Shown here: one piece after another, positions 1 through 64,000 of the stretch | How positions within the stretch are numbered: position 1 is the stretch's first letter | Layout: every line of letters begins with the position of its first letter | NCBI GenBank assembly: GCA_963740355.1 | Contig: CAVUDW010000002.1 | Coordinates: 2,016,001-2,080,000 of the forward strand | DNA length: 64,000 bases | Direction: 5' to 3' | Source: an uncultured Gemmatimonadaceae bacterium | GTDB lineage: Bacteria; Gemmatimonadota; Gemmatimonadetes; Gemmatimonadales; Gemmatimonadaceae | Translations under genes and position numbers: made by a program | The notes under the pieces: model-generated | What the model saw: only the letters and a program-made list of their open reading frames with translations | Told to the model about the DNA's origin: nothing | Database searches by the model: none

Positions 1-195
1 GTAGACGTGCTGGTTGACGCGGGTCATGGTCGCGATGGTCACGCCCGTGGACGTGGCGTAGGTGACCGAGACGGGGTCGGTATAGGCGGGCAGCGTCGAG
101 TCGCCACTGAGCGAGCACCCTGCGAGCGCGCTGCTGCTGGTGGCAAGGACGAGAGCCGTGGCGAGGCGTCGCGAGCGGACGAGAACTGAAGGCAT
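1..195 (-). CDS. Lipoprotein, probably FKBP-type peptidyl-prolyl isomerase (5' part only; runs off the window)
   Basis: Manual translation from ATG at 195: MPSVLVRSRRLATALVLATSSSALAGCSLSGDSTLPAYTDPVSVTYATSTGVTIATMTRVNQHVY..., with lipobox LAGC. The N-region resembles FKBP lipoproteins, but the catalytic domain lies outside the window. Not in the ORF track. Confidence 0.55.
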   Translation of the reverse strand, partial: MPSVLVRSRRLATALVLATSSSALAGCSLSGDSTLPAYTDPVSVTYATSTGVTIATMTRVNQHVY

Positions 196-346
196 GTCGG
201 GGTCCGGAAGGGACGGGAAGCGGGCGCGGGGAGCGGAACGGTGGGAGTGGCGTCTCGATATCGTGAAACGCCGGATGACTGAAGGTTACTACGGTTGCCC
301 AAGCGGGCCAGAGCTGGCTATCTTTTGCGGCTCGCTGGACGTATGT

Positions 347-420
347 GGCAGGGTAGCTCAGCTGGTTAGAGCACGGCACTCATAATGCCGGGGTCGCGGG
401 TTCGAGTCCCGCCCCTGCTA
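347..420 (+). tRNA. tRNA-Met (CAT), elongator-like; CCA not encoded
   Basis: Cloverleaf: acceptor GGCAGGG/CCCTGCT, D-arm GCTCAGCTGGTTAGAGC, anticodon arm CGGCA-CTCATAA-TGCCG, T-loop GGTTCGAGTCC. tRNA-Ile2 (lysidine) not fully excluded. Confidence 0.95.
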
Positions 421-438
421 TTGCAAACGCAGACACGG

Positions 439-480
439 AAGCCCGCCCCGTCCCTTATGACGGTGGCGGGCTTTGTGTTG
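439..480 (+). terminator. Intrinsic terminator after the tRNA (possibly bidirectional)
   Basis: Stem AAGCCCGCC-CCGTC / GACGG-T-GGCGGGCTT followed by a T-rich tail; lies between the tRNA and a convergent CDS. Confidence 0.7.
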
Positions 481-507
481 TTCCTGACGAGAATTCTGGC
501 AAACTCT

Positions 508-2847
508 TCAGTACCGCACCGCATACTGCAGCTTCACCAACAACTGATTCGACGCGAACCCCCACCGGCGATTGAGCCGCTGCGTCGGATCGGTCGGCAG
601 CCCACCCTCGATCGGCAAACCGGTCTGCGGATCGATGTCGTGCCGCAGGTTGTGGTTGTAGACCACGAAGAGGTCACCGAGCGGCGTGAACGTCCAACGC
701 AGTCGCGTATTCGCGCCGAACGAGTCTGACTGGTTGTCGTACTGCACGTAGCTGTTGAGCTGCAGGTCGGGCGACACGTTCACGCGCACCCGTGTGCCAA
801 CCAGGTTCTGCGTGAAATTGCCTTGCGGCAGGCGGCCGACGTTCCGCGTGGCGCTGAGCTCCATGATGAACAGCGACGTCGGCTTCCAGGCCGCGGTCAG
901 GATCATCTCGTCGAGCTTGCCGCCATAGAAATCGCCGAACCACCAGGTGGCCTGCCCACTCAGCCGACGTTTCGCCGCCAGCCCGGCTTCGAGACGATAC
1001 CGGTTCCAGTGGTACGAGCCTGCAGGAATCGTGATGCCATCCGCAATCTCGAACGGCACCAGCAACCGCTCACCGGTGGGGACGACGTTGGCTTCGATGC
1101 GATCACCACTCTCCAATCGCCAGTTGATCGGCGCGAAGAAGGTGCGATAACTCTCCCAGCGTCCGGTGGGGCCGCTCACCAGTGTGCCGAAGAACTCGTT
1201 GAACACCTGTCGCACACGCAATCCAGCAATCGGCCGTGTGGGTCGGGGCTGGTACACGGCGCTCGTGTTCAGGATGCGTACGTTTGGCCGCGGCACGAAG
1301 CCGAGTGCGGGATCGAACCCATCACCGAGCTGCTTGTACGTGACGTTGACATCCCACAGGTCGTTGGGATAATCGACCGTCGCGCCGAACGCCGAGTGGT
1401 TGCCGGTCAGGCCCTCGCGTCCAGTGGCCAGCGTCCAGGCGCCGATCAGCAGGTTCTTGTTGCCGCGGAAGCGCGAGGTCTGGTACGTGGCATCCACGCC
1501 GCCGGTCCAGCTGTTGGCGCGGCCGAGCGGATCACCGAACGTGGCCAGCGCGCCAATACTCGATTCGCGGAACACGTTCTTCTTCAGGCGGAGCACGCCG
1601 ACAGTGTTGGCCGTGGACACGGAATCGAGCGTCGGACTGTCCCCCTGACCGGTGCGCACCAGCAGCGCGCCGTAATTCGTGCCTCCAGACCTGCCGCTCA
1701 CCTTCGCGCCTGCGCGAATGGGCACCTCGGCGCCGTTCAGCAGTCCGATGCGGCGACTGAAGAACGGACGCACATCATCGCCCAACCCGATCCCGAAGTC
1801 GAAGATGTCCGCGCCTTGCAGGAAGAACGTGCGCTTCTCCGGAAAGACCAGCGGAAACCGCGTCAGGTTGGTGCGTCGTGTATCGACCTCCGTCTCGGCA
1901 AAGTCGGTATTCACCGTCAGTGACGCGAGGGTATTGGCACCGATCAGCTGTGTGACGTCGAGGCTTGCCGCGCGATCGCCCACGATCGGCGCATTGGCCG
2001 CGGCTACGCCGAAGCCGCCGGTGAAAGATGGTCGCACACTGAGGCCAATACCGAGCGCGAAGCTCGGCAGCTGCGTGAGCCGGCCGGCGCGGAAGGTCTG
2101 CGTCACCTTGAAGTTGCGCACGGGACTGGCCCAGCGGTCGGTTTCCTGCCCGCGCTGCGCACGACGCTGCACATTGAACCCCCACACGTCGAGGCCCGGC
2201 CGGAAAAGCAGGCTCCGCACGGGGATGCGGATCTCGGCAGACCAGCCGGTCGCGGTGCGAGCGGTCGCGGCTTCCCAGGCTGCGTCCCAGTTCGCGTTTT
2301 CTGTTTCCCCCTGTCCGGATACCAGCGCATCGTAGCGCGCGCCATTCGGATTGATGGCAAAGACGTATCCCGAACGGCCATCGAGATAGGTGTCGAGCAC
2401 GATCTTGATGTGGTCTTCGTTCGCCAGCGTCGCGTCGCGCTCGCGAGCGAAACTCACCAGACCTTCGGGCTGTGCGTCATCGGCACGCACACCGATGATG
2501 ATTTCATCGGGGCCGGCGAGCACCCGCACCACGGTTCGGCCGCCTGGCGCTGCGCCCTGCATCGGCTCGATCTGCGTCAGGTCGCCAATCGAATCGGCCG
2601 CACTCCACGCCGCCTCGTCCAGACGGCCATCGATCCGGATCGCGCCGCTGAATCGGCCGGCGCGCAGTGCGGGTTCTCCAGGAAGTGCCGTGACCACCTT
2701 CGACACACTGGACTGGGCTGCTGTCTCCGATGTCGTGACGCAAGCGACTGCGCACAGCGCGACGACCGCACGAACAGCAAAGCACCGTGAGTGGAGATGG
2801 GAAACGCGTATCATGCGCTGCGAGCTGGATGAGTCATGCGAAGTCAT
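508..2847 (-). CDS. CBM9-like + DUF5916 outer-membrane protein
   Basis: Signal peptide; IDGRLDEAAW CBM9-like start; TVNTDFAETEVD..NLTRFPLVFPEKRTFF and FFSRRIG motifs; C-terminal beta-strand ending in Y. Alternative start 2814. Confidence 0.85.
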   Translation of the reverse strand: MTSHDSSSSQRMIRVSHLHSRCFAVRAVVALCAVACVTTSETAAQSSVSKVVTALPGEPALRAGRFSGAIRIDGRLDEAAWSAADSIGDLTQIEPMQGAAPGGRTVVRVLAGPDEIIIGVRADDAQPEGLVSFARERDATLANEDHIKIVLDTYLDGRSGYVFAINPNGARYDALVSGQGETENANWDAAWEAATARTATGWSAEIRIPVRSLLFRPGLDVWGFNVQRRAQRGQETDRWASPVRNFKVTQTFRAGRLTQLPSFALGIGLSVRPSFTGGFGVAAANAPIVGDRAASLDVTQLIGANTLASLTVNTDFAETEVDTRRTNLTRFPLVFPEKRTFFLQGADIFDFGIGLGDDVRPFFSRRIGLLNGAEVPIRAGAKVSGRSGGTNYGALLVRTGQGDSPTLDSVSTANTVGVLRLKKNVFRESSIGALATFGDPLGRANSWTGGVDATYQTSRFRGNKNLLIGAWTLATGREGLTGNHSAFGATVDYPNDLWDVNVTYKQLGDGFDPALGFVPRPNVRILNTSAVYQPRPTRPIAGLRVRQVFNEFFGTLVSGPTGRWESYRTFFAPINWRLESGDRIEANVVPTGERLLVPFEIADGITIPAGSYHWNRYRLEAGLAAKRRLSGQATWWFGDFYGGKLDEMILTAAWKPTSLFIMELSATRNVGRLPQGNFTQNLVGTRVRVNVSPDLQLNSYVQYDNQSDSFGANTRLRWTFTPLGDLFVVYNHNLRHDIDPQTGLPIEGGLPTDPTQRLNRRWGFASNQLLVKLQYAVRY

Positions 2848-2953
2848 GAACGAATGCGCCGAGTGGCAGCGCTATTCAGAATGCGAAGCTATTCGCGATC
2901 CGTGTCGCATGCGCTACAAATATATTGCTGGTTTCCCGCTCTCGAGGTGTGCC

Positions 2954-3913
2954 ATGGCCGGATACGCACCGATCGCTCGACGTTTACGCAGGCGGCTCGT
3001 CCTGCTCGGTGGCGCATCTGCCGCCATGCTCATTGCGGCACCGCTTCGATCGCAGGGTGCGCCACCGTCGCCAGCCGATGGGGGGCCTGCGTGGTCAGCA
3101 GTCCAAACAGCGCTCGGTGGTGGTGGAAGGATGCAGCCCGGTGGCGTGCTGCGCTTTGGCTTCCCTCGTTCCGATCTGCATGTCACGGCCGACGGCGTCG
3201 TTCTTCGACCAACCTTCGCGCTCGGCTCCTGGGTGGCATTCCGACCGATGGACGGTGCGGCAGGCGCCGATGCGATGGTAATGGGCGACCTCGTCTTGAC
3301 GGAGGATGAAGTCAATCCTGTGATGCTGGCGCTCCAGCAGGGCGGCATACAACAGACTGCGCTCCACAATCACGTGCTACATGAGTCGCCGCGCGTGATG
3401 TACATGCACATCGCGGCGCACGGCAATCCCGCGACGATTGCCCAGACGATTCGGAGCGCGCTGGGCAAGAGCCAGACACCGATGTCGAGCGCGGTCGCCG
3501 CGCCGCCAGCGCCGCCACCGTTCGACCTCGACACCGCTGCCGTCGCTCGCGCGCTGGGGAACGCGGGTCGCATCGCAGGAGGCGTGTATCAGGTGAGTGT
3601 TCCGAGGGCGACGGCGATTCTGGAACATGGAATGGAGCTACCGCCATCGATGGGCGTCGCGACCGCGATCAATTTCCAGCCCACGGGCGGCGGAAAGGCT
3701 GCGATCACGGGCGACTTCGTGCTGACGGCGGATGAGGTGAACCCGGTGATCATGGCGTTGCGCTCGCACGACATTCTCGTGACCGCTGTTCACAGTCACA
3801 TGCTCGACGAAAATCCGCGGCTCTTCTTCATGCATTTCTGGGCCAACGCAGACGCGGTGACCCTGGCGAAGGGGCTTCGCGCCGCGCTCGACAAGACGGC
3901 CGTGCGACGTTAG
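2954..3913 (+). CDS. DUF1259 (LppY/LpqO-like) duplicated-domain exported protein
   Basis: Two repeats of GDLVLTEDEVNPV..TALHNH / GDFVLTADEVNPV..TAVHSH; ATG 2954 with GAGG upstream. Confidence 0.85.
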   Translation: MAGYAPIARRLRRRLVLLGGASAAMLIAAPLRSQGAPPSPADGGPAWSAVQTALGGGGRMQPGGVLRFGFPRSDLHVTADGVVLRPTFALGSWVAFRPMDGAAGADAMVMGDLVLTEDEVNPVMLALQQGGIQQTALHNHVLHESPRVMYMHIAAHGNPATIAQTIRSALGKSQTPMSSAVAAPPAPPPFDLDTAAVARALGNAGRIAGGVYQVSVPRATAILEHGMELPPSMGVATAINFQPTGGGKAAITGDFVLTADEVNPVIMALRSHDILVTAVHSHMLDENPRLFFMHFWANADAVTLAKGLRAALDKTAVRR

Positions 3914-3923
3914 CGCCGAGCGC

Positions 3924-6900
3924 TCAGTCGGGTGCGCGCCGCACTCCGACGCGTAGCTCTGGCGCACGCCCACGAACGTCCGGGTGTGTCCACACCCGCA
4001 CCGCCCGCACCCGGACCGCTGATTCCACCGAGTGGCCCATGATGAAGAGGTGATACTCGCCGCTCGGTGCAGGCGTGTAACGCCGTGTGCCGATCGGCGT
4101 GCCGTTCACCGCCACCACCATGGTCGAGTCACGCAGCAGTGTCAGCGACAGCAGCACGTCACGGCCATCACCGATGGAACTGTCCACCGATGCGTAGGTG
4201 ATCGAGCCGCCACTCGAGATCGCAAGACTCGTGGTACGCGCACGCCCTTCCCGCGCTGGGTATTTCATGCCCGTGCTGAAGAAGGCGAACGGGTTGCTGC
4301 TCGGCCACGTGCCGGTGGAATGATTCCACTTCGCGATCGCCCGCGTGAATTCTGCTGACTCGAGATAGATGCCGACTTCCTGCCAGACCGGCTGGGTGAC
4401 GGGCACGCGGACCAACGCTTCGACGGTCAGGCCGTCGTCGATCCTGAGCGGGGTGCGTGTATGCAAGCCGCTCGGATAGCTGCCGTCACCGGCTGGATCG
4501 AGTCCGCCGAGCTCGAGACTGGCGCGCGGCCTCGGCTCACCGAAATCCATCCACTGTGATGGGTCAATTCGCTCCCATCGCTCGGTCAGCAACAGCTTGT
4601 CGTTGGCCGAGTGACTCGTGGCCGAGAAGAGAGTCCGTGGGTCGGTGTACGGCGGCGACGGTTGCGGCGGACGATCATCGAGCGTGAATTGCGTCGCGGC
4701 GTTGCCGGTCGAGTGTCGATTCGCGAGTGCGGCGAGTCGTACGCGGCTCGCTTCACTCACGAATCTGTCCTGCAGAACCAGTCGGCCTCGAAGCGAGTCC
4801 GAGTTCACCGCGGCGCGGCCGTTCGGCGACGCCCACGCGAGGTGTCGCAACGGCGCGGAGGTCGGGGCATCGAGCTGCAATGGGCGCTGTGCCTGCGCGA
4901 TGTCGAGCAATGTGACCGACTGTGCCAGCCCAGCAGAATCGCTGCACCAGCAAGCGACATAGGCGCGCGAGGGGCTCAGCACCGCCTCCGCCACTGTCAA
5001 TCCATCGATCAGGGCGTGCGACCTGCCGCTGGTGACGCCAACGCTGTAGATGCCGTTGCGGGCGCCGATGTTGGCGATCAGCAGCACATTTTCGTCACTG
5101 ACCCAGCCGATCAGGCTTTGCACCACCATGCCAGAATCGACAGGCGTACAGCGCGGCTCGCCTTTCATGTCGGCCAGCACGCAGAGCGCGGCGCGATCGC
5201 CACGCTCGCGCGACTGGCGAAGGAAGGCGATGCTTCGGCCGGACGGTGACCAGGTTGGAAAGAGGTCACAGTCCGGCCCTTCCGTGACGCGCCAGATGTC
5301 GCGCGACCGAACGTCGCGAACTCCGATGTCACAGCCCGCATTGCCGAGCTCACTCCAGCGCGTGGTGCTGAACGCGAGCATCGCGCCATCGCTCGACCAC
5401 GCCGGCATTGCGTCGTCTCGCTCTCCTGCGGCAAGATCCACGGTGCGGTCGCCTTGCACACCAACGATATCCATTGTGTTCCGGCTGCCGGTCTCGACCT
5501 GCGCCGCGATCGTCCGGCCATCGGGTGAAAGGCTGACGCGATCAGGGGCTCGCTGCAGTGGCCAGTGCGCAACACCATTTCGCACACTGAACATCGGCAG
5601 GGACGTCCCGCGCGATGGGTTCCGAATGTCCACGAACTGCGAGTACACCGAGTCGTCGCTGTACGACTGGATGACGAGAGTTTCCGCCACGCTGTCGTTG
5701 GGCACTTGCGCGATCGATTTGTTGCGCCAGATCGCCAGGAGCACCACCAGTGAGAGTGCGGCAACAGCAGTGAGCAACGGAATCGCACGACCGCTGCGTG
5801 CCACGCGCGCCAACACGCGGGTGGGCGACCAGGTGGCGAACGCCGCACGCCGAGCTGCAGACGGAGCGATGGTGCTGGCCGGTGACGCAACATTCGACGT
5901 CGGTGTCACACGCTCTGCTTCGGAACGCGCGATCAGCGGCATCAGCCGGCTCGGAACACCGCCGGTCTTCGCGAAGATTGCCGGCGCCGTGGCATCAGCA
6001 TCGGTGCTTCCCGCAGCCCCGCAGAGCTGTTGAACTTCGGTGACGTCGAGGGGCCGAAGTGTGATCCGGTTTGCCGCTGGCGTATCGACCTGTGTGGCCA
6101 GTGACTCGGTCGACGCAATCACGAACAGCACGCGGTGCAAGTGCAGTCGTGCCGTCGCTGCCGCAACGATACGAATTGTGGTCGCGTCCGCCCGGTCGAT
6201 ATCGTCCAGCAATACGGCGACGGGTGCGACCAGACTCGCCGCCCGCAACGCATCGACGAGCTGGTCGATCGGTGCGAGTCGAGGCGATGCAACTCCCTGC
6301 GGCAGGTCGGTGCTGTCGAGTACCGCATCGCCGTGCACGGGAGTCGCGGGCATCGGCTCGGCGCCTCGCAGCAATCGCGTCGCTGCGATCAATCGATCGA
6401 CAACCGAGCCTGACTCCTCAGCATCGGTGGATGCGACGCCATCCAGAATCACCGCCGGCGTGTCCAGGCGCAGGCGCAACGCGAGGTTCGCCAGCAGCCG
6501 CGTGCGCCCGATTCCCGCTGGACCGTCGATCAGGACAGTCGTGCCCGACGATCGCTGCACCCCCTGCCAGGCGTCAACCAGCACGCGGAACTCGTTCGCG
6601 CGACCGATGATTGGACGAGTGGGGTCCGCGAGGTGATGCTCGCGCGCAAAGGTCAACACCGCGTCGATTGAACTGTCAGGGACCTCATCGCTGTTGGGCG
6701 CTGTCGGTGCGGCCACACTCGCGAGTCGCTCGACGAGGGTGGTGCGCACCTCGGTTGCGCGACCAGCCAGCGTGAGCGACTCGGTCAGCAGGCGCCGGCC
6801 CACGGTCAGCTGTGGGAACCGCTCGGCGATCGATGATGCCATAACAATCGCTGCGTCCCAGTCAGCGCAGTGCAGGCGCCGTCGCACCACCGCCTCAGCC

Positions 6901-7334
6901 GCAGCCTCAAATCGTCGACGGAGCCGCGTGCGTTCCTCCGCAGCCCAGCGCAAAAAGCCGTCGCAGCCACGCTCGCTGAAATCGTCGAAGAACTCGCGTG
7001 AGTAGAGTTGCGCGGCGGTCTCGTCATCGCCGTCGACGACCGCGTCGAGAAATCGCGTGCGATCAGTGTCGATCGGTTCCGCCAACCGAATCGTGTCGGT
7101 CGTGGCGACGAACGTGAGTGGCAACGTGCGACGGAGGCTGGCGAGCAACTGACGGAAGGCGTCAGCGTCGCGCGGCGATTCGTCGCTGTAGAGCAGCCGG
7201 AACAACTCTTTGCGCGGCGCGGTATGGCCCGTGGTGGCCATCAGAAACGCCAGCAGGGCGACGCCTTTGCCGGCCCCGACGGTTCGATCACCCAAATCGA
7301 GTCGAGGCGAACCGAAGGTGATCAGTTGGGGCAT
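3924..7334 (-). CDS. SARP/BTAD transcriptional activator + AAA(STAND) ATPase + TM helix + TolB/PD40 beta-propeller
   Basis: N-terminal LITFGSPRL..ALLAFL SARP-like wHTH; BTAD-like helices; IIGRANE, P-loop GPAGIGRT, Walker B VLLDD; one hydrophobic helix; repeats SPDGRTIA, PAWSSDGAMLAF, PTWSPSGRSIAF. Confidence 0.8.
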   Translation of the reverse strand: MPQLITFGSPRLDLGDRTVGAGKGVALLAFLMATTGHTAPRKELFRLLYSDESPRDADAFRQLLASLRRTLPLTFVATTDTIRLAEPIDTDRTRFLDAVVDGDDETAAQLYSREFFDDFSERGCDGFLRWAAEERTRLRRRFEAAAEAVVRRRLHCADWDAAIVMASSIAERFPQLTVGRRLLTESLTLAGRATEVRTTLVERLASVAAPTAPNSDEVPDSSIDAVLTFAREHHLADPTRPIIGRANEFRVLVDAWQGVQRSSGTTVLIDGPAGIGRTRLLANLALRLRLDTPAVILDGVASTDAEESGSVVDRLIAATRLLRGAEPMPATPVHGDAVLDSTDLPQGVASPRLAPIDQLVDALRAASLVAPVAVLLDDIDRADATTIRIVAAATARLHLHRVLFVIASTESLATQVDTPAANRITLRPLDVTEVQQLCGAAGSTDADATAPAIFAKTGGVPSRLMPLIARSEAERVTPTSNVASPASTIAPSAARRAAFATWSPTRVLARVARSGRAIPLLTAVAALSLVVLLAIWRNKSIAQVPNDSVAETLVIQSYSDDSVYSQFVDIRNPSRGTSLPMFSVRNGVAHWPLQRAPDRVSLSPDGRTIAAQVETGSRNTMDIVGVQGDRTVDLAAGERDDAMPAWSSDGAMLAFSTTRWSELGNAGCDIGVRDVRSRDIWRVTEGPDCDLFPTWSPSGRSIAFLRQSRERGDRAALCVLADMKGEPRCTPVDSGMVVQSLIGWVSDENVLLIANIGARNGIYSVGVTSGRSHALIDGLTVAEAVLSPSRAYVACWCSDSAGLAQSVTLLDIAQAQRPLQLDAPTSAPLRHLAWASPNGRAAVNSDSLRGRLVLQDRFVSEASRVRLAALANRHSTGNAATQFTLDDRPPQPSPPYTDPRTLFSATSHSANDKLLLTERWERIDPSQWMDFGEPRPRASLELGGLDPAGDGSYPSGLHTRTPLRIDDGLTVEALVRVPVTQPVWQEVGIYLESAEFTRAIAKWNHSTGTWPSSNPFAFFSTGMKYPAREGRARTTSLAISSGGSITYASVDSSIGDGRDVLLSLTLLRDSTMVVAVNGTPIGTRRYTPAPSGEYHLFIMGHSVESAVRVRAVRVWTHPDVRGRAPELRVGVRRAPD

Positions 7335-7514
7335 GATGAAGGGATACGCTTCCGGGCCCGGTTGGGGAAGAAGGGACCGAGCGAAGGCTGCCTGAACTCG
7401 ACCGACCGGCCGGTCATCAATAGATGGCCGGTGGGTAGATTGCCGCGAATGGATCGCTCGATGCAGTCACGCGTTCCTCACTTCCAGACCGTCAGAATCG
7501 TGTACCTCTCCACA

Positions 7515-8831
7515 GTGAATCTCCCCCGAACGCTGCGCGGCGCCGCTGCGGTGTTCGTATCGTTGGTCGGCACCCTTGTCCCACAGTCAGTGGTGCCGAG
7601 CACCGTCAGTGCTCAGGCACCGGTGACGCTGGCCGTGTCGGGGCGGAGCAATGACGCCGTCTCCATCGCTGCCGCGGGAGCTTTCGTGGTCGCGACCTGG
7701 GGCGCAGCCACCACTGGCGGCATGGATGTGTTCAGCGCCGTCAGCCGCGACGGGGGCTCGACCTTCGGCGCGCCGGTTCGTGTCAACAGCACGGCGCTCG
7801 ATGCGCGCGTCGGCGGTGAACAGCCGCCGAAGGTGACACTGGTCGCGCGACAGGGACGTGAGCCGAGCGTGGTGATCATGTGGAATACCCGCCGACCGGA
7901 AGGTGGGCGGATGGCGACGGCGCGTTCGGACGACGGCGGCGCGACGTACAGCACTTCGGCCATGGTACCGGGCAGCGAAGCAGCGGGCAGTAGGGGATGG
8001 GCGTCGATGGCGGCGGATCCGAATGGCAAGGTCTACGTGATGTGGCTCGATCATCGTGGCCTGGTGCCAGCGGCGCACGCCCAGATGGGGAACGCGCCGA
8101 TGACGCACGGAGCATCAGCGAGCGGACCCGCGATGCCCAAGCCCGACCCGGTGGCACAGGCGAACAAGTCGCAGCTCTACATCGCCTCGCTCGATGGCTC
8201 GACAGCCCCTCGCGCCGTGACCAATGGCGTCTGCTACTGCTGCAAGACCTCCGTGGTCACGGCGGCCGATGGCAGCGTGTACGGTGTCTGGCGTCACGTC
8301 TTCCCGGGCGACTTCCGGGACATGGCGATCACCGTGTCACGCGACAAGGGTCGAACGTTCTCGACACCAGTGCGGGTGAGCGAAGACCACTGGGAGTTCG
8401 ATGGCTGCCCTGACAACGGCCCATCGCTGGCGGTCGACGCGGCGCGACGTATCCATGTGGCATGGCCGTCGCCGGCCGACGTGAAGGACCCGCGCGTGAT
8501 GGCGTTGTTCTATGCCAGCTCCACGGATGGGCGCCGGTTCACGCCGCGTGTCCGCATCCCGACGGACGCACCCGCGGGCCACGTGCAGATCGTGAGCGAG
8601 GCCGATGGATCGGTGGTGATCGCATGGGAAGAAGCGACTGCCAGCGGCAAGTTGGTCAAGGTTGCGCGTGGCAAGCCTGATGCGGCGGGTCGTTTGGTGC
8701 TGCGTGCGGTTGGCACGCCCGACGCGGGCAAGTATCCGTCGCTTGCGGTCACACCGGCTGGCACGGTGATGGCCTGGACGCAGACGCAGAATGGATCGAG
8801 TGTGATCGCAGTGGAGCGCGTGGCGCGCTGA
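7515..8831 (+). CDS. Exported BNR/Asp-box (sialidase-like) beta-propeller protein
   Basis: Asp-boxes SRDGGSTF, SDDGGATY, SRDKGRTF, STDGRRF; CYCCKT and DGCPDNGP motifs; signal peptide. Start uncertain (GTG 7515 or ATG 7449). Confidence 0.8.
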   Translation: MNLPRTLRGAAAVFVSLVGTLVPQSVVPSTVSAQAPVTLAVSGRSNDAVSIAAAGAFVVATWGAATTGGMDVFSAVSRDGGSTFGAPVRVNSTALDARVGGEQPPKVTLVARQGREPSVVIMWNTRRPEGGRMATARSDDGGATYSTSAMVPGSEAAGSRGWASMAADPNGKVYVMWLDHRGLVPAAHAQMGNAPMTHGASASGPAMPKPDPVAQANKSQLYIASLDGSTAPRAVTNGVCYCCKTSVVTAADGSVYGVWRHVFPGDFRDMAITVSRDKGRTFSTPVRVSEDHWEFDGCPDNGPSLAVDAARRIHVAWPSPADVKDPRVMALFYASSTDGRRFTPRVRIPTDAPAGHVQIVSEADGSVVIAWEEATASGKLVKVARGKPDAAGRLVLRAVGTPDAGKYPSLAVTPAGTVMAWTQTQNGSSVIAVERVAR

Positions 8832-8863
8832 CTAACACTCACGGATGCGCACCGGCGCAGGCG

Positions 8864-9850
8864 TCAGGCGAGTTCTGAGGCCTGCATCCGGTTCGCGCGA
8901 CGCGTCGCGAGTTTCACTACGAGATTGTCGGCCACACCCGGCAGGTTCCACGGGCATGATGCGAGGCACGCGGCGCACCCCTGCGTCTCGTTGAAGTACG
9001 GCAGGCACTTGTCGAAGTCGACGTACCACTTCTCCTCGCCGCGTACGACCTGCTTGTCGGGACCGATGGCCTGCGGCGGGCAGCCGACGGTGCACGACTG
9101 ACACTTGGTGCAGAAATCATCGGCGCCGAAATCGTCGGGCTGGTCGGCTTCGAGTGGGACATCCGTCAGCACGCAGGCGAGCCGCAGGTTCGATCCAAGC
9201 CTGCGATTGATCAGTGAGCCGTGTTTCCCGAGTTCGCCAAGTCCGGCCGCGATGGCCGCGGGAAGCAGCAGCATCGGCATTGCGAGCGGGCCACCATGCG
9301 GCGTGGCGTCGTGCCCGCCCATCCGCAGATACGACGCCACGGCCTTCGCGACACGAATGCCACGTCCATACTGCCGGATGACTTCCGCCGCCGCGGTTTC
9401 GGCTGGCGCGGTGCTCAGCGCCCCCCAGTCATGCTGCACGCAGAGCATGATGGCCCATCGCTGCTTCACTTCGTAGCCATCGTACACCCACTGCGGCTGC
9501 ACGCGCGTGATGCCGACATCATCCGCGCCAGCATTGCGCGCTGTCTCCTTCACCAACCGCGTCCACTCGGCCGCACTGCGTTCCACGACGTCGTCCGACA
9601 GCGGTGCGACGGGTTCCTCGGTCGCGCGCATGCGCTCTTCACGCGCGACCTGCACGAAGGGCGTGGTGCGGTTGATGAACCAGAGCTGCAGCTTGCCATG
9701 CGCCGTGGCATCCGGCATGTGCCAGTAGATGGGCGACGGCTGCCTGACGTCCGACTCGCCGACACCATTGATGGTGTTCCCGGAGACGGACGGCCACAGC
9801 GCCATCTGCTCGGCACTCGGAGTCCACGGCGGTGGGCGTTTGGGCGGCAT
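8864..9850 (-). CDS. Reductive dehalogenase-like (RdhA/QueG superfamily) 2x[4Fe-4S] protein
   Basis: GADDVGI; AIAAGLGELGKHGSLI..GSNLRLACVLTD; CTKCQSCTVGCP and C..GCAACLASCPW. Start at MPPKRPP assumed. Confidence 0.75.
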   Translation of the reverse strand: MPPKRPPPWTPSAEQMALWPSVSGNTINGVGESDVRQPSPIYWHMPDATAHGKLQLWFINRTTPFVQVAREERMRATEEPVAPLSDDVVERSAAEWTRLVKETARNAGADDVGITRVQPQWVYDGYEVKQRWAIMLCVQHDWGALSTAPAETAAAEVIRQYGRGIRVAKAVASYLRMGGHDATPHGGPLAMPMLLLPAAIAAGLGELGKHGSLINRRLGSNLRLACVLTDVPLEADQPDDFGADDFCTKCQSCTVGCPPQAIGPDKQVVRGEEKWYVDFDKCLPYFNETQGCAACLASCPWNLPGVADNLVVKLATRRANRMQASELA

Positions 9851-9890
9851 GGATGAGAAGGTACGAGCGGTGCGTCCGGCTGCAAACGGG

Positions 9891-10229
9891 TCAGCCTGGG
9901 GCAGGCTCGATACCGAGTGATACGATGTCACCGTCAGCGTTGGTGGTCCAGCGCCCCCCCGCGCTGTCGGCCACGCCGCGCGCTTTCCATCCTCCGGGCA
10001 CGGGCACTGGTAGCGCTAGGAGCGCGCCCTCCGGTGAGGTGAGGAGGGCGAACTCCAGCGTTCCGCGCCCCACTACGACCACGCGACAGCGCCAGCCGCC
10101 GTTCCAGTTCCGATGGAAATCGAATTCCATGTCCACCGCACCGAGCCGCTCCTCGAACGCCAGCCGAATGAGCCTGCGCGCCTCTGGCGTCAGCCCACTC
10201 ATTTCCGTCACCTCGGCGAACTCGCTCAT
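9891..10229 (-). CDS. Hypothetical protein (112 aa)
   Basis: Protein-like composition from MSEFAEV; co-oriented with the gene downstream. Confidence 0.55.
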   Translation of the reverse strand: MSEFAEVTEMSGLTPEARRLIRLAFEERLGAVDMEFDFHRNWNGGWRCRVVVVGRGTLEFALLTSPEGALLALPVPVPGGWKARGVADSAGGRWTTNADGDIVSLGIEPAPG

Positions 10230-10269
10230 TCCTGAAGCTCGCGCGCTCACGTGCGCCTGGTAAGTCGGC

Positions 10270-10530
10270 CTTGGACGCCTTTGGCGGCATTGGTCCACAC
10301 TCCCTCACGCGGAGGCGCGGGGGACGCGGAGCCGCGGGGAACAGCAGGGGGCTGAGGATGGGACGCCTGTGGCGGCGATGGTCCACACTTCCTCACGCGG
10401 AGCCGCGGGGGACGCGGAGCCGCGGGGAACAGCAGAGGGGTTCAGGCTTGGACGCCTTTGGCGGCATTGGTCCACACTCCCTCACGCGGAGGCGCGGGGG
10501 ACGCGGAGCCGCGGGGAACAGCAGAGGGGT
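10270..10530. repeat. Three tandem 88-89 bp repeats containing the core TCACGCGGAG(G/C)CGCGGGGGACGCGGAGCCGCGGGGAAC
   Basis: GGACGCC anchors at 10273, 10361 and 10450; units 1 and 3 are nearly identical. Confidence 0.95.
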
Positions 10531-10653
10531 TGGGGTGATCGTGGAAGTCCGAATGACGGCTGTGTGACGCCGCATGCGACCATTCAATCGCAGGCAGCAA
10601 CGAAAGTCGGAAGCGACGAAGACTTGCGCATTCCACCGACCCCTCCTCAAGCA

Positions 10654-10691
10654 GTTCCCCGCGGCTCCGCGTCCCCCGCGGCTCCGCGTGA
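10654..10691. repeat. Inverted copy of the 38-bp repeat core
   Basis: GTTCCCCGCGGCTCCGCGTCCCCCGCGGCTCCGCGTGA is the exact reverse complement of 10393-10430 and has one mismatch to 10482-10519. Confidence 0.95.
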
Positions 10692-10769
10692 TCAGAAACT
10701 GGGTCTATCGCCGGCGTAGCCGTCCGATTCCACGATTCCCCAAGTCACCTTTTTCAAATGCGAGGAAGA

Positions 10770-11192
10770 ATGAGTCGCGAGCCTGATGAAATCACTGCGA
10801 TCATCATCGAAGAGGCGATCGAGCTGCATCGCCGACTTGGCCCGGGTTTGATGGAGTCGGTCTACGAGGCAGTACTGGCTAAAATGCTGCGCAAGCGGGG
10901 ACTGGAGGTGGTCCGACAGGCGCTGGTCCGGATCGAGATCGATGGCGAGATCTTCGACGAAGGTTTCCGTGCGGATCTGATCGTCGTCGATTGTGTGATC
11001 GTGGAACTCAAGTCGATCGAGCGGTTGCTCGCAGATCACAAGAAGCAGCTGCTGACGTACTTGCGGCTGGCGCACATGCCGGTCGGCCTGCTGCTCAATT
11101 TTGGCGCGCCCACAATGAAGGCCGGTTTGCGGAGGGTGGTGAACAACTACCAGCCGTCGGCCGACAGCCGACTTCGTGTGAATCAAGGCTAG
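10770..11192 (+). CDS. GxxExxY protein (PD-(D/E)XK nuclease superfamily)
   Basis: LGPGLMESVYE (GxxExxY), RADLIV..IVELKS, QLLTYL, GLLLNFG; ATG 10770 with GAGGA upstream. Confidence 0.93.
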   Translation: MSREPDEITAIIIEEAIELHRRLGPGLMESVYEAVLAKMLRKRGLEVVRQALVRIEIDGEIFDEGFRADLIVVDCVIVELKSIERLLADHKKQLLTYLRLAHMPVGLLLNFGAPTMKAGLRRVVNNYQPSADSRLRVNQG

Positions 11193-11234
11193 GACGGCGT
11201 GCCTAGGTAACCGTCGCGTGATAGCTTTTCGCAC

Positions 11235-12251
11235 ATGCCGACTCTACTGCTGACCGACAAGGACGTGGCCGAGCTGTTGCCGATGCGGGAGTGCATCGAG
11301 GTGATGGCGGGGGCGCTGCGACGGGTGACGGAGGGGGAGGCGGTGTTGCCGCTGCGGACCGTGCTGCGCCTGGCGGGGACCACGAATGCGTTTGCATCGA
11401 TGCCTGCGATCGTTGGCAGCGGGACCGACGCATCGATCGGGGCGAAGGTCATCACCGTGTTCCCCGGGAATGACGCCACGCCATACGATTCGCACATCGG
11501 CGTCGTGTTGCTGTTCGACGCGCAGTTCGGAACGCTGCTCGCGATTGCAGACGCGTCGAGCATCACCGCCATTCGCACATCGGCAGTGTCCGGCCTTGCC
11601 ACACGCCACCTCGCGCGCGAGGACGCCAGCACCCTGGCCATACTCGGCGCCGGCGTGCTCGCGTTGCCGCACATAGAAGCCGTGTGTGCCGTCCGCCCAA
11701 TCCAGACGATCCGGATCTGGAGCCGATCGGGTGGTGGGGCGGGGAGTCGTGCTTCCGTGCTGGCCGAGCGAGTGCGGGACGCCTTCGAGAGTGACGTGGT
11801 CGTGTCGACGAGTGTGGAAGATGCCGTGCGTGACGCCCATGTCGTCTGCACCATCACCTCCTCGCGCGCACCCGTGCTGGAAGGGCGCTGGCTGTTGCCG
11901 GGAACGCATGTCAATGCCGTGGGTGCGTCGATGAAGGATGCGCGTGAACTCGATACGCAGGCCATTCAGATGTCGCGACTCTTCGCCGATCGGCGTGAAT
12001 CGGTGCTCAATGAGTCTGGCGACTTTCTCATTCCACAGAGTGAAGGCGCCATCAGCGCAGATCACCTGCTGGGAGAGCTTGGAGAACTCGTCACGGGTCG
12101 GCTCGCCGGGCGCACATCGGCCGATCAGGTCACGGTTTTCAAGTCGCTCGGGCTGGCGGTCGAAGACGTTGCGGCGTTGCGGCACATCCATGCCGCCGCC
12201 ATTGCGACGGGCCGCGGCACCATGATCGACCTCGGTGGACATCGCCATTGA
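11235..12251 (+). CDS. Ornithine cyclodeaminase / mu-crystallin family protein
   Basis: GAKVITVFPGN, TAIRTSAVS, GAGVLA, HVNAVGA, FKSLGLAVEDVAA. Confidence 0.92.
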   Translation: MPTLLLTDKDVAELLPMRECIEVMAGALRRVTEGEAVLPLRTVLRLAGTTNAFASMPAIVGSGTDASIGAKVITVFPGNDATPYDSHIGVVLLFDAQFGTLLAIADASSITAIRTSAVSGLATRHLAREDASTLAILGAGVLALPHIEAVCAVRPIQTIRIWSRSGGGAGSRASVLAERVRDAFESDVVVSTSVEDAVRDAHVVCTITSSRAPVLEGRWLLPGTHVNAVGASMKDARELDTQAIQMSRLFADRRESVLNESGDFLIPQSEGAISADHLLGELGELVTGRLAGRTSADQVTVFKSLGLAVEDVAALRHIHAAAIATGRGTMIDLGGHRH

Positions 12252-12291
12252 AGTGAGCGTCGCGCGGTCGCGTGCCGATCAACCGCGAGGG

Positions 12292-13290
12292 TTACCGCGG
12301 TGCGCGCCTTGACGCCAACGTTGCAAGCGCACGCGACGAGATCAGGAACGAAAAGCCGTCGAATGGGAACGTCACCGCCCCTTGCGAGGCCTCGCTCCCC
12401 TTTGCGCGTCCAGAGAGTATCTCGTGGAAGGCGCGCTGGGCACGCAGCAGGACTGCCGGATCAACGACGGCGACGTTGTGTGCCGGCAGGACTCGCTTGA
12501 CCTGCGGGAGCAGGGCTGCCAAGCGGTCGATCGAGCGCCCGTAGTCTGCAAGGTTCGTCTCCTGCATGAAGAGCCAGATCGGCCCGGCGTAGAACGTGTC
12601 GCCCGTCCAGAGCAATCCTGCCTGTCGGTCCAGCAGGGCAAGCGCGTCGGGCGTGTGGCCAGGCACACTCACCACCTCGATCGTGCGACCGCCCAGGGCA
12701 AACCGCTCCCCATCTTTCACCGGTGCACTCGACTGCCACGGGTGCAGTCGGAACGCCGCTGTGTCGAGTCCCGGCACAACGTTGCCACAGAGGGCTGTCG
12801 TCGTGACCTCGCTGGCGAGGTCGGTATGTGTCTTGCCGCGTTTGTTGCGTTCGGTATAAGGGCCACGCATCGCGCGCACATCGCTGAACTCGAAGTTGCC
12901 GCCGCTATGATCGAAGTGCGTGTGCGAATTGATGACGGTGACGGGCAGCGTGGTCAGCCGGCTCACGATCGGCCTGATCGGTCGCATCCCCAGACCCGTG
13001 TCGAACAGGAGCGCGCGGTCGCGGCCAACGATCAGCCAGGAGATGACTTCCTGGAATTGTCGAGCCTCGACCAGCGCGAAGACTCCAGGTTCCACCGCGC
13101 GCACGTCGAACCAGCCATCGCTGGCGGGAACGGTCGGATACCGGCTGTTTGCGGCCGTATGCGCGGCGTCGCAGACCGCCATGGGCCGCAGCTGCGCCTG
13201 GAGGTTGCTGCACAGCAGAAGTGCCGCGGCAACGGTTGACCAGCGGGCGGCGCCGCCCGCGTCAGCGCGGATCTTCCGGGTGTCTGGCAT
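12292..13290 (-). CDS. MBL-fold metallo-hydrolase, exported
   Basis: SHTHFDHSGG (HxHxDH), PGHT, TGD, PAHN; signal-like N-terminus. Start at MPDTRK assumed. Confidence 0.88.
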   Translation of the reverse strand: MPDTRKIRADAGGAARWSTVAAALLLCSNLQAQLRPMAVCDAAHTAANSRYPTVPASDGWFDVRAVEPGVFALVEARQFQEVISWLIVGRDRALLFDTGLGMRPIRPIVSRLTTLPVTVINSHTHFDHSGGNFEFSDVRAMRGPYTERNKRGKTHTDLASEVTTTALCGNVVPGLDTAAFRLHPWQSSAPVKDGERFALGGRTIEVVSVPGHTPDALALLDRQAGLLWTGDTFYAGPIWLFMQETNLADYGRSIDRLAALLPQVKRVLPAHNVAVVDPAVLLRAQRAFHEILSGRAKGSEASQGAVTFPFDGFSFLISSRALATLASRRAPR

Positions 13291-13624
13291 CAGGTAGCGT
13301 AACGTCGAACTCGCTGGAGGCGCCACCGTCGGCTGAGCCTGTGAAGCTGCCGCGGCGCCGGTTGGCTTGGGAGATGTGCTAAATTTGGCGATCGCCGTGG
13401 CTGCGACCGCCACGTGACGAGAGCCTGAGGGCGCCGCGGAGCTGACGGCGCAGTCGAGGCCGCCGTGTCATCGACGCGGGAGCAGCGCGGATATTCCCCG
13501 GACCGGCACGATCGCAACATCGATCGTCGTGCCGATCGTCCCGCCGGTCATCGCCGCATGGAGCGCCTCCGCGCTCCGGATACACGTATCGCTCGACACA
13601 CCCGACCACACGCCCCAAGGATCA

Positions 13625-14677
13625 ATGTTCGATTCCGTTACTTCCGATGTGCGATTTCGCGCGCTTCTCAGCGCGGCTGCCGTCGTCGTCATCGTTGGTG
13701 GGTTGCGCTCGGCGGCGGGCGTGCTCGATCCGCTGTTGATGGCGGGCGTCGTGGTGGCATGTGCGGCGCCATTGCAGGAGCAGCTGCGCCGGCGCGGTAT
13801 TCCGCGCGGGTGGGCGATGGCCGTGACCTCGATCGCCGTCGTAATCGCGCTGCTCGCATTCGTCGTCCTGATCGGGTACGCAGGCAAGGCGCTCGTCGAT
13901 ACCGTGCCGCGGTATCAGGAACGGCTGAATGCGCTCGTGGCGTCCGGGGCAGCCTGGCTCGACGGTCATGGCGTCGACGCCTCGAAGTCGAAGCTGCTGG
14001 AAATGGTAAACCCAGCGCGCATCATCGCCCTCGCCTCTGACCTTGCGCAGGGACTGGGCGGCGCCATGAGTGAGGCGCTGCTGATCGTGATGCTGTCGAT
14101 CTTCCTGCTCATCGAGTCCAGTGCATTCTGGCGCAAGCGCGGCAAGCGGAAGGGAATTCCTGCCGCTGAATCGACTTGGCAACATCGCTTCGAGCTGATC
14201 GCGACCGACGTGCAGCAGTATGTCTCGATCACGATGCTGACGGGATTCATCTATGCAGTCGCCGTCTGGATCGTGATGATGCTCCTCGGAACGGACCTCC
14301 CGGTGCTGTGGGCCATCGTGGCGCTGGTCTTGAGCTTCGTGCCTGGCGTCGGGTTCGTGCTCTCGATGATTCCACCCGCCGCACTCACGCTGCTCGAGTT
14401 CGGGATCCCACGGACCGCGGTGCTGGTGGCCTCGTTCGTGGTGCTGAACAGTGTGGTGGACAACGTGATCAAGCCACGGTTCATGAAGCAGGGGTTCGAT
14501 CTTGGGCCCTTCGTCATGTTCGCGTCGGTGCTGTTCTGGGCCTACGTCCTTGGACCTGTTGGTGGACTACTCGCCATCCCGCTCACCACGACCGTCCGGC
14601 GACTGGTGTTGACGCCGGCCGAAGTCGAGGCTGAGCACGATGTGCAAGATGCGGAACTGGCCGAGGTGCCAGCATGA
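13625..14677 (+). CDS. AI-2E family transporter
   Basis: Multi-TM; LSFVPGVG, DNVIKPRFMKQG, LFWAYVLGPVGGLLAIPLT motifs. Confidence 0.9.
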   Translation: MFDSVTSDVRFRALLSAAAVVVIVGGLRSAAGVLDPLLMAGVVVACAAPLQEQLRRRGIPRGWAMAVTSIAVVIALLAFVVLIGYAGKALVDTVPRYQERLNALVASGAAWLDGHGVDASKSKLLEMVNPARIIALASDLAQGLGGAMSEALLIVMLSIFLLIESSAFWRKRGKRKGIPAAESTWQHRFELIATDVQQYVSITMLTGFIYAVAVWIVMMLLGTDLPVLWAIVALVLSFVPGVGFVLSMIPPAALTLLEFGIPRTAVLVASFVVLNSVVDNVIKPRFMKQGFDLGPFVMFASVLFWAYVLGPVGGLLAIPLTTTVRRLVLTPAEVEAEHDVQDAELAEVPA

Positions 14678-15555
14678 AGCACCTGCGAAGCCTGGTGCGA
14701 CTGATGGCGATCGCCGTGGCGATGTCGGCCTGCGGTCGATCTGATCCAGTTGCGCGGGAGCGTGTCGTCGAACGCGACCAACTGCGCCGCGAGGTGGCAG
14801 GGTACCGGTCGCTGACGAAGATGGCGCCCGGAAAGATCATGGATCGGGAGCATGAAGTGCTGGTGAGTGTGAGCGATACGCTGCTGCGCTCCCTGATCAG
14901 TGCGGCGCTTCCGATCACGGTCGATATCCAGAACAAGCTGACGGTGACCTTCACCAGCGCCGATGTGTTGTTTCGCGCCAACGTCGCACGCGTGAACATT
15001 GCCGGAACGGTCAGGCGTTCGACCTACCCACATGTCTCGGCGGCGGTGCTGCTCCGTGGCGCGCTGGACAGCTTCGTGGTGGACAAGAAGCATGCATTGC
15101 GGGCCCGCATCAACATCGACGACGTGTCGCTGGACACACCAGCCGGCGCACCGGCAGCGCTCGATCCATTGGTCATCAACGTGCTGCAGACGATCATCGA
15201 ACGAAGCCTGCCGGAATTGACCGAGAGCTTGCCGTCGATCGCAATTCCGGTGCGGCTCGACGAGGCCATGAAGCTCCCGGGCTTCGGGCCGGAGGGCGCG
15301 CTCACGGTGCAGCCCAGCACCGCACCGATGACCGTCACCGCCTCACGCATCATCGCGTTTCGCAACCGGCTCTGGATCATCCTCAAGGTCGAACTCGGCG
15401 AGTTCGTGAGTGGCGTCACCGCCGCCGCGCCAGGCGTGACGCCGAGCGCGAAGTCTGACACGACCACACCCGGTTTGCAGAAAGTACTGCCGAAGGTGAT
15501 ACCGAAGGTCGTGCCGAAAGTCACGGCCAAGGTGACACAGGGGGCCACACCGTGA
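14674..15555 (+). CDS. Hypothetical lipoprotein
   Basis: Lipobox AMSAC; ATGA overlap with the AI-2E gene; PKV repeats at the C-terminus. Confidence 0.75.
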   Translation: MKHLRSLVRLMAIAVAMSACGRSDPVARERVVERDQLRREVAGYRSLTKMAPGKIMDREHEVLVSVSDTLLRSLISAALPITVDIQNKLTVTFTSADVLFRANVARVNIAGTVRRSTYPHVSAAVLLRGALDSFVVDKKHALRARINIDDVSLDTPAGAPAALDPLVINVLQTIIERSLPELTESLPSIAIPVRLDEAMKLPGFGPEGALTVQPSTAPMTVTASRIIAFRNRLWIILKVELGEFVSGVTAAAPGVTPSAKSDTTTPGLQKVLPKVIPKVVPKVTAKVTQGATP

Positions 15556-16796
15556 AGCGATGGATTCTGTGGACGCTTGGCGTGCTCATCCTGGTTCCGA
15601 CGCTGGTGTTCACCTTCTTTGCGCTGCTGTATCGCACAAAGGCCGAGCGCGAGGATCCAGCGAAAGTCCGTCAGGAGATCGCATCGTTGACGAAGGTGCG
15701 CGACTCGCTTCGCATCCTCGTGAATGACGCCGCATCGACCAGTGACCTGCTGGACAAGCAGCCGCCAGGCGACATCGTGATCGGGCTGCCGACGCCCTTC
15801 GTCGATGCGGTGGTGCGCAGCGTGGTGCTGGGCTGGTTCCACGACGTGGACCTGCACCTGCCGCCGATGAAGGTGCACAAGATGGGGGAGGTGAAGGCGA
15901 AACTCGGCCTCTTTGGACGGCGCACCGTCGGTGCCTACTCGATCGACGTCACACTGCTGGACGTCCATGGCCGACTGCAGCCTGGCTTGCCGGAGCTGTC
16001 ATTCGGTGGTGACGTGATCAAGATCGGCATTCCGGTACGAGTGGCGGGCGGCACCGGTATCGCGCGTATTACGGCCGACTGGCAGTCGAAGGGTTTCGCA
16101 GGCCCAGTGTGCGGCAACATGAGCACCACAGGGGATGTGACCGGTCAGGTGCGCGCACGCACTTACACTGCCTCGGGCCGGCTGGTGCTGAGTGCAGAAG
16201 AGGGAACCGTGCTGGTGGACCCGTCCTTTCCGGACCTCGCGATCCGGTTATTCGTCGACCCCTCTGCGGGATCGGTGTCGGCACTCGACTCGCTGCTCGC
16301 CACCCGTGGTGGACTGTGCGGCTATGCGATCGAGAAGTCGCGTGCCAGCGAGCGGATTCAGGAGCTGGTCGGACGGGGCTTCAAGGTGAAGATCCCACAG
16401 CGATTCTTCCGTGCGATTCACCTGCCGGTGGCGGTGGAGACCTCCGTGCCGGTGCAGGATCGCGAGGTGGGGCTCGAGGTCCGACCGAGTGGACTCGCGG
16501 TGACGCCGTCGACGGTATGGATTGCGGCGAATGTGTCGACGACGGCTGCGGCGAAGCCGGTCGCGCCTGCGGCGAAGGTACCCGAGGTCAGTCGCACCAG
16601 GGAACCGGCAACAGCCAGCGACTCCGTTCGGAAGCCAGTTCGCAAGCCGGTTCGCAAACCGGCTCGTAGTTCGACGCGTGATTCGACACGCGACACTTCG
16701 CGCGCAAAGGTGAAGCGCGATTCGACACGCGACACGTCGCGCACAAAAGTGGCCCGCGATTCGACACGCGATACTTCGCGTGCAAAGGTGCCGTGA
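15552..16796 (+). CDS. Hypothetical membrane-anchored protein with C-terminal repeats
   Basis: N-terminal TM helix; GTGA overlap with the previous gene; RKP(V/A) x3 and RDSTRDTSR(A/T)KV x3 tail. Confidence 0.75.
   Translation: MKRWILWTLGVLILVPTLVFTFFALLYRTKAEREDPAKVRQEIASLTKVRDSLRILVNDAASTSDLLDKQPPGDIVIGLPTPFVDAVVRSVVLGWFHDVDLHLPPMKVHKMGEVKAKLGLFGRRTVGAYSIDVTLLDVHGRLQPGLPELSFGGDVIKIGIPVRVAGGTGIARITADWQSKGFAGPVCGNMSTTGDVTGQVRARTYTASGRLVLSAEEGTVLVDPSFPDLAIRLFVDPSAGSVSALDSLLATRGGLCGYAIEKSRASERIQELVGRGFKVKIPQRFFRAIHLPVAVETSVPVQDREVGLEVRPSGLAVTPSTVWIAANVSTTAAAKPVAPAAKVPEVSRTREPATASDSVRKPVRKPVRKPARSSTRDSTRDTSRAKVKRDSTRDTSRTKVARDSTRDTSRAKVP
16677..16793. repeat. 3 x 39-bp in-frame coding tandem repeat
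   Basis: CG(T/C)GATTCGACACGCGA(C/T)AC(T/G)TCGCG..AAA(G/A)GTG units starting at 16677, 16716 and 16755. Confidence 0.85.
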
Positions 16797-17080
16797 CCAT
16801 GCCGTGATGGTGCTGTTCGGGTACCGACAATGCATTCGCATTTCATCGTATGCTGCACGAAGAGCCTGTAAGGAATCCCCTTACGGGCTATGTGATTGCG
16901 CGATCGTATTCGCTGATGACACTTGCCGAGATTCACGTCATTCGATCAACAGGTCTCTTGACGAGAACTGGTCCGGACTGCTACACATGAGCGCGTGCAC
17001 CCTGCCGGCGTCGGCAGCCTGCACGCGCCACCGCATGAGCGTGTGAGGTCTGCGACGCTCATTTCGCGAGGACTGCCGTC

Positions 17081-17899
17081 ATGGGCGATCGCTTGCACGA
17101 CCTGCTCGATAGTGCGTTGTCAGCGCCCGTCATCGGACAGGTGCGCACACGACGTTTCGACCGGTTCTTTCGCACGGGTCTCGTGCCTGGACTCTGTCGT
17201 GGTGTGTACGACACGTACATCCAGGCTGCCGCCGCGGCCCCGCAGACACTCCCGCTTGGCTACGACCACGAGTCGGCGGGCGATCTGTATCCCGAGCGGC
17301 TCGATCATGTGTATCCGGGCGACTACCCGATGATGGTCTGGCTGACGAAGGCCTTCGCTGGTGGCGTGACGCGAGTCTTCGATCTCGGCGGCCACGTCGG
17401 GATCAGCTACTACGCGTACCAGCCGTACATCCAGTATCCGGAGGGGCTCCGCTGGGAGCTGCACGACGTGCCCGCCGTCGCTGCCAAGGGGCGCGAAATC
17501 GCTGCGCTCCGGGATCATCGGAAGGCACTCACCTTCGTCGATGATTTCAACTATGCAGCCGACGCACAACTGCTCTTCACGTCAGGGTGCCTGCAATACC
17601 TCGAGGAAACGCTGCCGATGAAACTGTCTCGGTTGCGCATGCGGCCGGAGTGGGTGCTGATCAACCTGATCCCGATGCATGCGCAGCATGATTTCTGGAC
17701 GGTGCAGAGCATCCAGAATGCCTTCTGCCCATACCACATCCAGCACGACGCGACATTCTTCCGTGGAATGGAAGACCTGGGCTACGACACCCTTGATCGT
17801 TGGGTGAACGCCGAGAAGCGCTGCGAGGTGAAGTTCCGGCCAGAGCACAGCGTGGAGGGGTACGTCGGAGCGGCCTTCAAGCTTCGCTCCCGCAGTTGA
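17081..17899 (+). CDS. Putative methyltransferase, TIGR04325 (LIC12133)-like
   Basis: DYPMMVWL, VFDLGGHVGISYY, HDVPAV, SGCLQYL, TVQSI..FCPY. Confidence 0.8.
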   Translation: MGDRLHDLLDSALSAPVIGQVRTRRFDRFFRTGLVPGLCRGVYDTYIQAAAAAPQTLPLGYDHESAGDLYPERLDHVYPGDYPMMVWLTKAFAGGVTRVFDLGGHVGISYYAYQPYIQYPEGLRWELHDVPAVAAKGREIAALRDHRKALTFVDDFNYAADAQLLFTSGCLQYLEETLPMKLSRLRMRPEWVLINLIPMHAQHDFWTVQSIQNAFCPYHIQHDATFFRGMEDLGYDTLDRWVNAEKRCEVKFRPEHSVEGYVGAAFKLRSRS

Positions 17900-17973
17900 T
17901 CAGCCGCGCCCCTGACCCACTGGCTCGCTCAGGCGCGCGCCGCTGCGCGTCGGGCGAGGCCCGCCGACACCGA

Positions 17974-19914
17974 TCAGGACCACGCGACGTTGGCGTCGGC
18001 CAGCGCCTTCAACGCCGCATCAGTCTCGGGATTGCGGAGCGACTCGGCGTCGTGGTCGGCGATGAACATCAGCACGTCGTTGATCGCCATCGGTCGGCTG
18101 AACAGGAAGCCTTGGCCGACGTTGCAGCCAAGCGCGGTCAGGACCGCCTGCTGCGCCGTCCGCTCGATACCCTCGGCCACCACGTCGACACCGAGCGAGT
18201 GTGCGAGCGTGATCATCGTCCGAACGAATGACGCCTCGCGATCACCCTCATCCATACGCGCGACGAAGGTTTGATCGATCTTCAGTTCGTCGACAGGAAA
18301 AAATTGCAGGTGCGAGAGGGAGGAGTAGCCGGTGCCGAAGTCGTCGATCGCGATCCGTACGCCGAGCGCGCGAATCGCCTGCAGCGTGGCGTGTGCCGTC
18401 TCGGGCGCACGCATCATCTGGCTCTCGGTGATCTCGAGGATCAGCAGCTTCGCGTCGAGTCCCGATGCGGCGAGGGCATTGCGCACGTCGTCATAGAGAT
18501 GCTCGTACTCGAGCTGCCGCGGCGCGAGGTTGACGGAGACGCTGGGCGTCGAGCCATGGCGATCCGCCCACCCGGCAGCGTACAGGCAGGCTTCGCGCAG
18601 CGCCCACCGACCAATCGGAACGATGATGCCGGTTTCCTCCGCCACCGACAGGAACTCCGCCGGTGCCACGAGGCCACGCCGCGGGTGGCGCCAGCGCAGG
18701 AGGGCCTCGAAACCTCGAAGCGCCCCGGTCTGCAAGTTCATCAGTGGCTGGAACTGGAGCTCGAACTCGTGATGAGCCACTGCGCGTCGCAGGTCCTGCT
18801 CCAGTTCGAGCCATGACAATGCGCGGGCGTGCATGCTGGGATCGAAGACTCGGACGCAGTGCTTCCCTGAATTCTTGGCCGAGTACATGGCAACGTCGGC
18901 ATTGCGCAAGACGGCCTCGCCTTCCTCACCAGGGGTCGCCAGCGCGATGCCGATGCTGACGCTGACCACAACTTCGCGTTCAGCGACGGTCACCGGGCGG
19001 GAGATCACGCGCAGCAGGCGCTCGGCCAGCGACTCGATCTCGTCGTCGTTCTGCACTACCTCGATCACGATCGCAAACTCGTCACCCCCGAGGCGCGCGA
19101 CCGTTTCTCCGCTGCGCACGGTGCTCGAGATGCGCGTTGCAATGACACGCAGGAGCTGATCACCGGCGGCATGACCGAGCGAGTCGTTCACACGCTTGAA
19201 TCCGTCGAGGTCGAGCAGCAGGACGGCCACGCTGTTGCGCGTGCGCACGCGTCGCTCGAGGGCGTGCCGAAGGCGATCATGGAAGAGGGCGCGGTTGGCG
19301 AGGCCCGTCAAGTCGTCCTGGAAGGCGCGGCGCACGAGTTCTTCCTCCATGCGCTTCCGCTCCGTGACATCCTGCAGCATCACCATCAACCGCGATTCGC
19401 CGGCTGCCTGCACCCGCGCGACAGTGAGCTGCCCCCAGATGATCGAGCCATGCTTGTGCTCGAATCGCTGCTCCAGAGTCACTGACTCACGTGAGGCGGT
19501 GAGCAGCTCGCTGCAGGCGGCGATGATGCTGCTGGCGTCGTCGGCGGCGAGGAACCGCGCGATCGATTGGCCCACCATCTCGTCCGGTGCATACCCGAGC
19601 ATGTCTCGACAGGCCGGATTCGCCTGCAGGATCGTGCCGTCGCGGGCGAGCACCTGGATGGCGATTCCTGCATAGTCGAAGAAGGCCTGGAAGCGTGCGC
19701 TGCTTTCGCGCTCGGATCGCTCTGATGCTCGCACCGTCGCGAGTCGCTCCTCCAGCTCGAGCGATAGCTCGTCCATCATTCGACTGGACTGCGCGCGGTC
19801 GCGCTCCATGTCCTCCAACGCACGGCTGGCGGCGTCGAGCACCGACTGCAGCGCGGGTGAAATCTCCGCGCCGCCGAGGTGGCGACGGACAGGACGAGAC
19901 AACGCCGGGTGCAT
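17974..19914 (-). CDS. PAS-GGDEF-EAL diguanylate cyclase/phosphodiesterase
   Basis: PAS (ANPACRDMLGY), DDLTGLANR, intact GGDEF, FEALLRW, DDFGTGYSSL, ELKID, VAEGIE. Confidence 0.95.
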   Translation of the reverse strand: MHPALSRPVRRHLGGAEISPALQSVLDAASRALEDMERDRAQSSRMMDELSLELEERLATVRASERSERESSARFQAFFDYAGIAIQVLARDGTILQANPACRDMLGYAPDEMVGQSIARFLAADDASSIIAACSELLTASRESVTLEQRFEHKHGSIIWGQLTVARVQAAGESRLMVMLQDVTERKRMEEELVRRAFQDDLTGLANRALFHDRLRHALERRVRTRNSVAVLLLDLDGFKRVNDSLGHAAGDQLLRVIATRISSTVRSGETVARLGGDEFAIVIEVVQNDDEIESLAERLLRVISRPVTVAEREVVVSVSIGIALATPGEEGEAVLRNADVAMYSAKNSGKHCVRVFDPSMHARALSWLELEQDLRRAVAHHEFELQFQPLMNLQTGALRGFEALLRWRHPRRGLVAPAEFLSVAEETGIIVPIGRWALREACLYAAGWADRHGSTPSVSVNLAPRQLEYEHLYDDVRNALAASGLDAKLLILEITESQMMRAPETAHATLQAIRALGVRIAIDDFGTGYSSLSHLQFFPVDELKIDQTFVARMDEGDREASFVRTMITLAHSLGVDVVAEGIERTAQQAVLTALGCNVGQGFLFSRPMAINDVLMFIADHDAESLRNPETDAALKALADANVAWS

Positions 19915-21056
19915 CAGCGTTCGCCGATCGTGGTGATGGTCATGGTCTGGTTGTGGAGCAGTGCGTGCATGTCGGTGCCGGTGGACGGAGGCCCGATTTC
20001 GCCATTGCCGTAGAAGCCCGTCACCACGACGCCAGGCGCGAGCTGGCTGACCTCTTCGATCTCTTCTTCCGTCCTGCTGCGGAGCACCTCACGGCGACCG
20101 ATGCACGACACACAGAGCACTGCACTCGGCGCGACGCCGTTCATCCCGGCTTGGGCGCCACGTATCGCGTGTGCGGCGGCGTCGAGAATGCTGTCATTGG
20201 TCGAGCGCATGAGTCGCACGCGGAAGCCCTGCGGCATGTCGCCCGCAAAGCGGAGCGAGCCTGCCTCGTCGTCGATGCCAAGGATCGTGCGCACGACCAT
20301 CGGGCCGCCGTCGGGCGGCGTGAGCGAAAGCGGAAAGCGCAGTGCACTGCCTGGCAGTTCCGCGGCCAGATCGCCGAGATACCGACGATAGATGTCCAGC
20401 GCACGCTGGTCGTCCAGTTCGTACACCGTTGCGCCATCCGCGCGCGAGATGATCCGCTCTGGCCCGAATGGCTCCCATCCACCGCCACTCGCAGTGCCGA
20501 TCGCGAGACGCTCACCACTGAGCGTCACGGCGACGACGCGTCGCTCCATCGGCGGTCCATCAACACCAAGCCCGGTCCTGACGAACGACACGCCATCGCT
20601 TGCCAGCCCGCCAGACACGGTCACGCCCTGGCGCAGTGCGGTGTTGAATGCTGCCGTGAATGCCGCGCCGTTGAGGTAGAGGCCGTCGAGGAGCAGCAGC
20701 ACATGCCGAACGGATGGATCGACGCTGATGTCCTGCCCGAGCTCGCGGCCGAGTGTCTCGCTCGCCACCACACCAACGCCATCACGCGTGTACACCTGCA
20801 CCGACGCCGCGTCGAAGGCGAGGCCGGTCAGCACGACTTCGGCGTCGAGCAGGTCGAGTCCATCGATCTGGCCACCGGCGGTGGAGTAGACGAGCCGTGC
20901 GTTCGGCCAGCGCTCGCGGACCTCCACAAACCAGCGATCGGGTGGTGCGTCGACCGGACCGAACGCGAGCAGCAGTTGCACGTCCGCTTGTACGCCGGTG
21001 TGGGGGGCGTCAGACCACCCAGCGTCGGAGGACCAGCGGAGTGAGAAGGCACGCAT
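19914..21056 (-). CDS. FIST N/C domain sensor protein (NosP-like)
   Basis: STAGG, GGLAS, GWEPFGP, ELDDQRAL, SCIGRR, GFYGNGEI, LHNQTMTIT; stop overlaps the start of the GGDEF-EAL gene. Confidence 0.92.
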   Translation of the reverse strand: MRAFSLRWSSDAGWSDAPHTGVQADVQLLLAFGPVDAPPDRWFVEVRERWPNARLVYSTAGGQIDGLDLLDAEVVLTGLAFDAASVQVYTRDGVGVVASETLGRELGQDISVDPSVRHVLLLLDGLYLNGAAFTAAFNTALRQGVTVSGGLASDGVSFVRTGLGVDGPPMERRVVAVTLSGERLAIGTASGGGWEPFGPERIISRADGATVYELDDQRALDIYRRYLGDLAAELPGSALRFPLSLTPPDGGPMVVRTILGIDDEAGSLRFAGDMPQGFRVRLMRSTNDSILDAAAHAIRGAQAGMNGVAPSAVLCVSCIGRREVLRSRTEEEIEEVSQLAPGVVVTGFYGNGEIGPPSTGTDMHALLHNQTMTITTIGER

Positions 21057-21122
21057 TCGAGTGGGCGGGTGAGGACGACCTCAACGTTCGACGAAGTGCC
21101 GTCCGGCACCTGCTGCCTGAGA

Positions 21123-21149
21123 GGGTCGACCAGTGGGGGGTGGACTTGA
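21123..21149 (-). promoter_or_regulatory. Candidate sigma-28 (FliA) promoter for the FIST/GGDEF-EAL operon
   Basis: Minus strand TCAAG-N14-GTCGACCC resembles the TCAAG-N14-GCCGATA FliA consensus. Confidence 0.3.
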
Positions 21150-21185
21150 GATGCTAGCGTTCGAAATGCAGGACGATCGCTGGCC

Positions 21186-23609
21186 TCAGACCTCGAGAAA
21201 TTCCTCGACCAGCTGTTTGTCCCGAGCGGGAGCGGCCGCTGCCTTGGGGCGCGGTGGCCGACGGGTGGCCCCGCGCGCTGTCTCCCGACCGTTATTCGCG
21301 CCACGATCTCGTTCCTCGCGGCTGTTCCAGTCGCGCGTCTTGAAGCCCTGTGCCGCGTCGCCGAGCTTGGCGGCTTGTGCCCGCATCTCCTCGGCGCCTG
21401 ACGCGCCTTCTTCGGCGCCAGCGGCGACCGACTGCGCGAGACTGTTGAGCTCACTCATGCGACCGGTGATGTCGCGCACCTGATCTCGCTGTGACGTGAT
21501 CTCCTTCGTCATGCTGGACGCTGTTTCATCCACACGTTCGACGGCGATCGCGATCGCTGCCAGCACGCGCTGCACATCATCTCGCAGCGTCACGCCACGA
21601 TCCGCATCCTGCACGGCGGCCTCGATCATGGCGCTGGTGCTGCGCGCAGCCTCGGCGCTACGGAGCGCCAGCGCGCGGACTTCCTCGGCCACCACGGCGA
21701 AACCGCGGCCGGCGTCACCCGCCCGTGCTGCCTCGACGGCGGCGTTGAGCGCCAGCAGGTTGGTCTGGAACGCAATCTCGTCGATGGTCTTCACCACCTT
21801 GCTGGTTGCGTCGCTCGATTCCTTGATGCGCGTGATGGCATCGCCAAGGTCACTTGCCACGCGGGTGCCGTTCTGGACGTTCTCGCGTGCCGTCGCGGCC
21901 AGTGTGGTGACGTCGGCGGCGCTGCGTGCCACACGTTCGGCCATCTCCGACAGGTCCTTCGTCGCTGCATCCACGGCCTCGATCGCGCCGGCCTGCCGCT
22001 GCGAGTTGTGGGCGAGGGTCTCGCTGGTGGCGGCGATGTGCTCGGAGGCGTCGGCAACCTGATGCACCGACTGGCGCACCTGCCGCATGGCGACGGAGAG
22101 CTGCTCGGCCGCCGTGTTGACCGAATGGGCAATCGCGGAATAGTCGCCCTGGTATTCGCCAAGCATCCGCACTTCGAGGTCACGTGCGGCCATGCCTTCG
22201 AGCGCACCCTTGGCTTCGCTGAGCGGGCGCTCGATGGCGTCCAGCATGCGATTCAACTCCTGCACCAACTCCCTGAATTCCCCTTCGAACTCCGCGGGTT
22301 CGGCGCGGACGTTGAGGGTGCCGGCGACGGCGGAATCGGCCATCTGTCGGCTCGTCTTCACCAGCGAACGCATGGTTTCCTGCACCAGTGCAACGGCGAC
22401 GCCAGTGCCACGTGATGCGGTGATCATGCCGTCCAGGCTGCCCGCCATCACGCCCAGTTCGTCGTTGCTGGTGATGGCCAACAGTGGAATGTTGTCGTCG
22501 ATCGTGCCATCGAACTGACCGCGCGACAGGCGGCTGAGCACATCCTGGATCTGCACGAGCAGTTGTGACTGCACCTGCTGGGCGCGTTGTGTGACGCGCT
22601 GCGTGACGCGCAGCACGTTGCGGATGGTCTGTGTGGCAGCCGAAACCGAGACGAGCAACACCGTCAGGCTGCCGATCAGCACCACCAGCAACGTCGAGAG
22701 CGCCTTGGTCGACTCGGTCTTCGCTCGCGACGTGAGCGAGTCGGTGAGGGCCATCTCGAGTGAGCGCTGCTTGTTGATGACGGCGCTGGCGGCAGTGAAC
22801 CAACCCGTGATTGTGACAGGGATGACCGCCCCAGCCGGCACACTCTCGACGGTTGACCGGAAGGTCGCCATCGTCTTGTGCTCCGGCATGGCGTCGATCA
22901 CGCCGAGCTCGCCCAGAAAGGATTGGGCCGCGCCGCCGCGCAACTGTTCGGACGCGATCTCCTGCCCGATGACCGATGTCACCCACGAGCGCTGCATCGA
23001 TGCCGTCGGGAACGCTCCACTGGTGAGCGCCGCGTTGAGCGTGCCGCGTTCAATCGCAGACCATTCCTTGAGGTGCCCCAGCATGTCGATCTGGCGCATC
23101 GAGGCGCGCGCATCGTTCGACGTGATGCCTTCGCTGTAGGCATCGAGTGCTTCGCGCAGGGTGTTGATGTTCGCGCTGTACCGTTGCAGCGCGAGCTCGG
23201 CCGAGACCTGGCGCGAGTCGACGGCCGCACGCGTGAGTCCGACCGTATCGATCGCGCCTTCGATTGCCGCTGCGGTGGGTGCCAGCGTTGCGATCCGGGT
23301 GGTGGACATCGACGTGCGATACGCGTCACGCACGCTATCCGAGACAAGTCTCTGGGCGGCCAGTTCACTGGCGAACTTCGTGCCTCCACTCGCGACGTAG
23401 GCTGCCGACAGCCCGCGCTCCATCTGCCATTCGTGGACCAGCGCTGTCGTACTGCCGAGCAGCACCGTGATCCGCTCCAGATCTCGCCCGTCGCGCCAGC
23501 TTCGAAATTGCTCCGTGATGACGACGCTGGCGAAGGCGATCGCAATCAGCAGCGGGAGGCCGGCCGCCGCGATCAGCTTGCCGCGGAGACCGGAGAAGAA
23601 GTAGCGCAT
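21186..23609 (-). CDS. Methyl-accepting chemotaxis protein with NIT (nitrate/nitrite) sensor domain
   Basis: Two TM helices; NIT-type boxes [11 protein letters not shown] and [14 protein letters not shown]-like segments; [37 protein letters not shown]. Alternative start 23657. Confidence 0.92.
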
Positions 23610-23671
23610 GAGGAGGCGGACGGATGCCGAGGGTTTGGCGGCGCCCGAGTGACGCATGCCATCCGAAGGAA

Positions 23672-23699
23672 GTGTCGGCCTCGATATATCAGGGCTTGA
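23672..23699 (-). promoter_or_regulatory. Candidate sigma-28 promoter for the MCP
   Basis: Minus strand TCAAG-N15-GCCGACAC immediately upstream of a chemoreceptor gene. Confidence 0.45.
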
Positions 23700-23724
23700 C
23701 CCCGATTAGCGCATATCGAGCAAA

Positions 23725-24675
23725 TTACCGGGGCGGACTGCCCGGATGGGCTGACAGAAACGCCAGTATCCTCGGGCTTACCACGCTTGCCTGCTCGAGA
23801 TTCGGCAGATGGCCGGCGGAATCAACGGCGACGTACTCGATGCCCGGAATCGCGTCGCGGACCACGCCGGAATTGGTGATCGGCACCGTGGTGTCCTCCT
23901 TGCCCCAGATCAGGAGGACCGGCACGCCTGTCTTGCCGACGGCGGCGTAGTGCGCCGCGTAGTCGGTCTGGCTGGCGGTGATCGATGACCTGAGCAACGC
24001 GCGGCCGAAGCCCCGATAACGCATCTGCGGGCGGTAGCGGTCAGCCCAGTCGGGCCAGCGACCGGGGTGAAGGAAGTCGGATGACTGGCCGTCAGCGGCC
24101 TTCGGCGCTTGCATGACCTGCCAGAACCAGGGGCCGATCACGGGCAATGTGAGAAACGCTGGAACCGATGGGGCGACCGCCACCGGGTCCACCAACGTCA
24201 GTGTCCGCACTCGGTTTGCGTGGGTGGCCGCGTAGTGTCCAGTCACGAATCCACCGTATGACAACCCCATCAAGTCGATCGGCCCGCTGACGTGCAGTGA
24301 GTCGAGGAGTCCACTCAACTGCCGGTCATACAGCGCGCCGTCGTAAATCACATCGGGACGATCGGAGAGCCCACGACCGTAGACGTCATACCGAATCACG
24401 CGATACCCGGCGGCGCTGAGTGCGACCGCGGTCGAGTCCCAGATGTAGTAGGGCACCGAGAAGCCGTGCACCAGCACCGCCACGCGGCCGGTGTCCGGCC
24501 CCAGCACCTCGTAGTGCGTCACGCCATCCGCGAGGGTCACGAATTTCCCGGGAGCGCCGGCGCGACTCTCGGCGTCGAGTGTCGCGGTTTCCGGATTCCG
24601 CCAGAAGAATGCGCCGAAGGCACTGGCGACAGCGACGAGCACGAGGAGGGCGATGGCGCGAAGGAAGCGTTTCAT
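23725..24675 (-). CDS. Alpha/beta hydrolase with N-terminal TM helix
   Basis: LVHGF, YDVYGRGLS, nucleophile elbow GLSYGG, WGKED, AGH. Confidence 0.9.
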   Translation of the reverse strand: MKRFLRAIALLVLVAVASAFGAFFWRNPETATLDAESRAGAPGKFVTLADGVTHYEVLGPDTGRVAVLVHGFSVPYYIWDSTAVALSAAGYRVIRYDVYGRGLSDRPDVIYDGALYDRQLSGLLDSLHVSGPIDLMGLSYGGFVTGHYAATHANRVRTLTLVDPVAVAPSVPAFLTLPVIGPWFWQVMQAPKAADGQSSDFLHPGRWPDWADRYRPQMRYRGFGRALLRSSITASQTDYAAHYAAVGKTGVPVLLIWGKEDTTVPITNSGVVRDAIPGIEYVAVDSAGHLPNLEQASVVSPRILAFLSAHPGSPPR

Positions 24676-24796
24676 GCGACGGGGGCGAGGGGAAGAGTCC
24701 GGTCGCCGAAACATGCCAAGGCGGTCAGTATTTCGCACTCCCGCGAATAGCTTCCGAATTCCCAGCGCAGGCACGCCCACCGTTTCCGGTAGTGAG

Positions 24797-25399
24797 ATGT
24801 CGGTCCAGCGCCCAGCATGCGACGAAGCCCTGCGCGCTCGGCTTGACGCGATCTGCGTCGAGGGGTGGGAGCTGTTCGAGGAATTCGACACGCGTGTGCG
24901 CGACAAGGAATTCCATCCCTTCGTGAACGCCGACTACGAATCGGTGCGTGACGCCTTGCTGCTCCATCGCGCGCCAGGCGCCCGCTTCCTGGAATGGGGA
25001 TCGGCCACCGGGGTGATCACCATCATGGCCGCAATGATGGGCTTCGATGCCATCGGGATCGAGATCGATTCGTCGCTGGTGCGGACGGCGCGCCAGTTGG
25101 CGAAGAAGCATGGCGCAGCGGCACGATTCGTCGAGGGGAGCTTTCTACCGACCGGGTATCGTTGGCGCTCGCCGGTGGCCAACGATGTGTCGTTCACCAC
25201 TGGCGAAGGCCTGTCGGGATACCTGCAGCTCGGTATCGCCCTCGACGACTTCGATGTCGTGTTCGGATACCCGTGGGGCGGGGAAGCGCCGATGATGCTC
25301 GACCTGATGCGGCAGTATGGCAGGGACGACGCGTTGCTGCTGTTGAACGATACGACGGGCGGCGTACGAGCCTATCGCGGCGGCAAGGAAGTGGCGTGA
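24797..25399 (+). CDS. Class I SAM-dependent methyltransferase
   Basis: FLEWGSATG, GIEID, DVVFGYPW. Confidence 0.8.
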   Translation: MSVQRPACDEALRARLDAICVEGWELFEEFDTRVRDKEFHPFVNADYESVRDALLLHRAPGARFLEWGSATGVITIMAAMMGFDAIGIEIDSSLVRTARQLAKKHGAAARFVEGSFLPTGYRWRSPVANDVSFTTGEGLSGYLQLGIALDDFDVVFGYPWGGEAPMMLDLMRQYGRDDALLLLNDTTGGVRAYRGGKEVA

Positions 25400-25452
25400 C
25401 GTTCGCCGGACCGGTGCGGCGACGTCGGCCGAAAGCTGTCGTGCCGTCTTGT

Positions 25453-26763
25453 TCAGGCGCTCCGCCGAGTCGTGACCGCGCGCCCCACCAGGTACACCAG
25501 CGCACCGGCGATCGTTGCGATCACCACATCGCGCGTTTCGGCCCACGAGGTTCCCGTCAACAGCCAGACGATGAGGCCCAACGCCAGGACAGGGATTGTC
25601 ATGCCGCCAGGAAGCATGAACAACGCGGGCGACATCGTTGGACGCCGTCGGAAGACAGGGATCGAGATGATGGTCACCACGAAGGCGAACAGCCGTGAAA
25701 TGGTGCTGATGGTGAGCAGGTAGATGTGGCCGCGGGTCAGGGTCAGGATCAGGACCGCGGCACAGGACAGCACGATGGAGAGGACCGGGGTGCGGTATTC
25801 CGGATGGAGCACGGCAAGCGCGCGCGGCAGTTGTTTCGCCTCGGCCATCGCGAAGGGAATGCGGGAGATCGCGAGAATGCCGCCATTGATCGTGCCGAGC
25901 ATGGAGATCGCCGCCCCGATCACGATGATGGTGGCACCAGCGGGGCCAAGAAAGGTTCGCGCGGCATCAGCCAGCGGGCGAGTGGACTGCGCCAGCCCTG
26001 GCAGGGTGCCAACGCACACCGCCTGAATGCCGACGTAGAGCGCTGCCACTCCGATCAGCCCCACCGCCAGCGAGAATGGGGCGTCCTTGCGCGGTTCGCG
26101 CATCTCACCGGCCGCCACCAGTGCCGTTTCCCAGCCGACGAACGCAAATCCCAGCAACAACACTGCCGACGAAAAATCCTTGCGGCTCGGATCGATGGCG
26201 AAGTTGAACTGCGCGGCGTCGATGTGGGGCAGGCCAAGCGCAACGAACAGCAGCAGCGGCGCGAGTTTGGCGATGGTGATGAGCGTGCCGAAACGCGTCG
26301 CACCACGCGTGCCATGAATGTGCAGCGCAGCCAGCGAACAGATCACCAACGTCAAGAGGAGTGCACGCGGCACGCCGCTGCCAACGGCGGGCACCAGAAA
26401 TGACAGGTACTCCGCCAGCACGCCGGCGATGGCGCACAATCCGGTGACGCGCGCGAGCCAGAGCAGCCAGCCGACCACGAATGCCGTGAACGGTCCGAAG
26501 GCCTCGGCGGCATACATGTATGGCCCGCCGGTTTCAGTAAACCGACTGCTGACCTCTGCAAAACAGGCGACGATGAACCCCATCAGCAGCGCGCATGCGA
26601 CGATCGCCAGCAGCCCCCACGCACCCAGCAGCGCGTGCACCTTTTGCGGCAGCCCGAAGATGCCGGCACCGACGATACCGTTGATCACCAACGCAACCAT
26701 GTCCCATCGTCCGACGACGCGCAGCAGGCCGGGCGACGCGGGCTTGACCGTCGGTGCCGTCAT
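25453..26763 (-). CDS. APC family amino acid permease
   Basis: INGIVGAGIF, FAEVSSRFTETGGPYMY, GFAFVGWE; about 12 TM helices. Confidence 0.92.
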   Translation of the reverse strand: MTAPTVKPASPGLLRVVGRWDMVALVINGIVGAGIFGLPQKVHALLGAWGLLAIVACALLMGFIVACFAEVSSRFTETGGPYMYAAEAFGPFTAFVVGWLLWLARVTGLCAIAGVLAEYLSFLVPAVGSGVPRALLLTLVICSLAALHIHGTRGATRFGTLITIAKLAPLLLFVALGLPHIDAAQFNFAIDPSRKDFSSAVLLLGFAFVGWETALVAAGEMREPRKDAPFSLAVGLIGVAALYVGIQAVCVGTLPGLAQSTRPLADAARTFLGPAGATIIVIGAAISMLGTINGGILAISRIPFAMAEAKQLPRALAVLHPEYRTPVLSIVLSCAAVLILTLTRGHIYLLTISTISRLFAFVVTIISIPVFRRRPTMSPALFMLPGGMTIPVLALGLIVWLLTGTSWAETRDVVIATIAGALVYLVGRAVTTRRSA

Positions 26764-27905
26764 GTGACGGGCGCAACGGATGCGCCTCGCAGTGCGGTTG
26801 TCGAAGGCTGTGCGAGCGAACCGCGCAACCGCGGCATCACCATCTCACCAAATCGCCGGCACTCTTCGAGATGTGGATATCCCGACAGGATGAAGGTCGA
26901 AATGCCAAGCGCCTGATAGGCGCGCAGCTTCGCTTCCACCTGTTCGGGGTTGCCGACGATCGCGACACCCACACCGCTTCGTGCCAATCCAACACCGGCC
27001 CACAGATGATCATCCACCACCAGTGACGGGCCTGACGCAAGCGCGCGCTGCCGTCGCTGCCCCTCGGAGTCCGCGCTCTCTGCTGCAGCGATGAATGCCG
27101 CGCGTGTCGCCGGATCGATGCGGCTGATCAGGCGCTCCGCCGCGTCCCACGCCTCGGCTTCCGTCTCGCGCACGATGACATGACAGCGCAGGCCATAACG
27201 CACAGTACGGCCAGCGATCACTTCCTGCGCGCGCATCGTCTCGAGTCGGGCCGCCACCGCTGCCACCGTATCACCCCACACCAGGTAGACATCGGCCAGT
27301 TCCGCGGCGAGTTGCTGGGCTGCGGTGCTGTGGCCGCCGAGATAGATAGGGATCGCGGGCGATGGTTTGGGGGCCAGCAGCGCGCCGGTGGTCTGATAGA
27401 ACTCGCCGGCAAAATCGACCACGGGTTCACTCCACAATCGCCGCAGGACCTGCATGAATTCACGCGTGCGGGCGTAGCGGGTGTCATGTGTCTCGTGATC
27501 GCCGTACATCGCATTCTCGGCCGGATTGGAACCGGTCACGATGTTGATGCGCACGCGACCGGGGAAGAGCGTGGCGGCGGTGGCGGCCATCTTGGCGAAG
27601 ATCGCCGGATGAAACATTCCCGGTCGCACGGCGATCAACAGTCCGGCGCCTTCCGTTCGCGCCAGGGTCGCGACAGATGCGGTCCACGCATCGTGTTCGG
27701 CGTGGAAATTGGTCGCAGTCAGCAGGCTGCTGAAGCCCATCTCGCTTGCGGTTTCGACCAGGCTCGCGAGGTAGGGGAGTGTTGGCCGGCGATGTGGCCC
27801 AGCACCCAGGAATTCACCATCCGCAGCAAGCTGGCAGAACCAGAGCAGGTCGAGTGGATCGGCCGCGCTGTGGCCAGACGCAGGGGGCTGCAACGCGACG
27901 GTCAT
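26760..27905 (-). CDS. LLM-class flavin-dependent monooxygenase (SsuD-like)
   Basis: LIAVRPG, RINIVTG, IYLGGHS, LWAGVG, FILSGYPHLEE; ATGA-type overlap with the permease. Start at MTVALQ assumed. Confidence 0.88.
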   Translation of the reverse strand: MTVALQPPASGHSAADPLDLLWFCQLAADGEFLGAGPHRRPTLPYLASLVETASEMGFSSLLTATNFHAEHDAWTASVATLARTEGAGLLIAVRPGMFHPAIFAKMAATAATLFPGRVRINIVTGSNPAENAMYGDHETHDTRYARTREFMQVLRRLWSEPVVDFAGEFYQTTGALLAPKPSPAIPIYLGGHSTAAQQLAAELADVYLVWGDTVAAVAARLETMRAQEVIAGRTVRYGLRCHVIVRETEAEAWDAAERLISRIDPATRAAFIAAAESADSEGQRRQRALASGPSLVVDDHLWAGVGLARSGVGVAIVGNPEQVEAKLRAYQALGISTFILSGYPHLEECRRFGEMVMPRLRGSLAQPSTTALRGASVAPVT

Positions 27906-28162
27906 CTGGGTCGGTCGAGGGTTCGGCGCGCGGACGCCGCGCATCACGGCGAAGTCGCGAGGCGGCGTCGGCTCTCTTCGGAGGCTACGGAGTGCGGGAG
28001 ATGACGTCAAGGCGTCGGCAGTGTGCCGCGCAGTTGCTGCGTCAGCGTGCAGCATCCAATGGCAGTCCGTCGTATATATCGCGGTGTCATCTCGTCGTCC
28101 CGAACGTGCCGGGTGCGAGGGTGCCGACTCTGCGGCCGACACGACCAATTGGAGACTGACAC

Positions 28163-28690
28163 GTGCGCCTCAACGTTCTTGCGCGACGAGTGCACTACTG
28201 GGTGACGCTCGGCATCGCGCTTCCCGTCGCCGTGATCATCAGCACGGGAGTGTTGCTTCAAATCAAGAAGCAGTCGCACTGGGTGCAGCCGAAGGAGATT
28301 CGTGGCACCGGCACGACGCCAACTCTCGACCTGCACCAGATCGTCGCGGCCGTGCAGACCGTACCTGCGTTGGGTGTCACAGGGTGGGACGACATCAAGC
28401 GCATGGACATTCGTGCTGATCGAGGCCTTGCCAAGGTCACCGTGAAAGGGGATTGGGAGGTACAGGTGGACCTCGGCACGGGTCGCGTGCTCCAGGCCGC
28501 GTATCGACGATCGGACCTGATCGAGTCGCTCCACGATGGATCGTTCTTCCTTGGTGACCTGACCAAGCTTGGCCTGTTCCTGCCGACTGGAATTGCCCTG
28601 GTGGTGATGTGGCTCTCCGGACTGTGGATGTTCTGGCTCCCATTCTCCGTCCGACGCAAGCGGCGCCGCGCGCTCGTCGTCCCATCGTGA
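28163..28690 (+). CDS. PepSY-associated TM helix / PepSY domain protein
   Basis: RRVHYW..STGVLL and RRSDLIESLHDGSFF..SGLWMF. Confidence 0.82.
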   Translation: MRLNVLARRVHYWVTLGIALPVAVIISTGVLLQIKKQSHWVQPKEIRGTGTTPTLDLHQIVAAVQTVPALGVTGWDDIKRMDIRADRGLAKVTVKGDWEVQVDLGTGRVLQAAYRRSDLIESLHDGSFFLGDLTKLGLFLPTGIALVVMWLSGLWMFWLPFSVRRKRRRALVVPS

Positions 28691-28700
28691 GGTGCGCGAC

Positions 28701-30335
28701 ATGACCACATCGCGCCGCGCATTCGTGGTCAGTGGTGGTGTATTGCTGCTTGGTGCGACGAGGCCGCGCTCGCCGCGCTTTACTGCTCGGGCAAACGTGG
28801 ACCTGATCCTTCGTGGTGGCACGGTCTACGACGGCACCGGAGCCCAGGGACGGGAGGTTGATGTTGCCATTCGTGGCGACCGTGTCGTGGCCATCGGCGC
28901 GTCGCTCCCCGAACGGGGCACGACGGAAATCGATGTGCGTGGTATGGCGGTGGCGCCTGGCTTTGTCGACATCCACTCACACGGTGATGGCTCGCTAGGC
29001 GAAGATCCCCGGGCCGAGTCCGTGATTCGACAGGGGATCACGACCATCGTGGTCGGTGCGGATGGGAGTTCACGAGCCACGGGCACAGCTGCGAAGTCGT
29101 TCGCTGGATTGTTCGCGAGGATCGACCGCGCGCACGTGGCACCCAACGTGGCCTCGATGATCGGACTTGGCAGTGTGCGAGGCGCTGTTGTGGGAAACAA
29201 CAATCGCCGCGCGACAGCCTCCGAGCTGCGGCGCATGGTGGCGATGGTCGATCGGGCACTAGCCGACGGTGCCTGCGGTGCATCGTCGGGGTTGGAATAC
29301 ACTCCGGGTGCGTTTGCGTCACCCGAGGAACTGGTCGCCTTGTGCACGCCGCTGTCTCGCCGCGGACTGTCTTATGCCACCCATATGCGCAACGAAGACG
29401 ACCGCCTGCTGGACGCCATCGCCGAGTCGATCGCGGTGGCCCGTGGGGCTCGTTGTGGGTTGCAGATTTCGCACCTGAAGACGCAGGGACCGCGCAACTG
29501 GAGCAAGCTGCAACAGGCGTTCGACCAGATCGACGCGGCACGCGCTGCCGGTATCGATGTGGCTTTCGACCGCTATCCCTATGTCGCCTACGCCACTGGC
29601 CTGACGAATCTCTTTCCAGTCTGGAGTCGCGACGGCAGCACGGCGGCGTTCCTCACCCGTCTGCGCAATCCGCAGACCGCGCCGAAAATCGAGGCCGAGA
29701 CCCTCGCCAAGGTGGAATTGATCGGCGGGTGGGACAACGTGCAGATCACATCCGTGCCCTCGCCATCCGATCGAGATGTGCAGGGGAAACGTTTCGGAAC
29801 CTGGGCGAGTTCGATCGGCAAGCGGCCCTACGAGGCGGCTGTCGCACTGCTGGAACGCAATCAGGGACGCGTCGACATGGCAGGCTTCGCGATGAGTGAG
29901 GAAAATCTCGAACGAATTCTTGCGCATCCGCTGGGCATGGTCTGCAGCGACGGCGGCGCCTTTGCCGTCGATGGGCCGACACGGCGTGGCAGCCCACACC
30001 CACGCGGCGCTGGAAGTTTTCCCCGCGTGCTCGGTCGCTATGTCCGCGAGCGAAAGATCCTGCCGCTTCCGGAAGCGATTCGAAAGCTGACCTCACTGCC
30101 GGCCGATCGGCTCAGGCTGGGGGAGCGTGGTCGATTGGCGGTTGGCAAGGCTGCGGATGTCGTGGTCTTCGATCCGGCGCGCATTGCCGATACCGCCACC
30201 TACGAGCGCCCATTCCAGTACCCAGTGGGCATCTCGCTGGTGATCGTGAATGGGCAGGTTGCCTTGCGCGATGGCGTCCGCAGCCGCGTGCTGACCGGCA
30301 GGGCATTGCGTAGCGATCCGGTGCGCGGTTCATGA
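28701..30335 (+). CDS. N-acyl-D-amino-acid deacylase (D-aminoacylase), Tat-like signal
   Basis: SRRAFV leader; GGTVYDGTG, APGFVDIHSH, HMRNE, SHLK, HPRGAGSFPRVLG. Confidence 0.92.
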   Translation: MTTSRRAFVVSGGVLLLGATRPRSPRFTARANVDLILRGGTVYDGTGAQGREVDVAIRGDRVVAIGASLPERGTTEIDVRGMAVAPGFVDIHSHGDGSLGEDPRAESVIRQGITTIVVGADGSSRATGTAAKSFAGLFARIDRAHVAPNVASMIGLGSVRGAVVGNNNRRATASELRRMVAMVDRALADGACGASSGLEYTPGAFASPEELVALCTPLSRRGLSYATHMRNEDDRLLDAIAESIAVARGARCGLQISHLKTQGPRNWSKLQQAFDQIDAARAAGIDVAFDRYPYVAYATGLTNLFPVWSRDGSTAAFLTRLRNPQTAPKIEAETLAKVELIGGWDNVQITSVPSPSDRDVQGKRFGTWASSIGKRPYEAAVALLERNQGRVDMAGFAMSEENLERILAHPLGMVCSDGGAFAVDGPTRRGSPHPRGAGSFPRVLGRYVRERKILPLPEAIRKLTSLPADRLRLGERGRLAVGKAADVVVFDPARIADTATYERPFQYPVGISLVIVNGQVALRDGVRSRVLTGRALRSDPVRGS

Positions 30336-30347
30336 CGTAGTTGGGAG

Positions 30348-31316
30348 ATGAAGCGCCTTCCCGCTGTCGCGTTGTTGATCGCCACCCTCGTGGTGCCACA
30401 TGTCTGCGCCGGTCAGGCGATCTCCACCACCGGCACCGAGCGCGACACGCGGCGGCAGTCGTACTGGCGTCTCTCGTACGACAACGACTTCTTCACGGCC
30501 ACCGACAAGTACTTCACGCAGGGGATCGCGCTCGAGATCGTGTCGCCTCGCTTGCGTGCACTTCCGGCGCGACGGGTGCTGATCGCGCCGCGCGCCACCG
30601 TCGTGCGCTACGGCATTGGCTACGAGGATGATGGCTACACGGCCAGTGACCTGAAGGCGCCGCAGATCCTGTGGGATGATCATCCGTATGCGGGCACCAA
30701 GCAGTTGCGGCTCTTTGCGATCGCGGATGACACGCTGCGACGTCAGCGCGTCACCTCGATGCTGACCCTCGGACTGATTGGCCAGGGCGCTGGGGGAAAG
30801 GAGATCCAGACGTTCATCCATCGACGGACTGGCAATACCATCCCGCAGGGCTGGGGCAACCAGATCCGGAATGATGTGATCCTCAACTACGAGGCTGGTA
30901 TGGAGCGCCAGTTGTTTCGCGCCAGCGACCGCCTCCTCCTGACAGGCAGCAGCAGTGCGCGCGCCGGCACCTTCAACACCGCGGCCACCGTTGGCGTAAC
31001 GGCCATGCTTGGTCGCGTCGGATCACCGTTCGCCACGGCACGACCGCGGCGCGAGATGTACCTGTACGCCAAGCCCCAGGTGAATCTGGTCGGCTACGAT
31101 GCCACGCTGCAGGGTGGGCTGTTCAATCGCTCGAGCCCGTACACAATCTCCGCCAGCGCACTCTCGCGCATCGTGTATCGGCAGCAAGTGGGGCTCGTGT
31201 ACCGCTCGCGCCACCACTTTTTCGAGTACTACCAATCGCTTGGCACGCGGGAGTTTCGCGGCGGACGCGCGCATCGATCCGGTGGATTTCAGCTCGGCTT
31301 CATGCGCGGGCAGTAG
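30348..31316 (+). CDS. Lipid A deacylase LpxR family outer-membrane protein
   Basis: YDNDFF..TDKYFTQG, DHPYAG, PQGWGNQI, YDATLQG. Confidence 0.85.
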   Translation: MKRLPAVALLIATLVVPHVCAGQAISTTGTERDTRRQSYWRLSYDNDFFTATDKYFTQGIALEIVSPRLRALPARRVLIAPRATVVRYGIGYEDDGYTASDLKAPQILWDDHPYAGTKQLRLFAIADDTLRRQRVTSMLTLGLIGQGAGGKEIQTFIHRRTGNTIPQGWGNQIRNDVILNYEAGMERQLFRASDRLLLTGSSSARAGTFNTAATVGVTAMLGRVGSPFATARPRREMYLYAKPQVNLVGYDATLQGGLFNRSSPYTISASALSRIVYRQQVGLVYRSRHHFFEYYQSLGTREFRGGRAHRSGGFQLGFMRGQ

Positions 31317-33867
31317 TCAGGGGCAGGCTGGCGCGGCGTTTCGCGATCCGGCGAAACAGCTTCACGACCTCGGTCACGATCAACCCGACTGTCGACGCAA
31401 CGAGGCAAAGGCCGAGATCCGTGGAGGACAGCGGATCGGTATGCAGCAGCCGGTTGCCGATGGGCGTGTAGATCGCCGCCATTTGCAGGGCAATCGTCAG
31501 CAGCAGCGCGAGCAGCAGTGGCGTGTTCGACAGGATCGGGAGCGAGAAGATCGACTGTGTGTGTGACCGGACCGACAGCGCCTGGCCAACTTGCAGCAAG
31601 GTGAGCACCGTGAACACCATCGTCTGGTCGTTCTGGCGCCCGCTCGATGCGGCAAAGAACTGCACCAGCAAGGTGACGAGTGCCATCACGCACCCCATCA
31701 CGCCGATGCTGATCCACATCGACGTGTCGAACAATCCCTGCGTCGGTGGCTGCGGCGGACGCGCCATCGTATCCGGTTCAGCCGGTTCGGCCGCCAGCGC
31801 GAGACCAGGAACACCATCGGTCACGAGGTTGATCCAGAGGAGTTGCACCGGCAGCAGTGGCAATGGAAGGGCGAAGAACGGTGCCAGGAACACCACCAGC
31901 ACTTCGGCCAGGTTGCAGGCCAGGACATACCGAATGAACTTGCGAATGTTGTCGTAGATGCGGCGGCCTTCGCGCACTGCCGCGACGATCGACGCGAAGT
32001 TGTCGTCGAGCAGCACCAGGTCCGCAGCTTCACGCGCCACGTCGGTTCCGGTGCGGCCCATCGCCACACCGATGTCAGCTTGTGAGAGGGCAGGCGCATC
32101 GTTCACGCCGTCGCCGGTCATGGCCACGAACTGCCCCTTTGCCTGCAGGGCGGCCACGATTCGAATCTTCTGCGCCGGATCGACGCGCGCATAGATCCGC
32201 GTCTCGAGCACGCGCTCCGCGAGTGCGGCGTCGTCCATCGCCAGCAAGTCGCGCCCCGTCAGCAGGGCGCGCTGGTCGTCGGCGCCGATAATGCCGATCT
32301 CCCGCGCGATCGACTCGGCGGTCTCGGCATGATCACCGGTGATCATCACGGTCGCGATCCCCGCCGCATGGCAGGCTGCAATCGCTGGTGCCGACTCGGC
32401 ACGGGCCGGGTCCATCAGGCCCACGCAGCCGAGAATCTCGACGTCGGCTGAAATCGTGTCGTCCGGCAACAGGCCAGCCACGGTCCTCCGCGCGAATGCA
32501 ATCACGCGCAAGCCGGACCGCGCCATCGCCTCGGCTTCGTGCTGCAACTCGGGGGCGTGCACGAGCAGCAGCTCCGGCGCTCCCTTCGTGTACGCGATGG
32601 CGCTGCTGCCATCACCCGCGGCGTGCACGGTGGTCATCCGCTTGCGATCGGAGGTGAACGACAGCGTTGCGGTGCGGGGCGTTTGCAACTCGAGCTCGCG
32701 CCGCGCGAATCCGTTGCTTTCCGCGTACATGGCCAGCGCGACTTCCGTCGGCTCGCCCTTCGCACCATCGGCGGCGGTGACATCGACGTCGTTGCAGAGT
32801 GCCATCGCCGTCAGCAGTCCGGGAAGATCGACGGCACGCGCGTCCACCACGGTCATGCGGTTCTGCGTCAGCGTCCCCGTCTTGTCGGAGCAGATGTAGG
32901 TCACCGATCCGAGTGTCTCAACGGCCGGGAGCCGACGAATCAGAGCCTGGTGCCGCACCATCCGGCGCGCGCCAATCGCCAGCAATACCGTCACGACGGC
33001 CGGCATCGCCTCAGGGATCGCTGCCACGGCGAGGCTGATCGCCGTCATCAGCATCAGCACGGCACGTTCGCCGCGCAACACGCCGGCGGTGAAGACGATG
33101 ACACAGATGGCGATGGCGACCAGCGCGAGCGTGCGGCTGACCCGTGCCAGCCGACGCTGCAACGGTGTTGTGAGTGGCGCCACACCAGAGATCAACCCGG
33201 CGATCTTGCCGATTTCGGTGGCACCGCCAGTCGCGACGACGATGCCGCGCGCTGATCCGCGGGTGGCGATAGTGCCGCTGAACGCCATGTTCAGTTGGTC
33301 CCCGAGTGGTGCGCTGGCGTCACTCACGAGGTCGAGCGTCTTGTGCACCGCGACCGACTCTCCGGTGAGCGCAGATTCGTCCACCTCGAGGTCGCTCAGC
33401 GCGGTCAGCCGAACATCGGCGGCCACGCGCGCGCCACCTTCCAGTCGGATGAGGTCGCCGACGACCAGCTCACGCGCAGGCAGCAGGCGAGTCACAGCAC
33501 CACGGATCACCGTCACCTCGGACGCTGCCATCTTGCGCAGTTCGCCGACGGCGCGTGCTGCTCGGAGCTCCTGCGTAAAGCCGATCAGCGCATTGAGCAC
33601 GACGATCAACGCGATCATCCAGGCATCTGATGCGTCACCGACTGCCACTGAAATTGCCGCGGCCGCCAGCAACAGCAGGATCATGACGTCACGGAATTGC
33701 GCCAACAGCAGTTGCGGCCACGAGGCGACAGCGTGTTCAGCGACTTCGTTCGGTCCGTCCCTGGCGAGTCGAGCGGCGGCTTCGGATTCGGTCAGTCCTG
33801 TCGAAGCATTTGTCTCGATCGTGTTCGCCACGGCATCGGGCGTCAGCGCTGGCCACTGCATTGTCAT
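31300..33867 (-). CDS. Cation-transporting P-type ATPase (type IIA, Ca2+-like)
   Basis: LTGES, IPEAMP, DKTGTLT, KGAPE, MITGD, TGDGVNDAPAL, WINLVTDG. Confidence 0.95.
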   Translation of the reverse strand: MTMQWPALTPDAVANTIETNASTGLTESEAAARLARDGPNEVAEHAVASWPQLLLAQFRDVMILLLLAAAAISVAVGDASDAWMIALIVVLNALIGFTQELRAARAVGELRKMAASEVTVIRGAVTRLLPARELVVGDLIRLEGGARVAADVRLTALSDLEVDESALTGESVAVHKTLDLVSDASAPLGDQLNMAFSGTIATRGSARGIVVATGGATEIGKIAGLISGVAPLTTPLQRRLARVSRTLALVAIAICVIVFTAGVLRGERAVLMLMTAISLAVAAIPEAMPAVVTVLLAIGARRMVRHQALIRRLPAVETLGSVTYICSDKTGTLTQNRMTVVDARAVDLPGLLTAMALCNDVDVTAADGAKGEPTEVALAMYAESNGFARRELELQTPRTATLSFTSDRKRMTTVHAAGDGSSAIAYTKGAPELLLVHAPELQHEAEAMARSGLRVIAFARRTVAGLLPDDTISADVEILGCVGLMDPARAESAPAIAACHAAGIATVMITGDHAETAESIAREIGIIGADDQRALLTGRDLLAMDDAALAERVLETRIYARVDPAQKIRIVAALQAKGQFVAMTGDGVNDAPALSQADIGVAMGRTGTDVAREAADLVLLDDNFASIVAAVREGRRIYDNIRKFIRYVLACNLAEVLVVFLAPFFALPLPLLPVQLLWINLVTDGVPGLALAAEPAEPDTMARPPQPPTQGLFDTSMWISIGVMGCVMALVTLLVQFFAASSGRQNDQTMVFTVLTLLQVGQALSVRSHTQSIFSLPILSNTPLLLALLLTIALQMAAIYTPIGNRLLHTDPLSSTDLGLCLVASTVGLIVTEVVKLFRRIAKRRASLPLTTARA

Positions 33868-33918
33868 ACCGCAGGGTAGCGCAACGAGGAGCGCTATGCA
33901 GGAATTCCGCGCACCACG

Positions 33919-35088
33919 CTACGGCTTGCCACCGGTCATCAGCACGCCGTCCACCGACCCGAAATCGTCCGCCGCTGGTGCGAGATTCGTCGGTTGCTGC
34001 CACGCACCGTCGTTCAGTCGTATGGCCACGCGCCAGGTGCCGGCAGCCGGCGCCGCTCCGCAGTAGAAGCTGTGTGAGTCCCTGGGATGGCAGTTGCGTG
34101 GCACCCACTCGGTGAAGTCACCACGTAGCGAGGCGCGCTCGACCGACGTCATGCCAGCATCGAGCAACAGCATTCCGTTGACGACGCGCAGCGTCGGTCC
34201 GGCACGCGAGGATGTCACTGAACGCGAGAAGACGCGCGAGCCACCGATCCGGAGGCCGAGCAGCGCACTCCGCCCCGATGGAATGCCAGAGCGTACATCA
34301 GGAAGCCGCTGTGCCCCGCCGGCGAACAGCGAGATGCCGCGCGCCGTGGTGAATGTGAATGCGAGCTGCGGTCCGGCCCGCGTGCCACTGAGCCCTTGCT
34401 CCATGGCGCGAAGCGCTACGGACGCGTCGGCCCGCAGCCGGCCGCGTTCCCAGATCATGCGTGGCGTCAGGTCCAGTGTGCGAACGGCAAACTTCTCCGT
34501 GGCGTCCGCAGAAATGCCAAGTCGCTCCTGCAATGCCGCAGGCCGCATTGCGTCTGTGTAGCGAGCTTCAACCGCCAGCAACGTTGCGCCGCGATTGTGT
34601 GTGGCACTGGCGCCAACATCCATGTCCCGCCACATCTCGCCGCTGTACCGCAGCTGGCCGATGCGTGCGCTGAGCGTTGCGCCGATGGTCGGTGAACTTG
34701 CGCGCCATTCGGCACCGACGTCGCCATGCCAGGTGGAAAGCAGCCCAGTGGTTTTCAGGACCTGTCCAGTGCCGGTGAAGCGCACACCACGCATTGCTGG
34801 CGATCGCACGAAACCGCTGCCGAGAAATGACTGCCAGACCGGCGAACCGGTGGCGAGCACTGCGTCGCCGCCGATGCTGGCATCCCGTGCGGTGAGTTGC
34901 GCACTCGGGGCGAGGTAGAAGGCGGCACCGGTGCGGACGAGTGGTTGCTCGATGGCGGCTGCACCTGTCTCGACGCTGGCGCTGATGCGAGTTGAACGTA
35001 CCGGCGCCTGTGCCGTGACGGTGCGCGCGATTGCCGTGGCTGTCGCTACCGTGATGATGGCGCGGAGAACCCCTGGCGCGCGGCGCAT
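33919..35088 (-). CDS. Exported beta-rich protein with C-terminal glycogen-binding (CBM48/AMPK-like) domain
   Basis: Signal peptide; alternating beta-strand pattern; C-terminal LRGDFTEW..GTWRVAIRLNDGAW..DDFG. Confidence 0.7.
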   Translation of the reverse strand: MRRAPGVLRAIITVATATAIARTVTAQAPVRSTRISASVETGAAAIEQPLVRTGAAFYLAPSAQLTARDASIGGDAVLATGSPVWQSFLGSGFVRSPAMRGVRFTGTGQVLKTTGLLSTWHGDVGAEWRASSPTIGATLSARIGQLRYSGEMWRDMDVGASATHNRGATLLAVEARYTDAMRPAALQERLGISADATEKFAVRTLDLTPRMIWERGRLRADASVALRAMEQGLSGTRAGPQLAFTFTTARGISLFAGGAQRLPDVRSGIPSGRSALLGLRIGGSRVFSRSVTSSRAGPTLRVVNGMLLLDAGMTSVERASLRGDFTEWVPRNCHPRDSHSFYCGAAPAAGTWRVAIRLNDGAWQQPTNLAPAADDFGSVDGVLMTGGKP

Positions 35089-35090
35089 CG

Positions 35091-35753
35091 TCAGGGCTTC
35101 GAGCCGAGGCTGCTCACACCCGGCAGGCCGACGCCACTCGTGGCGGCCGTGGGGCCGATGCCACCAATCAATCGCGTCATCCGGTCGTTGAGCGCGGCGT
35201 CGGGTGATGCGCCGCTGGCCACGTCACGCGCCAGGTCATCGGCGATGGCGAGGAGGGTGTTCGACGCCACCTGACGATCGAGTAACGCGCGGGCTGCGCG
35301 CACTGCCTGATCCTGTGTGACGCCGCGTCGTACGAGCCGAATCACGAACAGGAAATACGGTTCGGCGGAGCGTCGACCTGCGGCCACTCGGAGCGTCCGC
35401 AGCGACCTTCCGGATACGCCGGCCGCCAGCGCCTCGGCGCCCGCGTGCAACTCCGGGCTCGTGACGGTGGGTGCGAGCAGGCGCGCGACAGAGTCCACGC
35501 GCGCGGCGAGCAGGGCGACGGCGTCGGCAATGCGTGTTTGCGTGGCGCCCTTGGCCGAACCCTCAGCGATCTTTTCGCGCAGCAGTTCCGTGGGCAGGCC
35601 ACGGCGGTCGAAGTCACGGACCAGGGCATCGATGCGCTGCTGCGCGACGCGGTCAGCCTCGCTGGTGGCCGATTGCGCCCGCAGTTCACGGATGCCGCGG
35701 GTGCCGCTGGCAAGCAGCAACACGCCGACGAGCGCAGCGGCGCGCCAGTTCAC
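35091..35753 (-). CDS. Hypothetical exported helical protein
   Basis: Signal peptide; GLP..LREKIAEGSAKGA; overlaps the upstream gene by 4 nt. Confidence 0.7.
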   Translation of the reverse strand: MNWRAAALVGVLLLASGTRGIRELRAQSATSEADRVAQQRIDALVRDFDRRGLPTELLREKIAEGSAKGATQTRIADAVALLAARVDSVARLLAPTVTSPELHAGAEALAAGVSGRSLRTLRVAAGRRSAEPYFLFVIRLVRRGVTQDQAVRAARALLDRQVASNTLLAIADDLARDVASGASPDAALNDRMTRLIGGIGPTAATSGVGLPGVSSLGSKP

Positions 35754-36355
35754 GGCGCCTCGCCGACCACGAGCTCCGACCCCGTGACGCCGAAGTCGTG
35801 ATCCTCGACCGCATCGCGCATCGGATCGCGACGGAAGCGTCGACCGTCCACGAGGTAGGCGTAGACGTATCGTCCGGGCGGCAACAGCGTGGTCACGCGC
35901 CAGCGGCCGTCGGCACCGCGTTGCATGAGATTCACGTCGCGTGACCAGTGATTGAAGTCGCCAAGGACCTGCACCGATCGCGCATCCGGCGCGTCGAACT
36001 CGAAGACGATCGGGCGTGCGGCCGTAGCCATCACGGGTGTGACCGTCATGCCGACCGGTGTCACTTCGACAATTCGATTGGCTGCCGCGCCGATGTCCTG
36101 CGACGCGACCGCGACGGACTCCGCGCCAGCGCGGGTGCTCGCCTGTCGAACGAATGCCGCGCCCAGCGCGACGACCGCCACGGCGGCGGCCGCACGCATC
36201 GTCCAGGTGGTGGCGCGGTGGATTGGTGCGTTGGCGAGTACGGCGCGTGCGGCGACGCGTGCCACCGACTCGTTGTCCACCGTCGGCGTCTGTTGCAACG
36301 CGGTCAGCGCGGCAGCTAGGCGTGTCTCCGCACTCGGCATGTCTTCAGGCATCAT
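35750..36355 (-). CDS. Putative anti-sigma factor with extracytoplasmic isoamylase early-set/CBM48-like domain
   Basis: Short N-region, TM AAAAVAVVALG, then FEFDAPDARSVQVLGDFNHW..LPPGRYVYAYLVDG..DP..DFG; start overlaps the sigma stop. Confidence 0.8.
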   Translation of the reverse strand: MMPEDMPSAETRLAAALTALQQTPTVDNESVARVAARAVLANAPIHRATTWTMRAAAAVAVVALGAAFVRQASTRAGAESVAVASQDIGAAANRIVEVTPVGMTVTPVMATAARPIVFEFDAPDARSVQVLGDFNHWSRDVNLMQRGADGRWRVTTLLPPGRYVYAYLVDGRRFRRDPMRDAVEDHDFGVTGSELVVGEAP

Positions 36356-36947
36356 TGTCGTCCTCGCGCAGCAGCTCGCGCACCGCATCCATGGCACGTT
36401 TTGCGCGCATCTTGCACGCCGAGACGCCGACGCCGGTGATCACGGCGATTTCGTCGTAGCTGAAGCCTTCCACATGGTGCAGCAGGAAGGTCTCGCGTTG
36501 CATGGCCGGGAGCCGACCCAGGGCACGGAACACGCGCGCGACATCACTGCGCGTGGAGGTGGCTAGCAACGGGTCGATGGTGTCGTCCCGCAGCTGTTCG
36601 TCGAGGGGCTGCACGCGCAGGCTCCAACGGCGGAGCTTCACGCGCAGGCTGCGGCAGCAGTTGGCGAGAATGGTGAAGAACCAGCTTTCGAACGATCGCG
36701 TGTCGTCGTAGCGCGGCAGGGCACGATACGTCCGCACCCACGCATCCTGCACGATGTCCTCGACGTCGTCGCGGCTGGCCCCGGTCATCTGGCTCGCAAA
36801 CCGGATCGCGCGTGGCTGCATGTGCTCGACCAGCGCCGTGAAGGCTCCCGCCTCGCCATCGCGCGCGCGCAGGGCGAGCACGTCGGCGGTCGCCAGCGTT
36901 CCCTCCTGGGCGCGATGATCGAGCTGAAGCGGTCGGGGCAGGGGCAT
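36345..36947 (-). CDS. ECF RNA polymerase sigma factor
   Basis: DVEDIVQDAWVR, FESWFFTILAN, LPAMQRETFLLHHVEGFSYDEIA. Start uncertain. Confidence 0.92.
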   Translation of the reverse strand: MPLPRPLQLDHRAQEGTLATADVLALRARDGEAGAFTALVEHMQPRAIRFASQMTGASRDDVEDIVQDAWVRTYRALPRYDDTRSFESWFFTILANCCRSLRVKLRRWSLRVQPLDEQLRDDTIDPLLATSTRSDVARVFRALGRLPAMQRETFLLHHVEGFSYDEIAVITGVGVSACKMRAKRAMDAVRELLREDDNDA

Positions 36948-37217
36948 GCAGCCGTGCGGACGGGATGGGTCGGTGAGGCGGGGGGCAGGACTACAGGGAT
37001 ACTCACGGTTTGCGGTGCAGGTCACCCCTCGACCCCGGAACTCAGGCAGAACGCCAGGAATCCTCCCGGATTTCCCGACAGCCTTTCCCCGAGACGGGAA
37101 TATGTTCGCATTGCCCGGTCTGGCACTGGAAACTAACCTTGACCGGCTTGACCCCCCGCGGCGATTCGCGCCGCTCTCGACGGGGATCTGCCTGCTCTGT
37201 TCGTCCGGAGGACGTGC

Positions 37218-40200
37218 ATGACTTCTCTTTTTGTTCGCCGCGCGTGGTGCGCTGTGGGGCTGCTGTTGGCAGCGCCCCTGGCACTCAACGCGCAAGCCGC
37301 CACGGGCACCATCCGTGGCAAGGTCACGGAAGCGTCCTCGGGACGCGGCCTGCCCGATGCCCAGATTCAGGTCGTTGGCACGCGCGTTGGCGCGCTCAGC
37401 CAGGCGTCCGGTGACTACGTAATGACCGCCGTCCCGGTCGGGGCGCGCGTCGTCCAGATCCGACGCATCGGCTTCCAGCCGATCAGCCGCACCGTCCAGG
37501 TGTTGGCCGGCGGCAGCGTCACGGTGGATGCCGCCTTGTCGGTGAGCGCCATCAACCTCTCCGAAGTCGTCGTGACGGGCACCGCATCGCCGACGGAAAA
37601 GCGTCGCGTCGGTACCAGCATCGCCACCGTCGATTCCACGGTCGTCTCCAAGGCGCAGGCGGTCACGGTCGACCAAGCGTTGCAGGGCAAGATCGCGGGA
37701 GCCCAGATCTCGCAGAACTCCGGCGGTCCTGGCGGCGGCGGTATCTCCGTTCGTCTCCGCGGCACCAACAGCTTCATCGCCGGCTCCGACCCGCTCTACA
37801 TCATCGATGGCGTGATCGTGGACAATGGCTCGGCGCAGCTGGCCGACCTCGGTGGTCGTTCCAACCCGCAGAATCGTCTCGCTGACATCAACCCGGCCGA
37901 CATCGATCGCATCGAGATCATTCGTGGTGCGGCAGCGGCGGCACTCTACGGCTCACGCGCCAACAACGGCGTGGTGCAGATCTTCACCAAGCGTGGCGTG
38001 ATCGGCAAGCCGCGCGTGACCTTCTCCACCCGCCTCGGTTCCAACGAACTGCGCGAATATCAGCCGTTCAACTTCTACCCGTACGACGTGAATGGCCTGC
38101 CCATTTCACGCTTCGACCTGCAGAAGGAGATCTTCCGCAAGTCGCCATCGTATGAGCAGAACGTGACCGTCGAAGGTGGCAACGATGCGACCCGCTACTT
38201 CATCAGCCTCAACAACTCCGAGGACCAAGGCATCATCCGCAGCACCGAGTCGCGTCGCCAGGGCGCACGGCTCAACCTGCAGCAGCAGCTGTCGCCGACG
38301 CTGATCGCGAACGTGAGCACGAACTTCATCAACACGCGCAATCAGTTCCAGGCCTTTGGCGAGCAGAACGACTACGGCATCATGGGGTCGCTGTTCTTCG
38401 CGCCGACGCAGTACGACTTCCGCCCGGTGAACGGCATCTATCCGCTGCCGCCGGCACTCGGCACGAACCCGCTGCTGGCCATTGCGCGCATCCGCAACCC
38501 GCAGACGATCAACCGCTTCATCGGCTCGGCCAAGCTGACCTGGACGCCGGTGCCGAAGCTGCTGGTGGATTACACCGCCGGTCTCGACAACGCGGCCTTC
38601 GAACAGCGCCAGTTCATTCCGCGTGCCGCAGTCCTTGGCACCGGTCCGCTGTCCACCGGCCAGTCGCAGTCGATCTACCAGAACACCCGCGTGTTGAACC
38701 AGGACCTCGTCGGTTCCTACTCATGGAACCCGGGCCAGACCTTCGAGTGGAAGTCCACCGCAGGCCTCAACTACACGCAGCAGACGATCAACCTCACACA
38801 GGCTGGCGCGAACGGTCTCGCTCCGGTCGGTGAGTTGGTGAACGCCGGTTCGGTGAAGTTCGGCACGCAGGCGCTCACGCAACTGCGCACGCTCGGCTTC
38901 TTCGGGCAGCAGGAACTGGCCGCGTGGAACAAGCTGTTCCTGACTGCCGCCGTGCGATATGACGCATCGTCCACCTTCGCTCCGGCTGAGCGGTGGCAGG
39001 CGTTCCCGAAGTTCTCGGCCTCGTACGTCGTGCTCGAGAATCGTCCGGGATTGCTCAACAGCGTGCGCCTCCGCAGCGCGCTCGGATGGGCCGGCAGCCA
39101 GCCTGGTGCCACGAACGCGTATTCGCAGTACGTGCTCTACGCCAACAGCTCGTTCGGTGGACGCCCTGGTTTCGTGAACGACGTGACCTACGGCAACGAG
39201 CAGCTGAAGAACGAACGTGCGCGCGAGTGGGAACTGGGCACGGAAGTCGGCGGATTCGGCGGCCGCGTCGGCCTCGAAGCGACCTACTACGATCGCCTCG
39301 TCTCCGACCTGCTGTTCTTCAAGCCGCTGCCCACCAGCACCGGCTTCTCGCGCCAGTTCGCGCCGATCGGCCGGATGTCCAACAAGGGCATCGAGCTGCT
39401 CATGCGCACGGTCAACATCGACCGCCAGAACCTGCGTTGGGAATCGACGGTCACGTACACGCGCAACAAGAACCTCGTCGAGAGCCTGTCGATTCTCGAC
39501 TTCCAGTCAGCAGGTGGCTATCCGAACCGTATCCGCGCCGGTGAGCCAGTCGGTGTGTTCTACGGCTCGTACGCGGCGCGCAATTGCGTCACGGGTGCGC
39601 TGCTGGTGGACTCGCTCGGTCGTTATCGCCGCAGCAACCAGACCGCCGACATGGGCGCCACACTGGCCGCTCGTCAGGCACTCAGCGGCGGTACCTGCAA
39701 CGACTCGCTGAACAAGGTGATCGGCGATCCGAACCCGACCTGGCTGGGCTCGATCCTCAACGAAGTCACGATTGGCAAGAAGCTTCGCCTGCGCGCGCTG
39801 TTCGACGGCAGCTTCGGCAACGACATCCTCAACCTGTCCACCCGTGCGCAGAACGCCGGTGTGGCCAGCAACTCGAAGGAATACGAGCGCGAACTGCTGC
39901 CGTACGGTGACCCGCGCAAGCTGGCCCCGAACTTCAACGGTCGCACGCAGGGCATCTTCGAGTACTGGATCGAAGACGGCAGCTTCGTGAAGCTGCGCGA
40001 ACTCTCGGCCAGCTACACGGTCGACTGGGCGCCGGTGAAAAAGGTGTTCCGCGAAGGCGTGGACCTGACAGTCTCGGGTCGCAACCTGTGGGTGTGGACG
40101 AAGTACTCCGGCTACGATCCCGAAGTGACCGCGTTCGGCACCAATGCCGGCGGCCTGGGCTCGGTGCAGACGACTGCCGCCGATCGCGGCATCGACTTCG

Positions 40201-40253
40201 GCGCCTATCCGATTCCGCGGGTCTGGTCTGTCAGTGCCCGGTTCACCTACTAA
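37218..40253 (+). CDS. SusC/RagA family TonB-dependent outer-membrane transporter
   Basis: CarboxypepD_reg-like N-domain; plug PLYIIDG..DINPADIDRIEIIRGAAAAALYGSRANNGVVQIFTK; SFVKLRE; YPIPR; GGAGG RBS. Confidence 0.95.
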   Translation: MTSLFVRRAWCAVGLLLAAPLALNAQAATGTIRGKVTEASSGRGLPDAQIQVVGTRVGALSQASGDYVMTAVPVGARVVQIRRIGFQPISRTVQVLAGGSVTVDAALSVSAINLSEVVVTGTASPTEKRRVGTSIATVDSTVVSKAQAVTVDQALQGKIAGAQISQNSGGPGGGGISVRLRGTNSFIAGSDPLYIIDGVIVDNGSAQLADLGGRSNPQNRLADINPADIDRIEIIRGAAAAALYGSRANNGVVQIFTKRGVIGKPRVTFSTRLGSNELREYQPFNFYPYDVNGLPISRFDLQKEIFRKSPSYEQNVTVEGGNDATRYFISLNNSEDQGIIRSTESRRQGARLNLQQQLSPTLIANVSTNFINTRNQFQAFGEQNDYGIMGSLFFAPTQYDFRPVNGIYPLPPALGTNPLLAIARIRNPQTINRFIGSAKLTWTPVPKLLVDYTAGLDNAAFEQRQFIPRAAVLGTGPLSTGQSQSIYQNTRVLNQDLVGSYSWNPGQTFEWKSTAGLNYTQQTINLTQAGANGLAPVGELVNAGSVKFGTQALTQLRTLGFFGQQELAAWNKLFLTAAVRYDASSTFAPAERWQAFPKFSASYVVLENRPGLLNSVRLRSALGWAGSQPGATNAYSQYVLYANSSFGGRPGFVNDVTYGNEQLKNERAREWELGTEVGGFGGRVGLEATYYDRLVSDLLFFKPLPTSTGFSRQFAPIGRMSNKGIELLMRTVNIDRQNLRWESTVTYTRNKNLVESLSILDFQSAGGYPNRIRAGEPVGVFYGSYAARNCVTGALLVDSLGRYRRSNQTADMGATLAARQALSGGTCNDSLNKVIGDPNPTWLGSILNEVTIGKKLRLRALFDGSFGNDILNLSTRAQNAGVASNSKEYERELLPYGDPRKLAPNFNGRTQGIFEYWIEDGSFVKLRELSASYTVDWAPVKKVFREGVDLTVSGRNLWVWTKYSGYDPEVTAFGTNAGGLGSVQTTAADRGIDFGAYPIPRVWSVSARFTY

Positions 40254-40272
40254 TCAGCGGAGACGCTCACCC

Positions 40273-41625
40273 ATGCGCATGATCAAGCGATGCGTGGTGG
40301 CTCTCGCCGCCACCTCACTCGGCGCCTGCAGTCTCGACTTGCAGAGCCCGAACGCACCAACGGAAAGTCAGGTCACATCGTCTCCGGAAGGTGTGATTGC
40401 CCTGGCGACCGGCCTTCAGGGGCGGTTCGCCACCTCGTATTTCAACTATGCCTACATGGCGGGGCTCGTCACCGACGAGTTTGCCGCCACCAGCGCCGCG
40501 CTGATTTCGATCAGCGATGCGGAGCAGGGACTTGCCGCTCCTGGCACGGGTATCGCCGACAACGTCTTCAACTCGATCTATCGGACCGTGCGTACGGCTG
40601 ATGAGTTGCTGGCCGGCGCCGACCGGTTGTCTGGTTCCTTCGAGGCGGGCACACGCAGTGGCCTGAAGGCACTCGCCTATACCATGAAGGCGGAAGCGTT
40701 GGGCGAAGCGCTGCAGTCCTACCAGAAGATTCCGATCAACACATACAACATCACGGCGCCGACGTACGTGTCGCGTGCCGAGGCGTTGCCGGTGGTGCGT
40801 GCGCTGCTCGACTCGGCGGCGGCGACGCTGGCTGGTACGCCGGCCAGCGCGTTCTTCACGGCGAATATCCTCACGCCGGGTGTGAGCTTGCCCAACATGA
40901 TCCAGATCTACCGAGCGCGGTATGCGCGGATGGCTGGTGATGATGCGACCGCGCTGGCGGCGGCGAATCTCGTGGCACGCACCGGTACAGCGGCCATTTC
41001 GGTCCTGACGTATCCGGCACCGGGTGTGAACCCGTGGTCAGCGGTCACGGGTGGTACGAACGGCATCGCAGTGCGCCGCAGCTATCGCACCTCGATGTTG
41101 CCGCAGGATCAGCGCTTCAATTTCTTCGTCATTCCGTCCACCACGCTCGTTGGCCGCGTTGGCGCATTGCTGGATCCATTCAGCAATCGTTTCGCGGTGG
41201 CTTCTGCCACCCAGCCGGTGTATTTCCCCGACGAAGCGCTGCTGATCAAGGCTGAAGTGCTCACCACGCAGGGCAACCTGGCTGGTGCTCAAGCGGTGCT
41301 CGATTCGGTGCGGACGGATTGCACTGGCGGCCGTGGCATCGATGATCCGAAGGCCTGCCTGCCGGCGCTCGTCGGCTCGCTGACTGCGCCGCAACTGCTG
41401 GCCGAGATCTACACGCAGCGTCGGTACGAGCTGCTCGGTACCGGATTGCGCTGGGAAGATGCCCGTCGACGCAATGCGATCCGCGGTCCGGTTGCGGCGC
41501 CGAGTGTGCCGGTCGACGGCCAGCGCTGCTGGTTGCCGTACGCGATTGGTGATCGCAATGCGAACGCCAACGTGCCTGCCGATCCCTCTGAACCGGCGGC
41601 ATTCCCCGCTGGTTGTGCATTGTGA
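40273..41625 (+). CDS. SusD/RagB family nutrient-binding lipoprotein
   Basis: Lipobox LGAC; EALLIKAE, QRRYELLGTGLRWEDARR; directly after SusC. Confidence 0.9.
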   Translation: MRMIKRCVVALAATSLGACSLDLQSPNAPTESQVTSSPEGVIALATGLQGRFATSYFNYAYMAGLVTDEFAATSAALISISDAEQGLAAPGTGIADNVFNSIYRTVRTADELLAGADRLSGSFEAGTRSGLKALAYTMKAEALGEALQSYQKIPINTYNITAPTYVSRAEALPVVRALLDSAAATLAGTPASAFFTANILTPGVSLPNMIQIYRARYARMAGDDATALAAANLVARTGTAAISVLTYPAPGVNPWSAVTGGTNGIAVRRSYRTSMLPQDQRFNFFVIPSTTLVGRVGALLDPFSNRFAVASATQPVYFPDEALLIKAEVLTTQGNLAGAQAVLDSVRTDCTGGRGIDDPKACLPALVGSLTAPQLLAEIYTQRRYELLGTGLRWEDARRRNAIRGPVAAPSVPVDGQRCWLPYAIGDRNANANVPADPSEPAAFPAGCAL

Positions 41626-41636
41626 GGATCGCTGAC

Positions 41637-42422
41637 ATGACCATTCTTTCAGCCGGAGTCTTGCGCGTGGCGCATCGTTTCAGTTTCACCGTGCTTGGTG
41701 TGGCTGCATTGCTCGCCGGATGCGGCACCAAGGACGCCACCGATCCGCTCATCCCGGGTTCGACCGGTCGCCTCCGTTTCGTGAACCTCATCACCGACAC
41801 GACGCGTGGTCGCGTGAACGCGATTCTCGAGTCGGTGCCGTTCGGCGTGAACCTCACCTACGGTGGCACCACGCCATCATCGCTGCCGTCGCCGGCGACC
41901 GCGATCTACTCGTCGATCCTGACGGGGTCGCGTTCGCTGGTGCTGAAGCGCACGATCGACACCACCGCCACCGTGGCAACATTCGCGCTGACGGTGGACA
42001 ACGCGGTGGATTACACCGTCTACGCGCTCGGTGGCGCATCCGCGTCGGCCATCACGTCGTTCGTGACGCCGGACACCAACACGGCGCCGGCCCTTGGCGC
42101 AGTGCGTGTGCGCGCGGTGCATCTGGCGCCGAGCGCGGGTAACGTCGATCTGTTCGTGACGGCGGTTGGTGCTGATCTCGCCGCTGCGACACCGGCGCTG
42201 GCGAACGTACCGTTCAAGGCCGCGGCCTACCTGTCGGTGCCGGCGGGGACGTATCAGGTGCGGGCGGTGCCGGCAGGCACGGCTCCCGCGCTTCGGTCGG
42301 CGAACGTGGCCATCAACCTCGCGTCGGTTGCGTTGCCAGCGAACGGCGCGCGGACGTTGATCGCCGCCGACAACGCTACGGGCGGCGCCCCGTACCGCTT
42401 CATCGCGCTGGTCGATCGCTGA
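41637..42422 (+). CDS. DUF4397 domain lipoprotein
   Basis: Lipobox LAGC; LRFVNL and VRVRAVHLAPSAGNVDLFV repeats. Confidence 0.82.
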   Translation: MTILSAGVLRVAHRFSFTVLGVAALLAGCGTKDATDPLIPGSTGRLRFVNLITDTTRGRVNAILESVPFGVNLTYGGTTPSSLPSPATAIYSSILTGSRSLVLKRTIDTTATVATFALTVDNAVDYTVYALGGASASAITSFVTPDTNTAPALGAVRVRAVHLAPSAGNVDLFVTAVGADLAAATPALANVPFKAAAYLSVPAGTYQVRAVPAGTAPALRSANVAINLASVALPANGARTLIAADNATGGAPYRFIALVDR

Positions 42423-42446
42423 TCACTGCGCACCGGGTGTAGTACA

Positions 42447-42478
42447 AAGGGCCGTCCGACGTCTGGGCGGCCCTTCGT
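42447..42478 (+). terminator. Hairpin after the susC-susD-DUF4397 operon
   Basis: AAGGGCCGTCC / GGGCGGCCCTT stem; weak T-tail. Confidence 0.6.
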
Positions 42479-42618
42479 GCGTGCACTGCTCCGGCGTTCC
42501 GACCCGCGTGACGGTGGCGGGACCTGTATCGTGCACCACCATGATGTGCATGCTTTCTGGGCGATCCGCGCCGAAAGATGCGGGGGCCGCAGTTCCATCC
42601 AGTGGTTAGGATTACGTC

Positions 42619-44283
42619 ATGCGACTCTCGTTGTTGATGGTTCTTTCATGCGTGGTGGCGACGCCTGGTCGTGCACATGGGCAGAGTCCTTCGGACTCGA
42701 CCATCGTCACCGGCACCGTGATTGGCGCCGACGGACGGGCGCCACGCCGCGCCGATGTGATGCTGATCCCTGTGCGTGCCACCGAGCGCGCGGTGCAGGC
42801 CCGCGTGGCGGCGAACGGCAGCTTCCGCCTTGCAATCGCCGGCGGTGGTCCATTCCGGTTGCGGGCCGCTGGTGTGGGCTATCTCGCCTTCCAGCGTTCG
42901 CTTCCCATCACCTCCGCCACCACCCTCAACGTCTCGGTGACGCTGGCTGGTTTTCCGACCGGTCTGGCCAAGGGGCCGCTGGCCGGTGTGTCGAGCGAGC
43001 GGGATGCCGAGAAGCCACGAGAGGGCATGCCACCCGCGGTGCTGCTCGCGCGGAGCGAGGGCGGACGCCGGGTTGGGGTACTCCGCGCCAAGCGCGATAC
43101 GGTTGCCTACCGCGTCGTGGACATCACCGCCCGCCTCTACCTCCCGCCTGCAGGTGCCGCCGACTTTCGCTGGGCTGAGGACGGTGAGTACGACGGGCTT
43201 GCGATTGGAAAGGCGGGACAGGATGTGCAACTCGTCTACGACTCGACTGGTGTCGCGTTCGGCGGCGAGTCTGGCTTGCGTGTGCTCGATGGCCACCCGA
43301 TCGCGCCACTGGTCGCGCAGCTGGATTCGATCTTCGCCTACGAACCCACGAGGCGATGTGTGTTGTCGATCCAGGCACCACCGGTCAATGCATCCGACGC
43401 AGTCCTGCGTGATACCACGCTGGTCGCGCGCCTCGAACTGATCCGACGATTCCTGCGGGCAGAAGGGGAATGCCAGTCGAATCCCGCCCTGGGCGCAGCG
43501 GTGGTCGCACAGTTCACGCCCGGTTCGCCGCTCTGGCATCTCGACGATGTGATGCGTCGGCGCGTGTTGCTGAACGCAGCGCGACAGGCCGCAGGACAGC
43601 CGCGCTTCAACACACCGGAAGCCACTGCCACGGTGCGGGCCTTGTTCGACGCCAGTATCGCAGCGGCGCGCGACACGTCCGATCGCTTCGACCTGTACGT
43701 CGCGGCAGCCGAGACCTTCATGCCGGCGGACACGGTCAGCGCACAGGCGTACACGGCTCGTTTCGTGGCCGAGTCGTATGCGCACCCGCGTGTGCTGCCG
43801 CTGCTCCAGCTGACGGGCTACAACCGCGTGTTGCAGCCCGGTCGACGTGTGCCCGCCTTCCGGGTGCCGTCGCTGGAGAACGCCTCCGTGATGATCAGTG
43901 ACGTCTCGATGCGCGGAAAGGTCTACCTGCTGGATGTGTGGGCCACCTGGTGCGGAGACTGCATCGTCGAGCTGCCAGCACTTCGTGCACTGCACGAGAA
44001 ATACGGCAAGCGTGGCCTGACCGTGCTCTCGGTGTCGACGGACGAAGAGAAGGGAACTGTTGACCAGTTCCGGCGGATACGTGAGCCGATGCCCTGGACA
44101 CACGCGTGGGCCGGCGTCTCGCCGCAGGGAACGGGGCCGATTGCAGGCCTCGAGGTGACGTGGTTGCCGACGACGATCCTCGTCGGCAGGGATGGTCGCA
44201 TCCTGGCGCTCGCCCCCAAGCTCGAGTCGCCGGAATTCAGCGCGCTGGTCGAACAGGCGCTGCGCGCCACCGCGTCACGATGA
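42619..44283 (+). CDS. Exported TlpA-like thioredoxin (redoxin) with N-terminal carboxypeptidase-regulatory-like domain
   Basis: RGKVYLLDVWATWCGDC, WLPTTILVGRDG; signal peptide. Confidence 0.85.
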   Translation: MRLSLLMVLSCVVATPGRAHGQSPSDSTIVTGTVIGADGRAPRRADVMLIPVRATERAVQARVAANGSFRLAIAGGGPFRLRAAGVGYLAFQRSLPITSATTLNVSVTLAGFPTGLAKGPLAGVSSERDAEKPREGMPPAVLLARSEGGRRVGVLRAKRDTVAYRVVDITARLYLPPAGAADFRWAEDGEYDGLAIGKAGQDVQLVYDSTGVAFGGESGLRVLDGHPIAPLVAQLDSIFAYEPTRRCVLSIQAPPVNASDAVLRDTTLVARLELIRRFLRAEGECQSNPALGAAVVAQFTPGSPLWHLDDVMRRRVLLNAARQAAGQPRFNTPEATATVRALFDASIAAARDTSDRFDLYVAAAETFMPADTVSAQAYTARFVAESYAHPRVLPLLQLTGYNRVLQPGRRVPAFRVPSLENASVMISDVSMRGKVYLLDVWATWCGDCIVELPALRALHEKYGKRGLTVLSVSTDEEKGTVDQFRRIREPMPWTHAWAGVSPQGTGPIAGLEVTWLPTTILVGRDGRILALAPKLESPEFSALVEQALRATASR

Positions 44284-45116
44284 TCCGGCGACGGCTCGCG
44301 CTCGGGCTGGCCTGCAGCTTGGCAGTGTGCAGCATGTCTGCACCGGCGCTCGACGCACAGCCACGTGCACTGATCGGGAATGGCACCAAGCACGCGCGGG
44401 CGACGATCGAGGCGCTTGGCGGGTCGGGTGGCACTGCGCAGGTACTGCTGACGCTGAGCGTTGACGCAGGGTGGCATGTGTCGTGGCGCAATCCCGGTGA
44501 GACTGGCCTCCCGACACGATTCGCGTGGAGCCTGCCGACTGGTGTGTCGGTCGCAAGCGTGACGTGGCCTGTGCCAGTCGTCGCGTTCACGCCGGTGGGC
44601 ACGACACACACCCTGGAAGGTGAAGTGCCCTGGTTGGTCACTTTTCGGGTCGATAGTGCGAGCGCCGTGGATCGGTTGTTGGGTTTGACTCTGCGCTATG
44701 GTGTCTGCCGGGATGTTTGCATCCCCGAACAGCTGACCGTGCAGGGCGTGTTGCCGGCGCGTGGCACTGCGCAGCGCGGGCCGGTCGCGCCAGCACTCCA
44801 GGCACGGCTGGTGCGAGATGCTGGGACGATCGCCGCTCGTCGAATCTCACCGACGGCGCTCTGCCTCGTTGGCGCGGCACTCGCGTTGCGTGATTCGTTG
44901 CCCGTCATCGTGGCGGACTCCGGCAGTGGTGCCGACGCCGCCCAGCGTCTGCAACGTCGCGGCGACTTGCAAAGTCATGTATTTGTCATGAATATTCCGA
45001 AAGAGGCCACCTTCGCGACTGGGGCCATGCTGCTGGCGGTGCGTGGTGAATCGGGTGCCAACCTGCGACTCGATTTTCATCGAGCCGCGCCCGGCTGTCG
45101 GACGGCGTCGCGGTAG
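44280..45116 (+). CDS. DsbD N-terminal-like (protein-disulfide reductase) domain protein
   Basis: GWHVSWRNPGETGLP, WPVP, VCRDVCIP; ATGA overlap with the TlpA gene. Confidence 0.82.
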   Translation: MIRRRLALGLACSLAVCSMSAPALDAQPRALIGNGTKHARATIEALGGSGGTAQVLLTLSVDAGWHVSWRNPGETGLPTRFAWSLPTGVSVASVTWPVPVVAFTPVGTTHTLEGEVPWLVTFRVDSASAVDRLLGLTLRYGVCRDVCIPEQLTVQGVLPARGTAQRGPVAPALQARLVRDAGTIAARRISPTALCLVGAALALRDSLPVIVADSGSGADAAQRLQRRGDLQSHVFVMNIPKEATFATGAMLLAVRGESGANLRLDFHRAAPGCRTASR

Positions 45117-45233
45117 GATGACGGTGCAGTGACCTGAGGCGCCAACCGATCTGTGGTGTGGCGCGTATTCTTGTGTTGCGGTGCCCAGTGAGCTGGGTAC
45201 TTCGCCTGCCTTCACCAAGACTCGGGAATCGCC

Positions 45234-48200
45234 ATGCGATCTGTTGTCCGTCTGTCTCTTCTGATTGGTGCCATGGGTACGGCGCTCGGCGCACAAGCGC
45301 CGATCGCGTCCCCGGGCGCGATCGATTCGGTGACCCTCGCTGCCATGCGCTGGCGAGCCATCGGCCCCGCCAACATGGGCGGACGCATCGCGGACGTCGA
45401 AGGCATCCCGTCGCCGTCGAAGACGTTCTACGTCGCCGCTGCCGGCGGTGGCATCTGGAAGACGACGAATGCCGGCACGACCTTCAAGCCGATCTTCGAG
45501 AATCAGCGCTGCATGTCGATGGGCGACATGGCGATTGCGCCGTCCGACACCAACACGATCTACGTCGGCACTGGTGAGCAGAATTCGCGCAACTCGATCT
45601 CGCCTGGCTGCGGCATCTTCAAGAGCACCGACGGCGGTCGCACCTGGAATTTCCTCGGCCTCAGCGAGACCGAGCATGTGGGACGCATTCAGGTGCATCC
45701 CCGCGACCCGAACACGGTCTACATGGCCGTCCTTGGTTCGGCCTGGAAGCCGAGCAAGGCGCGTGGCCTCTACAAGAGCACCGACGGCGGCAAGTCCTGG
45801 ACGATCGTGAAGTTCATCAGCGATCGCGCCGGCTTCATCGACGTGCAGCTCGATCCGACGAATCCCGACATCATCTGGGCTTCCAGCTACGAACGCATGC
45901 GCGGTCCGTACTTCCTGCAGAGCGGCGGCCCTGGCTCGGCGCTCTGGAAGTCCACCGACGCAGGCGCGACATGGACGAAAGTGACGGGCGGCGGATTCCC
46001 GGCCTCGAACCTCGGCCGCATCGAGATCGCGATCGCACGCTCGAATCCGAAGATCATGTACACGCAGGTCGAAGCCGACACGCTGCCGAATGCCGTCAAG
46101 GACGCGACCAAGAAGCCGCAGGCGAAGCTCAGTGGTCTCTATCGCAGCGAAGATGGGGGCGCGACGTGGGTGCGCACCAACACGGAAAACACGCGACCGT
46201 TCTACTACTCGCAGGTTCGCGTCGATCCGCGGAACGCCGATCGTGTGTATTGGTCGTCCACACCGGTGAAGGTGTCGGATGACGGCGGCAAGACGGCGCG
46301 CGACGCCACCGTTGGCATTCACGTCGATCACCACGCGATGTGGATCGACCCCAACGATCCCGAGCACTTCGTGGTCGGTGATGATGGTGGCGTGGCGCAG
46401 ACGTGGGACAAGGGCGGCAGCTACGATGTGATGAACACCATCAACATCGGCCAGTTCTACGCCGTCAGCTTCGACATGGCCCTCCCGTACAATGTCTGTG
46501 GCGGCTTGCAGGACAACGGCAGCTGGTGCGGTCCGAGCCGGCGTCCGCGCGGGCAGATCAGCAACGAAAGCTGGGTCTACATCAGTGGTGGCGATGGCTT
46601 CTACACGGCCAACGATCCCACCGATCCGAACATCGTCTACAGCGAGAGCCAGGGTGGCAACATCGGTCGCCTCAACATGGCCACCGGTGAGCGCACCAGC
46701 CTCGTGAAGCCGACCTGGCGTCCGCGGTACATGCAGTTCGAGGATTCCATCATCATCGAGCGCGGTGACACCACCAAGCCGGAGACGCCGGCACAGAAGC
46801 GTCGCATTGCGGCGCTCCGTGCGCAGCAGGTCTCCGACTCCACTGCATTCGACATGCGCTGGAACTGGAACACGCCGTTCTTCCTCTCACCGCACAACCC
46901 GTCGGTGTTCTATGCCGGCGCCAATCGTGTGGTGAAGTCCACCGAGCGCGGCGACGACCTCCGGGTGATCTCCCCCGACCTCACGGTGCGTGACACGATG
47001 AAGATCCGTGTCAGCACGAAGACCACCGGCGGCATCACGCTCGACGCGACCGGAGCCGAGACCTTCGGCACGATCACCGCGCTCAACGAGTCACCGATTC
47101 GTCCCGGCCTGCTGTACGCCGGCACCGATGACGGCAACGTCTGGCTGACGCGCAACGATGGCGCCACCTGGGAGAAGATTCCGGGCACGCGCTTCGCCGG
47201 CCTGCCGGCCGAGTCGTATGTCAGCCGCATCGAGCCGTCGCACCACGACTCGGCGACGTTCTACATCACGTTCGATGATCACCGTCGCGGCAACTTTACA
47301 CCCTACGTCTACGCCACGCGTGACTTTGGTGCGTCGTTCACCAGTCTCGCGGCCACGCTGCCCACGGGTGGCCCGGACTTCGTGCACGTGATCCGCGAGG
47401 ATCTCGAAAATCCTGACCTGCTCTTCCTCGGCACGGATGTGGGTGCCTTCGTCTCCACGAACCGTGGCCAGAGCTGGCAGAAGTTCATGACCGGCCTGGC
47501 GACCGTGCCGGTGCATGACCTGCAGATTCACCCGCGGGATCACGAGCTGATCGCCGCGACGCATGGTCGCGCCATCTACATCGTGGACATCGCGCCGCTG
47601 CAGCAGCTGACGCCGGCCACGCTGGCGAAGAAGGTGCACCTGTTCGCACCGCGCACGACGTACGCCATGGGGCAGGCACCTGATGCCGCCGGCAGCGCAG
47701 GTGGCGGCAATGGCCACAAGCGATTCGTCGCCAACTCACCGCAGTACGGCGCCGAGATCGCGTACCGCATCGCCGAGGCACAGCCTGGCAAGCGCGCGCA
47801 GATCGTGATCACGGATGCGGCCGGTGACACCATGCGGACGCTCAATGGCCCAGGGTCGGTCGGTGTGCACCGCGTGATCTGGGACATGCGCGGCAAGCGT
47901 CCGGCGGCCAAGCCGCTCTCGCCGGCCGAAAAGCGCGACAGCGTGAAGTCGATGGTTCGCATCGCGCAGATCTTCGACTCGCTGCAGGTATCTGGGATGG
48001 ACAGCAGTGTCGTTCGATTCGCGCGCAACGCGATGATGTCGGGTCGGACGGCAGAGTTGCTCGAACAGTTCGGTGGTGGTGGTGGTGGCGGCGGTGGTGC
48101 CGGCGCGGCGCAGGCTGCGGGCATCCCGCGGTTCGTCGACCGGCCGGGTGAAGGGGCCGCGGCCGGCGCGGGTGCTGGTCGGGGGCCAGGCGGTCGTGCC

Positions 48201-48509
48201 GGCGGGGCGGGTGCGCCGACTGGGGAAGGGGCACCCGCCGGGGCCGGCGGACCTCCGAATGCGGGCGCAATGCAGCAGATTTTTGCCGCGTTCCGGGGCA
48301 TGCAGGACGGTCCGCTGGGACGGGGCGCGCGCGGTGGCGCCGGTGGGCCGCTGGTGAAGACGGGCGAGTACCTCGTCACCTTCACCTACGGCGACGAGAA
48401 GCAGAAGCAGGTGCTGCGGGTCGAGCGCGTCGGTGGGATCACCGGTGTGCAGGGCTTCGGCGGCGAGGAAGGCGATGACGACCGCGAAGACGATGGGCAC
48501 GCTCGCTGA
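45234..48509 (+). CDS. VPS10/sortilin-like BNR-repeat beta-propeller protein
   Basis: WRAIGPANMGGRI; many S/T-x-D-G-G-x-T/S-W boxes; GGLQDNGSW; ATHGR; Gly-rich C-terminal insert. Confidence 0.9.
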   Translation: MRSVVRLSLLIGAMGTALGAQAPIASPGAIDSVTLAAMRWRAIGPANMGGRIADVEGIPSPSKTFYVAAAGGGIWKTTNAGTTFKPIFENQRCMSMGDMAIAPSDTNTIYVGTGEQNSRNSISPGCGIFKSTDGGRTWNFLGLSETEHVGRIQVHPRDPNTVYMAVLGSAWKPSKARGLYKSTDGGKSWTIVKFISDRAGFIDVQLDPTNPDIIWASSYERMRGPYFLQSGGPGSALWKSTDAGATWTKVTGGGFPASNLGRIEIAIARSNPKIMYTQVEADTLPNAVKDATKKPQAKLSGLYRSEDGGATWVRTNTENTRPFYYSQVRVDPRNADRVYWSSTPVKVSDDGGKTARDATVGIHVDHHAMWIDPNDPEHFVVGDDGGVAQTWDKGGSYDVMNTINIGQFYAVSFDMALPYNVCGGLQDNGSWCGPSRRPRGQISNESWVYISGGDGFYTANDPTDPNIVYSESQGGNIGRLNMATGERTSLVKPTWRPRYMQFEDSIIIERGDTTKPETPAQKRRIAALRAQQVSDSTAFDMRWNWNTPFFLSPHNPSVFYAGANRVVKSTERGDDLRVISPDLTVRDTMKIRVSTKTTGGITLDATGAETFGTITALNESPIRPGLLYAGTDDGNVWLTRNDGATWEKIPGTRFAGLPAESYVSRIEPSHHDSATFYITFDDHRRGNFTPYVYATRDFGASFTSLAATLPTGGPDFVHVIREDLENPDLLFLGTDVGAFVSTNRGQSWQKFMTGLATVPVHDLQIHPRDHELIAATHGRAIYIVDIAPLQQLTPATLAKKVHLFAPRTTYAMGQAPDAAGSAGGGNGHKRFVANSPQYGAEIAYRIAEAQPGKRAQIVITDAAGDTMRTLNGPGSVGVHRVIWDMRGKRPAAKPLSPAEKRDSVKSMVRIAQIFDSLQVSGMDSSVVRFARNAMMSGRTAELLEQFGGGGGGGGGAGAAQAAGIPRFVDRPGEGAAAGAGAGRGPGGRAGGAGAPTGEGAPAGAGGPPNAGAMQQIFAAFRGMQDGPLGRGARGGAGGPLVKTGEYLVTFTYGDEKQKQVLRVERVGGITGVQGFGGEEGDDDREDDGHAR

Positions 48510-48543
48510 GCGGCGCCCAGCCTACACAGCCACAGGGGTATGA

Positions 48544-49953
48544 ATGAGTGAACGACTGGTAGCCTCACCGTTGCAGGCAGGTGCATTGGCAGGCGCAGGT
48601 GGGGCACCAGAGATCGTGGATGTGAAGACCATTCGACAGGTGGTGATCGCCTCGTCGGCCGGGACCGTGATCGAGTGGTACGACTTCTTTGTGTTCGGGA
48701 CTCTGGCGCCGATCCTGGCGCCATTGTTCTTCCCGAGTTCGAGCGAGACGGCGGCATTTCTCAACACACTGGCCACGTTCGGCGCAGGCTTCGCGGTTCG
48801 ACCGCTCGGTGCCCTCGTCTTCGGGCGCATCGGCGACATGGTGGGCCGCAAGTATGCGTTCATGGTCACGCTGCTGATCATGGGGGCCGCGACCGCGGCG
48901 ATCGGCTTGTTGCCGACAGTGGCGTCGGTCGGCATCGCGGCGCCGATCATGCTGGTTGCCCTTCGGTTGATGCAGGGGCTCGCACTCGGCGGCGAATACG
49001 GGGGCGCGGCGATCTATGTCGCGGAGCACTCGCCGCCGCATCGGCGCGGGTACTTCACATCGTTCGTACAAGCGACGGCGACGCTCGGGTTACTCGTATC
49101 GCTGGTGGTGATCCTCGGCGTGCGTGCGGCGATGAGCGAGGCGGCGTTCAAGGAGTGGGGCTGGCGCATCCCGTTCCTGCTCTCGGCGTTGCTGGTGGTG
49201 ATGTCGTACTACATCCGCCGACGCATGCAGGAGTCGCCCGTCTTCCAGAAGATGAAGGCGGAAGGCACGGTGAGCCGGATGCCGATTCGCGAGGCGTTCG
49301 GCACCTGGGAGCGCTGGAAGATCTTCCTGTCGGTGCTCTTCGGTGTGGTGGCAGGGCAGGCGGTCGTGTTCTACACCGGCCAATTCTTCGCCCTCTTCTT
49401 CATCCAGAAGGTCCTCAAGCTGTCGTTGACGCAGTCGTACGTCGCGGTGGCCCTGGGGATCGTGATCGGTACACCGTTCTATCTGGTGAGTGGCGCGCTG
49501 TCGGATCGCATTGGCCGCAAGCGCATCATCATCGGCGGCCTGTTCCTCACAGCGCTGACGCTGTATCCGATCTATCGCGGGATGATGTGGGCGGGCGGTC
49601 CGATCACGGGCGTGGGTGCGGCAGCGACGGCGTTGCACCCGAACATCCCGGTGCTGGCCTTGCTGGTGGCAGCGCAGGTGTTTCTGGTGACGCTGTCGTA
49701 CGGCCCGATGGCGGCGTTCCTCGTCGAGAGTTATCCGGCGCGGATTCGCTACACCTCGATGTCCTTGCCGTACCATCTTGGCAATGGATGGTTTGGTGGC
49801 TTTACGCCACTTATTGCCGCCTCGATGGTGGCTGCCTACACCAGCCCGTATGCCGGCCTGGTGTACCCGATTGCGGTGTGCACGATCGGTGGCATCATTG
49901 GACTGATCTTCGTCCGAGAGCCGGACCCGCACCGCGCCAACGACACCGACTGA
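48544..49953 (+). CDS. MFS transporter (MHS family)
   Basis: GTVIEWYDF, RPLGALVFGRIGDMVGRK, QGLALGGEYGGA, WGWRIPFL. Confidence 0.93.
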   Translation: MSERLVASPLQAGALAGAGGAPEIVDVKTIRQVVIASSAGTVIEWYDFFVFGTLAPILAPLFFPSSSETAAFLNTLATFGAGFAVRPLGALVFGRIGDMVGRKYAFMVTLLIMGAATAAIGLLPTVASVGIAAPIMLVALRLMQGLALGGEYGGAAIYVAEHSPPHRRGYFTSFVQATATLGLLVSLVVILGVRAAMSEAAFKEWGWRIPFLLSALLVVMSYYIRRRMQESPVFQKMKAEGTVSRMPIREAFGTWERWKIFLSVLFGVVAGQAVVFYTGQFFALFFIQKVLKLSLTQSYVAVALGIVIGTPFYLVSGALSDRIGRKRIIIGGLFLTALTLYPIYRGMMWAGGPITGVGAAATALHPNIPVLALLVAAQVFLVTLSYGPMAAFLVESYPARIRYTSMSLPYHLGNGWFGGFTPLIAASMVAAYTSPYAGLVYPIAVCTIGGIIGLIFVREPDPHRANDTD

Positions 49954-50109
49954 GCGCGCCGAAGCGGGCGCTGGCCGCAGGATAGGGGTTCCGGCGGCGC
50001 TGCGTGTCCAGTGCGCAGGGAAGAGGCGTCGTCACCGGCTACGTGCCGGGAGACTCGTCGCATTTGGCGCATTTTCGATTCACGAACTCAGCGTGAACTG
50101 AACAGCGCG

Positions 50110-50127
50110 TCGAGTTCATGAACTCGA
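50110..50127. promoter_or_regulatory. Perfect 18-bp palindrome TCGAGTTCATGAACTCGA, candidate activator site
   Basis: Seen directly; surrounded by further GTTCA/TGAAC half-sites; about 155 bp upstream of a sigma-54-like promoter; the core recurs at 52673. Confidence 0.5.
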
Positions 50128-50279
50128 TGGCGTTCACGGTCGGTTCATAAAGCGTGACTATATCACCATGCGGGCTTGCAGTTTCGCGTGGCAGGTTTGG
50201 TGGATGGTGCGCGTGTCGATGTGACCGCACACGTCTCCGTCCGTCCAGTAGGGAGACGTTAGGAATTGCTGATATTTCA

Positions 50280-50295
50280 TGGCCCGCAGTTTGCG
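50280..50295 (+). promoter_or_regulatory. Candidate sigma-54 promoter
   Basis: TGGCCCGCAGTTTGCG = TGGC..TTGC with GG-N10-GC spacing, upstream of the 50374 operon. Confidence 0.55.
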
Positions 50296-50373
50296 TAGCG
50301 CTGTGCGCGTATCGATCAGGCCGTGTATTGGATCGCTGCTCGAAGGAATACTTCACCACCTCGGGAGTTGTAC

Positions 50374-51051
50374 ATGATTGCAGGAGTGCTGGCGCTGATG
50401 CTGGTGACTGCGGATACGACGACGCGATATACGCCCGTCGATCTGGACACACTGTCGAGTGTCGTCGTCGCGGTCGAGAGCCTGCCGGCCGTTGCGCCGA
50501 TCGTGCTGGACGCCCCGCTGGTGCAGCACGCGCTGCCCGCCTACGACGCCACCCTGTACCAGCCCCGGCTCACCTGGGCGCAGCCTGACACCACGGTCAA
50601 GAAGAAGAAGCGGGTCCTGGTCGAGTACTCGGACTGGTATGGTCGCCGCCTCGCGATCCACCGCACGCTGACCTGGGCGATGATCCCGCTCTTCGCCGTG
50701 TCGTATTACACCGGCGAGCGCCTTGCCCGCGACGGTCGTGTCAACTCCCCGTATGCCGTCCGCGCACTGCATCCGTACGCGGCGACGGGTGCGGCGGCCG
50801 TCTTCGGCGTCAACACCGTCACCGGGGTCTGGAACCTCTGGGCGGGTCGGCACGATCCCGAGGGCCGGAAGCGGCGCTTCCTCCACTCGATCCTCTTCAT
50901 GGTGGCCGATGCAGGATTCGCCTACGCCGGCTCGATCGGTGAGCAGGCGCGCGACAACAGCGAGATCCGCGACAAGCACCGCACCATCGCCCTGTCGTCG
51001 ATGGGCGTCAGCTACGTCAGCATGATGATCATGCTCCTGGGGGGCAAGTAA
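50374..51051 (+). CDS. Hypothetical membrane protein with four His-bearing helices (cytochrome b561-like?)
   Basis: N-terminal signal, then four hydrophobic segments each preceded by His (AIHR, ALHP, FLHS, DKHR). Heme binding is inference. Confidence 0.7.
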   Translation: MIAGVLALMLVTADTTTRYTPVDLDTLSSVVVAVESLPAVAPIVLDAPLVQHALPAYDATLYQPRLTWAQPDTTVKKKKRVLVEYSDWYGRRLAIHRTLTWAMIPLFAVSYYTGERLARDGRVNSPYAVRALHPYAATGAAAVFGVNTVTGVWNLWAGRHDPEGRKRRFLHSILFMVADAGFAYAGSIGEQARDNSEIRDKHRTIALSSMGVSYVSMMIMLLGGK

Positions 51052-51548
51052 TGCCGGTTCTTGAGACACTGGTCACCCTGCTCGAGCCCTGGAACACGAT
51101 GTACGGCGACTCGACCGCCCTCTCGGTGACCCTCACGTTCGCGCATCTGGGGTCGATGATGGTAGGCGGTGGACTTGCCCTGGCCGCGGATCGCACGGTC
51201 CTCAAGGCGGGTACTCCCGCAACAGCCGAGGCGCGCCTCGCGCTCGCCGACGCCGTCGGTGACGTGCACCGCCCGGTCGTGATCGCCCTCGCCGTCTCGG
51301 CCATCAGCGGCTCCCTGCAGCTGGCGGCCGATCTCGAGGCGCTGGCCGTGAACAAGGTGATGTGGGTGAAGTTCGGGCTGCTGCTGATTCTGGCCATCAA
51401 CGGCGCCCTGATGTTACGGGATGAGAAGGCTGTTCGTCGTGAGGCAGGCGGAGCGAAGGCGTTCGGCGCCCTCCGGGTGCGTGCCATCACGAGTGTGGTA
51501 CTCTGGCTGGCAATTACGCTGGCCGGAGTCGGACTCATGCAAGGATGA
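51051..51548 (+). CDS. Hypothetical 4-TM membrane protein (DUF6644-like)
   Basis: FAHLGSMMVGGG, ISGSLQL, MWVKFGLLLILAING, SVVLWLAI; TAATG coupling to the previous gene. Confidence 0.72.
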   Translation: MPVLETLVTLLEPWNTMYGDSTALSVTLTFAHLGSMMVGGGLALAADRTVLKAGTPATAEARLALADAVGDVHRPVVIALAVSAISGSLQLAADLEALAVNKVMWVKFGLLLILAINGALMLRDEKAVRREAGGAKAFGALRVRAITSVVLWLAITLAGVGLMQG

Positions 51549-51559
51549 GGAGCACGAAG

Positions 51560-52081
51560 ATGAGCGCATCAGAACGCGACGCCGCGGACGACTGCAACAG
51601 CTGCACCCTGCACGATCGCCGTTCATTCCTGACCAAGACCCTCGCCGCGATCGCCGCCGCCAGCGTCCTGCTGCCAGGTGTCGTGAAGGCTGAGGAAATG
51701 GCAGGGTACGTGCTCTATCGTGCGGCGCGCCGGACCGATGGCACCGCCAAGTATCCGATCCCGGCCGCCGATGGCGCCACGATCGATGCCGAAAACGAAG
51801 TGATCATCGTGCGCACGGGCGGCAAGTGCATGGCATTTGCCCTCAGCTGCCCGCATCAGCGCGCGATGCTGAAGGTGAAGGGTGGCGACACCGCATTCCT
51901 CTGCCCGAAGCACAAGTCCGAGTACAAGATCGACGGCGAATACATTCGCGGCCGCGCCACGCGCAACATGGACCGTCGCGCGATCACGAAGGAAGGCGCC
52001 GAGCTGGTCGTCGATCTCGACTCGGTGATCAAGAGCGATGATGAAGCCGCAGCCTGGGCCGCGGCAGTCGTCAACGCCTGA
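51560..52081 (+). CDS. Tat-exported Rieske [2Fe-2S] protein 1
   Basis: CNSC..DRRSFL leader; CPH..CPKH ligands; GAGGAG RBS. Alternative start 51545. Confidence 0.88.
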   Translation: MSASERDAADDCNSCTLHDRRSFLTKTLAAIAAASVLLPGVVKAEEMAGYVLYRAARRTDGTAKYPIPAADGATIDAENEVIIVRTGGKCMAFALSCPHQRAMLKVKGGDTAFLCPKHKSEYKIDGEYIRGRATRNMDRRAITKEGAELVVDLDSVIKSDDEAAAWAAAVVNA

Positions 52082-52094
52082 CGCTGGCTGTACG

Positions 52095-52130
52095 ACGTCA
52101 CCGGCGCAGGGGCCGGTGACGTTCTTTCTC
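52095..52130 (+). terminator. Intrinsic terminator
   Basis: ACGTCACCGGC / GCCGGTGACGT followed by TCTTTCTC. Confidence 0.65.
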
Positions 52131-52144
52131 TTAGCAGGTGATGC

Positions 52145-52615
52145 ATGACACCAGACACGACGAAGTGTTCGGGATGCGCAGTACGAGAGAACGCCGTCTC
52201 GCGGCGTGATTTCGTATCGATGGCGACCATGAGCGCGGTCGCGCTCACGCTTGCCGCCTGTGGCGGTGGCGCTGAAGACGGTGCCACTGGTCCCGGACCC
52301 GGCGGTACGGGTGAAATCGTCGTCAAGGTGGGCGACTATCCCGCTCTTGCCGCGGTCGGCGGTGTCGCGAAGGTGAAGAGTTCTCCACCGGTCGCGCTGT
52401 CACGTACCGCGTCTAGCTACGTCGCGTTCTCGTTGTCCTGCACGCACCAAGGCACGACCACAGTCCTGAATAACGACGGTACGATTTTCTGCCCGAATCA
52501 TGGTGCGGAGTTCTCCTCGACTGGTGTCTGGACCGGCGGTGAACCGACACGCAATCTGGTGAGATTGCCGGTCACCGTCGATTCGTCAGGAAACGCTACT
52601 ATCACGCTCGGCTGA
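52145..52615 (+). CDS. Tat lipoprotein Rieske [2Fe-2S] protein 2
   Basis: CSGC..SRRDFV, lipobox LAAC, CTHQG..CPNHG. Confidence 0.9.
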   Translation: MTPDTTKCSGCAVRENAVSRRDFVSMATMSAVALTLAACGGGAEDGATGPGPGGTGEIVVKVGDYPALAAVGGVAKVKSSPPVALSRTASSYVAFSLSCTHQGTTTVLNNDGTIFCPNHGAEFSSTGVWTGGEPTRNLVRLPVTVDSSGNATITLG

Positions 52616-52629
52616 TCATGCCGCAGACC

Positions 52630-52668
52630 AAGGCGCCCCGCGACACGTACTGTCGCGGGGCGCCTTTC
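52630..52668 (+). terminator. Intrinsic terminator
   Basis: 16-bp perfect stem AAGGCGCCCCGCGACA / TGTCGCGGGGCGCCTT. Confidence 0.75.
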
Positions 52669-52672
52669 GCGT

Positions 52673-52708
52673 GTTCATGAACTCTGCCGCAATGGCATGC
52701 TCGTTGCA
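52673..52708 (+). promoter_or_regulatory. GTTCATGAAC palindrome plus candidate sigma-54 promoter
   Basis: GTTCATGAAC at 52673-52682; TGGCATGCTCGTTGCA at 52693-52708 with GG-N10-GC spacing, close to consensus. Confidence 0.6.
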
Positions 52709-52890
52709 CTGGTATATCAACGCAGTTGGCCTCCCATTGGGCTGACTTCGCCGAAGAAAAGTAACTTGGCAGTTCTACCGATTGACCGTTCGATAGCACG
52801 AAAATTCGCGGGCGACGGCGATGATGCCGGCGTACAAGCTGGTGGTTCAGGTCCTCGCGTTTTGCCCCCTTCATTCCATGAGGAGTCCAA

Positions 52891-53782
<892 letters not shown>

Positions 53783-53809
53783 TGGCGGTGTAGGGGATTG
53801 AGAAGTGCC

Positions 53810-53844
53810 GACGGCCGCGTCTCTCACCGACGCGGCCGTCTTTT
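53810..53844 (+). terminator. Intrinsic terminator
   Basis: GACGGCCGCGTC / GACGCGGCCGTC followed by TTTT. Confidence 0.8.
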
Positions 53845-54002
53845 CGTATGGGGGATGGGGCCAGCATCGGTGTCTTCTGCAGTAGCACAAGCCCTGTCGC
53901 TTCCTGGCCGGTGTAGGCTTCGATGAGAAGGTCGCGATGCCGCGACCTGTGAGGCCACCGCTCGCATGGCCAGTTTCTCGTGTATTAACGGTGGTGGAAT
54001 TC

Positions 54003-54584
54003 ATGACCTCAGATCACAGTGCACCGCACGAGCCCGACTGCGGCACCTGTCCGCTGGTGAAGCCTGATCCGGCAGCGAGTCACCTGGCTGAGGTATCGCG
54101 CCGGGACTTCGTGTCGGTCGCCTTGTTGTCGGCTATCGCCGCCACGCTCAGTGCCTGCGGTGGCGGTGATCTGTCCGCCGCTGACAAGCTGCTGGCGCCA
54201 GGCAACCCGGACACAACCAGCACACCCACCACGCCAACGACGCCCACGACCACCGGGAATCCAACGGTCGGTGCGAACCAGATCGGCGTCACGATCGCGA
54301 GCTACGCGGCGCTCGCCAACGTCGGGGGGATTGCACGCGTCAACAACTCGCCGCCGATCGCACTCGCGCGCACGGCCACGGGTTTCGTCGCCTATTCGTT
54401 GCGCTGCCCCCATGAAGGCACGACGGTGAGCGTGATCTCGGGGAGTTCGCTGCGATGCCCGAATCATGGTGCACTCTTCGCGTCCAGCGGCGGATGGAGC
54501 GGTGGCTATCGCACGTCGAGTCTCAGTGCGAGAGGTGTGACGTCGAATGCCGACAAGACGTTCGTGGTCGTGAGCCTGACCTGA
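54003..54584 (+). CDS. Tat lipoprotein Rieske [2Fe-2S] protein 4
   Basis: CGTC..SRRDFV, lipobox LSAC, short PTT linker, CPHEG..CPNHG. Confidence 0.9.
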   Translation: MTSDHSAPHEPDCGTCPLVKPDPAASHLAEVSRRDFVSVALLSAIAATLSACGGGDLSAADKLLAPGNPDTTSTPTTPTTPTTTGNPTVGANQIGVTIASYAALANVGGIARVNNSPPIALARTATGFVAYSLRCPHEGTTVSVISGSSLRCPNHGALFASSGGWSGGYRTSSLSARGVTSNADKTFVVVSLT

Positions 54585-54609
54585 GCGGCCTGGCTCTCAC
54601 CAGGTCGGC

Positions 54610-55377
54610 TCAGTCGACGGTTCGCCCTGATGTGCGCAAGCGCCGCTGCAGTCGCTCCCGCAGGCCGTCGTGCGTACATGCCGCGGCGCAGAGTCGTTCG
54701 ACATCCTCTCGTCGAACGGTTCGCTGCTCGAGGAGGTGAAACACCTTATCGAGCGTCCACACGTCCTGCATCCGATCGACCAGGGTCGCGCTGTCGCCAG
54801 CTGCAACCTCGCCCGGCTGTTCCACCGCGTTGTACCACCCCGCGGCAGCTGACTCCTTGACTTCGTCGAGCAACGTTGGCCGCATCCACCGGCGCGTCAG
54901 CGTCGCACATGGGCCGCGTGGCTCGGTGATCCGCAGCCTGCACCCGCCGATCTGCCACAGGTCGCCGAGGCACACACGCTGCTCCGTCAGCCCACTGATG
55001 GCGAGATTTTCACCGAACGCGCCCAGACCGTACACACTGGCGTCGACCTGCGCGGACATCGTCCGAAGCGCCGCCGCATGTTCGATGGCGTGAGGTTGCA
55101 GCCGCTGATTCCAGATCGCCGAATAGTGTCCGGCTCCATAAATCAGGACCGCCTTCGTCGGACCGCCGTGATGCTTCTTTTCCTTCTGCGCATCTCCTGT
55201 GAGACCGAGCGGTCCAACGAAAATCGCGTCACGGATTGGTGCCTTGAGAATGGCGGAGCGCCAGGCTGTGTCGTTGCCGCCGGGCGCGCGCGCCGATCGA
55301 AGGGCACGGATCGGGCCGGCGAAGACACCGAGTACGGTGCCACCTGTGGCCAGGCCTGATTCGTCGTCGGTCGTCAT
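54610..55377 (-). CDS. MOSC domain protein (YiiM-like)
   Basis: SAILK, GDAQ..HHGGPTKAV, GAFGENL, EPRGPC, GWY. Confidence 0.88.
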   Translation of the reverse strand: MTTDDESGLATGGTVLGVFAGPIRALRSARAPGGNDTAWRSAILKAPIRDAIFVGPLGLTGDAQKEKKHHGGPTKAVLIYGAGHYSAIWNQRLQPHAIEHAAALRTMSAQVDASVYGLGAFGENLAISGLTEQRVCLGDLWQIGGCRLRITEPRGPCATLTRRWMRPTLLDEVKESAAAGWYNAVEQPGEVAAGDSATLVDRMQDVWTLDKVFHLLEQRTVRREDVERLCAAACTHDGLRERLQRRLRTSGRTVD

Positions 55378-55445
55378 GTCGATGAAACGTAGTGGGGCAC
55401 CGATGGCTTGCGGGAACGCAGCACTGCGGTGATCGTCCGGTCGCC

Positions 55446-56399
55446 ATGACATCTCCACTGAGCAAGTTCGCCGCGACGCACGTTCTGATGGTCGAGCCGG
55501 TCCGCTTTCGATACAACGAAGAGACGGGCGAATCCAACACGTTTCAGTCGGTGCCCGCATCCGGTGAAGCACAGGCCATCGCCGCCGAGGCGGTGCAGGA
55601 ACATCGGGCGCTCCGGGACTTGCTCGTCAGCCACGGCGTGCATGTCACGGTCGTTCGCTGCGATGAGCGTACGCCGGATGCGCCGTTCTGCAACAACTGG
55701 TTCTCGACCCACCCTGCAGCGGCGATCAGCGAGGCCGGCGGCACTCGGCACGCACCCGCAACGCTTGTCCTCTACCCGTTGCTGGCGCCGAATCGTCGGC
55801 TCGAGCGTCGGACGGACCTGATCCGGATGTTGCGCACCAAGTACCCGCGCATCGTGGATCTGTCCGGCTACGAGCGCGAGGCACGATTTCTCGAGAGCAC
55901 GGGTTCACTCTGCCTCGACGATGCGAATCGCGTCGCGTATGCAGCGCTGTCACCACGCACCGATCGCAACCTGGTCGAACATTTCGGGCGCGAGCTCGGG
56001 TACCGCATCGAGGCGTTCACTGCGACCGATGCCGCCGGTGTGCCGTACTATCACACCAATGTGATGATGTTCATCGGCCATGGACTGGCCGGCATCACGC
56101 TGGAAGCGATCGACTCACCCGATGAACGCCGACGCATCGAGCGTTCGCTGGTGGCGGGTGGCCTTGAAATTCTCGACCTCACTCGCGCGCAGGCGGCCCA
56201 GTTCTGCGGCAACGTGCTGTCGCTGACCAACGACACGGGCGAGGCACTGTTCATCATGTCTGCCGCCGCCCACCGCGCCTTCACCTCCGAGCAGCTCGCG
56301 CGCCTCGCCGCCCACGGCCGAGTGCTCTCCAGCGAACTCTCCGCATTCGAGCGCGTCGGCGGCGGGTCGGCGCGTTGCTTGATCGCTGAGCTCTTTTGA
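55446..56399 (+). CDS. Amidinotransferase-fold protein (CtlX-like citrulline utilization hydrolase)
   Basis: VLMVEPVRF..N.F, TPDAPFCNNWFS, FLESTGS, YHTNVMM, GGGSARCLIAELF. Confidence 0.88.
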   Translation: MTSPLSKFAATHVLMVEPVRFRYNEETGESNTFQSVPASGEAQAIAAEAVQEHRALRDLLVSHGVHVTVVRCDERTPDAPFCNNWFSTHPAAAISEAGGTRHAPATLVLYPLLAPNRRLERRTDLIRMLRTKYPRIVDLSGYEREARFLESTGSLCLDDANRVAYAALSPRTDRNLVEHFGRELGYRIEAFTATDAAGVPYYHTNVMMFIGHGLAGITLEAIDSPDERRRIERSLVAGGLEILDLTRAQAAQFCGNVLSLTNDTGEALFIMSAAAHRAFTSEQLARLAAHGRVLSSELSAFERVGGGSARCLIAELF

Positions 56400-56463
56400 T
56401 TCGATCGTGAAGGATTGGCGCGCAAATCGAGATTCCGTGTTGTGCACCGCTCCTAAAAAATCT

Positions 56464-56755
56464 GTGGAGGGGAGCGCACGGAGCTCACGGAGTGCTCCAG
56501 TAGCCGGCGAATTCTGATTCGCGACCAACTGAGAAGGGTTTGTTGGATGCAGAATTTCTACCGGTAATCCCTTGCTTCGTTTACAGTCGTTCTTGGCGCT
56601 GCACGGCTGGTTGCACCCGGCGCACTCCGTGAGCTCCGTGGCCTCCCCCTCACAAGTTGTTAACGTGGCGCGACGCCGATGCCGGCCACTGGCGCATTGC
56701 GTCAGCTCCGGCTCTCTCCCTCACCAGCTATTAACGGGGCGCGACGCCGATGCCG
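56464..56755. repeat. Gene-less inverted-repeat element with tandemly duplicated right arm
   Basis: CACGGAGCTCACGGAGTGC (56477-56495) has its perfect reverse complement at 56622-56640; the right arm plus flank is duplicated with 71-72 bp period (56622-56684 vs 56694-56755). Confidence 0.85.
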
Positions 56756-56948
56756 ACGCTTGGCGGCGAACCGTGCCTGCAGTCGAGGCCGGCAGGCTCC
56801 CCAAACTGCAGAGTCGCTGGTCCCGGGCCGACCATCAGAGTGGTGACGAGGTGGGTGGTGCCGCGATTGCGCCAGTGCTGGCGCTTCCCTGTGACACGCG
56901 CGCACCTTCTCCGCACTTCGCCCGACCTAATTCCTCAAGACACTGCCC

Positions 56949-58361
56949 ATGTCTGAACAAAGCTTCCTCGGCCAGGTGCATCGAGCCTTCGATGCGGCCG
57001 CGACTTTCACCAACCATCCGCAGGCGCTGCTCAACCAGATCAAGGAGTGCAACGCCGTCTATCGCGTCACTTTTCCGATCCTTCGCGACGATGGCACGAT
57101 CAAGACGATCGTCGGCTGGCGCGCTGAGCACAGTCATCACAAGCTGCCCACCAAGGGTGGCATTCGCTATGCCATCAATGTGAACGAAGACGAGGTGATG
57201 GCCCTCGCCTCGCTGATGACGTACAAGTGCGCCGTGGTCGATGTGCCATTCGGTGGCGCGAAGGGCGGCATCAAGATCAACCGCAAGGAGTTCAGTGAAC
57301 ACGAGTTGGAGCGCATCACGCGGCGATACACCTTCGAGCTGTGGAAGAAAAATTTCATCGGCCCCGGTGTCGACGTGCCGGCGCCGGACTACGGCACCAG
57401 CAGCAAGGAGATGGCGTGGATTGCCGACACCTATGCGCAACTCGCCGTCGGTGACCTGAACGCACTGGGGTGCGTCACCGCCAAGCCGATCGCACAGGGT
57501 GGCATTCGCGGTCGCACGGAAGCCACCGGCCGCGGTGTCTACTTCGGTGTGCGTGAAGCGTGCGACAATGCGGCAGACATGGCAGCCATCGGCTTGACGC
57601 CGGGCCTCGAGGGAAAGCGCTTCATCGTGCAGGGTCTTGGCAACGTGGGGTATCACGCCGCGAAGTTCCTGCAGGAGGGCGGCGGCGTGCTGGTCGCCGT
57701 CGCAGAGGCCGATGGCGCGCTCTACAACGAAAAGGGACTCGACCTGCAGGCGATCATGGCGCACCGCAAGGAAAGCGGCGGGCTGAAGGGCTTCGCGGGC
57801 GCGACCTACATGGCGGAATCGAAGGCTGCGCTCGAACTTCCATGCGACATTCTCGTCCCGGCTGCACTCGAGGGTGTGATCACCGCCGAGAATGCCTCGC
57901 GGATTCAGGCCAAGATCGTGGCAGAGGGGGCGAACGGTCCCACCACCTTCGAGGCCGATGGCATTCTCCATCAGCGTGGTGTGATGGTGCTGGCGGACAT
58001 GTTCCTCAACGCCGGCGGCGTGACGGTGAGCTACTTCGAGTGGCTCAAGAACCTGTCACACGTGCGTTTCGGCCGCATGGAAAAGCGGTTCGAGGAAACG
58101 GCGTTCAAAAATGTCCTGCGCGCCGTCGAGGACCTGACGGGAAAGACACTCGGCGAGGAGCGCATGGCGCGACTGTCGCACGGTGCCGACGAAGAAGACC
58201 TCGTCAACTCAGGACTCGAGGACACGATGATCTCTGCCTGGCACCAGGTGCGTGAGACCTGGCTTCGACACGACCGGAAGACGGATATCCGCACTGCCGC
58301 CTTCATCAGCGCCATCAACAAGGTGGCCGTCAGCTATCAGGACCTCGGCATCTTCCCCTGA
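56949..58361 (+). CDS. gdhA: Glu/Leu/Phe/Val dehydrogenase, glutamate dehydrogenase
   Basis: KGGIRY, MTYKCA, GGAKGG, DVPAPD, GRTEATGRG, QGLGNVG, EGANGP, NAGGVTVSYFEW. Confidence 0.93.
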   Translation: MSEQSFLGQVHRAFDAAATFTNHPQALLNQIKECNAVYRVTFPILRDDGTIKTIVGWRAEHSHHKLPTKGGIRYAINVNEDEVMALASLMTYKCAVVDVPFGGAKGGIKINRKEFSEHELERITRRYTFELWKKNFIGPGVDVPAPDYGTSSKEMAWIADTYAQLAVGDLNALGCVTAKPIAQGGIRGRTEATGRGVYFGVREACDNAADMAAIGLTPGLEGKRFIVQGLGNVGYHAAKFLQEGGGVLVAVAEADGALYNEKGLDLQAIMAHRKESGGLKGFAGATYMAESKAALELPCDILVPAALEGVITAENASRIQAKIVAEGANGPTTFEADGILHQRGVMVLADMFLNAGGVTVSYFEWLKNLSHVRFGRMEKRFEETAFKNVLRAVEDLTGKTLGEERMARLSHGADEEDLVNSGLEDTMISAWHQVRETWLRHDRKTDIRTAAFISAINKVAVSYQDLGIFP

Positions 58362-58391
58362 TTGCCGCCGGGCCGACCATGCTGGAAGCAG

Positions 58392-58429
58392 AACGGCGCC
58401 GCCAGGAGAATCCTGGCGGCGCCGTTTCT
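58392..58429. terminator. Bidirectional terminator between convergent genes
   Basis: 16-bp perfect stem AACGGCGCCGCCAGGA / TCCTGGCGGCGCCGTT. Confidence 0.8.
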
Positions 58430-58445
58430 GCGTGATGGTGAAACG

Positions 58446-58916
58446 CTACTTGAACAGCTCCACACCGTTTGCAACGAACTGCACTTCCGTGGCGGTACCG
58501 TCCGCATTTCGCGCCAGCTGTGCGCCCTCGCCGATCAGATGATCCGCAGCGGCCTTGGAGTGCGTGGTGACCTTGGTCACACCTTCCATGCGCGCGCGAC
58601 GACCGACCATCGACTGAGGAATGAAGAAGCCATAGTCCTTGAATGTGACCCGCATGCCCTTCGCGTCAGCGCTTGGTGCCACCTGCATCCAGCAGCCTTT
58701 CTCGGTGCACTCATTCGTGATCACGCCTTCCACGACTACGGCCGTTGCCGTGTACGTGCGGGCCGAGGCCACCAGCTGCGTGACGGCAATGGCACGACCG
58801 GCCGAAACCGGAGCGCCGCGCTTCACTACGGCGGAATCGGTGACGGATTGGGCGGCGAGCGGAAGGGAAGCGATGCAGGCGGCAACCGCCGCGGTGGCAA
58901 GTCGTGTCAGGCGCAT
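58446..58916 (-). CDS. DUF4920 domain exported protein
   Basis: Signal peptide; CTEKGCWM, RVTFKDYGFFIP, A.GV end. Confidence 0.85.
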   Translation of the reverse strand: MRLTRLATAAVAACIASLPLAAQSVTDSAVVKRGAPVSAGRAIAVTQLVASARTYTATAVVVEGVITNECTEKGCWMQVAPSADAKGMRVTFKDYGFFIPQSMVGRRARMEGVTKVTTHSKAAADHLIGEGAQLARNADGTATEVQFVANGVELFK

Positions 58917-59045
58917 GTGTGCAGTGGTTGAGGTCGGTAGGCCGGTGCTCAGGCAACAGGGAAAAGGTAGCATCCGGCCGTGGATCGCACATGGCGTGGG
59001 CACGTGCCCTGTCGACCTGACCTGCCACGGCGATAATATCAGGGC

Positions 59046-59459
59046 GTGAAGCGCCCCCCTTTCTTCTATCGCGAGTCGCACGGCATTCGTGTCAGTGTGC
59101 GACCGGTCTTCCTGCCTGCACAATCGCAGCCGGCGCACTCGCAATTTGTGTTCGCGTATTTCGTGCGCCTCGAAAACGTCGGTGAGCAGGCGGCGCAGCT
59201 TCTCTCGCGCAAGTGGTTGATCCACGACTCGGTCGGCGATGGCGAGGATACCGAAGTCGAGGGTGAGGGTGTCGTCGGTGAGCTTCCCGTGATCGCGCCG
59301 GGACACATTCACGAGTACCAGAGCTTCTGTGTCCTGAAGTCGCCGAGTGGCTACATGGAAGGGCAGTACTTCTTCCGGCGTGCCGACAAGTCGCGGTTCG
59401 CGTCGGATATTCCGCGCTTCGTCCTCGACGCAGAAAACGCGCTCGGTCCGACGTCGTAG
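59046..59459 (+). CDS. apaG: ApaG protein
   Basis: FVFAYFVRLEN, QLLSRKWLI, EVEGEGVVG..P, Y.S.C.L.SP.GYMEG.Y. Confidence 0.93.
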   Translation: MKRPPFFYRESHGIRVSVRPVFLPAQSQPAHSQFVFAYFVRLENVGEQAAQLLSRKWLIHDSVGDGEDTEVEGEGVVGELPVIAPGHIHEYQSFCVLKSPSGYMEGQYFFRRADKSRFASDIPRFVLDAENALGPTS

Positions 59460-59541
59460 CAGCAAGGGCTCGCGTGGCGAGTAGCGTGCGCCACGAACGA
59501 ATGCGCGGAGCGACGCTTCGTTTCGGTCATCCTGAATACAC

Positions 59542-59576
59542 AACGGCCCGTCACCGCTGAGCAGTGACGGGCCGTT
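59542..59576. terminator. Terminator-like hairpin between apaG and a convergent small ORF
   Basis: AACGGCCCGTCAC / GTGACGGGCCGTT 13-bp stem. Confidence 0.65.
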
Positions 59577-59633
59577 CTGCCTTCGACGCCGACTCGACAC
59601 GATCCCGAGCCGACGACCTGGACAACTACTTCG

Positions 59634-59696
59634 TCAGGCGACGGTCTGGTGACCGTTTGCCCAGGTCGAGCCGGCGGAAGGACTGCGACTGGCCAT
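59634..59696 (-). CDS. Candidate 20-aa small protein MASRSPSAGSTWANGHQTVA
   Basis: Extended SD GAGGAGGTGATCC directly before the ATG; hairpin about 60 nt downstream; region otherwise empty. Confidence 0.5.
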   Translation of the reverse strand: MASRSPSAGSTWANGHQTVA

Positions 59697-59868
59697 GGGA
59701 TCACCTCCTCGATAAACGTTGAACAGTGGGCAGATCTGCGCCCTGCACGCGGCGGAGCGCCCATAACAATTAGCGAAGCGACCGACTTCGCGCTATCCCT
59801 TCCCGAGCACTCCGCGGCGGACAAATGCGGAGCTCGTTTCATCCACCTTCGTACCCTCGATTCGTACC

Positions 59869-60261
59869 ATGTCAGAGCGTTCCTGGTCCCCGGTGTTCCT
59901 GCCTGCTGATATTCCACTGCCCGTCGGCGCGTACAGCCCGGCGGTGCGCGCCGGTGACTTCCTGTACGTCTCGGGGCAGGTGCCACGCGACCCACGCTCG
60001 GGCCTCGTCATCGGTGCCACCGTCGAGGAGCAGGCGCAGCAGGTGATCACCAACATTCGTGGAGCCCTGGCCGCTGGCGGCGCGACACTGCACGACATCG
60101 TGTCGGCCACCATCTACCTCGAGAACGAGCAGGACTGGCCGGCGGTGAACGACATCTGGAAATCCACGTTCACCGCGCCGTACCCGTCACGGACCACCGT
60201 CGGGGCCAGCCTGCGCGGAATCCTCATCGAGGTCAGCGTGGTCGCATACCTGCCTCGGTAA
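59869..60261 (+). CDS. RidA (YjgF/YER057c/UK114) family protein
   Basis: GAYSPAV..FLYVSGQVP, YPSRTTV, LIEVSVVA. Confidence 0.92.
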   Translation: MSERSWSPVFLPADIPLPVGAYSPAVRAGDFLYVSGQVPRDPRSGLVIGATVEEQAQQVITNIRGALAAGGATLHDIVSATIYLENEQDWPAVNDIWKSTFTAPYPSRTTVGASLRGILIEVSVVAYLPR

Positions 60262-60307
60262 CACAGATCCGCGCTGTCGCAGCGATGACGGACAGCGCGC
60301 GAGTCTC

Positions 60308-60835
60308 TCAGGGCTTGGCCGGCGGGTGGTGCATGTTGTGCTGGCTGCTGTCCATGCCACCGGCGCGGTGATCGTCCCGCTGGAATCGGATGAACTCGCC
60401 CAGCGCGCGCAGGGCGGCCGTGTCGCGCGTGGTGATGATCACCTCGCCGCCGTGCGGCAGCTCCTGCATGCGATACGTGATCGCCCGCCGGCGCGCCTTC
60501 ATGGTGGCGGTACCGGGCACCGTGCGCGCATGCACGAGCGCTGGTGAGCTGAAGTCGCCCTTCGCGAACGCCGCCGCGATCTGTCGCAGGTGCGTGCGAA
60601 TGGTCAGTGTGCCAGCGCTATCGGCGTCATCAGCCTGCAGCTGGATGCGCGCGCCCATGGGAATCAGGTCGAAGCGATGTTTCGACATGTACTGGTCGAC
60701 GCCCATCACCTTGGCGCCGCGCTCCTGCACGCCCTTGAACGCGGAATCGCTGCCCGGACGGTCGCCAGTCTGTGCGGCGCCCGTGGACGCCAGCAGTACC
60801 TGCGCGGCGGCCGTGATCACGAGTCCTCGCAGCAT
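60308..60835 (-). CDS. Hypothetical exported protein with His-rich C-terminus
   Basis: Signal peptide; RGAKVMGVDQ..HRF, IRTHL..F..GDFS.P..VH, FQRDDH; TAATG coupling to the upstream gene. Confidence 0.75.
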   Translation of the reverse strand: MLRGLVITAAAQVLLASTGAAQTGDRPGSDSAFKGVQERGAKVMGVDQYMSKHRFDLIPMGARIQLQADDADSAGTLTIRTHLRQIAAAFAKGDFSSPALVHARTVPGTATMKARRRAITYRMQELPHGGEVIITTRDTAALRALGEFIRFQRDDHRAGGMDSSQHNMHHPPAKP

Positions 60836-61308
60836 TACTTCGCCTCCCACTTCTTTCGGAGCCCTTCGACTCGTTTCCGATTGACGCCCAGATCGCTGCG
60901 GCCGAGCCGCGACGCGGAGCGAACATGAATCACGCTCGCGGCCGAGTCGAACCGGAACTCGACGTCGTCCACGAAGCGCAGGATCAGACTGGTCGACTCG
61001 GCGTGCAGGTAGGTGCCGCTGTCACTGACGACGGCGGTGCGCGGCCACGCCTCGAGGATGGTCCGCAGCCGCGTCATGTCCGCCTTCCCGCCCGGAGCCG
61101 GGAAGGAGGCGACCTGCTTGTCCGCTGGCGTTCCGGGCTCGGAGCTGACGCAGTTCGGCGTGTCCGGGCAGGGGCGCAGCCGACCGGCTCTAAGGGCGAG
61201 GTCCTTGGGGCGTGCACCGGAACAGCCGAGCATCACACCTCCAAGAAGACCGAAACGAAGCAAGGTGAACCGAACTGCAGACACGGTGGTGTCTCCCGGA
61301 GAGGACAC
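60835..61308 (-). CDS. DUF1499 domain lipoprotein
   Basis: LRPCPDTPNCVSS, FVDDVEF, IHVRSASRLGRSDLGVNRKRVE. True start may be slightly downstream. Confidence 0.88.
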   Translation of the reverse strand: MSSPGDTTVSAVRFTLLRFGLLGGVMLGCSGARPKDLALRAGRLRPCPDTPNCVSSEPGTPADKQVASFPAPGGKADMTRLRTILEAWPRTAVVSDSGTYLHAESTSLILRFVDDVEFRFDSAASVIHVRSASRLGRSDLGVNRKRVEGLRKKWEAK

Positions 61309-61463
61309 CGCCCCTCGTCAGAAAGTTGTAACTCGTTGCTCCTCAATTCGTTATACAAGCTGATGTGACGGCGTACACCATGCAATGACAGTGTTCCGAG
61401 GCGCCGACACACGCACTTCCGCGTGACCTCGATTTCGACCGTTCGCCCCATTTGGAGCACGCC

Positions 61464-62084
61464 ATGACCTTTTCCACGACAGTCGCCATCCGCCGCGCCG
61501 CGGTCCTTGGGCTGGCCGCCGTCACGCTCGCCGCCTGCAACAACAAGCGTGTGAGCCGCGTCGACCCAGCCAGCGTCACCGACCTCTCCGGTCGCTGGAA
61601 TGACGTCGATTCGAAGCTGGTCGCCAACGCCCTCATCGATCAGAGCTTCAGCGGGCCGTGGAGCGGGCAGTTCGCATCGTCGCATGGCGGCAACCCACCG
61701 ACGGTGATCGTCGGCTCGTTCCGCAATCGCACCCTCGAACATGTGCCGATCGGCACGTTCGTGAAGGATCTCGAGCGCGCCTACGTGAACAGCGGCCGCG
61801 TGCGACTGGTGGCGAGCCGCGACGAGCGGAGCGAGGTGCGCGACGAACGTGACGACCAGCAGACCAACGCCAGCGCCGAGACACGTGCACGAATCGGCAA
61901 GGAGAGCGGCGCGAACTACATGCTGCAGGGTGACGTGCAGTCGATCGAGGATGCGGAGGGCCGCGAGAAGGTCGTGTTCTACCAGATCGATGCCTTCCTG
62001 GTAGACCTCGAAAGCAACCAGAAGGTCTGGATCGGGCAGCACAAGATCAAGAAGTACATCGATCGTCGTCGCGTCGGCTGGTAA
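61464..62084 (+). CDS. lpoB: Penicillin-binding protein activator LpoB-like lipoprotein
   Basis: Lipobox LAAC; VSRVDP..DLSGRWNDVD, NRTLEH, GANYMLQG, YQIDAFLVDLE.N.KVW. Confidence 0.8.
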   Translation: MTFSTTVAIRRAAVLGLAAVTLAACNNKRVSRVDPASVTDLSGRWNDVDSKLVANALIDQSFSGPWSGQFASSHGGNPPTVIVGSFRNRTLEHVPIGTFVKDLERAYVNSGRVRLVASRDERSEVRDERDDQQTNASAETRARIGKESGANYMLQGDVQSIEDAEGREKVVFYQIDAFLVDLESNQKVWIGQHKIKKYIDRRRVGW

Positions 62085-62093
62085 CCCGGAGCC

Positions 62094-62966
62094 ATGAGCA
62101 TGCATACGACCATGAACACAACCATGAACGCCACGCTGAAATCGAGCCTGCTGATCGGTGCCGGCGTGTTGCTGGCCGCCTGCAATGGTCCGCGTCGGAT
62201 CCACGAGCGGCCGATGATCAGCAACGGCGATCGCACGCCGTCGCAGGAGCGCCTCATCGCGAACGCCGCCGCTGACGGATACAGCGACAATGCGATGCTG
62301 ACCCAGGCACGAGACAGCGTCTATGCGAAGGCTGTGGCGACCTGCCGCGGCACGATCTGCGCATCGGTGGTGAAGGGCGAGATCTCGCTCGGCATGACAC
62401 CGGCGCAGGCGATGGCTGCGACCCGCACGGCGCCGGCCGCCTGGACGCTGCGTGAGAGCGGCGCGGCAACCGTGATGGTGCCGCGTGTGCTGGGCCTCTC
62501 GCCCCGCGACGCCACCGGTGAGGTGGTGATGGTGCAGTTCGACGACGATCGCGTGAATGCCGTCAGCTACCGCGAGACGACCGGCATTCGCGTCGTGAGC
62601 TCGGCGGCCGATACCACCACCGATGGCCGTGCGACGGCGATGGCTGACGCACTGATCCGCGAAGGTGATCAGTTCAATGCCGCTGGCGATCGCGTGCGGG
62701 CCCTCGATCGATACGACCGCGCACTGGCCTTGAAGCGCGCCGACCCGATGCTCGAGTACAAGGTGGCGACCATGCTGGACCTGCAGATGCGCCCCGTCGA
62801 GGCACAGATCCGCTACAAGCGGTTCCTGCAGTCGCTGGAGATCGAGCGGATTCGTGCGCAGGGCGATGCGAACGCACAGCTGGCTGACGCGATCGCACGG
62901 GCTCAGCAGCGCCTGATCGTGCTCGAGCGCCAGGCACCAACACCGCCGCCCTCCCCCGACCGCTGA
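62094..62966 (+). CDS. Hypothetical lipoprotein with TPR-like C-terminus
   Basis: Lipobox LAAC; ISLGMT motif; ALDRYDRAL TPR-like helices. Several possible ATGs. Confidence 0.75.
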   Translation: MSMHTTMNTTMNATLKSSLLIGAGVLLAACNGPRRIHERPMISNGDRTPSQERLIANAAADGYSDNAMLTQARDSVYAKAVATCRGTICASVVKGEISLGMTPAQAMAATRTAPAAWTLRESGAATVMVPRVLGLSPRDATGEVVMVQFDDDRVNAVSYRETTGIRVVSSAADTTTDGRATAMADALIREGDQFNAAGDRVRALDRYDRALALKRADPMLEYKVATMLDLQMRPVEAQIRYKRFLQSLEIERIRAQGDANAQLADAIARAQQRLIVLERQAPTPPPSPDR

Positions 62967-62977
62967 GACTCCCCGTC

Positions 62978-64000
62978 ATGTGGCGCTCCCTCCTGCTGGT
63001 TGTCGTGCTGGCTCCGTTGACGGCGTGTGCAACGCTGTCGAACACGGCGCGCAGCTACCTGACGGCGCCGAATGGATTGCAGGTCGACGATGACCGTGTG
63101 CGGTCGCTGCTGCAGCGTGGTCGTGCTGACTCGGCACTGCGCGCGGTCGGGAACCGGAAGTCGTCACTGAGCCCGGATGACCGCTTGCTGCGGCTGCTCT
63201 ATCAGGGCACCGCAGCGCGGTATGCCGGCAAGCATCGGGAATCGGGCGCTTTTTTCGACCAGGCGTATGCTGTCAGCGAGGATCGCTACACGAAGAGCGT
63301 CAGCCGCACCGCTGCGTCGATGGTCACCAATGACTATGCGCTGCCGTACACGGCGGGGCGTAACGAACGGTTGCTGCTGCACTACAATGCGCTGCTGGCG
63401 TGGAGCGCCGCGGGAGATGCGGACGCTGCGACTGTCGAGGCGCGCCGACTGGTGGCGTTGCTGGCGAGTTTCGGAGAGCCAGATGCCGATGAACGTCCGA
63501 TGCGCGCGACGATGCATGCCGTGGCGGCCGCGGCATTCGAACAATCGCATGACTGGACCGATGCCGATGTCGCGCGCCGGAATGCCATCAGGCTTGGTGC
63601 AGTGCTCGACAGTGCCTGGCAGGCGCCGGCCGACTCGGAAGGGGATGTCGTGATCGTCGTGGAACGAGGCGACGTGGCGCACAAGGTTGCGGTGGGCCTC
63701 ACGGTGCCGATCTACACCGGCGACAATGCGAACCCGAACAGCAGTGGCTTCGCTGCGCAGCGCATGATGGCCGACTTCGGCGCGCTCCGGAACGGTGGGA
63801 TCTGGTGGGACGATACTCCATCGTGGCGCTTCACCGAGACGCGGTACGCGCCATGGCAGGGCGCGCGTGCGAGTTATCTGCTCGACATGAGCTGGCCGGT
63901 GCTGCGGCGCGCGCCGACGCTTGGTGTTGGCGCGGTGCACGTGTTGTCGGATGCGGGGACCCCGGACCAGGCGGTCGTGAGTGCCAGCGTGAGTGATGCG
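62978..64000 (+). CDS. COG3014-like TPR lipoprotein (3' end beyond the window)
   Basis: Manual translation MWRSLLLVVVLAPLTAC..DRLLRLLYQG..TKSVSRTAASMVTNDYALPY..ERLLLHY..ATVEARR; usual neighbour of LpoB genes. Missing from the ORF track because it has no stop in the window. Confidence 0.78.
   Translation, partial: MWRSLLLVVVLAPLTACATLSNTARSYLTAPNGLQVDDDRVRSLLQRGRADSALRAVGNRKSSLSPDDRLLRLLYQGTAARYAGKHRESGAFFDQAYAVSEDRYTKSVSRTAASMVTNDYALPYTAGRNERLLLHYNALLAWSAAGDADAATVEARRLVALLASFGEPDADERPMRATMHAVAAAAFEQSHDWTDADVARRNAIRLGAVLDSAWQAPADSEGDVVIVVERGDVAHKVAVGLTVPIYTGDNANPNSSGFAAQRMMADFGALRNGGIWWDDTPSWRFTETRYAPWQGARASYLLDMSWPVLRRAPTLGVGAVHVLSDAGTPDQAVVSASVSDA

Follow-up and report, generated by a model that had tools for sequence, protein, structure and literature searches.

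REPIN/RAYT pairs are among the closest described counterparts of the system proposed here. In those pairs (PMC3116915, PMC3337134), one or two enzyme genes are accompanied by tens of intergenic, gene-less inverted doublets, repeats of its own type lie on either side of the gene, and the type of repeat follows the lineage of the enzyme. The same traits were found here, with flanking repeats at the second paralogue and at 90 of 109 homologues, the gene of the present locus excepted. Unlike in those systems, the enzyme is a PD-(D/E)XK protein of about 125-140 aa and not an HUH Y1 (IS200-like) transposase, and the repeats are arrays of 7-nt words placed every 8-9 nt instead of the single short palindrome with a 5' GTAG/CGTC tag. 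In addition, the true Y1 genes of this genome carry other repeats.

Insertion sequences and their MITEs are also comparable, with terminal inverted repeats around a short coding unit, an intergenic location, and gene-less derivatives that have the same ends and outnumber the coding units. Here, however, there is no recognised transposase family, the only gene belonging to PF13366, no target-site duplication was seen, and the gene-less interiors are unrelated to the gene. The cassette, of about 0.5 kb, is also smaller than the smallest insertion sequences known to us (about 0.7 kb). Enterobacterial BIMEs are mosaic REP clusters of short modules; the elements described here likewise combine short modules as a mosaic, but differ in their sequences and associated gene and, unlike for BIMEs, we know of no host factor that binds them. 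PD-(D/E)XK enzymes whose substrates are branched or transposon-end DNA include TnsA of Tn7, Hjc resolvases and Cas4; they share the fold and the catalytic D...ExK with the GxxExxY protein. Finally, the 23S rRNA intervening sequences with an S23p (PF05635) ORF, as in Coxiella (PMC4990558), hold an ORF of about 120-140 aa between stem-forming inverted repeats within roughly 0.4-0.6 kb. This identity was rejected, since the ORF found here belongs to PF13366 and the locus lies between protein-coding genes (4Fe-4S and OCD-family), with no RNA-level signature.

The function of PF13366 is listed as unknown in a table of a 2012 survey (PMC3424549). No description of the gene-hairpin pairing was found in the literature, subscription journals being outside coverage, or in Rfam; mentions of GxxExxY were incidental, and five arm sequences searched as text matched one unrelated paper in the literature. 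The proposed repeat-plus-nuclease system is apparently undescribed.

Tandem array, hairpin and nuclease gene

Positions refer to the window, the whole stretch of 64,000 nt that was analysed. The features of the locus are as follows.

10270..10531, + strand: tandem array of three left-arm modules of 88-89 bp (Tandem Repeats Finder; repeat search)
10305..10345, + strand: core 1, TCA followed by the words CGCGGAG / CGCGGGG / CGCGGAG / CGCGGGG at spacings of 8, 9 and 8 nt
10393..10433, + strand: core 2, nearest the family consensus, with 100% matches at other loci
10482..10522, + strand: core 3, left arm of the predicted hairpin
10523..10650, no strand: interior of the hairpin element, 128 nt, locus-specific and partly self-pairing in the fold
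10651..10691, - strand: inverted core, right arm of the gene-less element, from its complementarity to cores 1-3 and its arm orientation
10482..10691, no strand: gene-less hairpin element, a convergent arm pair (fold; one of 27 '+-' pairs among 54 loci)
10770..11192, + strand: GxxExxY (PDDEXK_3) nuclease ORF, 140 aa, PF13366 and TIGR04256; 144 aa if translation starts at the alternative ATG (10758)
11151..11183, + strand: what is left of the decayed 3' arm belonging to the gene, overlapping the C-terminal codons of the ORF

The array had been noted in the sequence as three tandem units of 88-89 bp. Tandem Repeats Finder recovered it at 10270-10531 (period 89, 3.0 copies, 90% matches, score 454), together with a 17-nt sub-repeat (x1.9) within each core, while the repeat search gave three 96-nt copies at spacings of 88 and 89 nt, the later two 81% and 93% identical to the first. 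The modules follow the order small palindrome (GGACGCCTTTGGCGGC), GGTCCACAC box, TCCC and 41-nt core, which recurs at other loci. A CRISPR array was rejected, since the whole 88-89 bp unit, including the stretches between the cores, repeats at 81-93% identity.

The inverted core noted after core 3 was located at 10651-10691 (41 nt), after a gap of 128 nt, and the ORF starts 66 nt (ATG 10758) or 78 nt (ATG 10770) further on. The inverted core is 98% complementary to core 2 over 41 nt and 95% to the other two cores. Read on the + strand, it ends in ...CTCCGCGTGA, the downstream-arm form on comparison with 86 enclosed cassettes; being oriented as a right arm, it therefore closes the gene-less hairpin 10482-10691. 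The original prediction of one hairpin of about 210 nt with inward pairing agreed with the DNA fold of 10470-10700, a single long hairpin of -87.6 kcal/mol (z = -10.35) that none of 200 shuffles equalled in stability. The RNA fold of 10265-10700 gave z = -7.81. No recognisable remnant of a GxxExxY gene was detected in the interior 10523-10650 by hmmsearch of six-frame translations. The stretch 10270-10691 represents one copy, without a gene, of a hairpin element that is dispersed in the genome; in this copy the left arm is tandemly triplicated. Between 9800 and 11400, neither sigma-70-like promoters nor intrinsic terminators were found. Rfam returned for the window region only plant microRNA-precursor models, on both strands and far below gathering scores (59 vs 168 bits), which are a generic artefact of long hairpins.

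The assignment of the ORF to the GxxExxY family was confirmed with PF13366 (1.7e-37, 128.8 bits, cut-off 22) and TIGR04256 (7.8e-38, 129.4 bits vs a cut-off of 35, covering positions 2-116 of the 116 in the profile). The G-x-x-E-x-x-Y motif and the residues D73...E83-x-K85 are intact; G30, E33, Y36, D73 and K85 do not vary among 22 sequences, in which the conservation of E83 reaches at least 90%. Third codon positions account for 28 of the 33 differences listed against a relative about 92% identical, and the gene is maintained under purifying selection. The predicted structure is an alpha/beta nuclease fold (pLDDT 88.3). Structural comparison gave a best Z of 8.3, to an uncharacterised protein, with Cas4 SSO0001 at Z 7.4 and Hjc at Z 5.0-5.6, and Foldseek matches of the model had E values of 4e-4 to 5e-3. 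For this predicted model, the matches are generic for PD-(D/E)XK proteins and show no closer kinship than that of the superfamily. By sequence, the strongest match among solved structures had an E of 0.21, and PHROGs gave no match.

The module lies between a 4Fe-4S protein gene (8864-9931, - strand) and an ornithine cyclodeaminase family gene (11235-12251, + strand) and, as had been stated, no transposase was found adjoining it. A small ORF at 9891-10232 (- strand) was considered as a partner gene and rejected, since it is unique to this locus. The C-terminus of the nuclease ORF holds traces of an arm: Tandem Repeats Finder detected a period of 7 (3.1 copies) at 11151-11172, and the terminal SRLRVN is encoded by ...CTCCGCGTGAAC in intact cassettes. 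Downstream arms also overlap the ORF ends at other GxxExxY loci. The alignment of the window gene's own arms scores 20, which is not significant (control maximum 28). The window gene lies outside any arm pair; its own arms are decayed and the array is a separate neighbouring element. The proposal of a RAYT/REP-type module was supported as to the link between gene and repeats, seen in the enclosure and co-occurrence data below, but not as to the array being this gene's own.

The gap between the 4Fe-4S (Fer4) and OCD genes had neither the gene nor the words in 14 of 14 upstream regions examined from genus relatives, and in one of these relatives the two genes are only about 70 nt apart. No clean empty site was found. 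Contigs from four DNA runs break within the repeats and gave neither the joint nor an empty site.

Phased words in the genome and around GxxExxY genes

The core is not unique to this locus. BLAST gave 105 matches merging into 50 loci of the genome, 47 of them wholly between genes (crude gene calls), in every relative orientation of the neighbours and also inside runs of same-strand genes. With a double-word CGCGGRG pattern, 54 loci were detected, 27 of them as '+-' pairs; they are mostly intergenic, and about half form inverted, converging pairs with a distance of 120-390 bp. In each arm, TCA precedes four copies of the 7-nt word spaced 8-9 nt, and 92 arm modules are present in the genome. The elements are mosaics of six classes of small palindromes, the GGTCCACAC box, the word array and its tandem multiplication. 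In a subfamily of about 355-400 bp, the interior is 78-95% identical at no fewer than 10 separate loci. Since the hairpin copies differ by 5-22%, there is no sign of recent movement. No direct repeat was shared outside the provisional ends of 10 aligned copies. By hmmsearch of six-frame translations, the interiors of the gene-less hairpins contained no GxxExxY remnant, which lends no support to their descent by deletion. The sole match at E<1 was the window locus, where the +150 nt of flank included in the search extend into the real gene alongside. All-against-all BLAST of the ORFs flanking the 50 loci revealed no gene family directly adjoining the elements.

The genome holds two GxxExxY genes and more than 100 hairpin loci. 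The second gene (C2:2081098-2081478) is enclosed by arms with the word CACGGAG (score 58), and its 39-nt arm has 95 matches, of which 57 reach both 30 nt in length and 90% identity, at 30 loci. There is also a third family of phased words, CGCAGAG, which occupies 29 loci and has no gene of its own in the assembly (94.5% complete). Two Y1/RAYT-like genes (PF01797) lie elsewhere, with repeats of other families on their flanks.

Whether inverted arms enclose the gene was evaluated in homologues by aligning 220 nt of upstream sequence with 220 nt of downstream sequence in reverse complement, at a threshold score of at least 29. Phased inverted arms were found at 20 of 29 loci of the same order and at 70 of 80 loci from many phyla, while none of the shifted controls reached this score (0/53 and 0/148, 0/201 together); the enrichment looked for in the flanks of homologues is thus present. 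Overall, the arms are formed by 2-5 phased 7-nt words after TCN. Among 135 distinct arms, TCN directly precedes the first word in 108 (TCA in 69) and three words are present in 85, with a spacing of 8 nt in 190 of 243 steps. The homologues most similar to the protein of the window gene (56-60% identity) bear arms with CGCGGAG/CGCGGGG words, and word types cluster on the protein tree, a quick tree of weak resolution. Genes of the clade to which the window ORF belongs are normally bounded by such an arm on either side, in a cassette of about 0.5 kb.

Gene and words also occur together across 201 genomes of the phylum. The GxxExxY gene was present in 24 of 34 genomes with the triple-word pattern vs 48 of 167 without it (odds ratio 5.95), although Fisher values overstate the significance because related genomes are not independent. 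With five or more triple-word matches, 11 of 12 genomes have the gene. Of the 10 pattern-positive genomes in which it was not detected, most contain 1-2 matches and one contains a lone tandem array.

The two arms of each cassette were compared at 67 loci. Mismatches between arms affected 59 of 1209 word positions (4.9%) vs 51 of 135 spacer positions (37.8%; Fisher 8e-26). The comparison is biased towards agreement in words, since these were defined by a family-like pattern. In 86 cassettes, G-U-compatible mismatches were 82 on the sense strand vs 86 on the antisense strand, without bias. Since words are conserved over spacers and no sense-strand G-U bias is present, recognition of the words is favoured over an RNA stem. 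In addition, Rfam searches of 20 other cassette loci returned nothing but one long-hairpin artefact, with no rRNA matches. The suggestion that the hairpin is a cognate ncRNA was thus left unsupported by the Rfam searches, the wobble counts and the freedom of the spacers to mismatch.

Alternative explanations

A domesticated, non-mobile system is the alternative that survives best, although it is unlikely. In it, the hairpins would be structural or regulatory sites of the host (nucleoid organisation, transcription, mRNA control), which the GxxExxY protein maintains or reads without transposing, as argued for RAYTs. The low gene copy number relative to the hairpins, copies that are 78-95% identical and not near-identical, and the purifying selection on the gene agree with it, and RAYTs themselves are described as single-copy and possibly domesticated (PMC5581495). 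Against it, genus relatives lack the locus in the corresponding gap, GxxExxY genes of 50-62% identity are present in unrelated phyla, and multiple transfers are noted for PF13366 in the survey table of PMC3424549. From the occurrence across phyla and these transfers, a horizontally moving selfish unit fits better than a host function.

Passive adjacency is slightly less probable still. Another agent, such as host recombination, a Y1 transposase or replication slippage, would spread the hairpins, and cassettes would share or attract arms, while the nuclease would have an unrelated role, e.g. in defence or repair. Only one of the 54 CGCGGRG loci adjoins a GxxExxY gene in this genome, which fits action in trans and fits chance adjacency too; as about 2% of genes border an element, the odds of a chance contact for one of two paralogues are estimated at roughly 1 in 25. 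The persistence of the CGCAGAG family without a gene and the pattern-positive genomes without one point in the same direction. PADLOC matches to Cas4 and to a DRT-associated PDDEXK model could be taken for a defence role, but they are weak (E about 1e-3) and reflect the shared fold. As a cause of the enclosure, however, passive adjacency is excluded by 90 of 109 enclosed loci against 0 of 201 controls. It also sits poorly with arm words that follow protein clades (within the weak resolution of the quick tree), with the match of the second paralogue's arms to a 30-locus family, and with Y1 genes that have their own, different repeats.

An RNA-level element like the 23S rRNA intervening sequences, with arms pairing in the transcript, excision by RNase III, the gene as cargo and the hairpins as processing or stability signals, is the least likely of the three: the small ORF between inverted arms in about 0.5 kb does match the Coxiella case (PMC4990558), the RNA fold is very stable and elements occur in every gene orientation, same-strand runs included, but the locus lies outside rRNA genes, spacer mismatches are uncompensated, sense G-U-compatible mismatches are not in excess, and neither an Rfam family nor an intrinsic-terminator-like site (9800-11400) was found.

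Proposed partnership and its meaning

The best explanation, to which we give a probability of about 0.55, is that the CGCGGRG hairpins and the GxxExxY nuclease form a REP/RAYT-like partnership built on a PD-(D/E)XK enzyme, whose activity and the movement of the hairpins we infer. Acting in trans on the hairpins, the nuclease would recognise the phased words in duplex DNA or in an extruded hairpin, probably with several protomers on each arm, and its cut would fall near the boundary of the arm or directly at it. Both the cassettes and the gene-less hairpins, which greatly outnumber them, may then be copied or moved by repair or replication in the host. The tasks would be divided as they are in REPIN/RAYT or IS/MITE pairs, with an enzyme of another fold.

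A wider reading is more tentative and stands somewhat below even odds. GxxExxY nucleases might be the sole enzyme of a new class of autonomous mobile cassettes, very small at about 0.5 kb, across bacterial phyla. Each lineage would read a particular 7-nt word, which recurs at intervals of 8-9 nt in the two arms, and would mobilise gene-less hairpins in trans. If so, this genome would have two enzyme-hairpin pairs, with the words CGCGGRG and CACGGAG, and an orphan CGCAGAG family.

PF13366/TIGR04256 is a large family of many phyla, for which the consistent association with phased-word inverted arms offers a testable hypothesis with defined candidate substrates. The genome is a good test bed, with two genes, two matching hairpin families that differ in their words, a further family that is an orphan, and internal controls in the form of canonical Y1/REP systems. 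If the nuclease moves or maintains the hairpins, it would be a parallel to REP/RAYT on another fold and would account for a sizeable share both of the intergenic repeats in many environmental genomes and of the contig breaks in the assemblies of these genomes.

Inverted arms around GxxExxY genes

A GxxExxY gene (TIGR04256/PF13366, a PD-(D/E)XK-fold family) was present in 26 of 41 genomes, namely the window's own and 40 relatives. The 13-nt core motif adjoins the gene at 5 of the 30 loci viewed, on both sides in two of them. An inverted-repeat search found that arms of 26-75 nt flank most of these genes; each arm consists of 8-9-nt sub-repeats and the word varies by locus (CGCGGAG, CGCGGGG, CACGGAG, CGCAGAG, CGCGAAG, CGCAAAG or CACGAAG). 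Word types group by protein clade in a quick, weakly resolved tree, where the label 'no-bracket' includes loci removed as duplicates.

Enclosure was evaluated by aligning the 220 nt upstream of each gene to the reverse complement of the 220 nt downstream, with a threshold score of 29. A wide scan using the 22-sequence alignment A1 as query and one genome per species found 595 relatives, the best 80 of which come from Verrucomicrobiota, Planctomycetota, Chloroflexota, Alpha- and Deltaproteobacteria, Cyanobacteriota, Bacteroidota, Gemmatimonadota, Acidobacteriota and others. The threshold was reached at 20 of 29 same-order loci and at 70 of the 80 distant ones, versus 0/53 and 0/148 for 800-nt-shifted controls, none of which scored above 28. 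Inverted repeats, which the original prediction proposed to look for beside homologues, are thus strongly enriched there. Of the nine same-order loci that are not enclosed, five resemble the window in having a hairpin pair immediately next to the gene, and in a sixth (L033) a tight hairpin lies immediately upstream.

Among 135 distinct arms, TCN immediately precedes the first word in 108 (TCA in 69), three words are present in 85, and 190 of 243 steps measure 8 nt. Of 86 distinct enclosed cassettes, 73 have arms that converge towards the gene and 8 have divergent arms, with 5 ties. The downstream arm frequently overlaps the ORF end, and ...CTCCGCGTGAAC encodes the conserved C-terminal SRLRVN. 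Two near-identical enclosed cassettes lie on one contig of a relative, oppositely oriented and separated by about 7 kb (L021 and L038, G012:C309:13548-13937 and 20816-21205).

Co-occurrence was studied in 201 genomes of the phylum. Three phased CGCGGRG words (R = A or G) were found in 34 and a TIGR04256 match in 72. The gene is present in 24 of the 34 word-positive genomes vs 48 of the 167 others (46/165 without two unpublished genomes, G088 and G185), with an odds ratio of 5.95 and a Fisher p-value of 7.7e-6, which overstates significance because related genomes are not independent. With at least five word matches, 11 of 12 genomes have the gene, the exception being a single tandem array.

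Anatomy of the window locus

Features of the window and, where a contig is given, of its genome G000
9891-10232, minus strand: 113-aa ORF between the 4Fe-4S gene and the array, with coding-like GC3
10270-10531: tandem array, period 89, 3.0 copies, 90% matches, score 454 (Tandem Repeats Finder)
10651-10691: inverted arm, 41 nt, complementarity to the three cores of 98%, 95% and 95%
10758-11192: GxxExxY ORF (PF13366, 1.7e-37; TIGR04256, 129.4 bits, cut-off 35)
11151-11183: period-7 remnant of the gene's own arm within the last codons of the ORF, the sole trace left (Tandem Repeats Finder)
about 56477-56640: convergent arm pair with CACGGAG words, a gene-less hairpin of the second family
C2:1530613-1530939 (L001) and C3:374781-375101 (L002): the two Y1 genes of G000 (PF01797; IS200-like, RAYT-like)

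Repeat search recovered three copies of 96 nt at spacings of 88 and 89 nt, and Tandem Repeats Finder detected a 17-nt sub-repeat within every core. As DNA, 10470-10700 folds into a single long hairpin of -87.6 kcal/mol (z -10.35), a stability matched by 0 of 200 shuffles, and 10265-10700 as RNA gives a fold z of -7.81. Repeat search, fold and profile matches confirmed the tandem units, inverted core, hairpin and GxxExxY ORF originally described. The arm closest to the nuclease gene, 10651-10691, has right-arm orientation, so it closes the hairpin 10482-10691 and opens no cassette. Since the gene's own arms give an alignment score of 20, within noise, the window locus is a gene-less hairpin with a triplicated left arm, adjoining a GxxExxY gene with decayed arms of its own.

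Despite the decayed arms, the gene is still alive, because alignment A1 shows conservation of catalytic D73, E83 and K85 and of the GxxExxY residues, the predicted protein model is confident (pLDDT 88.3) and the listed differences are mostly third-position. A public-run contig spanning 10483-11895 has 122 differences from the window, and among those listed, which are a sample only, third codon positions take 28 of the 33 in the ORF. By alignment, the alternative ATG at 10770 fits homologue starts better than that at 10758. The nearest homologues of the protein (56-60% identity) have CGCGGAG/CGCGGGG arms. A sequence search against solved chains gave no match. Foldseek with VIA-align placed an uncharacterised restriction-endonuclease-like protein at the top (Z 8.3), with Cas4 SSO0001 (Z 7.4, Foldseek E 4.4e-4) and Hjc resolvases (Z 5.0-5.6) also matched; these matches to a predicted model are superfamily-level only and support no assignment more specific than 'metal-dependent nuclease'.

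A 4Fe-4S protein gene and an ornithine cyclodeaminase family gene (OCD) lie on either side of the array and nuclease. An OCD orthologue was found in 14 of the 20 genus genomes, and neither a GxxExxY match nor a double word was found upstream in these 14 regions, the window's own apart. Within the genus the gap between the two genes varies: among the three relatives with the 4Fe-4S gene next upstream (L128, L131, L133), it is about 70 nt in one and holds an unrelated small ORF in two; in the window it is 1.3 kb with hairpin and nuclease. The relatives' gap has no GxxExxY gene or words, so the 1.3 kb is lineage-specific, but the empty-site comparison does not reveal a clean single insertion, because the unique 113-aa ORF also lies within it. 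This ORF matched nothing in Pfam, NCBIfam, PADLOC or PHROGs, and neither G000 nor any retrieved locus contains another copy.

Dispersed word families in the genome

In the 5.45-Mb, five-contig assembly of G000, where the window spans C2:2016001-2080000, the 41-nt core gave 105 BLAST hits, merged into 50 loci; the genome-wide search suggested by the original prediction therefore shows a dispersed core, not one unique to the window. About half or more of these loci are convergent pairs with partners separated by 120-390 bp, and 47 of the 50 fall entirely between crude gene calls. No gene family recurring directly beside them was found. A pattern search recovered 92 arm modules, laid out as TCA followed by CGCGGAG, CGCGGGG, CGCGGAG and CGCGGGG in steps of 8, 9 and 8 nt. 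On its outer side, each is flanked by a GGTCCACAC box and by one of some six short palindromes (e.g., window 10270-10304), such as GGCGACGCTGCGCTTTCGCC, GACGCCTTTGGCGGC and GCGCGTGCCGCGCC, which makes the elements mosaics; the palindrome may differ between an element's two ends. Outer modules also occur in tandem without a core at C2:1120355-1120480, and short tandem GGGGAACTGCA-like or GCTGTTCCCTT-like runs lie just inside the arms of several elements (e.g., C3:2140744-2140800, C3:2183150-2183260). The interior of a subfamily of about 355-400 bp is 78-95% identical at no fewer than 10 separate loci, and no target-site duplication was seen around the aligned copies. One-arm tandem multiplication ('+++-', as in the window) also occurs at other loci and in a second family.

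By tblastn, G000 has two GxxExxY genes only, the window's and C2:2081098-2081478, which lies about 1.1 kb past the window end with 42.5% identity to the former. The second gene is enclosed by CACGGAG/CACTGAG-word arms (score 58), and its 39-nt arm recurs at 30 loci, with 95 hits, of which 57 have a length of 30 nt or more and an identity of 90% or more. Its downstream arm is present twice in tandem. In a scan for 7-mers repeated at 8-9 nt, CGCGGAG (204 hits), CACGGAG (105) and CGCAGAG (84) alone exceed the coding background, with 54, 33 and 29 double-word loci, respectively. It is plausible that the CGCGGRG and CACGGAG families each have a gene. For the CGCAGAG family, in which 10 of the 29 loci are '+-' pairs (e.g., C2:369246-369606, C2:848700-849161), no matching GxxExxY gene was found in the assembly (94.5% complete); either this argues against a strict pairing of one gene with one family, or CGCAGAG is tolerated by the CGCGGRG enzyme. 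CGCAGAG and CGCGGAG words occur together in some arms.

Both Y1 genes have their own abundant short palindromes on either side (GATCAAGGGGTCAGAGATCTTGATC type and GTGCACTGTCACCGG type), which belong to repeat families other than CGCGGRG. Canonical REP/RAYT-like pairs therefore exist in G000, distinct from the hairpin repeats.

Proposed word recognition and known systems

Selection on a sense-transcript stem would favour G-T over A-C mismatches between arms. The respective counts were 82 vs 86 among 324 mismatches (3094 aligned pairs from 86 cassettes). Within cassettes, arms mismatch at 4.9% of word positions (59/1209) and 37.8% of positions in the 1-2-nt spacers (51/135) over 67 loci, a difference somewhat biased by defining words through a family-like pattern on the upstream arm. 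Lacking a G-T excess and with spacers so divergent, the alternative of a cognate ncRNA is without support; both results favour protein recognition of the repeated words, rather than selection for a perfect stem, as what would shape the arms.

Literature and Rfam searches found no description of a GxxExxY gene-hairpin pairing, and an extract of a 2012 survey lists the function of PF13366 as unknown (PMC3424549). In layout, the hairpins and GxxExxY genes resemble REPIN/RAYT and IS/MITE pairs, but they have neither the Y1 transposase and tagged single palindrome of the former nor a known transposase or visible duplication as in the latter. The cassettes are also alike in size and shape to the ORF-bearing intervening sequences of 23S rRNA, according to an extract of PMC4990558, although protein and site are different and no RNA signature was found. 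The RAYT/REP-like module originally proposed needs its anatomy corrected, the array being a separate gene-less hairpin; as a genomic association it is supported, whereas binding, cleavage and mobility in the GxxExxY-hairpin system are inferred.
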